Origin: Spirochaetia bacterium
GTDB taxonomy: Bacteria; Spirochaetota; Spirochaetia; CADAEX01
NCBI GenBank assembly: GCA_963662265.2
Contig: CAXXHA010000012.1
Coordinates: 1 to 41,674, forward strand
Direction: 5' to 3'
Length of the DNA stretch: 41,674 bases
The notes below the pieces were generated by a model. The model had not been told where the DNA came from and did not search any database. It saw nothing but the letters and a program-made list of their open reading frames with translations. A program made the position numbers and the translations under genes. Below, piece by piece: positions 1-41,674 of this stretch (its first letter is position 1; every line of letters starts with the position of its first letter).

Positions 1-44
1 TGCTTCTTGTTGAGTTCTGATTTAAGTTTTGTAATATCAAACAT
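1..44 (-). CDS. 5' fragment of a gene running off the window edge (MFDITKLKSELNKK...)
   Basis: ATG at 44-42, 5 nt after the stop of the 50..535 gene; open to the window edge; too short to assign. Confidence 0.45.
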   Translation of the reverse strand, partial: MFDITKLKSELNKK

Positions 45-49
45 TTATT

Positions 50-535
50 TTAAAGATTCACCTTTTTAGTAAGAAATGAAAATGTTTCAATTCCGAGATA
101 TGATATAAGGGTAACTATAAGACCTGAAATCATTACGCCGGCGATTACAGCAGGTATGGTTTTTCTTTTCTGCATCCCAAGTACCCATGCCCCGACAGTT
201 CCTGTGTATGCTCCTGTTATAGGGAGGGGGACTGCTACAAAGAGCATTATTCCCAGGTACCCGTATTTATCTACTTTATCTTTTATTTTATTTCTTGCAC
301 TTGTTATGAAGTTCTCAAAGAAATTTTTGTACCAGCTGAAACGGATAAACAGCCTGTGCAGTGTCGATATGAAGATATAGAAAAGAGGACCTACAAGTGC
401 ATTGAATGCAACACAGTAAATATAGGCAAAAAGGGGAGGTATGCTGTTTGCCGCCATATACGGGATAGCCCCCCTCAGTTCAGAGACTGGCAGAAGTGAT
501 AAAAGTGCTGAGACAAATAGTATATGATTCTCCAA
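50..535 (-). CDS. Putative small multidrug export family membrane protein (COG2426-like)
   Basis: Motifs P-x-x-ELRGAIP and FVAVPLPITGAYTG; about 4 hydrophobic segments; GGAG RBS upstream of a TTG start. Confidence 0.85.
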   Translation of the reverse strand: MENHILFVSALLSLLPVSELRGAIPYMAANSIPPLFAYIYCVAFNALVGPLFYIFISTLHRLFIRFSWYKNFFENFITSARNKIKDKVDKYGYLGIMLFVAVPLPITGAYTGTVGAWVLGMQKRKTIPAVIAGVMISGLIVTLISYLGIETFSFLTKKVNL

Positions 536-717
536 AATATAATCTCCATGGTTTGTTTTAAATATTTATCATGATATCGGCATCTCTGCTGATCAGAAGT
601 CAACTAAGTAAATTCCGGTCTGAAGAGATATCATATTATTACGGAATTATGCTTCATAATATTGTGATGTCAGTCATGTGTCTACAGTTTTCAAAAATAT
701 TAATATAATCTTAAGAT

Positions 718-1845
718 TTAGAATATCTTTCTTTTGATAAATATTGCGTCTGCAGGGCATACCTCATGACAGCAGTAGCATCTTATACATTTTTTATGGT
801 TTATTTCAACTTTTTTATCCCTGTTTTTTGAAAAAGAAAGAGCATCTGCAGGACAGATTTTTATACAGTCTCCGCATTTTATACAGCTGCTGTGATCAAA
901 TACCGGTTTCTTGACAGTTATGTTTTTCACAGCTCTGAACAGGAAACCCGGCATTCTGTCCCGGAACATTGATATATCTTTGAGAATTTTTATTCTTTTG
1001 AAATTTTCGAAAACAGGTTCAGATTCAAAATCACCGTTTACAGTGTAGTCATCTGATGATTCCAACCATTTTCCTGATTCAAGAGCTTTTACTAAAAGAG
1101 GCATTTCATCTGGATTATACCCCATTATTTTTGCGGCAGCTGTATCTATCGCAAGGATGTTTGAGGAGGCCAGTACAATTCCTGTCTCCTTCGGGTACCC
1201 GTTCCCCGGGCCCGGTCCCTCCATGGATACAATCCCGTCCATTAATGTGAATACCGGCATTACAGCAGTATTCAGGTCTGTAATCATCTGTGCAAAATTA
1301 TTTCTGTCCGGAAACCTGAGGTGAAACTGTGATTTCATCAGGCCTGGAATAAGGCCGAAAAGGTTTTTCATCCCTGCTGTAAAGTATAAAAGCTGGTGGG
1401 TCTTCATCTTCGGAAGAGATACAACAGCATCAACTTTTTTAAGGATCTCGGCTGCCTGGAATTTTTTTACAAGTTTTCCTTCCGGGTTATCAAGATCTGC
1501 AGAAACAGAAAAATCTGTCCACTCAGCCCCTGAAGACACAGCTGCTTCCCTGATTCCGGATTTTCTCCCTGCATAATCTGTAGACTGAAAACCGGGGGAG
1601 TCTCCTGCATATATTTTTTCTGCTCCAAGCTCAAAGAACAGCCTGACCGCCTGCCTGACAAATTCGGGGTGAGTGCATACTGCCTTTTCAGGAGGGGAAC
1701 CTGACAGGACATTCGGCTTTAAAAGCAGCTTTTTCCCCTTTACATCAAATCCTCCGGATTTTTCATATGCTTTTTTTATCGCATTATAGACTGAATCAGG
1801 GGAATATGATCCGCATTTTACTATTGAGACAGTATTACTACCCAT
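718..1845 (-). CDS. DUF362 domain protein with C-terminal 2x[4Fe-4S] ferredoxin domain
   Basis: LLKPN, CTHPE, PKMKTH, KNLFG and MEGPGP motifs; two CxxCxxCxxxCP motifs. Start moved from 1932 to ATG 1845 (AAGGA RBS; the longer ORF crosses a terminator hairpin). Confidence 0.85.
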   Translation of the reverse strand: MGSNTVSIVKCGSYSPDSVYNAIKKAYEKSGGFDVKGKKLLLKPNVLSGSPPEKAVCTHPEFVRQAVRLFFELGAEKIYAGDSPGFQSTDYAGRKSGIREAAVSSGAEWTDFSVSADLDNPEGKLVKKFQAAEILKKVDAVVSLPKMKTHQLLYFTAGMKNLFGLIPGLMKSQFHLRFPDRNNFAQMITDLNTAVMPVFTLMDGIVSMEGPGPGNGYPKETGIVLASSNILAIDTAAAKIMGYNPDEMPLLVKALESGKWLESSDDYTVNGDFESEPVFENFKRIKILKDISMFRDRMPGFLFRAVKNITVKKPVFDHSSCIKCGDCIKICPADALSFSKNRDKKVEINHKKCIRCYCCHEVCPADAIFIKRKIF

Positions 1846-1861
1846 TTTATTTCCTTGAACA

Positions 1862-1893
1862 AGCAAAAATAAAAGGGGGATATTTCCCCCTTT
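1862..1893 (-). terminator. Rho-independent terminator after the 2006..3946 gene
   Basis: AAAGGGGGA-tatt-TCCCCCTTT 9-bp stem followed by a T-rich tract on the minus strand. Confidence 0.7.
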
Positions 1894-2005
1894 CACAGAA
1901 TATATCAAAACATATTTATTATTAATTCTCAATCACAGGCTGCATATTAAAAACATGTTGAAATCATCAGCCTGCCTGTGAAAACCGGTAACAGGAATCA
2001 GTACA

Positions 2006-3946
2006 TCAGAAAAAATAACCTGCCCCGATACCTATACCCATATCAGTTATTTTTTCCAGAGGTCCCCCTGCAAAAGCCGAAAGACTGAACCTGTTGATAG
2101 CTATGCTGTAATGGAAAGCCCCGACAAGTGTGTCAAACATTGGAAAAACCAGTACAGAATAATTATGAATGAGTTTGTCAGGGTCTTTTGTATGGGCAAC
2201 TGAAAGCATTGGTGCTCCCCCCTCCTGGAAGACTACTAACTTTAATCCCCCGTAGAAATTGCCTGCTATCTTCCGAAGAGCCCCTCCCCCCGCATAGATC
2301 TGTGTATTGTCTTCCTCATCCCTGAGCGAAAACATGAGACCTGTTTCTGCAGGGAAAAGCCATTTGTCTTTGTCTTCCTCTTTTACAATTTCTCCGCTGC
2401 CTCCCAGGTTGTACCCGTATCCGAGAAGCAGTTCAAATGTGGAACTGGCAAGCATCTGATCGTAATCCTTGCCATCGTCAACATCAAAGAAGCTGTATTC
2501 AAGTATGTTCATGTTGGTATACCTGAGTCCTGCAGTTAAAACATGTCTCCCTTTTTTGTATCCGTATTCAAGCCCCATTATCATTTCGATATCCTGGTCT
2601 CTTACATCGACATGTGTGAAATCAGCAGGATCAAATTTATAATCAAAAAGACCTCCTGCTTTATCAACCTTGAAAAATCCGGGGCCCATATACATGCTTA
2701 ACCTGTGATTGTTAAACTGTTTTGTCAGCTTGAGAAGCACAGGGATTTCCATGATTTTAATGTAATTATCAAAATCAGTCCCTTTTTGATAAAATATTTC
2801 CTTGTAGTTGAATTCTGTCTGTAGATAGAGATTTCTGAACAGCTGATACTGTATGTTTACACCGAATACCGGAGACGGGTGTTTTTCATCATTCCATTTA
2901 TATTCATCAATCGGGTCATAGGGGCTGTCTTCCTTTGTATTCTCGTCATCATAGTTTCTTTTTGTAATATCGCCTATATTGACCCCCATTGCAGCCCCTA
3001 TAATAAACTCTCTTGTCCCCTGTTTTGAAAGTTCCACCAGGTTTGCTTCCCATTCTGCCCGTCTGTTCCTGTATTTCTCTCTGAGCTCAAGGAGTGTCAG
3101 ATTATAATCCGCATTTGTGAAGATTGAATCAAGCTCATTGAAAGCTCTGGCAACTTTATCTTTTCTTTTAAGCCTGTCCCAGTTTTTTTCTATGATTTTA
3201 TCATAATCTTTTATAATTTCTGTTTCAGCCGGAAGGAGATGAGGTATTTCAAATGATACATCTGTAATGCTGTTTTCCCTGATAATGACTTCTTCTGTAT
3301 GTATAACAGTTTCTCCGGTCATTCTCACCTGCCTGATTTCGACAGTTCTTTTTCCGATGAGAAGATTATCAATATTGGCGGAATCCTTGTTAAAAGGCTC
3401 TCCGTCAATATACGGGAAAAATGATCCTTCGACCCCTGTATTCTCAAGATGAATTTTCCCGAAAGCTATATGCATACCGCTGAATTCCTCGATAATTGCT
3501 GCTGTAAGGCTGTCGGATGCTTCAAAAATATCAAGGGCTGTTTCTGCCCTTCCTATCTTTGTAAGTACTGTCTGCTCTTTTTCCCTGCTGAAAACAGACA
3601 TTTCAATTACAAACGAATAGTCGCTTCCTATATATGTTTTTCCGTAAACAAGGTTGTCGATGTTTTTCGAGTTGCAGTAATCAAGCATTGATCCTGCTGT
3701 ATCATCAATACCGGCTATTTCTTCAGAGGTTTCAAGTTCATACTGGTTCATGAATTTAAGAACAAGCTCGGTACTTCCTGTAACTCTGTCTGATATTACT
3801 TTAAGCTGGACATTTTCAGGATCGGTAACTGTCAGCTGTTTTACAGCTATTCTCGGTTTCACAGCATTTTCCTGTCCCTGTACTGAGAATGTGAGAATAA
3901 CCAGAAATAATATTATGATAGATGAAAACCTGCCTGTATTTTTCAT
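2006..3946 (-). CDS. Exported multidomain protein with probable outer-membrane beta-barrel C-terminus and PEGA-like central segment
   Basis: Signal peptide (...FSVQG-QE); YIDG...LLIGKRTVEI resembles PEGA; alternating beta-strand pattern (EIPVLLK, LGYGYNL); ends in GYFF, a beta-signal-like terminal Phe. Confidence 0.6.
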   Translation of the reverse strand: MKNTGRFSSIIILFLVILTFSVQGQENAVKPRIAVKQLTVTDPENVQLKVISDRVTGSTELVLKFMNQYELETSEEIAGIDDTAGSMLDYCNSKNIDNLVYGKTYIGSDYSFVIEMSVFSREKEQTVLTKIGRAETALDIFEASDSLTAAIIEEFSGMHIAFGKIHLENTGVEGSFFPYIDGEPFNKDSANIDNLLIGKRTVEIRQVRMTGETVIHTEEVIIRENSITDVSFEIPHLLPAETEIIKDYDKIIEKNWDRLKRKDKVARAFNELDSIFTNADYNLTLLELREKYRNRRAEWEANLVELSKQGTREFIIGAAMGVNIGDITKRNYDDENTKEDSPYDPIDEYKWNDEKHPSPVFGVNIQYQLFRNLYLQTEFNYKEIFYQKGTDFDNYIKIMEIPVLLKLTKQFNNHRLSMYMGPGFFKVDKAGGLFDYKFDPADFTHVDVRDQDIEMIMGLEYGYKKGRHVLTAGLRYTNMNILEYSFFDVDDGKDYDQMLASSTFELLLGYGYNLGGSGEIVKEEDKDKWLFPAETGLMFSLRDEEDNTQIYAGGGALRKIAGNFYGGLKLVVFQEGGAPMLSVAHTKDPDKLIHNYSVLVFPMFDTLVGAFHYSIAINRFSLSAFAGGPLEKITDMGIGIGAGYFF

Positions 3947-4770
3947 GAATTACCCCTGTTGTTTTTTTCAATTATAGTGTAAAAAATCGGTCCTGCAAAA
4001 GGTTTTTTATCAGGCCACAGTTTTTTTCCGAATTCAGTATTTTCTCCTTTCAGAAGGCCTGAATTTCCACTGGCAGTGTTATCATCTTCTTTTATAACAC
4101 TGAATAATCCTTCCCGCTTCCTGAAAAGCTTTTCAATTATCATATCATTCTCATAATCAGAAATAGAACAGGTGGAATAGACAATCCTGCCTCCCGGTTT
4201 TACAGCCTCAAGGGCAGAGGCAAGCATTGCAAACTGTCTCTCGGCAAGCCTCTTTGTACGGGAACAGCTCCACTTATCCATATGGGGCGGGGAATTGAAG
4301 ACATGTCTTTCAGACGAACATGGAGCATCAAGCAGTACGCTGTCGTATATGTTTTTTTCATATACACCCCATTTTGCAGCATCATGCCCTGTAATTGTAA
4401 CTGTTGAGGCGAGTTCTGCGGGGAGGTGTTCCTCTATAACTTTTTTCAGCCGCCCCCTCCTGTCAGGTGACCTGTCGTTTGCAGTTATTGAACCGCTTTT
4501 CCCGTTTTTAAGCGCGATAAGAAGGGTTTTTCCTCCCGGGGCTGCGCACATGTCGAGTATAGTCATTCCCTGTTCAATTTTAAGTGCTTCGACAGGATAG
4601 AGCGATGCTTCATCCATGTAATAAGGCTTTAAAAGACCGTCAGACAGGGTGTAGTATGACGGCTCATTGAGAAAGCTTTTTTTAAGCTGCTCCCATCTTT
4701 CTCCATGCATTTCCGAATAAAATCTATCAAAATCTTCTAAACTGTTTTTTCTGTTTTTCTTTTTCTTCAA
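3943..4770 (-). CDS. RsmB/RsmF/NOP2-family RNA cytosine-C5 methyltransferase
   Basis: DMCAAPGGKT, DAPCS and YSTCS motifs; 4-nt overlap with the downstream gene. Confidence 0.9.
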   Translation of the reverse strand: MKKKKNRKNSLEDFDRFYSEMHGERWEQLKKSFLNEPSYYTLSDGLLKPYYMDEASLYPVEALKIEQGMTILDMCAAPGGKTLLIALKNGKSGSITANDRSPDRRGRLKKVIEEHLPAELASTVTITGHDAAKWGVYEKNIYDSVLLDAPCSSERHVFNSPPHMDKWSCSRTKRLAERQFAMLASALEAVKPGGRIVYSTCSISDYENDMIIEKLFRKREGLFSVIKEDDNTASGNSGLLKGENTEFGKKLWPDKKPFAGPIFYTIIEKNNRGNS

Positions 4771-4868
4771 TTCTCACCCTTTGTTTCTGATGCTTTCACA
4801 GCAGTAGAAATATTTAAACATATTATATAGTATTATTTCTGTAAAAATGAAGACGGAGTAGTAAATTA

Positions 4869-5522
4869 ATGAATTTTGATGCAGTAATTTTTGATCTTGA
4901 TGGTACGCTTATAGATACACAGTATGATATATGGCTTTATCTGAATAAGGTTCTTGAGGCGCATAACTGTCCTCCTGTTGATTATGACAATGTCAGCAGA
5001 ATAGTGGGGTGGGGGCTGCAGGATGCTGTTTACAAGGCTCTTCCTGAAGAACTTAAAAATAATGAGAAGATTGTTTCTGATTATACAGATGAGCTGATTA
5101 AAGCCTATGCTGAAGAGCCTGTAGTAAAGTCGGCATTTTATCCGGGAATGGAGGAACTGCTTGAGGAGATTGGTAAAAGAAACATAAAGATGGGAGTTTT
5201 TTCCAACAAGGCCCATCCTGTTACTTCAAAAATCGCTGATATCCTTTTCAGGGGAAAATATTTTTCAAATGTCAGGGGGGCAGTAGAGGGAACTCCCAAG
5301 AAACCGAATCCTGACGGTGCATATATTGTGGCAGAGGCCCTGGGTGTTGATATGGAAAGAGTACTCTATGTAGGTGATTCAGATGTTGACCACAAGACTG
5401 CGGTAAACGCGGGTATGTTTTCGGTGAGTGTATTATGGGGATACAGAAGCAAAGAGCAGCTTGAAGAGGCCGGAGCTGTTAATTTTATTGAAAAACCGGA
5501 AGAATTACTGAAATATCTGTAA
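4869..5522 (+). CDS. gph: HAD-family hydrolase, phosphoglycolate phosphatase-like
   Basis: FDLDGTLIDT, SNK, KPNP and VGDSDVD HAD motifs. Confidence 0.8.
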   Translation: MNFDAVIFDLDGTLIDTQYDIWLYLNKVLEAHNCPPVDYDNVSRIVGWGLQDAVYKALPEELKNNEKIVSDYTDELIKAYAEEPVVKSAFYPGMEELLEEIGKRNIKMGVFSNKAHPVTSKIADILFRGKYFSNVRGAVEGTPKKPNPDGAYIVAEALGVDMERVLYVGDSDVDHKTAVNAGMFSVSVLWGYRSKEQLEEAGAVNFIEKPEELLKYL

Positions 5523-5576
5523 AAGTATTTTTAGTTTTTGTAAAAAAGTTATTATATAATATCAGTTAAGGGGAAA

Positions 5577-7310
5577 GTGATGGATAACAATGAATTAATA
5601 AAAATTGCGGAAGAATATACAGGACTGGAACGGAATGAGTCTTTCAGATCTGAAGTAACAGAGCTGATAAAAAACAACGAATTTGATGAGCTTAATGACC
5701 GGTTTTTCAAACAGCTGGATTTCGGCACAGGCGGGATAAGAGGTGTGATAGGGGGAGGATACAACAGGATAAACCCCTATATTATTCAGAAGACAACACA
5801 GGGTCTTGCCAATTATATTAATACTGCTGTTGAAAACGGGAAAGGATCTGTTGTTATAGGTTATGATTCAAGAAGATATTCAGACCTTTTTGCAAAAGAG
5901 GCTGCCCTTGTCCTTTGTGCAAACAATATAAAGGTTTATCTTTTTACATCGCTGAGGCCGACTCCTGAAATATCATTTGCCATCAGGCAGCTTGGAAGTA
6001 CAGCAGGTATTGTGCTTACTGCAAGCCATAATCCAGCGGAATACAATGGATATAAAGTTTCATGGTCAGACGGAGGTCAGATTGTAGCTCCCCATGACAA
6101 ACTGATTATTGAAGAGGTAAAAAAGGCTTCTGAAATCAGCATGATGAGTGAAGAGGATGCAGTTGCAAAAGGTCTCCTTGAATATATTGATTCTGAAGTG
6201 GATGAAAAATACCTTGAAATGGTTAAAAACTGTTTTATAAGGAAAGACCTTGTCAGGGAAAAGGGCAGGGAACTAAAAATTGTATATACACCTCTTCACG
6301 GCGCAGGGAGAGTTCCTGTTGAGAAGGCTCTTTCTGAAGCAGGGATTGATGTGATTACTGTTCCTGAACAGGCTGAACCTGACGGTAATTTCCCGACAGT
6401 TGAATTCCCGAATCCCGAGGAAGCATCTGCAATGAAAATGGCAGTTGATCTTGCCAAAAAGGAAAAGGCAGACCTTGTAATGGGAACAGACCCCGATTCA
6501 GACAGAATAGGAATTGCTGTTCCTTCAGGAAAAGGTGATGAATATGTCCTTATCAACGGAAATCAGTTAGGCTCTATGCTTGCACATTACATACTATCAT
6601 CTCTTGATGAGTCCGGTAAAATTCCGGAAAAAGGGGCTGTTGTCAAGACAATTGTTACAACAGAACTCCAGAGAAAAATAGGGGCGAGTTTCGGTGTAAG
6701 AGTATATGATGTACTGACCGGCTTTAAATGGATTGCAAAGCTGATTGCTGATTTTGAGAAGACAGGGGAGAAATATATTTTCGGAGGAGAAGAAAGCTAC
6801 GGATTTCTTGTTTCCGACAAGGTGAGAGACAAAGATGCTGTATCTGCTGCAGCCCTGACCGCTGAAATGGCTCTTTATAATTTTGCTGAAGGGCGATCAG
6901 TGCTTGAATACCTTGATTCCATATATGAAGAATACGGGTATTACAAAGAGGGACTGATTTCCAAGACTTTTAAAGGGGAGAAGGGGCTTAAAATAATGAG
7001 CTCCCTCATGGAAAACCTGAGAAACAACCCTCCTGAAACACTCGGAGGAATCAGAACTGATGAAGTAAGGGATTATGAAAAAGATGTTGTCCGCGAGGGG
7101 CTTACTCTTCCCAGATCCAATGTGCTTCAGTATTCTCTTGAAGACGGAAGTCTCGTTACTGTAAGGCCTTCGGGAACCGAGCCTAAAATAAAGTTTTATA
7201 TTTCATGCTGTGAAGAGGCAGACATGGGACTTGATACAGCCAGGGAAAAAGCAGACAGAAAAGTGTCTGAAATTACTGAAGATATTGATAAGATAATTTC
7301 TAAACTATAA
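5577..7310 (+). CDS. pgm: Phosphoglucomutase / phosphomannomutase
   Basis: FGTGGIRG, TASHNP, DPDSDR, GGEES and RPSGTEPKIK motifs. Confidence 0.93.
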   Translation: MMDNNELIKIAEEYTGLERNESFRSEVTELIKNNEFDELNDRFFKQLDFGTGGIRGVIGGGYNRINPYIIQKTTQGLANYINTAVENGKGSVVIGYDSRRYSDLFAKEAALVLCANNIKVYLFTSLRPTPEISFAIRQLGSTAGIVLTASHNPAEYNGYKVSWSDGGQIVAPHDKLIIEEVKKASEISMMSEEDAVAKGLLEYIDSEVDEKYLEMVKNCFIRKDLVREKGRELKIVYTPLHGAGRVPVEKALSEAGIDVITVPEQAEPDGNFPTVEFPNPEEASAMKMAVDLAKKEKADLVMGTDPDSDRIGIAVPSGKGDEYVLINGNQLGSMLAHYILSSLDESGKIPEKGAVVKTIVTTELQRKIGASFGVRVYDVLTGFKWIAKLIADFEKTGEKYIFGGEESYGFLVSDKVRDKDAVSAAALTAEMALYNFAEGRSVLEYLDSIYEEYGYYKEGLISKTFKGEKGLKIMSSLMENLRNNPPETLGGIRTDEVRDYEKDVVREGLTLPRSNVLQYSLEDGSLVTVRPSGTEPKIKFYISCCEEADMGLDTAREKADRKVSEITEDIDKIISKL

Positions 7311-7329
7311 TAATTTGCAGGAGAAGAAT

Positions 7330-7590
7330 ATGGAAGCGGGCCAATGGTTCAGAGAAAAAGTTTACAACAGCACTACAGGAAAAGAGGAATGGAAATATTA
7401 CTATATAACTGATATTCTTCCTGACAGCAAGACTGCTGAACTTAAAGTATATAAAATTGACAGCAGGGGTAAAGTTCTCGGACCCAGGGATACTACCGGC
7501 TATGCTGAACTTCTTGATCAGCTTACCAAAGTATCGGAGGAATATGCCTGTTCAGTGCTGAAAATCCAGCCTCCTGAGCCTCTTGTATAG
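7330..7590 (+). CDS. Small hypothetical protein
   Basis: ATG 7330 preceded by GGAGAAG; genome-typical codons; no recognisable motif. Confidence 0.65.
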   Translation: MEAGQWFREKVYNSTTGKEEWKYYYITDILPDSKTAELKVYKIDSRGKVLGPRDTTGYAELLDQLTKVSEEYACSVLKIQPPEPLV

Positions 7591-7673
7591 AATAATTATT
7601 TTGCGGATATTTTTATCGGGTAATGTTACCTGATTTCTTTTGAATATAAAAAACAGTCTTTCTTTTTGAAATG

Positions 7674-7715
7674 AACCCCTTCTATTGGATTTTAATCTGA
7701 TAGAAGGGGTTTTTT
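7674..7715. terminator. Long hairpin between convergent genes; probable terminator, possibly an IS3-family end remnant
   Basis: AACCCCTTCTAT...ATAGAAGGGGTT 12-bp perfect stem, extendable with G-U pairs, followed by a T run. Confidence 0.7.
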
Positions 7716-7781
7716 ATGCAGCCTTCTGATTTCCAGGTATTTGATTAAATACTTGTATATCCAGAGGCTTTAAGCGTATTT

Positions 7782-8969
7782 TTACTGGTGCTGGACCCAG
7801 AAATCCCTTACTTTTACAATATTCCTGTAAAGCCAGTCAGGGTCTTCATAATATACATTATCGCCAAGTTCCGGCTGGTCTGCAGGCTGGGGAAAATCTG
7901 TCCTGGGGCTCCAGTTTCCGACAACATGGTACGGTTCATATCCAGCATAATTCTCTTTATCATGAGCTCCCATCATCCATCTTAAAAGAAGCTTTGCACC
8001 TGCAGGGTTTTTTGACCCCTTTACTATTGCTACAGATGTAGTTGTCTTGAGTCCCATTTTAGGTTTTAGATCTTTGATGATATCTGCACTCAGACCGTCA
8101 TCCACAATAGTCCTGATTTTTGAGAGGCTTACTATACCTACAGGAGGATGCTCTTCACTTGTAGATGCAACTGCTGCTATTACAGCATCAGATCCTGCCT
8201 GTAATACCAGTTCATTTGCAAGAATTCTTTTTATGAATTCATATCCGGCGTTTTCACACCCTTCACTTAAGACAAGATCTTCACCGAATTCCTCTTTATA
8301 GGTTCTTTCCATTGCTTCTGAATCTTTTACAAATGATGCGAAAACACTAAGTTCTGTACCTGATTTGGCAGGATCCTTGGCAACAATTCTACCTTTCCAT
8401 TCAGGTCTTGTAAGGTCCCACCATGAATCGATCGGAGGCTCTTCGTTCAGTGCTGTATTGTAGAGTACTCCCTTGCATCCATAGTGATGTACTGCAAGCG
8501 GCTGTTTTTTTGCATCTTCAGTTAAAAATTCTTCAAGATCTGTAGGAATGAATTTGTAAAGCATACCCTCTGCTGCAAATTCGTTATAAAGGTCTGGAAT
8601 ATTGTCAACCATGACAAGATCTGCATGATAAATACCTGATTCCTGTTCTCTTCTCAGCTTGTCGAGAAGGTCGGGGGTTCCCATATCATTGGGTTCAATT
8701 TTAATTTTATATTTATTATAAAAAGATCTGGCATATTCAAAAACCCTTGAGGAGTTTGAATAGACAACAATTGCTTCCCCTTCATTTGCTTCTTTTTCTA
8801 TTTCTTCCCAGTCATCAGCTGCCGGCCTGTATTTTCCCAGACCTGCTTCTTTTTCCCATGTATCAACCCAGTCTCCTGAATCACTGTCTTCTGCTTTTCC
8901 TCCGGAAAATACAAATGCAGGGATCAGAATGAGGACTGCCATCATTAAGGTAAAATATTTTTTGTTCAT
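7782..8969 (-). CDS. ABC transporter substrate-binding protein (AfuA/PotD-like, Fe3+/polyamine/thiamine class)
   Basis: Signal peptide; YNT...P.SWWDL..PEWKG.I...DP..SG and K.SKNPAGAKL motifs; AGGAGG RBS. Confidence 0.8.
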   Translation of the reverse strand: MNKKYFTLMMAVLILIPAFVFSGGKAEDSDSGDWVDTWEKEAGLGKYRPAADDWEEIEKEANEGEAIVVYSNSSRVFEYARSFYNKYKIKIEPNDMGTPDLLDKLRREQESGIYHADLVMVDNIPDLYNEFAAEGMLYKFIPTDLEEFLTEDAKKQPLAVHHYGCKGVLYNTALNEEPPIDSWWDLTRPEWKGRIVAKDPAKSGTELSVFASFVKDSEAMERTYKEEFGEDLVLSEGCENAGYEFIKRILANELVLQAGSDAVIAAVASTSEEHPPVGIVSLSKIRTIVDDGLSADIIKDLKPKMGLKTTTSVAIVKGSKNPAGAKLLLRWMMGAHDKENYAGYEPYHVVGNWSPRTDFPQPADQPELGDNVYYEDPDWLYRNIVKVRDFWVQHQ

Positions 8970-9064
8970 TAATTTCCTCCTGATTCATTATTAAATGGAA
9001 TTCAAGAGCTGTCAAATAATTTTACATTTACAATGTGCGATGAAAGAAAAATTTCATAATAAGT

Positions 9065-9526
9065 TTATTTTTCATCTCCGATCAAATATGGAATTTTCAG
9101 GTTAAAAGATTTATAAACAATAAAAGTTTCAGAAACAGAAATCCCTTTTATTTTTGAAAGCTCGGTGCTGAGAAATTTTAAAAGATCATATTTCGTATCG
9201 AGATGTACATTTATGATAAAATCAAATCGTCCGGTAGTGACATTGACATTTATCACCCTGTTCAGCCTGCTGAGCTGTTCTCCTGTTTCAACATAATCAA
9301 GATGATCAACCTGTATTCCTATCATCACAATCTGATGTCCTTCCAGTTCTTCCGGATTTATTACTGTTGTAATATCTATGACGCCGGCCTCTTCCATTTT
9401 TCTGATTCTTGATTTAACTGTGTTCTCTGCAATTGAAAGATCATCTGCTATTTCCCTGAACGATTTTCTACCTTCCCGCAAGTGGGTAATGATTTTCTTG
9501 TTTATTTCATCTAGTACCAAAGGCAT
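9065..9526 (-). CDS. Lrp/AsnC family transcriptional regulator
   Basis: LDEINKKII..L.EGRKSFREIA..L.IAE.TV..RI..M HTH; TGRFD in the RAM domain; divergent from gcvT. Confidence 0.92.
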   Translation of the reverse strand: MPLVLDEINKKIITHLREGRKSFREIADDLSIAENTVKSRIRKMEEAGVIDITTVINPEELEGHQIVMIGIQVDHLDYVETGEQLSRLNRVINVNVTTGRFDFIINVHLDTKYDLLKFLSTELSKIKGISVSETFIVYKSFNLKIPYLIGDEK

Positions 9527-9731
9527 TTAATTACTCCTGCTATTTTCTGCTTTTCAGACAGGTTTGTATTATACTGAATTTATACCAAAAAACAGTGGTG
9601 GGTTTTCAGTATATATAATGTAGCATGAATGCAGGTATTCTGGAAATATTTGTTTTCAGGATGATAATATCATAAAAAAAATGTATTAAGAGTGATAAAA
9701 ATATCATAAATATATTGACTTGTTGATAATA

Positions 9732-9740
9732 TGATATAAT
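9732..9740 (+). promoter_or_regulatory. Extended -10 promoter candidate for gcvT
   Basis: TGATATAAT matches TGnTATAAT; TTGACT at 9715 has non-canonical spacing. Confidence 0.45.
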
Positions 9741-9887
9741 TATAATAGTTGTATAGCTGTACATCAGCATGCAGGATATTTAAAGGCAGATATTTTAGTT
9801 ATCAGAAATAATATATACGGGATATCAGTTGCAATGCATGCGAGTAAGTTGAAAAATAATAAACTGTTCTTAAAGGAGAATGGAATT

Positions 9888-10976
9888 ATGGGGAAAAAAA
9901 CACCGCTTTATGAAGAGCATGTAAAACTGGATGCCAGAATTGTGGAATTCGGCGGATATGATATGCCTGTACAATACAGTTCAGCTATTGAGGAACACAA
10001 TGCAGTCAGAAATAATGCAGGACTTTTTGATGTGTCTCATATGGGGGAATTCAGGGTTACCGGCAGGGACAGCGGAAAATACCTGCAGAAACTCATTCCC
10101 ACTTCCATGAAAAAACTTGAGAACAATAAAGGGATGTATTCATGTCTCTGCAGGGAAGATGGCGGAATTATTGATGATATTTTTATCTTCATGATCTCTG
10201 AAAGTGAATATTTCATTGTTGTGAATGCAGGTACCAAAGACAAGGATTTCAATTGGTTCAAGAGTCATATAAAGGGCGATGTACATGTTGAGGATATTAC
10301 AGATGAGACTGCCAAGATAGATATTCAGGGACCTTCTTCATTTGAAATAATCTCAAAGATATTCAATCCCGGTTTTATTTCGGGTCTCGAAAGGTTTTAT
10401 TTCGGTTTTACTGAATATAACGGAATTAAAATAATGATTTCAAATACCGGATACACAGGCGAGGCTGGATACGAACTTTATATTGACAGATCGGAAGCTG
10501 TATCCCTGTGGAATACACTGCTTGAAAACGGGAAGAGTAAAGGTCTTATACCTTGCGGCCTTGCTTCCCGTGATTCTCTGAGGCTTGAGGCCTGCTATTC
10601 TCTTTACGGACATGAGCTTGGTGAGGATATAAACCCTGTGGAAGCAGGGCTTTCGTGGCTTGTGAGCAATGAGTCTGATTTCACAGGTTCCGGCGCCGTG
10701 CTGGGAATGAAGGAGAAGGGATCTGAAAGGCGGATTTACTGCGTAAGCATGGTTGGAAAGGGAATTCCGAGGGAAGGATACAAGGTGGAAAAAGAAGGTG
10801 ATGAAATCGGGTATCTTACAAGCGGAGGATTTTCCCCTGTCTTCGGCAAGGGGATTGCACTTGCAATGCTTAAAAAGGGGATTGTTAAAACAGGGGACAG
10901 TGTAGATATTGTGATACGGAATAAAAAGGTTGAAGCAGAAATTGTGAAGCGTCCGTTCTACAGTTTCAACGGATGA
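9888..10976 (+). CDS. gcvT: Glycine cleavage system aminomethyltransferase T
   Basis: KTPLY, FGGYDMPVQY, LFDVSHMG, TGYTGE.GYE and RDSLRLEA motifs; start moved to ATG 9888 (AAGGAG RBS). Confidence 0.95.
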   Translation: MGKKTPLYEEHVKLDARIVEFGGYDMPVQYSSAIEEHNAVRNNAGLFDVSHMGEFRVTGRDSGKYLQKLIPTSMKKLENNKGMYSCLCREDGGIIDDIFIFMISESEYFIVVNAGTKDKDFNWFKSHIKGDVHVEDITDETAKIDIQGPSSFEIISKIFNPGFISGLERFYFGFTEYNGIKIMISNTGYTGEAGYELYIDRSEAVSLWNTLLENGKSKGLIPCGLASRDSLRLEACYSLYGHELGEDINPVEAGLSWLVSNESDFTGSGAVLGMKEKGSERRIYCVSMVGKGIPREGYKVEKEGDEIGYLTSGGFSPVFGKGIALAMLKKGIVKTGDSVDIVIRNKKVEAEIVKRPFYSFNG

Positions 10977-11137
10977 GGACAGTTTTTCAGTTAATATCTG
11001 ACCGGGAAAAACATATGTTCAGGTCAGTAAATAAATTGTTCGTGTACCGTGGCTGTTAACATATGGCATGAATAAGAATATATATTCATGCCAGCTGGAT
11101 TTACGAATTAATACCGGATAATACCGGTTTTAAATAA

Positions 11138-11312
11138 GGGAATCTCTCAAAACTATGTTTTTTTATTTTGCATCATTTTATTATAATTTCGACTATAGAC
11201 TCATGTATGATAATGACTTGCTGTATACTAAAAACATAGTTTTTCTTCTAGATTCCCTTGTGGGTAAATATCTAAGGAAAAAACTCGCAAAAGCGAGTTT
11301 TTAGAGGTACCC
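11138..11312 (+). mobile_element. MITE-like structured repeat, copy 1 (175 bp)
   Basis: Terminal inverted repeats GGGAATCTCTCAAAACT / AGTTTTTAGAGGTACCC (14/17 match); aligns end to end with 38141-38332; no ORF. Confidence 0.7.
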
Positions 11313-11408
11313 AAAAGTATGACTGCTAAAACAGGCAGTGATTATCTTTATCAGCAATAAAGCTGCATTTCAGCGATGTAATGCTGATATATCTGGAGGG
11401 AGGATTTT

Positions 11409-11819
11409 ATGGGTGATGCTAAAGGAATGAAAATTGAATCAGGGTATAAATACACTGAGAATCATGAATGGATTAAAGTTGAGGGAGACACTGCAGTCTG
11501 CGGAATCTCTGACTTTGCACAGAACAGTCTCGGAGATATTGTGTTCATGGAATACACAGATGATATCGAAGGGGAAGATGTTGCCAAAGGGGATGTTATT
11601 GCAGTAGTTGAATCTTCGAAAGCGGCATCAGATGTATATACACCTGTATCCGGAGAAATACTTGAAACTAACAGCGATGTTGAAGATGTTCCTGAAACAA
11701 TCAACAAGGATCCCTATATAGAGGGATGGTTTGTAAAGATAAAACTTTCATCTCCTGAAGAACTTGATGAACTTCTCTCTGCAGAAGAATATGAAAAACT
11801 GATCAGTTCAGGAGAATAA
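11409..11819 (+). CDS. gcvH: Glycine cleavage system protein H
   Basis: YTENHEW, GISDFAQ..LGDIVF, lipoyl-lysine motif VESSKAASD, DPY.EGW. Confidence 0.96.
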   Translation: MGDAKGMKIESGYKYTENHEWIKVEGDTAVCGISDFAQNSLGDIVFMEYTDDIEGEDVAKGDVIAVVESSKAASDVYTPVSGEILETNSDVEDVPETINKDPYIEGWFVKIKLSSPEELDELLSAEEYEKLISSGE

Positions 11820-11820
11820 A

Positions 11821-13134
11821 ATGCCATATACACTTCTGACAGATTCTGACAGACAGGAGATGTTCAGGAAGATAGGAATCGGGAAGATCGATGATCTTTT
11901 TGCCGATATTCCTGATAACATCCTGAATGTTGAAATTGAGGGGCTTCCAGAGGCAAAGTCGGAAATTGAGATTTCCTCCCTCATGTCTGAAATAGGGGAT
12001 AAAAACAGCCTTAAATCTGTATTCATGGGGGGGGGAGTGTACAACCACTACATCCCTGCTGTTGTTGATGAACTTGCCTCAAGGTCTGAGTTTTATACAG
12101 CATATACCCCATACCAGCCTGAAATAAGCCAGGGCACACTTACAGCTATTTTTGAATTCCAGACATTCATGTGCAGGCTCACCGGTCTTGATGTTACAAA
12201 TGCAAGCATGTATGACGGAGCTACCTCCCTTGCGGAAGCTGTGATGATGGCGGTAAGGACAAACAGAAAGAACAGGGTTGTTGTAAGCCGCTCTATTAAT
12301 CCAAGGTACAGGGAAGTACTAAAAACATACTGCTGGGCATCAGATATTGAATATACAGAGGCAGGCATCAGAGAATTTGAAACTGATTATGAAACACTCT
12401 CCGGTATTATAGATGATGAGACAACAGCTGTTGTAATTCAGAGTCCCAATTTCTTCGGCAATGTAGAGGATATTGCCGGGGTGAAGAACATGCTTGAGGG
12501 GAAAAAGGGGTTTCTCATAAATGTTGTAACAGAGGCTTTGAGTCTCGGTTATCTGAAGTCTCCCGGTTCACTCGGTGCTGATATTGTATGCGGCGAGGCC
12601 CAGAGCCTTGGAAATTATCCCGCGTTCGGAGGACCCCTTCTCGGGTTTATATCTGCGCGTGAAAAATTTATGAGAAAGATACCCGGGCGTCTTGCCGGAA
12701 AGACACTTGATTCAGATGGAAACGAGGCACTCGCGCTTACTCTGCAGGCAAGGGAGCAGCATATAAGAAGGGAAAAAGCAACATCCAATATATGTTCGAA
12801 TGAGGGGCTTATTGCACTCAGGGCTGCAATTTACATGAGCCTTATGGGACCCGGTCTTTTCAGACTTGGAAGCTACAACCACAATGCTGCATCCTATTTA
12901 AAGGAGCAGCTTGAGAATAAGGGATTCAAGTCTGTTACAGATAAGCCTTTTTTCAACGAATTCGTTGTCAGGTCTGAAAATCCCGATGATTTTGTTAAAA
13001 ACTGCGCATCAAAATGTGTTGATCCCGGAATAAGAATAGACAAATGGTACCCTGAACTTGAAAACTGCTGGCTTTTCTGTGCAACAGAAATTAACAGCAG
13101 GTCACAGATAGACAGCTTCATAGATCAGCTTTAG
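11821..13134 (+). CDS. gcvPA: Glycine dehydrogenase (decarboxylating) subunit 1
   Basis: FYTAYTPYQPEISQG, NASMYDG and REQHIRREKATSNIC motifs. Confidence 0.96.
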   Translation: MPYTLLTDSDRQEMFRKIGIGKIDDLFADIPDNILNVEIEGLPEAKSEIEISSLMSEIGDKNSLKSVFMGGGVYNHYIPAVVDELASRSEFYTAYTPYQPEISQGTLTAIFEFQTFMCRLTGLDVTNASMYDGATSLAEAVMMAVRTNRKNRVVVSRSINPRYREVLKTYCWASDIEYTEAGIREFETDYETLSGIIDDETTAVVIQSPNFFGNVEDIAGVKNMLEGKKGFLINVVTEALSLGYLKSPGSLGADIVCGEAQSLGNYPAFGGPLLGFISAREKFMRKIPGRLAGKTLDSDGNEALALTLQAREQHIRREKATSNICSNEGLIALRAAIYMSLMGPGLFRLGSYNHNAASYLKEQLENKGFKSVTDKPFFNEFVVRSENPDDFVKNCASKCVDPGIRIDKWYPELENCWLFCATEINSRSQIDSFIDQL

Positions 13135-13145
13135 GGGATATTGAT

Positions 13146-14573
13146 ATGGATATAATTTTTAAGAAACATAAAAAAGGTAAAAACAAGTATTCAGTTCCTG
13201 ACTGGAACGGAAAAGACTACAGCCTTGATGAAGCAATGCTGCGTGATGATCTTGATATGCCGGAAGCAGGGGAATCTGAAATTGTAAGGCACTATGTAAA
13301 GCTTTCAAAGATGAATTTCGGGGTGGATGACAACATGTATCCCCTGGGAAGCTGTACAATGAAGTATAACCCCAAGGTAAACGAGAAATTTGCAGGCTCT
13401 GAGAAATTCATCTCTGTTCATCCCCTTTCCCGGAGGGAGCATATCCAGGGGTCACTGAAGATTATCTATGAGCTCTCAGATTACCTGAGGAAAATATCCG
13501 GAATGGAGGGGGTAACGCTGGTCCCTGCAGCAGGTTCCCACGGGGAGCTTACCGGTGTAATGGTAATGAAAAAGTACTTTGAGGATATCGGGGAAAAGAG
13601 AGATACAATCATAATTCCCGATTCTGCACACGGTACAAATCCCGCTTCTGTTGCGATGTGCGGGTTCAAGATAAAGGAAGCAAAGTCGACACCTGACGGG
13701 GATGTTAATATAGACCTTCTTGAAGAAATGCTTGACGAAAATGTTGCAGGCATGATGCTTACAAGCCCCGGCACAACAGGACTTTTTGACAGGAACCTCT
13801 CAAAAATTGCAGACATGCTTCACAGAAACGGCTCACTCTTCTACGGTGACGGTGCAAACCTGAACGCGACTCTGGGCAAGGCTAGATTTGCTGATATGGG
13901 TTTTGACTTAATGCATATCAATATACACAAGACATTCTCGACTCCCCACGGAGGCGGAGGCCCAGGCGCGGGACCTGTGACTGTAGTGAAAAAACTCGAG
14001 AAATATCTTCCAGTGCCTGTTGTTGTTAAAGAGGGTGATGAATATATCATGAAATATGATATGCCTGACAGCATAGGCCCTATCCACAGCTTTTCAGGCA
14101 ACTTCCTGATTCTTGTAAGGGCATTTATCTATATAAATACACTCGGTTTTGAGGGGCTTAAAGATGTCTCTGAAACTGCAGTTCTAAATGCAAATTACCT
14201 TAAAGCTCTTCTAACAGGGGAAGACGGGTATAATCTGCCGATTAAGAGAAGCTGCATGCATGAGTTTATTGTAAATGACAGGGGATTCCCCGAAGGGATC
14301 ACAACAGACCAGATTTCAAAGAGAATCCTTGATTACGGCTATCATGCCCCAACTGTATTCTTCCCCCTGATTATTCCCCACAGCATAATGATTGAGCCTA
14401 CAGAAACAGAGTCTAAGGAAACTCTCGACAGTTTTGCAGAAGTTATGCTTGAGATTAAAAAAGAGGCGTTTGAAAATCCGCCGCTTCTTATGAATGCACC
14501 GCTAAATACGCCGGTGAGGAAGGTTGATTCAGTCCTGGCTGCGAAGACTCCTGTTTTGAAGTGGGAGGATTAA
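13146..14573 (+). CDS. gcvPB: Glycine dehydrogenase (decarboxylating) subunit 2
   Basis: YPLGSCTMKYNP, SAHGTNPAS, PLP-lysine motif HKTFSTPHGGGGPG, EPTETES. Confidence 0.96.
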   Translation: MDIIFKKHKKGKNKYSVPDWNGKDYSLDEAMLRDDLDMPEAGESEIVRHYVKLSKMNFGVDDNMYPLGSCTMKYNPKVNEKFAGSEKFISVHPLSRREHIQGSLKIIYELSDYLRKISGMEGVTLVPAAGSHGELTGVMVMKKYFEDIGEKRDTIIIPDSAHGTNPASVAMCGFKIKEAKSTPDGDVNIDLLEEMLDENVAGMMLTSPGTTGLFDRNLSKIADMLHRNGSLFYGDGANLNATLGKARFADMGFDLMHINIHKTFSTPHGGGGPGAGPVTVVKKLEKYLPVPVVVKEGDEYIMKYDMPDSIGPIHSFSGNFLILVRAFIYINTLGFEGLKDVSETAVLNANYLKALLTGEDGYNLPIKRSCMHEFIVNDRGFPEGITTDQISKRILDYGYHAPTVFFPLIIPHSIMIEPTETESKETLDSFAEVMLEIKKEAFENPPLLMNAPLNTPVRKVDSVLAAKTPVLKWED

Positions 14574-14655
14574 GGAAATATATTTCTTATTCGATTGAAT
14601 TAAACGACAGGTTTGATTCAGATGTTTATAATTATAAAACTGTCATGCTTTACAT

Positions 14656-14705
14656 AAGCGGCAAATGCTGTCCCTATTCAGGTGCAGTAATTGCTGCTTT
14701 TTTTT
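14656..14705 (+). terminator. Probable Rho-independent terminator of the gcv operon
   Basis: AAGCGGCAAATGCTG...CAGTAATTGCTGCTT imperfect stem followed by a T8 run. Confidence 0.6.
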
Positions 14706-14793
14706 GCATAGCAGTGTTTCCCTTTTGAATGTGAGTCTGTGGATTTCTGGTTCTATTAGTTTACCCGGTACCGGGGGATGCCGGATGCTGTAT

Positions 14794-14821
14794 GTTTCAT
14801 AAGTTTCATAAGTTTCATAAG
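14794..14821. repeat. Tandem repeat (GTTTCATAA)x3
   Basis: Three exact 9-bp units visible in the sequence. Confidence 0.9.
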
Positions 14822-15008
14822 GAAAATCGTCTGAAAGCTTTAATGGTAAAAAGCTTATGCTTATTGTCTAAAAATGGCTGATCTGCAATAATCCATGCAT
14901 TGATTTCCGGAAATCACCGGTTAAATACACTGATCTGTGTATTAAGCGGTTTCTTCTGTAAATAGTTATTAAATCGAATAAATATATTCAAATTATGAGG
15001 AATAGGAA

Positions 15009-15569
15009 ATGAAAGAATACAGGGCTGAACTTGATCCTCTTGGCACTCTGGTATGGAAAACCATGGAAGGCTGGGACGGGCGGAACAGCAACAGGATTAT
15101 AAAAAAACTTGACAGGATTATTGATAAGAACCCCTGTCTGATTACAGCATACAATTCAAAATGCACAATTCTTGAGGATGAGGGGAGAACAGAGGAACTT
15201 ACCCTGCTGACAGAAAAAGCATATAATATTGTTCTTGACAGGATTCTTGACAGCAACGGCAATTACCCTGATAGTCTTCCATACAGCTGCCTTGAAAACC
15301 GCCCCCTCCTGGAAGTGCTTGTAAACCAGGCATCTGAGAAATGGGCTTCAGCTGACTGGAACGAGGCTGAAAAGATAATGAGGCAGCTTCTGGAAATGAA
15401 TCCTGATGATAATCACGGGATCAGGATAATGCTTCTTGCTGTCTTTGAAAGAATCGGGAAAAATGATTTCTGGGATATGTTTCCTGAGGATGATTACAGT
15501 TCACTTGAGAAATGGTTCAATGAAAAGGGTGCTGGATATGATGTACTTAAAGGTTATGTCGGGGTATAA
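15009..15569 (+). CDS. Uncharacterised TPR-like helical protein
   Basis: ENRPLL...EAEKIMRQLLEMNPDDNHGIR segment is TPR-like; AGGA RBS. Confidence 0.65.
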   Translation: MKEYRAELDPLGTLVWKTMEGWDGRNSNRIIKKLDRIIDKNPCLITAYNSKCTILEDEGRTEELTLLTEKAYNIVLDRILDSNGNYPDSLPYSCLENRPLLEVLVNQASEKWASADWNEAEKIMRQLLEMNPDDNHGIRIMLLAVFERIGKNDFWDMFPEDDYSSLEKWFNEKGAGYDVLKGYVGV

Positions 15570-15638
15570 ATATATCTGCATTTGGAAACAAATGCAGGCT
15601 TGTAATTTATGTTAAAGGCATAATGAAAGGGGATTAAA

Positions 15639-16130
15639 GTGTTCTACAGAATAATAAAAAACAAGAATAAACCTACCAGATATACATTTTTGCTGGCAGC
15701 CTCTGTATTTTTGCTTATTGCAGGTGCAGGGTATATTAAGTTCAATTTTTTTGATGATGATATTTATATTTCAGGTGATTCACTAACTGAAGAAGATCTT
15801 GCAGGTTCCTGGGTAGAGCCGATTCCCGGCCTGGATAATGATTCAGCAGATACCGGCGGGGGAGAAAACAGGACTCTTGATAAGGTGCAGGGCTTTACTC
15901 TCTATGAAGACGGCAGCGCTGAATCAATCAATATGCAGACTCTTCTTGTCCTGAAATGGAGGATTGAAAACGGGTATCTGATACTCACAGAGAAAAGCAT
16001 AGGAAACGGTACTTCTTCAACCGGGGAGGAAAGGTATAAAATTGTCAGTGCCGGAAAGAAAAAACTTGTACTGAGCCGGGTAGGCACTGTTTATGAGTAC
16101 ACGCGGCAAAGAAGTAAAAACAATAGCTGA
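15639..16130 (+). CDS. Membrane-anchored lipocalin-like domain protein
   Basis: N-terminal TM helix; L.GSWVEPIPG...QGF.L..DG.AESINM.TL...W pattern. Confidence 0.7.
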   Translation: MFYRIIKNKNKPTRYTFLLAASVFLLIAGAGYIKFNFFDDDIYISGDSLTEEDLAGSWVEPIPGLDNDSADTGGGENRTLDKVQGFTLYEDGSAESINMQTLLVLKWRIENGYLILTEKSIGNGTSSTGEERYKIVSAGKKKLVLSRVGTVYEYTRQRSKNNS

Positions 16131-16227
16131 AACAGCATTTTTCTGGTATCATATAACAATTCTATTTAAAAAAGAAACTTAAGAATAAGGGAAAAATCCA
16201 TCGAATAAAAAAGGATAATATCCAGCA

Positions 16228-18249
16228 ATGGCAACTAAAGCAGTATTAAACAACTTGGCAGATGAAATATGGAAATCAGCAATCCGCCTTAGAGGGAAAT
16301 TCAAGGCATACGAGTATCAGAGTGTTATTCTCCCTATAATAGTATTAAGACGTATCGAATGTGTTCTTATAAAGATGCGAGAAGATAAGGAAAAAGAATA
16401 TAGAATAGATAATCCCGGTTTAAAAGATAAGGAAGTAAATAAATTCTTAAAAAAATATGAAATATCACAATTCCCGTTTCACAATAAGACAAACTGGACA
16501 ATGGAGGCTATCTACCAGGAAGACCACACAACAATGGAGAAAAATTTCAGGGAGTATGTGAACGGTTTTTCAGATAATGTCCAGGATATTATTTCCCACT
16601 TTGACTACAGGGCAATAATAGGAAAAATGAAGAAAAACGGGCGTCTTGTGCCTATTATAAACCAGTACAGAAATGAAGACCTGAGTCCTGGCAGGATCAG
16701 CAATCTTGAAATGGGGTATATATATGAAGAACTTTTACGACGCTTTTCTGAGCAGAGCGGTGAAGAGGCAGGGGAGCATTTTACCCCAAGAGAAGTAATT
16801 TCTCTCATGGTTGAGCTTCTTGATATAAAAGTAAAAGACAGGCATGTTTCAATATATGATCCTGCATGCGGTACAGGAGGAATGCTGTCTGTTGCAAAAG
16901 CACATGTTATTGACAGAATTAAATCAAAAGAAGAAAAAGAACATGCTGAAAGCCTTATAACTCTCCATGGTCATGAAATACAGCCTCAGAATTATGCTGT
17001 ATGCAAGGCAGATATGCTTATCAAGAATGACAGAAAAGCTTATATATACTATGGAAACTCTCTTATACCCCATAAACCCGGAAGTGATGATCCGGGTGAT
17101 CAGCTGGCAGGGGAGGATGATAAATTTGACTTTATGCTTTCAAATCCACCATTCGGCGTTACATGGGGAGGGGAGGATGGTTATGAAAAAGAGGCAAAAC
17201 TATATAAAACTTCACGATATAAATGCGGGATGCCCCGAACAAATGACGGAGCTTTTCTTTTTCTTCTTTCAATGCTTGATAAAATGAAACCGGTGGATAA
17301 GGGGGGCAGCAGGATAGCTGTTATATTTAACGGGTCCCCTTTAAGCAACGGTGACTGCGGATCGGGAGAAAGTGAAATAAGAAGGTGGATCCTTGAAAAC
17401 GACTATCTTGATGCCATTGTAATGCTTCCTGACCAGCTGTTTTACAATACAGGTATCTACACATATATATGGATACTTACCAACAATAAGCCTTTAAGTC
17501 ACAAAGGGCGTGTAATGATTATTGACGGAAGGAAGCAGTTTGAAAAGGAGCCCAAATCTTTCGGAAAAAAGAGAAACAGGATTACAGATAAACATAGGAA
17601 ATGGATAGAAAAGCATTATAGAAAAGGCTGGGATAAAAATTACAATGATGAGAATGTAAAAATATTTAAGAACAAGGATTTTGCATATCATAAAGTATCA
17701 GTAACTTTCTGGCAGACAGATGAGGATGATAATCCCGGAATGATTACAGAGAGTTTTGGTGTCCAGCTTAATAACAATAATGTGAAAAAGAAGTTTGAAC
17801 TCTATGGAAATCTTGATTTCAGGCTTTATGTTGAATCCCCTGAAGGAATTAAAAAAGAATATGATATAAAAATTACTGAAAAATCAAAGACATTTGAAAC
17901 ACAGCTTGCAAATTTTGCACGAAAGGATTTTAAAGAACTTGATGAATTAAAAACATCATCAAATATCAGCAAGGAGATAAAAAAATGGAAAATATCTGCT
18001 TATTATACACATAGGGATTATATTCAGGATGATGAATATATCCCTTACGGCGTGAATATTGATGAGTTTTTAAAAAGGGAAATAGAAAAAGAAATTATAA
18101 AATGGGAAGAACGTCCCCAGCTGGGCTATGAAATACTTCCGAACAAGTACTTCTACAAGTACGAACCACCAAAACCGGCAGATGTTATTCTTGATGAGTT
18201 CTGGCAGCTAGAAAAAGAAGCGGAAGAAATTCTGAAAGGGCTTAAGTAA
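16228..18249 (+). CDS. hsdM: Type I restriction-modification methyltransferase subunit M (m6A)
   Basis: GEHFTPREV, YDPACGTGGM (motif I), NPPF (motif IV), LFYNTGI; long C-terminal extension. Confidence 0.95.
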   Translation: MATKAVLNNLADEIWKSAIRLRGKFKAYEYQSVILPIIVLRRIECVLIKMREDKEKEYRIDNPGLKDKEVNKFLKKYEISQFPFHNKTNWTMEAIYQEDHTTMEKNFREYVNGFSDNVQDIISHFDYRAIIGKMKKNGRLVPIINQYRNEDLSPGRISNLEMGYIYEELLRRFSEQSGEEAGEHFTPREVISLMVELLDIKVKDRHVSIYDPACGTGGMLSVAKAHVIDRIKSKEEKEHAESLITLHGHEIQPQNYAVCKADMLIKNDRKAYIYYGNSLIPHKPGSDDPGDQLAGEDDKFDFMLSNPPFGVTWGGEDGYEKEAKLYKTSRYKCGMPRTNDGAFLFLLSMLDKMKPVDKGGSRIAVIFNGSPLSNGDCGSGESEIRRWILENDYLDAIVMLPDQLFYNTGIYTYIWILTNNKPLSHKGRVMIIDGRKQFEKEPKSFGKKRNRITDKHRKWIEKHYRKGWDKNYNDENVKIFKNKDFAYHKVSVTFWQTDEDDNPGMITESFGVQLNNNNVKKKFELYGNLDFRLYVESPEGIKKEYDIKITEKSKTFETQLANFARKDFKELDELKTSSNISKEIKKWKISAYYTHRDYIQDDEYIPYGVNIDEFLKREIEKEIIKWEERPQLGYEILPNKYFYKYEPPKPADVILDEFWQLEKEAEEILKGLK

Positions 18250-19562
18250 TGATAGAAGGGTATAAGGATTCTGGGGTTGAGTGGATTGGTGAGATCCCTG
18301 AAGACTGGAAAATAAAGCAAATTAAAAGGTATTCAATAGTAAAAAGGGGTGCTTCTCCAAGACCTATCGATGATCCTGTTTATTTTGATGATGATGGTGA
18401 ATTTGCCTGGGTAAGAATTGCTGATGTTACTGCAAGTAATCAATATTTAGAAACCACAACACAAATATTATCTGACTTAGGCGTATCTTTAAGTGTTAAA
18501 CAATTTCCAGGGGATCTTTTTATCAGTATTGCTGGAACAGTAGGTAAACCAATAATCACAAAAATAAAATGTTGCATCCATGATGGTTTTATTTTGTTTG
18601 ACAATCCCCGGTTTGATAAACTTTTTCTGTATTTTATTTTCCTTAGTGGAAAGCCATATCAGGGATTGGGGAAGTTGGGAACTCAATTAAATCTTAATAC
18701 TGATACAATAGGACAAATCTATATACCAATACCTTCTAAAGATGAGCAGAAAATGATTGCTGATTATCTTAATGAAAAAGTATCTTTCATAGATAAAGCT
18801 ATGGAACTCAAGAAGAAGCAGCTTGAAAAGCTTGATGATCTTAAAAAGTCTGTTATCCATAAAGCTGTAACAAAAGGGCTTGATGATTCTGTAAACTTTA
18901 AAGATTCCGGAATAGATTGGATTGGAAAAATTCCTCAACACTGGAAAAGTAGAAGATTAAAAGATATTGGAAGAATAAAATATGGATTAGGACAGCCACC
19001 ACAGGAGATGGTAGATGGCCTTCCATTGATCAGAGCCACAAATGTTAATCGGGGGAAAATTGATCCAAATAATTTAATATATGTTGATCCTGAAGATATA
19101 CCTTTTGACCGTGATCCTATTTTGAGAAAAAATGATATTATAGTTGTAAGAAGTGGGGCATATACTGCAGATTCGGCGATAATTCCTGAAACATATGATG
19201 GAGCAATTACTGGATATGATATGGTTTTAAGATGTTTTAAAAATATATCACCTCAATTTATTAGTTTTATTTTATTAAGCAAATATGTTTTAGAGGACCA
19301 ATTGAAGTTGTTAACATTGAGAGCTGCTCAACCTCACTTAAATCGTGAAGAACTTGGTTCAACAGTTATTTTACTTCCTCCTCTCAAAGAACAGAAGCAG
19401 ATAGCTTTATACCTTGATAAAAAAACAGCAGAAATTGATTCTGTATCAGTGAAAATAAAACTTCAAATAGAAAAGCTTGAACAGTATAAAAAATCCCTTA
19501 TCCATGAATGTGTAACCGGAAAAAGAAGAATAATAGAAAAGGATGTAAAGGAGGCAGTGTAG
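18249..19562 (+). CDS. hsdS: Type I R-M specificity subunit S
   Basis: Duplicated conserved blocks YKDSGVEWIGEIPEDW / FKDSGIDWIGKIPQHW; P..EQ..IA.YL repeats flanking two TRDs; TAATG overlap with hsdM. Confidence 0.95.
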   Translation: MIEGYKDSGVEWIGEIPEDWKIKQIKRYSIVKRGASPRPIDDPVYFDDDGEFAWVRIADVTASNQYLETTTQILSDLGVSLSVKQFPGDLFISIAGTVGKPIITKIKCCIHDGFILFDNPRFDKLFLYFIFLSGKPYQGLGKLGTQLNLNTDTIGQIYIPIPSKDEQKMIADYLNEKVSFIDKAMELKKKQLEKLDDLKKSVIHKAVTKGLDDSVNFKDSGIDWIGKIPQHWKSRRLKDIGRIKYGLGQPPQEMVDGLPLIRATNVNRGKIDPNNLIYVDPEDIPFDRDPILRKNDIIVVRSGAYTADSAIIPETYDGAITGYDMVLRCFKNISPQFISFILLSKYVLEDQLKLLTLRAAQPHLNREELGSTVILLPPLKEQKQIALYLDKKTAEIDSVSVKIKLQIEKLEQYKKSLIHECVTGKRRIIEKDVKEAV

Positions 19563-20587
19563 TGGGAAAAGACCTTACAGTTTCCGATATAGACAGGCAG
19601 AATATTCTTAACAATCCCTATGCAGTTGAAGAAATAAGGAAAAATATAGGTCTCAAAGGCATAGAATATAAAGGTAAACTTGTCCTTACAAAAGAGCAGA
19701 TTGCTGACTTTTTTGAAGTTACAACCCGTACAATCGACAATTATCTGAGTTCAAACAGTGAGGAACTGAAGAAAAACGGTTACGCTGTTTTACGAGGTAA
19801 ATCCCTACAGGAACTGAAATTAGCCTTGAATGGGCTGGATGTCGACGAAATATATTTCGTCGACATCAAAAAGGCACCGAGTCTTGGTGTATTTGATTTC
19901 AGGGCCTTTCTTAACCTTGCAATGCTCATAACAGAGAGTGAGAAAGCAAGAGTAATGAGACAGGCTATCCTTGATATTGTAATTGATACAATAAACAGCA
20001 GGACAGGTGGTGCAACAAGATATGTTAATCAGAGGGATGAGGACTTCATAATTGCATATTTCCAGGAGGAAAACTACAGAAAGGAATTCACAGATTCACT
20101 TAAAAACTGCCTTGATATGGGTAAAGTTAAGTACCCTCTTTATACTGACAAGATATATGTAAGTATTTTTAAAGAAAACTCCCGGGAATACAGAAAAATT
20201 CTCAAGCTTCATGAAAAAGACAAGGTGCGTGATACTTTTTATTCCGAGATCCTTGATCTTATTGCTGCATATGAGTACGGATTTGCCAAAACCCTTGAAG
20301 AGGCATCTCATAAAGAGGGAAGAATGCTTTCCCCCTTTGAAGCGGATATCCTTTTTTCCGAATTTGAAAAACAGCCCCTCTGGAAGCCCCTTGTGGAAAG
20401 GGCAAGAAACAAGATGGCAAGCCGTGATCTTGCCTTCAGGGATGCGCTGCACCTTCAGCTGAAAGACTATATTTCCCCTCTTGAAGCAGCGGATTTTGAA
20501 AGGTTTATAGGGGAAAAGAGCCGGGAACTTGCAGAAAGGCTTGAAGATGCCAAAGATGTATTCAGGAGACTCAAGGAGCGGGAGTAA
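19562..20587 (+). CDS. Putative DNA-binding protein with antirepressor-like (ORF6N/KilA-N/RhuM-like) N-terminal domain
   Basis: GTG start at 19562 overlaps the hsdS stop (TAGTG) with an AAGGAGG RBS; HTH-like LTKEQIADFFEVTTRTIDNY; LRGKSL...RAFLNLAML..SEKA resembles phage antirepressor domains. Confidence 0.7.
   Translation: MGKDLTVSDIDRQNILNNPYAVEEIRKNIGLKGIEYKGKLVLTKEQIADFFEVTTRTIDNYLSSNSEELKKNGYAVLRGKSLQELKLALNGLDVDEIYFVDIKKAPSLGVFDFRAFLNLAMLITESEKARVMRQAILDIVIDTINSRTGGATRYVNQRDEDFIIAYFQEENYRKEFTDSLKNCLDMGKVKYPLYTDKIYVSIFKENSREYRKILKLHEKDKVRDTFYSEILDLIAAYEYGFAKTLEEASHKEGRMLSPFEADILFSEFEKQPLWKPLVERARNKMASRDLAFRDALHLQLKDYISPLEAADFERFIGEKSRELAERLEDAKDVFRRLKERE
19838..19867. repeat. Perfect 30-bp palindrome inside a CDS
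   Basis: GATGTCGACGAAATATATTTCGTCGACATC equals its own reverse complement. Confidence 0.97.
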
Positions 20588-21022
20588 ATGTCTGTAATTT
20601 ATATTACAATAGAAAATGCTCTTGAAATATATCATAAAACAATTGAAGTTAGCGGAGGCGGTTCTGATGGTATCCTAAACCAGGGACAGCTTGAAAGCAT
20701 ACTTACACACATCCAGAACGATGATTATTATCCTGACTTTTCAGACAAGCTCACCCATCTGTTTTTTTCTGCAAACCGTTTCCATTGCTTTGAGGACGGG
20801 AATAAAAGGATAGCAATATCTCTCGGTGCCCATTTTCTTCTTCTGAATGGGTATGTCTTTGTTGTACCCAGATTTATAAGGGAAATGGAGAATATCAGCT
20901 ATCATCTTGCTGCAGGGAAAATTGACAAGGAGTTTCTGAAAGAAGTTATTGAAGCTGTTATAAATGATGATATGGACAACGAAGAACTGAAATTAAAAAT
21001 ATTCGAAAGGATTAACAGGTAA
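20588..21022 (+). CDS. Fic/Doc family (death-on-curing type) protein
   Basis: HCFEDGNKRIA motif (Doc-type Lys, no second Arg); 144 aa; starts directly after the upstream TAA. Confidence 0.88.
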   Translation: MSVIYITIENALEIYHKTIEVSGGGSDGILNQGQLESILTHIQNDDYYPDFSDKLTHLFFSANRFHCFEDGNKRIAISLGAHFLLLNGYVFVVPRFIREMENISYHLAAGKIDKEFLKEVIEAVINDDMDNEELKLKIFERINR

Positions 21023-21027
21023 AAAAT

Positions 21028-23925
21028 ATGGGAGTTGAAAAGGATTTCCAGAAACATTTTGAAAACTTTCTCGGAAATGTTCACAAGTATGAAAAGTATT
21101 CAAATAATGATATTACAGACAAGGATTATTATTTTATTGAATCTGACATCATAGATTATATCAAGAAGAGACAGCCTTATGATTACAGGATTCTTGAGAA
21201 TAATTACGGAGATGATGCCACGGGAGAAATTATAAGGGCATTAAAAGAAGAGCTTGACCGTAAACCGCTCTGGATAATATTCAGACATGGCCTTGTTGTA
21301 AGAGAAATAAAATTTGATCTTTTTGACCGGATTCCAAGATCATCCGAATCAAAAGAAAATCCTTTGAATAATAAAATATCCTTTATACCGCAGCTGATAA
21401 TTAATGATGAGGAAAAACCTGATATTGTAATTTTTCTTAATGGACTCCCGATTATTGTCATAGAACTCAAGCATGAGAAAAACCAGAATATCCATGATGC
21501 TGTAAAACAGTTTAATGATAGGAATCATGACGACTTGATATTCCGACTTCCATTTTTATACATAGCTTCTGATACAAGCGAAGTTAAAGTTGCTACAGAT
21601 CCGTCAGGGGAAGAAAAATTTCTGTGGTATAATGAAGGCCTTTTTAACAAAGCTCATAATAAAGGGGAATATCCTGTTGAGTATCTTTACAGATCTGTTC
21701 TCTCAAGGGAAAACATCCTGAATATAATAAGTTTTTATCTTATTCATGTATCTAATAAAAATACTGACAATATAGATCCTTATACAATTTTTCCAAGATA
21801 CCATCAGTCCCGTATGGTTGAAAATGTCTGCAGTAATCTTGTTGAGTTTTATAAAGATAATGGATTTTGTGGAAGGAAATACCTTGTAAACCACTCTGCA
21901 GGTTCGGGTAAAACCCTTTCAATATGCTGGCTGGCAGACCGTCTTAACAGCCTCTATCTTGCGGGAACAGATAAAAAGATCATTGATATTGTATTTATTC
22001 TTACAGACAGGAAAGCTCTTGATAAAAACATTAAAGATGATATGGTTAAATTTACACATCTTGACGGAAAAGTAAAATATGCAATAAAGTCTGGAGATTT
22101 ACCGCGGTTTGTAAGGAAAAGAATTCCAATTATTGTGACAACAATGCAGAAAATAAACTGGATACTTGATGAACTTAAGAATGAACCTTCGCTTAAAGAA
22201 ATTAATACTGCATTTTTAATTGATGAAGCCCATAGATCGCAGGATGGGAGTTCTGGTACAAATATAAGAAATCTTTTCAAAGAAGATGAACCTGATATCC
22301 CGTTCAGAGAAGAAGATGAAGAAGATATAGTCAATGGTGAAATTGAAAAAGCACATCTTCCCAATCTGATGTGCGTAGCCTTTACTGCTACTCCTGTAAA
22401 ATCAACTCTTCAGCTTTTTGGCACCCCATTCGATGTTTATTCGGAATCTGAAGCTATTCAGGAGGGTTATATACTTGATGTTGCCTCAAGTATAATATCC
22501 TATAAAACGCTTTATAATCTTGAGAGCAGGATAATCAATCGAAAAGACCGAAAACTCTTTCAGCCTGGTATTTTAAGCAAGATGCTTAAAAATGTTGCAT
22601 ATCAGGATAAGGGCCTGATACAGTATAAAGCTGAGCTTATGCTTAGAATTTTTATAGAGGATGTTTATAATCTGATTGATAAAAAAGCAAAAGCAATGAT
22701 TGTAACCTCATCAAGAATTGCAGGTCTTTTTTATTATGAAGTTTTCAAGGAAAAGCTTAAAGAGAAGCGGGAAATCAATCCTGATTTGTATGATTTTGAT
22801 GTACTTTATGCTTTTTCCGATTTTACTCATCCAGAGACGGGGAAAGATATTACAGAAAAAGGGAAAAACTTTCTTCAGCAGAATGAACTGATTGAAGATC
22901 TGTTTAATACTGATAGATATAGACTTCTTGTAGTTGCAGATAAATTCCAGACTGGTTTTGATCAACCTCTGCTTGCAGCAATGTTTCTGGATAAGCCTGT
23001 ATCTGATAAAAATGCTGTCCAGACAGTATCAAGGCTTAACAGATGTCATGAAAACAAAGATAAGGTAGTGGTTGTAGATTTTACAAATAATGCATCAGAA
23101 ATTATTAAAGCTTTTAAGAAGTATCGTGATTCAACTCCGTATGAACCTGTTGAGCCTGATTATGAAAAACTTGACGAATTATACAATGAAATTATTTCAT
23201 ATTCCATTTTTAATCAGCAGACAGCTGAAGCGACAATTGCTATTTTGAAGAAAAATAGTGATGCGGAAATTCAAAGCTGCATTCAGGAACTGAGGATGCT
23301 TTTTTTCAGCAGGATAAAAGATTTTGAATCAGGAAAAGAATATGTAAACAAACTCAGCAGGTTTAATAAACTTGCAGTTTTTTTAAGTAACTTTTTTACA
23401 ATTGAGCATGATAAAGATATTTTTTCTGATTTCTGCATGCTTGTTTATCCCCAACTTTTCAAGAAAGGGGGAGAATCAGAACTTAAAAAAATAATCAAAA
23501 ACATCTATGTTTCAAGAGGATTGGTAAAATATACAGGCATAAAGAAATTAAAAGGCAAATATAAAAAGAAAAAAGGGTGTGGAGTTTCGGAATTTCCCCC
23601 TATTGAGAAAGTTACTATAAAAGAAATGCTTGATGATATTAAAGAAAAATATTCAATATCAGAAAAAGAAGCTATAGTAATTCGTGAAGTATGCGAAGAA
23701 AAAATGAATGATGATACAATAAAGAAAATAATTATTAATAATTTGCATGATACTTCTTATCTTTTTAATCATTATAAAAGAGATATCAGGGATTCAATTG
23801 AAAACAGCTATGAAAAAAGAAAACTATCAGCATGTCTGATAGATGAAAAATACACAGATAAGGGTTCAATCTTTGATATCATGTCACATACAGTTATAAA
23901 ACTTACAGCTGATGAGTGTGCATAA
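21028..23925 (+). CDS. hsdR: Type I restriction endonuclease subunit R
   Basis: PD...NGLP...ELK nuclease motif; HSAGSGKT Walker A; DEAH; FTATP; TGFDQP; QTVSRLNR. Confidence 0.94.
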   Translation: MGVEKDFQKHFENFLGNVHKYEKYSNNDITDKDYYFIESDIIDYIKKRQPYDYRILENNYGDDATGEIIRALKEELDRKPLWIIFRHGLVVREIKFDLFDRIPRSSESKENPLNNKISFIPQLIINDEEKPDIVIFLNGLPIIVIELKHEKNQNIHDAVKQFNDRNHDDLIFRLPFLYIASDTSEVKVATDPSGEEKFLWYNEGLFNKAHNKGEYPVEYLYRSVLSRENILNIISFYLIHVSNKNTDNIDPYTIFPRYHQSRMVENVCSNLVEFYKDNGFCGRKYLVNHSAGSGKTLSICWLADRLNSLYLAGTDKKIIDIVFILTDRKALDKNIKDDMVKFTHLDGKVKYAIKSGDLPRFVRKRIPIIVTTMQKINWILDELKNEPSLKEINTAFLIDEAHRSQDGSSGTNIRNLFKEDEPDIPFREEDEEDIVNGEIEKAHLPNLMCVAFTATPVKSTLQLFGTPFDVYSESEAIQEGYILDVASSIISYKTLYNLESRIINRKDRKLFQPGILSKMLKNVAYQDKGLIQYKAELMLRIFIEDVYNLIDKKAKAMIVTSSRIAGLFYYEVFKEKLKEKREINPDLYDFDVLYAFSDFTHPETGKDITEKGKNFLQQNELIEDLFNTDRYRLLVVADKFQTGFDQPLLAAMFLDKPVSDKNAVQTVSRLNRCHENKDKVVVVDFTNNASEIIKAFKKYRDSTPYEPVEPDYEKLDELYNEIISYSIFNQQTAEATIAILKKNSDAEIQSCIQELRMLFFSRIKDFESGKEYVNKLSRFNKLAVFLSNFFTIEHDKDIFSDFCMLVYPQLFKKGGESELKKIIKNIYVSRGLVKYTGIKKLKGKYKKKKGCGVSEFPPIEKVTIKEMLDDIKEKYSISEKEAIVIREVCEEKMNDDTIKKIIINNLHDTSYLFNHYKRDIRDSIENSYEKRKLSACLIDEKYTDKGSIFDIMSHTVIKLTADECA

Positions 23926-23955
23926 TTTATCTGTTTTCAAAACATGATTTAAGAA

Positions 23956-24615
23956 TTATTCTTTTCTGCTGTTCTTCTTCCGTCTCTCTTTAGAAAGCTC
24001 GCTGGGAGATGCTTTAAGTGACTTTACTGCCGGCAGTTTTATATCAAGCTTCATTGCGATAAGCCTGATTCCTGTTGTAGTAAGAAATGTGAGGAAAAAA
24101 ACAATAGTGGGGTTTATATCCAGCCTGTTGAGCAGTGAAAAAACAATTCCCCCGATTATTGTTGCGGTTGCATAGAAGTCTTTTTTAAGTATTATTGGTA
24201 TCTCGTTAGCCAGGAGATCCCGGACAACTCCGCCTCCGGTTGCTGTCATTGTCCCTGTCATGAGTATTCCAATAACTCCCAGTCCCGAGCCGAGACCTTT
24301 TGAAGCTCCTATGAAAGTAAAAACACCCAGCCCTACCGCATCGAGGATGAGTATGATGTTCCATCTTTCTGCAATCTTTTTTGAAAGGAAAAAGACCAGG
24401 AAAGCCCCTGCAATACAGGTAATCAGGTATTCCTCATGCTGAAGTGCTGCCGGTGGGACTGAGCCTATCAGAAGGTCCCTTATCATTCCTCCACCTATAC
24501 CTGTGGCAATCGCGAGTATTGTGACTCCGAATATATCGAGTTCATATTTAACAGCTTTGATAGCCCCTGATATGGCAAAAATAAGAGTTCCGAAAATATC
24601 AAGAAAATATATCAT
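23956..24615 (-). CDS. TRIC/UPF0126 (YadS-like) membrane protein, possible glycine transporter
   Basis: FAISGA...DIFG...GIGGG..RD.L.G and DAVGLG...GGG..RD.L internal repeats. Confidence 0.88.
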   Translation of the reverse strand: MIYFLDIFGTLIFAISGAIKAVKYELDIFGVTILAIATGIGGGMIRDLLIGSVPPAALQHEEYLITCIAGAFLVFFLSKKIAERWNIILILDAVGLGVFTFIGASKGLGSGLGVIGILMTGTMTATGGGVVRDLLANEIPIILKKDFYATATIIGGIVFSLLNRLDINPTIVFFLTFLTTTGIRLIAMKLDIKLPAVKSLKASPSELSKERRKKNSRKE

Positions 24616-24617
24616 TA

Positions 24618-25199
24618 CTAGTGTTTTAACATTTTCTTTCTGTATCGTACAACCATGTGAAGGTGGGCATCGCTGTCTCCGCTGTTTTCTATAACATGAT
24701 CAATATCGCTGTGATAGGTGAGAAAGTCATCCTTGTGCATCACTGTTATATTTTCACCGGCAGTTACTGTTATTTTGCCCTCAAGCAGAGTGATAAATTC
24801 TTCAGTACCGGGAAAATGGGGTTCTGATTTCAGCCTGCTTCCCGGTTTGAATGTAATAAGATACATTTCAAGATCTTCAATAAGATCCACAGGTGTCAGA
24901 GTCCTTATGTGTACTCCCTCTTCCTCGCAGTCAAGTACTGTTATATCATCTTTTTTTGTGAGGGTGAAATCTCTTTTTGTAACAGAAATAACCCTTGTCA
25001 GTTCATTTATATCCACGCCAAGCCCTGTTGAAATTTTCCAGAGTGTGGCAATTGTCGGGTTTACCTTGTCTGATTCGATCTGTGAAAGCATTGCCTTTGA
25101 AACACCGCTTTTCTCGGCAAGTACGCCCAGTGTCAGGTGTTTTCCCTTTCTTATTTCCTTGATAGTATCGCCTATCGGAAGCAGCTGTTTTTCTGTCAT
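24618..25199 (-). CDS. XRE-family HTH plus cupin transcriptional regulator
   Basis: LA..SGVSKAMLSQIE....NPTIATLWKI HTH; H..GTEE and H cupin residues. Confidence 0.92.
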   Translation of the reverse strand: MTEKQLLPIGDTIKEIRKGKHLTLGVLAEKSGVSKAMLSQIESDKVNPTIATLWKISTGLGVDINELTRVISVTKRDFTLTKKDDITVLDCEEEGVHIRTLTPVDLIEDLEMYLITFKPGSRLKSEPHFPGTEEFITLLEGKITVTAGENITVMHKDDFLTYHSDIDHVIENSGDSDAHLHMVVRYRKKMLKH

Positions 25200-25245
25200 A
25201 CTATATCCCCTTATAGCAGTACCGGTATATTCAATTCTGATTCAT

Positions 25246-25400
25246 GTTTAATATACTAAACTTTATATACATTTCACAACCAAATATTGGATATATCAGG
25301 CAAAAATACTCAAAATATTATTGTAAATGTTTGACATATTAAACATTCATCAACTATAATGAAAATATAATATATCAAACATATATTCATTATACTGTAT
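25246..25400. promoter_or_regulatory. Array of 3-4 imperfect palindromic operators (GTTTANTATANTAAAC-like)
   Basis: GTTTAATATACTAAAC (25246), GTTTGACATATTAAAC (25329), ATATAATATATCAAAC (25365), ATTCATTATACTGTAT (25385). Confidence 0.55.
25331..25360 (+). promoter_or_regulatory. Sigma70 promoter for tdh-kbl
   Basis: Consensus hexamers TTGACA-N18-TATAAT. Confidence 0.75.
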
Positions 25401-25435
25401 GAAAACTGGTTTAGCAAGATAAACAGGAGGATCGT

Positions 25436-26410
25436 ATGAAAATCTTTCTGACAGGAGCCCTCGGGCAGATCGGATCGGAACTCACCCAGAAACTGAGATC
25501 AATTTACGGATGTGATAATGTCATAATCAGCGATATAAGGGATGATGTTAACAGAGATCTGATAGAGTCAGGTCCTTTTTACAAGATTGACTGCAGAGAC
25601 GGCAGCAGAATACACGAAGTTATTAGAAAGCACAACGTTGACAGGATATATCACCTTGCAGCTCTCCTTTCAGCAACAGCTGAGAATAATCCGCAGTCTG
25701 CATGGGATATCAATATCAACACACTCTGTACAATGCTTGAGATAGCAAGGACAGAAAACTGTTCAATATTCACTCCGAGTTCAATAGGCGCTTTCGGCCC
25801 CTCATCACCGAGAGATTATACTCCGCAGGATACGATTCAGAGGCCGACATCTATATACGGAGTAACAAAGGTTACAGGAGAACTTCTTTGTGATTATTAT
25901 TATCATAAATTCGGCGTAGATACGCGGGGAGTAAGATTTCCCGGTATAATATCAAATGTAACACCTCCTGGGGGCGGAACAACAGATTATGCTGTTGATA
26001 TTTATTATGAGGCAGTGAAGAAGAAAAAATATACCTGTTTTCTCAGGGGAGATACATATCTTGATATGATTTATATGCCTGATGCTCTTAAAGCGGCTGT
26101 AGAAGTCATGGAAGCAGATCCTGAAAAGCTCAGGCACAGGAACGCGTTCAATATTACAGCCATGAGTTTCTGTCCAGAAGAGCAGGCTGCATATATAAGA
26201 AAATATATTCCTGAATTTGAAATCGACTATGATATAGATCCGGTAAAACAGGCGCTTGCCAATTCATGGCCCAATAGTCTGGAGGATTATGCCGCAAGGG
26301 TGGAATGGGGATGGAATCCTGATTATGAACTTGATTCCATGACTACCGATATGCTTGATGTGCTGGAAAAAAAATTAAATATTGAAAAGGGGGAGCAGGA
26401 TGTACGGTAA
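25436..26410 (+). CDS. tdh: L-threonine 3-dehydrogenase (SDR/epimerase type)
   Basis: TGALGQIG, HLAALLSA, YGVTK and PGGGTTDYA motifs; adjacent to kbl. Confidence 0.9.
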   Translation: MKIFLTGALGQIGSELTQKLRSIYGCDNVIISDIRDDVNRDLIESGPFYKIDCRDGSRIHEVIRKHNVDRIYHLAALLSATAENNPQSAWDININTLCTMLEIARTENCSIFTPSSIGAFGPSSPRDYTPQDTIQRPTSIYGVTKVTGELLCDYYYHKFGVDTRGVRFPGIISNVTPPGGGTTDYAVDIYYEAVKKKKYTCFLRGDTYLDMIYMPDALKAAVEVMEADPEKLRHRNAFNITAMSFCPEEQAAYIRKYIPEFEIDYDIDPVKQALANSWPNSLEDYAARVEWGWNPDYELDSMTTDMLDVLEKKLNIEKGEQDVR

Positions 26411-27578
26411 TTTCAGGGAATACCTGTCTGAGAAGATTGAAGAGATAAGGGAGAGCAAGCTGTACAAGGGGGAGAGAATTCTTGTTACTCCCCAGGGAAG
26501 TAAAATTGAAACAGAGGATGGAAAGAAAGTCCTGAATTTCTGTTCAAATAACTACCTCGGATTTTCCGATAACGAAGAAATCAAGAAAAGCGCAGCTGAA
26601 GGTTTGAAAAGGTGGGGTTATGGTCTTTCATCTGTAAGGTTTATATGCGGAACACAGCAGGTACATAAAAAACTTGAAAAGGAAATAGCCGATTTTACCG
26701 GATGTGAAGATGCTGTTCTTTATGCTGCCTGTTTTGATGCAAACGGCGGAGTTTTTGAACCTCTTTTTGATAACAATGATGCTATTATTTCTGATGAACT
26801 GAATCATGCATCAATCATAGACGGTATAAGGCTATGCAAGGCGGAAAGATTCAGATACAGACATCTTGATATGGCTGATCTTGAAGAGAATCTTAAAAAA
26901 GCTGAAAAAGCAAGGTTCAGGATAATCTGCACAGACGGAGTCTTTTCAATGGACGGCGATATTGCACCACTTGATGAGATTTGTGAACTTGCGGAAAAAT
27001 ACAATGCCCTTGTCATGGTGGATGATTCCCACGCAACCGGATATATCGGGAAGACAGGAAGGGGAACATCTGAGTACTGTAATGTGACAGGACGTGTTGA
27101 TATTGTCACAACTACATTCGGAAAAGCACTTGGAGGCGCATCAGGTGGATGCATATGCGCAAGGAAGGAAATTGTGGAAATGCTCAGGCAGAAGTCCCGC
27201 CCCTATCTGTTTTCAAATACTCTTTCCCCTGCAATTGCATCAGCCTCAATTAAGGCAATATCTCTTCTTAAAGAGGGGAAAGGTAAATTCTCTTCTGATT
27301 TACGTGAAAAGTCTGATTATTTCAGAAATAAAATGAAAGATCTGGGATTTGAAGTCCCTGACGGAGAGACTGCGATTGTCCCTGTCATGCTTTACGATGA
27401 GGTAAAGGCTGTAAAAATGGCTGATTTTCTATATGAAAACGGCATTTATGTGATTCCGTTTTCATATCCTGTAGTCCCGAAGGGCAAGGCAAGGATCCGG
27501 GTCCAGCTTTCCTGCAGCCATACCTTTGAAGATATTGATTTTCTGATAGAAAAATTCAAACAGGCTGCTGAACTCTGA
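26400..27578 (+). CDS. kbl: Glycine C-acetyltransferase (2-amino-3-ketobutyrate CoA ligase)
   Basis: NFCSNNYLG, SVRFICGT, LNHASIIDG, DDSHA and PLP-lysine TFGKALGG motifs; start moved to ATG 26400. Confidence 0.95.
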   Translation: MYGNFREYLSEKIEEIRESKLYKGERILVTPQGSKIETEDGKKVLNFCSNNYLGFSDNEEIKKSAAEGLKRWGYGLSSVRFICGTQQVHKKLEKEIADFTGCEDAVLYAACFDANGGVFEPLFDNNDAIISDELNHASIIDGIRLCKAERFRYRHLDMADLEENLKKAEKARFRIICTDGVFSMDGDIAPLDEICELAEKYNALVMVDDSHATGYIGKTGRGTSEYCNVTGRVDIVTTTFGKALGGASGGCICARKEIVEMLRQKSRPYLFSNTLSPAIASASIKAISLLKEGKGKFSSDLREKSDYFRNKMKDLGFEVPDGETAIVPVMLYDEVKAVKMADFLYENGIYVIPFSYPVVPKGKARIRVQLSCSHTFEDIDFLIEKFKQAAEL

Positions 27579-27746
27579 TTTCAGCAGCTGTATATGGCAT
27601 CTCATATTTAAGATAATTTCATCGAAATTGATTACAGCAGCAGAAAAATGCTTTTGTGAATATTTTCCCCGCTGTAAGATTGTATAAGTGAGGCAGGTAT
27701 TTATCTGAAGGGTTTCTTTACACGAAGAATGATGATTTCATACTTT

Positions 27747-28166
27747 TCAGTATTTTATCTTTCTGCAGATATCATCAAGCTTCTTTTCATCAGAAATAAG
27801 TGTAACTCTGTTGCTGTCAAACCTGTAGTGTACCATTCTGAGTTCTTCTTCGCTGAGCATTGAAAACATTTCCGGTAGAAGTGAATCTGAAAAGGCTTCA
27901 TTTTCTATATGAAGTACGGAAAGGTTCTTTTTTATCCTGACTTCTGAATAATTATCCAGGCTATTAATAAAAAGATCCGTGTTTTCACTTTCAGCAACTG
28001 CAAGTGAAAATGATATTGAGGTGATTTTTATAAGTTCAGTCTTTAACTTGTATTTTTCAACAGCAGAATAAATATCGTTGATTGCTTTCATTGAAGATTC
28101 TTTATTAAAGATATAGATGCTAATGAGTCGTACATTTCTTATCAGTTTTAAATCAGAATTTTTCAT
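27747..28166 (-). CDS. Stand-alone tandem ACT-domain protein resembling the aspartokinase regulatory region
   Basis: Pattern LISI...IYSAVEKY...ELI..TSISFSLAV...L..YSEVRI..NLSVL matches the LysC C-terminal ACT layout; no kinase domain. Confidence 0.55.
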   Translation of the reverse strand: MKNSDLKLIRNVRLISIYIFNKESSMKAINDIYSAVEKYKLKTELIKITSISFSLAVAESENTDLFINSLDNYSEVRIKKNLSVLHIENEAFSDSLLPEMFSMLSEEELRMVHYRFDSNRVTLISDEKKLDDICRKIKY

Positions 28167-28401
28167 TCAATAAAGTCCTGCTGTTAAAATAAAATACTGA
28201 GTTATCCGGAATTTGATATTCAGTATTGCTTTGTAATGTATATTATAATGAATAAAATTTCAATATATAAAACAAGAATAATCCGGACAGATGCTTATTA
28301 TCTGTATTATGAATATAAAATATATGACCTTTCAGGATTAATAAAAAACTGTTTTTAATTCCCGGTATACGGAATATAATATAAAACAGGAAAGGGTTGA
28401 A

Positions 28402-29349
28402 ATGAAAGGAAAAAAACTTTTATTGACAGTTACAGTCAATCCGTCAATTGACAAGGCGGTTGAAATTGAAAAATTCCGTTACGGTGAAATGAACAGGATA
28501 GTTGAAAGCTGCAGCAGTGTTGCAGGGAAGGGATTTCATGCGGCTATTGTGAACAAGAGGCTTGGCGGTGATTCATTCTGCCTTGGTTTCAGTTTCAAGC
28601 ACAGCAGGATGATGACTGAGAGATATTTTCTGACAAATAATGTTGCCAATGAATTTGTTGAAATACCCGGTGATCTCAGGGTAAATCTCAAGATTTTTGA
28701 CAGAGATACATCGATTATTACCGAAATAAATGACAAGGGAAAAAACATTGATGATAAACAGCTTGAATCTCTTTTTGACCTTGTAAAGAGATATCTTAAA
28801 GTAGGTGATATGATTGTTTTTTCCGGAAGTGTCCAGCCCGGAATTCCCGATACAATTTACAGGGATATGATTAAAGAGGCGAAAAAGGCAGGCTTGAAAA
28901 CTGTTCTTGATGCGGAAGGACCTCTTCTTGTGAAAGGTATTGAAAGCTCTCCCTATTTTATAAAACCGAATACATACGAGATTGAAAAATCATATGGGAA
29001 AATAATAACCAACTTTGATGATGCATCGGAAATGTGCAGGTTTTTTATAGATAAGGGGATAAAGATTGTCTGTATTTCCATGGGTGCGAAAGGTGCTGTT
29101 CTTTACGACGGGAAGGAATGCTGGTCTGCTGAATCTCCACAGGTTGAAATAATGAGTACTGTAGGTGCAGGTGATTCAATGGTCGGGGCAATATGCAGCG
29201 GAATTCTTAAAGGTGAAAATCTTGAGAATATGCTTAAATCAGGTATTGCAGCTTCTGCTTCAACATCAATGCTCAAGGGGAATGATCTCTGTTCTGCAGA
29301 AAGCTATGAAAAGATGTTTAAGGAAATTAAAGCACAAAAGATGTGGTAG
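28402..29349 (+). CDS. 1-phosphofructokinase family hexose kinase (PfkB; FruK/LacC-like)
   Basis: TVTVNPSID, FSGS.PG, IKPN.YE, SMGAKGA and TVGAGDS motifs. Confidence 0.9.
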   Translation: MKGKKLLLTVTVNPSIDKAVEIEKFRYGEMNRIVESCSSVAGKGFHAAIVNKRLGGDSFCLGFSFKHSRMMTERYFLTNNVANEFVEIPGDLRVNLKIFDRDTSIITEINDKGKNIDDKQLESLFDLVKRYLKVGDMIVFSGSVQPGIPDTIYRDMIKEAKKAGLKTVLDAEGPLLVKGIESSPYFIKPNTYEIEKSYGKIITNFDDASEMCRFFIDKGIKIVCISMGAKGAVLYDGKECWSAESPQVEIMSTVGAGDSMVGAICSGILKGENLENMLKSGIAASASTSMLKGNDLCSAESYEKMFKEIKAQKMW

Positions 29350-29367
29350 ACACACTGCATAATATAT

Positions 29368-29412
29368 AAAAAGCCGGAAGATCATAAGTATTATGTCTTT
29401 CCGGCTTTTTTT
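29368..29412. terminator. Bidirectional Rho-independent terminator
   Basis: AAAAAGCCGGAA...TTCCGGCTTTTTTT between convergent genes. Confidence 0.85.
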
Positions 29413-29463
29413 ATCTGCAGGACAGGTGCTTGCTTCCTGGTAAAAGCAGTTATCACTGCAAAT

Positions 29464-30513
29464 CTAATTAATCAAAGCTGAGAGATCAGGAATTGATGAC
29501 AGAAGGGGGAGAGTATCGATATTTTTCGCTCCCATTTTTATTAATTCATATCTAACCTTTGAAAGAGGGACATCCTCCCTGTCGATTTCAATCTGTATGC
29601 TGTACTGTGAATATTCTGAACCCGGGATTACTGTCGGTTCATCCGCATACAGATTATTGTCTGAAAGATATTTTTCAATAGATCCTTTGCTGCTCGACGG
29701 AACATTGAAAAGCATTAATACCTTGTTTTCTGCGTTGATAGTACCGTAAAGGTTGATAAGAAACATCTCAAGCAGGCTGTTTTTCATGCTGTCTTTCCTG
29801 ATTTCAGGATTTATCCAGATACCTGTTTCAGATTTCATATATTCATCTATTATCCTGAGACCGTAATTCTTGAGTGCGCTTCCCGACTGTGTGATTTCAA
29901 GCCCTATATCAGCAGCCATGTTGGTTATTTTCGCTTCTGTCTTACCCCATGTTTCATATATAAGAACACCTTTTTCAACTTTCGGAGGTGTTTTATATTT
30001 CTGAACAGACCAGGACTCAGCAAGTTCTGATTCCCCGATTGCGATCAGTTTTTTTCTGATCCAGTCAAGCGCCATATAGGGGAGTTCCGATACAACTGTA
30101 ATCAGCTGTTTCTCTTTAAGAAGGTTTTTCAGGAAGTCTTCAGTTGTTTTCTCCTGTACCTTTCCGTCAACTATCCCTACAAGCCTTACAAAGCCTCTTT
30201 TGAGAGAAAGAACTTTTTCAAGTTTTATTTCCTTTCCGTATTCTGTTTCAAGTTCAAGTCTTCTCTCTTCTATCCAGTCATCCCCTGATATAGCAACATC
30301 GAGTTCACCGAGGGCAATCTGGGTGCCGAATTCCTGGGGACGGCCGTCCCATCCGAACATGAAATTGACTGTGGAAAATGAAGTCGGACCTCCGTTTTCA
30401 TAACCTTTTGTCCTGAATCCTGAATGCTCGAGAAAACTGATAAGGTTTCCGCCCCTTTTCGGATTTGCGAGTGAACCTGCAGGCATTCCTATTGTAAGTA
30501 TTTCTTTATCCAT
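29464..30513 (-). CDS. hisG: ATP phosphoribosyltransferase, divergent long form
   Basis: GMPAGSL, RPQE, LDVAISGDDW, TWGKTEAK, EITQSGSALKNYGL; C-terminal PTV regulatory domain; next to hisI. Confidence 0.8.
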   Translation of the reverse strand: MDKEILTIGMPAGSLANPKRGGNLISFLEHSGFRTKGYENGGPTSFSTVNFMFGWDGRPQEFGTQIALGELDVAISGDDWIEERRLELETEYGKEIKLEKVLSLKRGFVRLVGIVDGKVQEKTTEDFLKNLLKEKQLITVVSELPYMALDWIRKKLIAIGESELAESWSVQKYKTPPKVEKGVLIYETWGKTEAKITNMAADIGLEITQSGSALKNYGLRIIDEYMKSETGIWINPEIRKDSMKNSLLEMFLINLYGTINAENKVLMLFNVPSSSKGSIEKYLSDNNLYADEPTVIPGSEYSQYSIQIEIDREDVPLSKVRYELIKMGAKNIDTLPLLSSIPDLSALIN

Positions 30514-30515
30514 TC

Positions 30516-30905
30516 CTATTCCTCAATAAATGTAAGTGTATCGTTTTCTTCTATTTTTCTGTAATAGCATGATGTATGAGGATTACCGTCCTCTTTTTTT
30601 GCATGACATGCGCCTTTCCCTTCAGGTTTAACAAGGTAAACAAGGGAATTCTGTTCACAGTTGATCCTGATTTCCTTTACAGAAAGCATATCTCCTGATG
30701 TCAGTCCCTTCTTCCACAGTTCGTTTCTGCTTCTGCTCCAGTATGTCGCATAACCGCTTTTCCGGGTTTCATCAAATGCCTCTTTGTTGACAAATGAAAG
30801 AATGAGAACATCTTTTGTTTCATAATCCTGTGTCACTACCGGAAGAAGCTTTTTTCCGTCATCTCCGAAATCAAGCATCAGTTTGTCTGTATATTCTTTT
30901 TTCAT
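30516..30905 (-). CDS. hisI: Phosphoribosyl-AMP cyclohydrolase
   Basis: LLPVVTQD, YWSRSRNELWKKG.TSG, NCE, ACH and SCY motifs. Confidence 0.88.
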   Translation of the reverse strand: MKKEYTDKLMLDFGDDGKKLLPVVTQDYETKDVLILSFVNKEAFDETRKSGYATYWSRSRNELWKKGLTSGDMLSVKEIRINCEQNSLVYLVKPEGKGACHAKKEDGNPHTSCYYRKIEENDTLTFIEE

Positions 30906-31078
30906 ATATAGTTTCCCCCAAGATTTAGGAATGCTATCATTGTTTTGTTATTTTCTCAAGTTTTGTGCTAAAATATTAAAGTGTACAGTATCTCTGTTAT
31001 AAAAATAATTTTTAACAGAAAACACAGAAGCATATGATTTATGAGTCTTCTGATAATTTTTACCGGTTAAGGTGTTGT

Positions 31079-33523
31079 ATGTTATCTGAGATTAGACATC
31101 GTTTTCTTCTTTTATTTCTTTCAGCAATGCTCTTTGTTTCCTATCCGCTGTTAGCACAGAATTATTATGGATCTGATGATCTAGTGATAGTAGGCGGTGA
31201 TTATGACTACCCACCATTTGAATTTATAAATAATGACTATATTCCTGAAGGATTTAATGTTGACATAATAAGAGCTGTCGCAAAGACAATGCAGCTGAAT
31301 ATTGAAATTGATCTTGAGCCATGGGCGCAGATAAGGGATAAATTTGAGAATAATGAAGTTCATATGCTTCAGGGGATGTATTACAGCGAGAAAAGGGCTG
31401 AAAAATATCTCTTTTCTACACCCCATATTATAATGAACCAGGCAGTTTTCAGAAGAAAAAATTCTCCCTCATATACATCTATTGAAAGTCTGAAAGGAAG
31501 GGAAGTTATTGTTCAGAAAGGCGATATAATGCATGAATATGTGCTTAAAAATAATCTTACCGATAAACTTATTCTTGCTGAATCGCCGGGTGACGGCCTG
31601 AGAATGCTTGCAGCAGGAAAACATGATTTTCTCCTTTCATCAAGAATAACAGGTCTCTACTGGATAAAGGAACTGAATCTCAATAACCTTACGACAGGGG
31701 ATAATCTGGTTTCCTATAAATACTGTTTTGCCGTGAATAAAAACAACCCTGAACTGCTGGCAAAACTGAACGAGGGACTTTTTATAATCCAGCAGACAGG
31801 TGTCTATAATGAAATATATGAAAAGTGGTTCAGCAGGCTTGAACCTGATCTTTATATTCTGAAAAAAACATATAAATTTATATTGATTTTTCTGTTCGGA
31901 ATTCTCACACTTCTGCTTGTTTTTATCCTGTGGTCAGGCAGCCTGAAGAAAACTGTCAGGGCAAGGACTGCTGAACTTGAGAAGGAAATTGAAGAACACC
32001 AGAGAGCTCAGCTTGAGCTTAATGAGAGCAGGGAGCTTTACAGTACTCTTTTTACAGATTTTACAGATGCATTTATTCTTTATGATATTGAAAAGGGTGA
32101 AATAATTCAATTCAATAAAAAAGCCTGTGAGCTTTATGGAATTTCCAGAGAAGAATTTTCAAAAATTAAAGTTACCGATATTCTGGATTTTGCCAACAGG
32201 AAAAGGGTGGAAAATCATCTTGAACAGGTATTTCTCAAGGGGTTTGACACCTATGATGCAGATTTTGTTAACAGAAAAGGGGAAAAGAAATTTCTGATAA
32301 TAAAATCAAAAAAAATGAATATAAACAGCAGGGACCTAATCCAGTCAATTGCAATTGATATAACAGAAAAGAAGAAACTTGAAGAAAAACTCATCCAGGC
32401 CGGTAAGCTTGAAGCAGTCGGGACTCTTGCTGGGGGCATTGCCCATGATTTCAATAACATTCTTGCTGCTATAATCGGGTATTCGGAAATAGGGAGAATT
32501 TCAATAGGCGAGGGCAATGCAGGCTGGGATGAAATAAATGAAATATTAAAAGCCGGCAACAGGGCCAAAGATATTGTAAGACAGATACTCCTTTTCAGCA
32601 GAAAAGATAATCTTAAAAAAGAGGTGATTGATCCGGGAGAGGTTCTTGATGAATCCTGGAAATTCCTGAGTTCCGCAATTCCAAGTACTGTCAGGATTAT
32701 TAAAAACAAGGCGCCTGAACTTTCAGGTATTTTCGCAAGCACAACCCAGATATACCAGATCCTGCTGAACCTGTGCACAAATGCTTCCCAGGCAATGGAA
32801 GATACAGGAGGTACAATTTCAGTAAATCTTGAAAATACTTTAAGATTCAATAAAAAATATGTTCTGTTGTCAGTTTCAGATACAGGCAAAGGGCTGGACC
32901 CGGATACTGTTGACAGGATATTTGATCCCTATTTTACTACAAAAGATATTGGCAAGGGATCGGGGCTAGGGCTTGCTGTTGTTCATGGTATTGTCAAGGA
33001 GAGCGGGGGATTTATTGAAGTTGATAATCATCCGGGCGAGGGAGTTACTTTCAATATATTTTTTCCTTCAGCAAAGGCAGCTGCCAGGGAACAGGAGATT
33101 TCAATACCGGATAATCTTGACGGAATTGAGACAGTTCTTGTTATTGATGATGAAGAATCAGTTGCAGATGTTATATCAAGATACCTTGCAACAGAAAAAT
33201 ATAATGTAATAACAGAAACTAACAGCAGCAAGGCTCTGAATATTTTTACGGAAAAAAAAGATTTTATTGATCTTGTAATAACTGATCAGACTATGCCTGA
33301 AATAACAGGTCTTGAACTGGCTTCCGAGATGAAAAAAATAAAAAATATCCCTGTACTTATCATTACAGGCTACAGTACAAGAGTGGATCCTGATGATCCT
33401 GAAAAATATAATGTAGAGAAAATAATGATTAAACCGATAAATAGAGTCAGGCTGCTTAAGAGTGTCAGGGAAATTCTTGACAGCTGGAAAAACGGTAAAA
33501 AAAATAAGCAGGAGGAGCAGTAA
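31079..33523 (+). CDS. Hybrid sensor histidine kinase (periplasmic family-3 SBP domain, TM, PAS, HisKA, HATPase, receiver)
   Basis: DYPPFEF...GFNVD SBP; GGIAHDFNNIL H-box; NLCTNA, DTGKG, FTTK and GSGLGL boxes; IDDE...TDQTMP receiver. Start is 31079 or 31034. Confidence 0.92.
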   Translation: MLSEIRHRFLLLFLSAMLFVSYPLLAQNYYGSDDLVIVGGDYDYPPFEFINNDYIPEGFNVDIIRAVAKTMQLNIEIDLEPWAQIRDKFENNEVHMLQGMYYSEKRAEKYLFSTPHIIMNQAVFRRKNSPSYTSIESLKGREVIVQKGDIMHEYVLKNNLTDKLILAESPGDGLRMLAAGKHDFLLSSRITGLYWIKELNLNNLTTGDNLVSYKYCFAVNKNNPELLAKLNEGLFIIQQTGVYNEIYEKWFSRLEPDLYILKKTYKFILIFLFGILTLLLVFILWSGSLKKTVRARTAELEKEIEEHQRAQLELNESRELYSTLFTDFTDAFILYDIEKGEIIQFNKKACELYGISREEFSKIKVTDILDFANRKRVENHLEQVFLKGFDTYDADFVNRKGEKKFLIIKSKKMNINSRDLIQSIAIDITEKKKLEEKLIQAGKLEAVGTLAGGIAHDFNNILAAIIGYSEIGRISIGEGNAGWDEINEILKAGNRAKDIVRQILLFSRKDNLKKEVIDPGEVLDESWKFLSSAIPSTVRIIKNKAPELSGIFASTTQIYQILLNLCTNASQAMEDTGGTISVNLENTLRFNKKYVLLSVSDTGKGLDPDTVDRIFDPYFTTKDIGKGSGLGLAVVHGIVKESGGFIEVDNHPGEGVTFNIFFPSAKAAAREQEISIPDNLDGIETVLVIDDEESVADVISRYLATEKYNVITETNSSKALNIFTEKKDFIDLVITDQTMPEITGLELASEMKKIKNIPVLIITGYSTRVDPDDPEKYNVEKIMIKPINRVRLLKSVREILDSWKNGKKNKQEEQ

Positions 33524-34552
33524 ATGGCTGAAGTAGTAACACTTGGAGAGATAATGCTGCGGCTGAAATCACCGGGACATGAACGATTTATGCAGTCCCC
33601 GTCTTTCAATGCAACATTCGGAGGAGGAGAGGCAAATGTTGCAGTATGCCTTTCATCACTCGGGATAAGCAGTTCGTTTGTTACTGCGCTGCCTGATAAC
33701 CCTATTGCAGACAGCTGTATCAATGAACTGAGGAAATATGGTGTGGATACATCATCTATTGTAAGAGCCGGAGACAGGATAGGAATTTATTTCCTTGAAA
33801 AGGGTGCAAACCAGAGGCCTTCAGTTGTTGTATATGACAGGGCAGATTCTGCTGTTTCTGTTACACATCCGGACAAATATGACTGGGAAAATATTTTCAG
33901 AGGCGCAGAGTGGTTCCACATTACAGGTATTACACCTGCTATTTCCGCCAACGGGGCAGAGCTTTCTCTTAAAGCTGCCCAGGAGGCTAAAAAAAGAGGG
34001 TTGACTGTTTCATGCGATCTCAATTTCAGGGGGAAGCTCTGGAAATACGGAAAGAAAGCGCCTGAAGTCATGTGCAGCCTGGCCGGGTATGCGGATTATC
34101 TTATCGGGAATGAAGAGGATTACCAGAAATCCCTTTCCATAGATGCTGATATAAATATTGAAAAAGGGAAGCTTGATACTGAAAAGTACAGGATTATAAC
34201 TGAAAAAGCGCTTGAGAAATACAGTAATGCAAGAGCGGCAGCTGTCACATTGCGGGAAAGCAGGTCGGCAGATGATAACGGCTGGTCAGCTGCGGTAAAT
34301 ACAGGAAAAGATTTTCTTGTATCATCCAGATACGAGATAAGGGATATTGTTGACAGGGTAGGAGGCGGAGATTCTTTTTCTGCCGGTCTTATCTACGGCC
34401 TTATGAAGCTTGATACATATGAAGATGCACTTGAGTTTGCTGTTGCCTGCTCCTGCCTGAAGCACAGCATAGAGGGGGACCTTGCGCTTGTTAAAGTATC
34501 AGAAGTTGAAAAGCTGATTAAAAATGGCGGTTCAGGAAGGGTTGAGAGGTAG
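33524..34552 (+). CDS. kdgK: PfkB sugar kinase, 2-dehydro-3-deoxygluconokinase-like
   Basis: GEIMLRL, GGGEANVA, HITGITPA, DLNFR..LW and DRVGGGDSF motifs. Confidence 0.85.
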   Translation: MAEVVTLGEIMLRLKSPGHERFMQSPSFNATFGGGEANVAVCLSSLGISSSFVTALPDNPIADSCINELRKYGVDTSSIVRAGDRIGIYFLEKGANQRPSVVVYDRADSAVSVTHPDKYDWENIFRGAEWFHITGITPAISANGAELSLKAAQEAKKRGLTVSCDLNFRGKLWKYGKKAPEVMCSLAGYADYLIGNEEDYQKSLSIDADINIEKGKLDTEKYRIITEKALEKYSNARAAAVTLRESRSADDNGWSAAVNTGKDFLVSSRYEIRDIVDRVGGGDSFSAGLIYGLMKLDTYEDALEFAVACSCLKHSIEGDLALVKVSEVEKLIKNGGSGRVER

Positions 34553-34679
34553 TTTATAAAACAAGATAACCCTGTTTTAAGGGGTATACACTCCTGGCCC
34601 CTTGTATATTTCTACTCACAAAAAATCAAACAGGACCTGCTTACAGCGGGTATAGGTAATCTGGATTTTACCGGAAATA

Positions 34680-35573
34680 TTACTTCTTTCTGCTTCTCTG
34701 AATAATTCCCATAATATTGTAGACAAGCCGGGAGGCTGCAAATTCAGATGATCTTGATAATGAAATTCTTTCACCTTCTGAAACTATATATTCAGGGGCA
34801 AGCTCTGTTAGATCAAAACCAATTATGTTTTTTTCTTCAGCGATTGATTCAATCATGGAAAGAGACTGGTACCATGACAGTCCTCCCGGTTCAGGCGTTC
34901 CTGTCGCAGGGATTACAGATGGATCAATACCGTCTATATCAAATGTGATAAACACATCATCCGGAAAATCCCCAGGCAGTGAAATATCTTTGATATTGTT
35001 TCTTACAGCTTCAGATGCATCTGTAAAATATATCCTGCTGCTTTTATTTCTCAGTTCAACCTCTTCAGGTGAAAGACTCCTTATTCCAATCTGGTATATG
35101 CTGAATCCCAGGTCATATCCCCGTTTCATTACACATGCGTGGCTAAGGCTGTTGTCTTCATATTTATCCCGGAGATCAGCATGGGCATCAAACTGTATAA
35201 TCCCGACTTCCCTGTCAAGTTTCTTAAGCGCCCTGAGCGCTGCGACTGTAATTGTGTGCTCGCCTCCGAGTACCACAGGTATGGCTCCCTCATTCAGAAC
35301 AGATGTGATTTTTTCCTCCAGTTTTTCAAGAAAAGTTTCAGTCTCAAGGGCAGTATCAATTAGAGAGTGTGTATATAATCCTTCATCACCGGGAGATGAA
35401 TATCCGTCCCATACTTCGAGCTGGTCTGATGATTCAAGTATTGCACCGGGGCCGCCTGCCGTACCTCCCCCGTATGAAACAGATGCTTCGAGAGGAGCAG
35501 GTATTATCCTGAATAACGCATTCTCCTTTTTCTGATCCGGGTATTCTGATTCAAGAAAGTATTTTTTATTCAT
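34680..35573 (-). CDS. speB: Agmatinase / ureohydrolase
   Basis: GGEH, DAHADLR and DIDGIDPS..PATGTPEPGG motifs; polyamine gene context. Confidence 0.88.
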   Translation of the reverse strand: MNKKYFLESEYPDQKKENALFRIIPAPLEASVSYGGGTAGGPGAILESSDQLEVWDGYSSPGDEGLYTHSLIDTALETETFLEKLEEKITSVLNEGAIPVVLGGEHTITVAALRALKKLDREVGIIQFDAHADLRDKYEDNSLSHACVMKRGYDLGFSIYQIGIRSLSPEEVELRNKSSRIYFTDASEAVRNNIKDISLPGDFPDDVFITFDIDGIDPSVIPATGTPEPGGLSWYQSLSMIESIAEEKNIIGFDLTELAPEYIVSEGERISLSRSSEFAASRLVYNIMGIIQRSRKK

Positions 35574-35733
35574 ATTGATTTATCTCCAGAATATTATTTT
35601 TAAGATAAACTAATTTTTCATTTAGTGAAAAGCCTTAACCTATTTTCAATATCCAATTCATCAGCAGTAAACTTGAGTCATGATTCAGATATGCCTGTAA
35701 TTCCTTTCTTTAAAACTTCACACCTGCTGAGGA

Positions 35734-36885
35734 TCAGGAGAGTCTTCCCTTGAAATCCTGATAGCCGAAACTCCTTACTACTTCATAACTTTTGTCACTT
35801 GAGCTGTATCTGATAATTGAAGGGAGGTTTACGCCGTTGAATGTTGTTGTCTTTACCATCGAATAATGGGCCATGTCTGTGAAAACCAGCCTGTCTCCCG
35901 GCTTCAGTTTTTCATCAAAGGAATATTCTCCGATTATATCACCTGCAAGGCATGAAACACCCCCGAGAGTATAGGTGTATTTTTTTTCATTCTTTTTACC
36001 CGAGCCTATGATATGGGGCCTGTAAGGCATTTCAAGTACATCAGGCATGTGGGTGGAAGCTGATGTATCAAGTATTGCAATAATATTTCTGTTTTCGACA
36101 ATATCCAGTACTTCAGCCACAAGCACACCTGTGTTAAGCGCTACAGCTTCTCCTGGCTCAAGATATACTTCGACATCATACCTTTCCCTGAAATTATTTA
36201 TAAGTTTTACAAGGAGATCTTTATCATAGTCCTTCCTTGTTATATGATGCCCTCCGCCGAAGTTGACCCAGTCCATCTTCCTGAACCAGGGTGCGAATTT
36301 TTTCTCCGCGGCAGAGAGAGTCCTTTCAAGCGAATCCGCGTTCTTTTCACAGAGTGTATGAAAGTGAAGACCTGTCACCCCTTCAAGATTCTCCCCTGCA
36401 AAGTTATCATAAGTTACTCCAAGCCTGGAGCCTGTCCTGCAGGGGTCATAGATCTCAACATCTGTCTCCCTGTGTTCAGGGTTTATTCTGATTCCTATTT
36501 TTTTCCCGGCAGAAAGAGCTCTTGACCTGAATTTTTCAAGCTGTGTAAATGAGTTGAATACAATATGGTTTGAAAGGCTTATGATTTCATCAAATTCCGA
36601 TTCCTTGAACGCAGGGGAATAAGTATGAACCTCTTTCCCGAATTCCTCGTATCCAAGCCTTGCCTCATTGAGACCGCTTGCACACACCCCGTCAAGATAA
36701 TCCCGTAAAAGGGGATAGAGCGAGAACATTGCAAATCCCTTCTGGGCAAGGAGAATCCTGCACCCGGTTTTCTCCCGGATGCTGTCTATTATTTCAAGAT
36801 TAGCCTTTAAAGCTTCCGTATCTACAACAAAAGAGGGAGATGGGAAGCTGAAGGGATCAAAGTTTAGAAAAAAATCTCTTTCCAC
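35734..36885 (-). CDS. nspC: Carboxy(nor)spermidine decarboxylase
   Basis: LAQKGF (PLP Lys), GLHFHTLCE, NFGGGHH, EPGEA, HMPDVLEMPY and CLAGD motifs. Confidence 0.93.
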   Translation of the reverse strand: MERDFFLNFDPFSFPSPSFVVDTEALKANLEIIDSIREKTGCRILLAQKGFAMFSLYPLLRDYLDGVCASGLNEARLGYEEFGKEVHTYSPAFKESEFDEIISLSNHIVFNSFTQLEKFRSRALSAGKKIGIRINPEHRETDVEIYDPCRTGSRLGVTYDNFAGENLEGVTGLHFHTLCEKNADSLERTLSAAEKKFAPWFRKMDWVNFGGGHHITRKDYDKDLLVKLINNFRERYDVEVYLEPGEAVALNTGVLVAEVLDIVENRNIIAILDTSASTHMPDVLEMPYRPHIIGSGKKNEKKYTYTLGGVSCLAGDIIGEYSFDEKLKPGDRLVFTDMAHYSMVKTTTFNGVNLPSIIRYSSSDKSYEVVRSFGYQDFKGRLS

Positions 36886-38042
36886 GGCAGTCCGTACCTG
36901 TTCAGGTCTTCCATGAATGGATCGGGATCATTTTCCTCCATGTTGAAAATGCCGTTATTCATCCATTTCCCACTCATCATCATCTTGGCACCAATCATTG
37001 CAGGTACCCCTGTAGTGTATGAGATTGCCTGTGATTTTACCTCTCTGTATGCCTCTTCATGGTCACAGATATTGTAAATATAGTATGTCCTCTCTTTGCC
37101 GTCCTTGATTCCCTTTATAAGGCATCCGATACATGTTTTGCCTTTTGTAAGGGGGCCCAGGGATGCGGGATCAGGAAGAAGCGCTTTCAGAAACTGAAGC
37201 GGAACAATTTCCTGCCCGTTATATACAACCGGATCTATCCTTGTCATACCTATGTTTTCAAGTACCTTCAGGTGGTTGAGGTAGTTGTCTGAAAAAGTCA
37301 TCCAGAAACGGGCTTTTTTTATTGTCGGTATATGTAAGGTGAGTGATTCAAGCTCCTCATGATACATGAGGTATATCTTTTTTTCTCCTATCCCTTCCGG
37401 AAAGTCGTAATTTTTGTTTACTGTAAGGGGTTCTGTTTCAACCCATTCTCCGTTGTCCCAGTATTTTCCTTTGGCTGTAACTTCCCTTATATTGATTTCA
37501 GGGTTGAAATTTGTTGCAAAAGGCTGTCCGTGGTCTCCTGCGTTGCAGTCTATAATATCAAGCTCATGGATCTCATCGAAATGGTGTTTCAGAGCGTATG
37601 CTGTAAACACGTTTGTAACTCCGGGATCAAAACCGCTTCCCAGGAGTCCCATAATACCACCTTCCTTAAACCGTTGCTGGTATTCCCACTGCCATTTGTA
37701 GCAGAATTTAGCCTCATCCTTGGGTTCGTAATTAGCTGTATCAAGATAATGTATACCTGTTTCAAGGCATGCTTCCATTATTGTAAGGTCCTGATAGGGG
37801 AGCGCAACGTTAATAACCATATCAGGCTTTGTTTTTTTTATCAGTTCAACAAGTTCAGGTACATTGTCTGCATCAACCTGCGCTGTCTCTATTTTTCTGT
37901 CAAGCCGGGATGCTATTTTTCTGCATTTCTCTTCTGTTCTGCTTGCAAGTATAATTTCTGAAAATACTTCCGGTACCTGTGCACATTTGTGGGTAACAAC
38001 CTGTCCAACCCCTCCTGCACCGATTATCATCACTTTTCCCAT
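36864..38042 (-). CDS. Carboxy(nor)spermidine dehydrogenase (saccharopine dehydrogenase family)
   Basis: GAGGVG, NVALPYQDL, YLDTANYE, GFDPG, FATNFNPEINIRE and SYTTGVPA motifs; upstream of nspC. Confidence 0.92.
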   Translation of the reverse strand: MGKVMIIGAGGVGQVVTHKCAQVPEVFSEIILASRTEEKCRKIASRLDRKIETAQVDADNVPELVELIKKTKPDMVINVALPYQDLTIMEACLETGIHYLDTANYEPKDEAKFCYKWQWEYQQRFKEGGIMGLLGSGFDPGVTNVFTAYALKHHFDEIHELDIIDCNAGDHGQPFATNFNPEINIREVTAKGKYWDNGEWVETEPLTVNKNYDFPEGIGEKKIYLMYHEELESLTLHIPTIKKARFWMTFSDNYLNHLKVLENIGMTRIDPVVYNGQEIVPLQFLKALLPDPASLGPLTKGKTCIGCLIKGIKDGKERTYYIYNICDHEEAYREVKSQAISYTTGVPAMIGAKMMMSGKWMNNGIFNMEENDPDPFMEDLNRYGLPWKEIFF

Positions 38043-38140
38043 AGTGCTATTCTCCTTTTATTGATATAGTGCATTCCTGAAGTTCAGTATATGAGTGCAA
38101 TGCGTAAAATATATGTATATTTTAAAAAAAATCAATATAA

Positions 38141-38332
38141 GGGATTCTCTAAAAACTATGTTTTTTGATTTTGTATCATTTTATTCGAATTCAGGTTATA
38201 GCCCCTTGTATGAGCAAAAATTGCTGTATACTGAAAACATAGTTTTTTTACAGACTCCCCACTCCGGGACAGACCCCTTGAAGGTAGATATCCCGGGGAA
38301 AAAACCGCAAAAGCGGGTTTTAAAAGATGCCT
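38141..38332 (+). mobile_element. MITE-like structured repeat, copy 2 (192 bp)
   Basis: Starts GGGATTCTCTAAAAACTATGTTTT, ends GCGGGTTTTAAAAGATGCCT; colinear with 11138-11312 plus a 17-bp insertion. Confidence 0.7.
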
Positions 38333-38445
38333 GTAAAAATTATACAAGCTGCATTCCTTTAATTCAATAATTAAGATATTGATTTTTTACCTGAAAAATA
38401 TACAATGAAATGCTGTTTTGATATCAGGAAGGGGTTTGAATAGAT

Positions 38446-40369
38446 ATGACAAGAAAGACAGGTATTAACCGCTGGAGTGTTAGAGATTCTCAGGAGCTAT
38501 ATGGTGTTGAAAACTGGGGTTCTGATTTTTTTGATGTCAACAGTAAGGGCGAAGTTACTGTCAGGCTCAGGAATATTGACCGGTATGAGAACTACAGTAT
38601 TTACAGGATAGTTGAGGGGCTCAAGGAAAGGGGCATTACAATGCCTGTTCTTCTCCATTTTCCTGATCTTGTCTACAGCAGAATAGCAAAGCTTAATAAA
38701 GGTTTCAGTTCAATTATGCGCGACTACGGTTACAGGGGGGGGGTACAACGGAGTATACCCTATCAAGGTTAACCAGCAGCAGCATGTTGTTGAAGAGATT
38801 ATAAAGTCAGGTAAGGGATATAACTACGGCCTTGAGGCTGGAAGCAAGGCGGAACTGATGATTGCGATATCTTCGATAAAGTCTTCAACTGCGCCTATTA
38901 TCTGCAACGGTTACAAGGACAGGGAATTTATCCAGCTTGCCCTCTATGGAATACTAATAGGGCTGAATATATTTCTTGTCGTTGAAAGGCCCAACGAGGT
39001 TGATGAGATTCTAAGATCTGCATCGGAAATTGGGGTGAAACCGAATATAGGTATCAGGGTCAAGCTTGCTTCCACTGTGGGGGGGAAATGGGCCGAATCT
39101 GCAGGCGATCATTCTGTATTCGGCCTTACTGCTTCACAGATAATCGAAGTTGTAGATATTCTAAGGAAAGAGGATATGCTTGATTCGCTGAAACTCCTTC
39201 ATTACCATATGGGTTCACAGATTCCTGATATAAGACATATCCGTGATGCAGCAGGTGAGGCATCAAAATTCTACATCAACCTTGTAAGGGAAGGAGCGCC
39301 TATGGGATACATTGATCTCGGCGGCGGCCTTGCAGTTGATTATGACGGATCGAAAACTATTTTTGACAGCAGTAAAAACTATACACTCGAGGAATACTGC
39401 GGAAGTATTGTCGACTCAATGAAGCAGGGTTTTGACGAGGCAGGGATTGAACATCCTGATATTATTACTGAATCAGGAAGAGCTGTTTCCGCATATTCAT
39501 CAGTCCTGATATTTAATATACTCGATGTCAACAGCCTTGTTGTTGATACCGAAGAAATAAAAATTCCCGATAATGCCCATGAATCTCTTAAAAACCTGAA
39601 TGAGCTTCTGACTATAATAAATGTCAAAAACCTTCAGGAAAGCTATCATGACGCTATTTATTACAGGGATGAAATAAGATCACTTTTCCAGATGGGGAAG
39701 GTGACTTTAAGGGAAAGGGCTAATGCCGAAGAACTTTTCTGGCGTGCCATAAAGAGAATTAAAATACTTGCAGATGAACTGAAGTATATTCCCGATGAAA
39801 TGAAAAAGCTTGAGACACTTCTTGCAGATATTTATTACGGGAATTTTTCTCTTTTCCAGTCTCTTCCAGACTGCTGGGCTATAGACCAGCTTTTCCCTAT
39901 TCTGCCCCTCCACAGGCTTGATGAAAAACCTGACAATCCCGCCATCATAGCTGATACTACATGTGACTGTGACGGCAAGATTGATAAATTCATAGGCTTA
40001 TACGAGATAAGGCGGAATTTAATGCTCCATAACATCAAACCCGGCGAGGAATATTTTCTGGGGGTTTTTCTTGTCGGGGCATACCAGGAAACTCTAGGCG
40101 ATCTTCACAACCTTTTCGGTGATACCCATGTAATAAGTATTACCATAGATGATGAGGGTGAAATGAGGCTGAGCCGGGAAATCAGGGGGGATTCAGTTGC
40201 AGATGTTCTCAGTTATGTTGAGTACAATCCTTCTGTCCTTCTCGAACAGATACGAAAGCTTGCTGAAAAAGGTGTTAAGGAGAAAAAGTATTTCCCCCAC
40301 CAGAGGAAGGCTATTATGGCTGCATTTGAAGAGGGGATGAGGGGATATACCTATTTTGAGACTGAATAG
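38446..40369 (+). CDS. speA: Biosynthetic arginine decarboxylase, split by one extra G in a G9 tract (38735-38743)
   Basis: N-terminal WS...LYG..NWG..FF; removing one G gives YRGGYNGVYPIKVNQQ and GLEAGSKAE, joining the 38858 ORF (HYHMGSQI, DLGGGL, ESGRA, TCDCDG, GAYQE.LGDLHNLFG). Confidence 0.9.
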
Positions 40370-40573
40370 CTGAAAGTTCTGACTGCTTTTAGGTTATAAA
40401 AAAAATTATGCCTGGACCCGAAAAACAGGGCTTTGATTAAAAATTATATTTCTATAAAATCATATGTTTTATGCATGATTTAATGGATTGGTTCTGCAAA
40501 GATTCATATGGAATTAAAACAAAATCTCAGTGTTTATTAACTGATTAAACGGAAATTGTCCGAAGAAATAAGA

Positions 40574-40600
40574 AATCCCGGTAATTATATTACCGGGATT
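40574..40600 (-). terminator. Terminator hairpin after the oxidoreductase gene
   Basis: AATCCCGGTAAT-tat-ATTACCGGGATT 12-bp perfect stem; T-rich tail on the minus strand. Confidence 0.75.
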
Positions 40601-40638
40601 CCACGTTTCGGAGTTTCAGCTACAATAATTCTTAAAGC

Positions 40639-41674
40639 CTATTTTTCCCTCTTGAAAGGCCAGGCAACTACACCGCCTTCAAGAACTTTTACGTTAGTAT
40701 ATCCTTTTGATGTCAGACAGCAAGCTGCTTCATATCCTCTGAGTGATATTTTACAGTAAACAATTATTTCAGACTGTTTTTATCTTCAGGGAGCTTTTCA
40801 AGACTGCATCCTAAGTTTTACCAAGCGGTATCAGAATTTCACCGATACCAAGTCTTGTTTCTTCATATTCCTCGGGATTCCTGACATCAATGAATGAAAA
40901 GAGTTTTTCTCCCGTTGTCGAATTTTATCTTTTTGTCTCTAGTAGCTGAAATCCCCTGACATTCTTCCCAGGCACTTGTTCTGAAGGACATGCCCGGCAA
41001 TGTTATAAAGTTGTCTATAGCAGGAGAGAAAGGGAGGTGCATAGGGGAGATCAAGATTTACTAATATCATAAACATGCATTTTACCATGAATTGCCATTG
41101 CCCCTATTGCTATTCTTTTTGAGACATCCCCTGTTCCGACTGCCTGCATTCCGAGAAGTCTGCATGATGTTTTATCAGCAACCAGTTTGATAATAACAGG
41201 TTTTGCCCCCATAAAACCGGGTTTATCAGGAGCAGCCTGTATAGCTGTCATAATATTACTGAATAGCCGAGTTTCTTTCGCCTGTTTTTCTGACAGTCCT
41301 GTGCTGCCTGCACACGATAATCAAATACCTTGCAAATACCTGTTCCAATCATTCCTTCATAATTCAACATTGTTTCCAAGTACCATATTCTGGGCAGCTA
41401 CCCTTGCCTGAAGATTTGCAGCATCTCCCATCGGCCATAATGATTTGTTATGGGTCACCAGATTTGTAACTTCAACACAGTCACCCCCTGCGATAAATAA
41501 AAGGATCAGATGTCTGCATGAATGTATTGACTGATATACCTCCTTTCTGACCTATTTCAATTCCCGCCTCTTTTGCAAGTCCTGAATTAGGTTTTACACC
41601 GATAGAAACAACTGCAAGATCGCACTCAAGTATTCTTCCATCTGAAAGTTTTACAGCATTTACATGTCCGTCTT
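40639..41674 (-). pseudogene. 3' part of a CoA-disulfide reductase-like FAD oxidoreductase with C-terminal rhodanese domain; multiple frameshifts (pseudogene or sequencing errors)
   Basis: Manual translation across frames: IGVKPN..LA..AG, MQTSDP.IY/AGGDC, GTGICKVF, LLGMQAVG, LDLPYAPP/FS, YCKISLRGYEAA, VLEGGVVAW; at least six indels. Confidence 0.8.

Follow-up and report, generated by a model that had tools for sequence, protein, structure and literature searches.

Why should a gene for a DNA-binding protein carry, within its own coding sequence, a perfect palindrome in register with its codons? The question is raised by a restriction-modification (R-M) operon of a Spirochaetia bacterium, lying in a stretch of 41,674 nucleotides that was analysed whole and is called the window here. 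The palindrome, GATGTCGACGAAATATATTTCGTCGACATC (19838-19867), is 100% self-complementary with zero spacer; it forms codons 93-102 of a gene that we call X, read from a GTG start at 19562, and encodes the peptide DVDEIYFVDI. The first-pass annotation had described a perfect, codon-aligned and spacer-free 30-bp palindrome with two GTCGAC sites, and each of these points holds on the sequence; the GTCGAC sites are incidental, being absent from most homologues. Its statement that the window contains nothing comparable was also correct, as only the 30-mer is 100% complementary among the 11 inverted repeats listed in a scan of the window. A perfect palindrome is thus unique in the window yet not in the genome, which has 98 of them (arms of at least 12, loop of at most 5) against 1-3 in three Markov-1 simulated genomes. 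Arms of at least 15 are found in 24, X's 30-mer included, and it is one of 3 such palindromes that lie inside an open frame of at least 900 nt. Searched with up to 3 mismatches allowed, the 30-mer itself has a single locus in the genome of 3.77 Mb; its folding energy in single-stranded form is -16.1 kcal/mol (z = -6.2). The cores of its two half-sites, at palindrome positions 8-12 and 19-23, are 11 bp apart from centre to centre, a spacing typical of the operators of helix-turn-helix (HTH) dimers.

Table 1. Positions of gene X, its palindrome and the neighbouring genes in the window.
Feature	Position	Strand	Basis or remark
hsdM, type I methylase	16228..18249	+	operon context
hsdS, specificity subunit	18249..19562	+	stop overlaps the start of X
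Gene X, 341 aa: ORF6N-like HTH domain at the N-terminus, helical C-terminal part	19562..20587	+	PDC-M59A match; model
Predicted recognition helix, codons 55-71 (TRTIDNYLSSN...)	19724..19774	+	model
Codons of residues D59 and N60	19736-19741	+	vary together with pairs 8 and 4, counted from the palindrome centre
Perfect 30-bp palindrome, 15-bp arms	19838..19867	.	proposed dyad operator
Doc-family toxin gene, 144 aa, HCFQDGNKR	20588..21022	+	TIGR01550, PDC-M59B; predicted partner of X
hsdR, restriction subunit	21028..23925	+	downstream of doc

The start codon of X, which overlaps the hsdS stop, has a GGAGG motif 8 nt upstream. X matches the PADLOC profile PDC-M59A over positions 2-335 of 338 (E 3.5e-102) and the Doc gene matches PDC-M59B (E 5.6e-38); the two genes are 1 nt apart and make up a PDC-M59 system, a phage-defence candidate of genes A and B. 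The toxin belongs to the Doc family, scoring 45.8 bits against the TIGR01550 cut-off of 38.65, with residues H66, F68, D70, G71, N72, K73 and R74 invariant in 23 sequences; its HCFQDGNKR is a form of the Doc catalytic motif. A Doc gene directly follows X in 155 of 160 loci. The predicted complex of the two proteins scores 0.64 against 0.00 for the best control, a mark that 58 of 80 solved complexes and 2 of 110 mismatched pairs attained; the partner pLDDT is at least 84, the runs share at least 61% of their contacts, and the interface includes Doc residues 71-74 of the catalytic motif. In this model the C-terminal part of X is predicted to lie over the active site of Doc, and with a DNA-binding domain at its N-terminus X is predicted to have the build of a type II antitoxin. 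The first-pass annotation had linked the palindrome to hsdR as well as to Doc, and a specific link to hsdR is not supported: what the palindrome accompanies is the X-Doc pair, found in type III R-M operons in 9 of 24 loci, in type I operons in 4 and in unrelated contexts in 11.

Against ORF6N (PF10543) X scores 24.5 bits over residues 34-86 only, under the gathering cut-off of 27.8, and for RhuM (PF13310) there is no Pfam match and an hhalign probability of 1.6% with 29 HTH columns aligned, so that X falls within neither family on these searches. Compared with 21 ORF6N domains the hhalign probability is 4.9%, and NCBIfam has no family for X. By sequence, homology to ORF6N or RhuM is weak and not established. 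Sequence searches of solved structures gave nothing below E 0.1 for X or ORF6N, and Foldseek of X against the PDB gave nothing at E of 0.001 or less; the top weak rows are DdrC and MarR-type winged helices (E 0.06-2), which hint at a winged-helix fold for the modelled protein.

The history of the palindrome is visible in the homologues of X, of which 6,412 are listed; we examined 160 loci and aligned 143 unique genes. Arms of 13-15 bp are kept in this set, which spans many phyla, and the palindrome is not due to chance, as the first-pass annotation had argued; it is retained in about 130 of the 143 sequences. In two clades it has decayed, leaving 8 of 13 pairs or a core of 6-7 bp. Across the 143 genes 90.6% of pairs about the centre at 19852/19853 are Watson-Crick, against a mean of 24.9% (sd 7.3) for all other centres in the gene, of which the next best reaches 48%. 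Paired cells amount to 92.9%; shuffling lowers this to 79.9%, with none of 500 shuffles reaching 92.9%, and sliding lowers it to 33-52%. The first-pass annotation had proposed to look for compensatory changes between the arms, and these are present: the arms covary across 130 distinct homologues, and 10 of the 13 palindrome pairs have changed on both sides. The DNA alignment of the region is ungapped in all 143 sequences, with the same codons and no length difference; apparent indel classes in the protein alignment are an artefact of gap placement, and the 'FGNETDFVTK' class among them carries a full palindrome with TTT/AAA and GGT/ACC swaps. Two genes that are 96.5% identical overall (L116 and L142) are set apart by a compensated swap from GTT/AAC to GGT/ACC, together with other changes.

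Codon choice follows the palindrome as well. Glutamate is encoded by GAA in 138 of 138 cases inside the palindrome and in 55% outside it, proline by CCC in 57 of 57 inside and 33% outside, and codon 99 is TTC in 139 of 143 genes; the GC content of the genes ranges over 34-57%. The constraint on the palindrome, as judged from the alignment, is thus one on nucleic acid. It is also, on the same footing, one on DNA rather than RNA, because mismatches over pairs 3-15 comprise 40 G:T and 39 A:C and because Rfam returned no match (zero for window positions 16000-24000 at E up to 1). The description of the segment as variable and set between conserved blocks was a fair one; in the predicted structure of X the peptide DVDEIYFVDI is a low-confidence loop.

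The main result bears on the predicted recognition helix of X. Where residue 59 is glutamate, the eighth pair from the centre of the palindrome is C:G in 65 of 73 sequences, and where it is aspartate the pair is A:T in 58 of 65. On a tree built without the columns for residue 59 and pair 8, 12.8 of 13 independent pairs agree in this co-switch and none shows the opposite (p 2.4e-4); on a tree from the DNA of the N-terminal domain itself the figure is 8.9 of 9 independent pairs. A coupling scan over the variable residues 20-200 places residue 59 at the top, with 0.17-0.58 for the residues between it and the palindrome. Linkage through recombination, considered as a source of this coupling, is not borne out by the N-terminal-only tree and the scan of all residues. 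The neighbouring residue behaves similarly: in 4 of 4 sequences with C:G in place of A:T at the fourth pair from the centre, arginine stands where X has N60, through 2 independent changes. In textbook base contacts asparagine pairs with adenine, arginine with guanine and glutamate with cytosine. Where the arms are mismatched, the association of residue 59 follows the right arm slightly better.

A comparable arrangement seems to exist outside the X family. The first-pass annotation had mentioned similar palindromes in RhuM, ORF6N and DUF1016 genes, and the DNA of these genes confirms them. ORF6N and RhuM proteins share with X an identical HTH motif pattern and domain order, a coding palindrome in the loop after the HTH, and a helix class that tracks the palindrome class. 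In classical ORF6N genes the coding palindrome is at the matching place, starting 27 residues before the ...AML... motif against 29 in X in an alignment made by eye. The palindrome sequences themselves are unrelated (CGAAA..TTTCG in X, TCRCAA.TTGYGA in ORF6N, CAGTT..AACTG in RhuM). Among 75 unique ORF6N domains, helix position 6 is glutamine in 47 of 47 with A:T and arginine or lysine in 6 of 6 with C:G, and helix positions 3 and 6 are arginine and glutamate in 21 of 21 with G:C. Five ORF6N sequences read the palindrome in another frame and keep the rule (Q with A:T). The rule is also kept by L305, where E accompanies G:C, and by L306, where R..E accompanies a G confined to the left arm; in its frame-independent form the E/Q/R rule rests on these 7 sequences. 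The ORF6N tree is poorly resolved and has 3 independent pairs on supported branches, which leaves a sign test little power. DUF1016 genes have hypervariable palindromes, one of them (L207) a tandem triple.

We favour, with modest confidence, a reading of the palindrome as a self-encoded operator through which X regulates its own expression. The first-pass annotation had offered an intragenic operator as one possibility and, as another, co-varying arms that couple the specificity of the protein to its own site; both fit the covarying arms and the switching of residues 59 and 60 with pairs 8 and 4. The palindrome would be a dyad-symmetric DNA site within the codons for the DNA-binding domain of X, to which a dimer most likely binds through the helix-turn-helix, and we infer that X binds this DNA as a dimer and represses transcription. 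The likely function is negative autoregulation of X-Doc and the downstream genes by a roadblock about 276 nt into X. Since only about 100 nt would separate the operator from the codons of the recognition helix, both would be inherited together wherever the cassette lands. The symmetry of the arms would be kept by the need of both half-sites to fit one protein, and template switching during replication, copying arm onto arm, probably helps to keep it; the loop peptide would then be set mostly by the DNA. Further arm copies are not enriched near the gene (17 arm-like 11-mers in 867 kb, against 12 for shuffled arms), so there would be no promoter-side operator as in the usual toxin-antitoxin systems, and no internal promoter was called at the palindrome. 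Four sequencing runs of one study contain the stretch, and none of them is an RNA run. Further observations count against an operator: covariation extends to the outer pairs (9, 11, 14 and 15 from the centre), for which no reader was identified, residue 59 follows the right arm slightly better where the arms are mismatched, two clades have let the palindrome decay, and the DUF1016 palindromes have no demonstrated link to an HTH.

The most serious competitor, which we consider unlikely, holds that the palindrome is functionless and perpetuates itself, with template switching copying arm onto arm and the coupling of residues 59 and 60 reflecting their packing against loop residues 99 and 100. 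Template switching creates and maintains hairpin stems (PMC8794818), and it would suit the fast, concerted change between L116 and L142, the wobble-neutral mismatch spectrum, the low confidence of the modelled loop, and the hypervariable palindromes of DUF1016 with the tandem triple. In X the co-varying bases belong to the codons of residues 95/100 and 96/99, and the coupling of helix to palindrome could therefore be packing within the protein, D59/V100 against E59/G100 and N60/F99 against R60/V99; these pairs look like swaps of volume. In addition, the reading of pairs 4 bp apart by the adjacent residues 59 and 60 is geometrically a stretch. Packing leaves unexplained, however, the base logic itself (Q with A:T, E with G:C, R with C:G), and the persistence of the ORF6N rule in an alternative reading frame argues against a purely protein-internal contact. 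Nor does self-perpetuation account for the invariant core with its 11-bp half-site spacing or for retention across phyla, and in a heavily decayed ORF6N pseudogene (L303, 6 stops; n=1) the palindrome has decayed too.

It is rather improbable, in our judgement, that the element is a DNA hairpin or cruciform whose structure is recognised by a factor other than X, with pairing mattering and sequence not; the candidate factors would be a nuclease that resolves junctions or cuts hairpins, an R-M enzyme stalled in translocation, or the machinery of replication or transfer. Strict Watson-Crick covariation at nearly every variable pair, the outer ones included, is what such a factor would impose, and the equal mismatch spectrum of the two strands, the AT-rich centre with its stable stem, and the setting in R-M operons and defence islands agree with it. 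DUF1016/YhcG genes, with a palindrome of their own, are nearby in some loci, and the nuclease domain of DUF1016/YhcG resembles archaeal junction resolvases (PMC1189080). A structure-reading factor does not predict coupling with recognition-helix residues, however, and the core sequence is invariant rather than free. Phage ORF6N genes with no defence context have the same feature as well. A stem of 13-15 bp is, moreover, short for stable cruciform extrusion.

A stem-loop in the mRNA, acting as an RNase III or processing site, a pause or a stability element that sets the ratio of X to Doc or of M to R, is very improbable. In RNA the element would form a stem of 13 bp closed by a 4-nt loop, compensatory changes resemble those of structured RNAs, and X is co-transcribed with its neighbours, as the gene overlaps indicate. 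G:U is not favoured over A:C, however, no U-tract or terminator was called at the palindrome, the loop is not of a stable tetraloop type, and the coupling with helix residues would be left unexplained. Rfam searches of 16 related loci found only tRNAs, a CRISPR repeat and weak chance matches. The mRNA hairpin put forward in the first-pass annotation is accordingly disfavoured by the mismatch counts and the lack of an Rfam family match, and we do not regard the element as a structured cis-regulatory RNA. A mobile palindrome of the REP, RPE or MITE-like kind, inserted in frame into a tolerant loop, can be set aside as hardly credible, as the element has one place in its genome and occupies the same codons in the ungapped alignment of 143 homologues from many phyla, the tandem palindromes of the DUF1016 gene L207 being a feature in its favour.

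If the palindrome is an operator, X-Doc resembles the autoregulated type II toxin-antitoxin systems (Phd-Doc, YefM-YoeB) in having the gene of a DNA-binding antitoxin directly before a Doc toxin gene, in an antitoxin C-terminus predicted to lie over the toxin active site, and in a palindromic DNA site that would match the protein. Paired palindromes reportedly serve as operators in such systems (PMC1802561, PMC3920265). X differs in being far larger (341 aa) than Phd and outside its family, in having its site 276 nt inside the antitoxin's own coding sequence rather than at the promoter, in lacking extra operator copies nearby, and in that the X-Doc module is usually embedded in other operons. 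The controller (C) proteins of R-M systems are likewise HTH regulators in R-M operons with a palindrome; they are reportedly small proteins that bind it to time or limit the restriction genes, with specificity groups that avoid cross-talk (PMC2691842, PMC2647307). They are found in type II systems, measure about 80 aa and have their binding site upstream of the gene that encodes them, whereas X is Doc-paired and occurs outside R-M operons too. With its 341 aa and no extra arm copies in the flanks, X is not a C protein with a C-box.

Operators and origins within coding sequences are known, among them the PurR site in purB, the lambda ori iterons in gene O and the pT181 origin in repC, and the lambda O and pT181 RepC proteins bind within their own genes. 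The palindrome of X resembles these as a translated, dyad-symmetric, proposed protein-binding site. It differs in lying inside the codons of the DNA-binding domain, with no indicated role in replication, in co-varying repeatedly with the recognition helix, and in recurring as an arrangement across X, ORF6N and RhuM. Quasi-palindrome mutation by template switching (PMC8794818) shares with X the perfect arms, the multi-base compensated changes and the rapid concerted evolution of arms; it is a mutational process that needs no function, and for X we propose it only as a keeper of half-site identity. Searches of the literature outside subscription journals on ORF6N, RhuM, DUF1016/YhcG and intragenic operators yielded no account of such coding palindromes.

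More tentatively, we suggest that a whole HTH superfamily of phages and defence islands (X/PDC-M59A, ORF6N, RhuM and perhaps Bro-N) encodes its operator within its own DNA-binding domain. Reader and site would then be one portable unit of about 130 bp, a compact design principle in which recombination could not part operator from reader in an autoregulatory circuit, and which would suit cassettes that insert into foreign operons. Arm-to-arm template switching would alter both half-sites together and one further helix change would re-specify the pair, which would account for the Glu/Gln/Arg classes of ORF6N and for X having switched between Glu and Asp at least 9-13 times independently, and the many paralogous cassettes in one cell would be kept from cross-regulating. 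For the present operon an operator predicts restraint on the expression of the Doc toxin and the downstream restriction subunit. It would also give a function-level handle on three very large, uncharacterised families, X, ORF6N and RhuM, which fill R-M operons, defence islands and phages. The natural switch table (E/C:G, D/A:T, N/A:T, R/C:G, Q/A:T) is directly testable. The 'protein motifs' LRSQIATS and VVTNCDHL would be the same operator in two reading frames, a warning that some 'conserved protein motifs' are in fact conserved DNA sites. In a scan of viral contigs with the ORF6N 17-mer pattern, about 12 ORF6N genes were among the at least 101 unique contexts listed; many of the others resemble ordinary terminator hairpins or unrelated coding sequence and are not taken as extra operators.

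The palindrome GATGTCGACGAAATATATTTCGTCGACATC, carried by the gene of a 341-residue helix-turn-helix (HTH) protein (gene X), is a dyad DNA element under strong constraint at the level of both sequence and symmetry, and it shows coupling to the predicted recognition helix of X (residues 55-71). A scan of the window showed that it is perfect and lacks a spacer; as the first-pass annotation had described, it is codon-aligned and covers codons 93-102 (DVDEIYFVDI), given a GTG start at 19562. This GTG is the most plausible start of X; it overlaps the stop codon of hsdS, and GGAGG lies 8 nt ahead of it. The same annotation had seen no comparable palindrome in the window, and GATGTCGACGAAATATATTTCGTCGACATC is indeed the one fully complementary repeat among the 11 inverted repeats listed there. 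A search at up to three mismatches places it once in the 3.77-Mb genome. Genome-wide there are 98 perfect palindromes with arms of at least 12 and loops of at most 5, mostly intergenic, whereas three Markov-1 simulated genomes give 1-3; the X palindrome is one of the 24 with arms of at least 15. Neither a terminator nor a promoter is predicted at the X palindrome, and a search of sequencing runs turned up no RNA run containing this region. A terminator-like hairpin, GCACCGAGTCTTGGTGT with a T-rich tail, starts 7 nt past it and falls in the conserved APSLGVFDF coding stretch, in a region with five such calls against 1.3 expected.

Genes of the operon around gene X, with the palindrome and the neighbouring hairpin
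Feature	Position in the window	Remark
hsdM	16228-18249	first of the operon genes
hsdS	18249-19562	follows hsdM
gene X	19562-20587	between hsdS and the Doc/Fic gene
palindrome	19838-19867	within gene X
terminator-like hairpin	19874-19890	within gene X
Doc/Fic gene	20588-21022	follows X
hsdR	21028-23925	follows the Doc/Fic gene

X has no NCBIfam family and matches ORF6N below threshold (24.5 bits against a cut-off of 27.8, residues 34-86), while it is matched end to end by PADLOC PDC-M59A (E 3.5e-102), PDC-M59 being an uncharacterised phage-defence candidate. The adjoining Doc gene matches PDC-M59B, lies above the TIGR01550 cut-off and retains the motif HCFQDGNKR. Of 160 loci, 155 have Doc within a few bases 3' of X; three of the five lacking a Doc match end no more than 50 nt past X, and the other two (L020, L031) have room. 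Co-folding of X with Doc gave a median score of 0.64, against 0.00 for the best of three controls, with a partner pLDDT of at least 84 and at least 61% of contacts agreeing between runs; 58 of 80 solved complexes attain this mark, as do 2 of 110 mismatched pairs, a calibration that is rough here, own alignments having been used. In the predicted interface, X residues 130-151 and 316-340 face a set of Doc residues, among them 71-74 of the catalytic motif. The model supports binding of Doc by X, which on this prediction is organised like a type II antitoxin.

Among 24 loci drawn at random from those with at least 2.9 kb on both flanks, nine have X-Doc in type III restriction-modification systems, flanked by the mod and res genes (mod with N6_N4_Mtase, res with ResIII and RE_endonuc; L033, L047, L051, L059, L062, L077, L079, L108 and L117). 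Four, fewer than for type III, have it inside type I hsd operons, the context of the window itself, and 11 in unrelated or other defence contexts. Because these contexts vary, the palindrome belongs to the X-Doc cassette and not to hsdR control as such, and the tie to hsdR drawn in the first-pass annotation is not supported. At one locus from a Chlorobiota genome (L010:40-453), a CRISPR array of six repeats (Rfam CRISPR-DR8) lies about 3.5 kb upstream of X-Doc, and at L083 RmuC follows immediately past Doc.

The X family comprises 6,412 proteins at E ≤ 0.001 among 7,999 candidates scored and is well conserved, with about 70% identity across phyla. X-bearing genomes come, by record title, from Spirochaetes, Chlorobi, Zixibacteria, Verrucomicrobia/Kiritimatiellae, Planctomycetes, Desulfobacterota, several proteobacterial classes, Hydrogenedentes, Acidobacteria and others, and the GC content of the X genes ranges from 34 to 57%. 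DNA was taken for the best 80 of 392 genome relatives and the best 80 of 395 metagenome relatives; the 161 X sequences gave 157 full-length frames, 143 of them unique, after L087, L023 and L123 (internal stop) and one sequence that was not full length had been left out. In a scan of all centres of the codon alignment, 90.6% of cells are Watson-Crick at the window's centre, against a mean of 24.9% (sd 7.3) at other centres and 48% at the next best. A formal count on an ungapped 40-column DNA alignment (1,690 cells) found 92.9% paired against 79.9% after shuffling (0 of 500 shuffles reach the observed value); with the partner shifted by 1-3 columns, 33-52% pair.

The nucleotide alignment proposed in the first-pass annotation reveals compensatory changes between the arms, with 10 of 13 pairs altered on both sides. 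Codons are exchanged jointly, as GAC/GTC, CCC/GGG, CAC/GTG, ACC/GGT, AAC/GTT, AAT/ATT and CGC/GCG; GTT/AAC is replaced by GGT/ACC or GAT/ATC, and GAT/ATC by TTT/AAA or CAT/ATG, and the 'invariant' GAA/TTC also swaps as a pair to GAC/GTC (codon 99 is TTC in 139/143 and GTC in 4/143). Synonymous choice is pinned as well: GAA is fixed in the palindrome (138/138, against 55% elsewhere in the same genes), as is CCC (57/57, against 33%). Pairing, codon-pair swaps and pinned synonymous codons together argue that the peptide follows the DNA and not the reverse. In the structural model this peptide is a low-confidence loop (residues 96-98 with pLDDT below 50) that links helix 80-92 to strand 107-112, the remainder of the N-terminal domain being confidently modelled. 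Across 975 kb of fetched loci, the X site accounts for 87 of 111 perfect palindromes (arms at least 11, loop at most 6), and several of the other 24 lie in ORF6N or DUF1016 genes. Symmetry has decayed in one clade to 8 of 13 pairs (L019, L043, L044, L047, L157) and in another to a 6-7-bp core (L009, L011, L021, L023, L085, L096).

The HTH of X is modelled at residues 44-50 and 55-71, and two residues of its recognition helix change together with the palindrome. Where pair 4 from the dyad centre has C:G in place of A:T (GAA to GAC, TTC to GTC), residue 60 is Arg in 4/4 sequences, which form two clades and represent two separate changes on the tree; the remaining 139 have Asn60 in 132 cases and Arg60 in none. 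Glu59 accompanies C:G at pair 8 in 65/73 (right-arm base G in 70/73), and Asp59 accompanies A:T in 58/65 (right-arm base T in 63/65). With residues 59-60 and 90-108 left out, a maximum-likelihood tree of X counts about 30 changes at residue 59 and about 34 at pair 8; 13 independent pairs on supported branches give 12.8 concordant and 0 opposite (p ~2.4e-4). A tree from the DNA of the N-terminal domain alone, with the trait codons removed, gives 8.9/9 (p ~0.004). Among variable residues 20-200, residue 59 ranks first in concordance (0.99), followed by residues 70 (0.95, 7.6/8), 103 (0.92, 3.7/4) and 55 (0.85, 10.3/12). Since residues between 59 and the palindrome score 0.17-0.58, simple linkage is insufficient to explain the coupling. 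In textbook direct readout, adenine is contacted by Asn, guanine by Arg and cytosine by Glu. The half-site cores (pairs 4-8) have centres 11 bp apart, the usual half-site spacing for HTH dimers.

The recognition helix is encoded about 100 nt upstream of the palindrome, in a protein predicted to hold Doc, and our somewhat favoured reading of these sequence patterns is that X binds the palindrome as a dimer and so limits transcription of X, doc and the genes downstream. A dimer occupying the site inside its own gene would restrain transcription through X, doc and whatever follows. The cassette would then regulate itself with its own parts, an arrangement that befits a module inserting into foreign operons. 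The arms would stay identical since both must fit one protein, and arm-onto-arm copying by template switching probably contributes. Template switching has been documented for hairpins (PMC8794818). It would fit the fast, concerted change seen on comparing L116 with L142: these genes share 96.5% identity over their whole length, yet differ at several palindrome bases, including a compensated GTT/AAC to GGT/ACC; on this comparison the palindrome evolves faster than the remainder of the gene. Extra arm copies near gene X are not enriched (17, against 12 in a shuffled control), which counts against the operator reading. The first-pass annotation had raised a diversifying cassette coupling protein specificity to its own site; co-variation of the arms and joint change of reader and site at residues 59 and 60 fit this idea, in which X would bind the site. 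Several observations speak against an operator: the outer pairs co-vary with no reader residues identified for them, residues 59 and 60, though neighbours, would need to contact pairs separated by 4 bp, symmetry is lost in two clades, and the homology of X to ORF6N and RhuM in profile comparison is weak.

A functionless, self-perpetuating palindrome combined with coevolution inside the protein is an unlikely explanation. In X, however, the bases that co-vary also encode residues 95/100 and 96/99, so the coupling could reflect packing, and D59/V100 versus E59/G100 and N60/F99 versus R60/V99 resemble volume swaps. ORF6N domains bear on this point. As the first-pass annotation had suggested, they too carry a palindrome: in 25 genomes of the window's phylum, 25 of the 26 intact domains have it at L-R-S-Q-[IF]-[AV]-T-S with arms of 8-15, and so do 47 of 49 unique domains from phage contigs; over the ORF6N loci as a whole the arms span 8-17 (L164, L188, L171, L192 and others; L163-L192, L223-L302). 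Its motif starts 27 residues ahead of ...AML..., and the X peptide 29 ahead of the counterpart, so that by-eye alignment puts the two palindromes at matching places. Among 75 unique domains, Gln at helix position 6 goes with A:T at pair 4 from the centre (47/47), G:C is accompanied by Arg at position 3 plus Glu at position 6 (21/21), and C:G by Arg or Lys at position 6 (6/6); the rule is unbroken in 74, and the 75th is likely mis-centred. The ORF6N tree is poorly resolved, with three independent pairs on supported branches, all in the same direction.

An ORF6N subfamily reads the 17-base core GGTCACAAATTGTGACC one frame over, as ..VVTNCDHL.., and the two 'protein motifs' are, judging by sequence, one DNA element. 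Here Gln again goes with A:T (5/5; L171, L192, L352, L359, L370) and Glu with G:C in L305, a gene broken at its N-terminus, while L306 has Arg..Glu with G in the left arm only. The variable base falls in different codons in the two frames; one arm's copy is silent, the other's changes the residue. Both frames are covered by a DNA-level rule, whereas packing would need two different protein contacts. This comparison goes some way towards separating DNA readout from packing. A slight point against pure self-maintenance is that the palindrome has decayed in the heavily decayed ORF6N pseudogene L303, the single such case covered.

That a DNA hairpin or cruciform is read as structure seems improbable to us, even with a single-stranded DNA fold of -16.1 kcal/mol (z = -6.2) for the X palindrome. 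Still less credible is an mRNA stem. A coding-strand RNA stem should tolerate G:U far better than A:C, but unpaired cells of pairs 3-15 comprise 40 G:T and 39 A:C, and Rfam has no match at the window's palindrome region or in the related loci. A mobile insert is contradicted by the single genomic place and the ungapped homologue alignment, and can be dismissed.

The palindromes that the first-pass annotation had suggested for RhuM and DUF1016 genes are likewise present. In RhuM (PF13310) genes, a palindrome of the type CAGTT-N5-loop-N5-AACTG occupies residues 63-93 in 11 of 24 loci (L308-L331; for example L324:1502-1528) at a score of at least 10, and L325 has a twelfth instance of the same sequence in a broken frame; its inner bases co-vary, in classes that by eye track the upstream HTH classes. 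In 15 of 30 DUF1016/YhcG loci (L193-L222), hypervariable palindromes scoring at least 11 lie within the gene just ahead of the PW.H / SW.H motif, with three in tandem and in frame at L207:1113-1227; at L091:1699-1725 the palindrome marks the exact point where such a gene breaks into two overlapping frames. A viral contig (L427) bears a gene that by eye is Bro-N-like, with the ORF6N-type 17-mer GGTCGCAAATTGCGACC at the corresponding loop, ..KLGSQIATSGQ..; the coding palindrome may extend to this family.

There is precedent for palindromic operators, for autoregulation by antitoxins and for binding sites within genes. The coding palindromes of X, ORF6N, RhuM and DUF1016 are undescribed in Rfam and in the literature searched, which covered few subscription journals. 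As far as we found, what would be new is an operator written within the coding sequence of its own DNA-binding domain, and repeated switching of specificity together with the reader, recurring across families.

About ten palindromes lie in coding regions across the whole genome of the window, among them three perfect ones (arms 12-13) within 1.4 kb in long open frames (contig C29:165844-167250). Two separate contigs hold near-identical 57-bp palindromes with 28-bp arms, ATTAATTTTACAGGGTG... (C32:175607-175663 and C40:36610-36666); these lie outside open frames and may be repeat or mobile-element ends.
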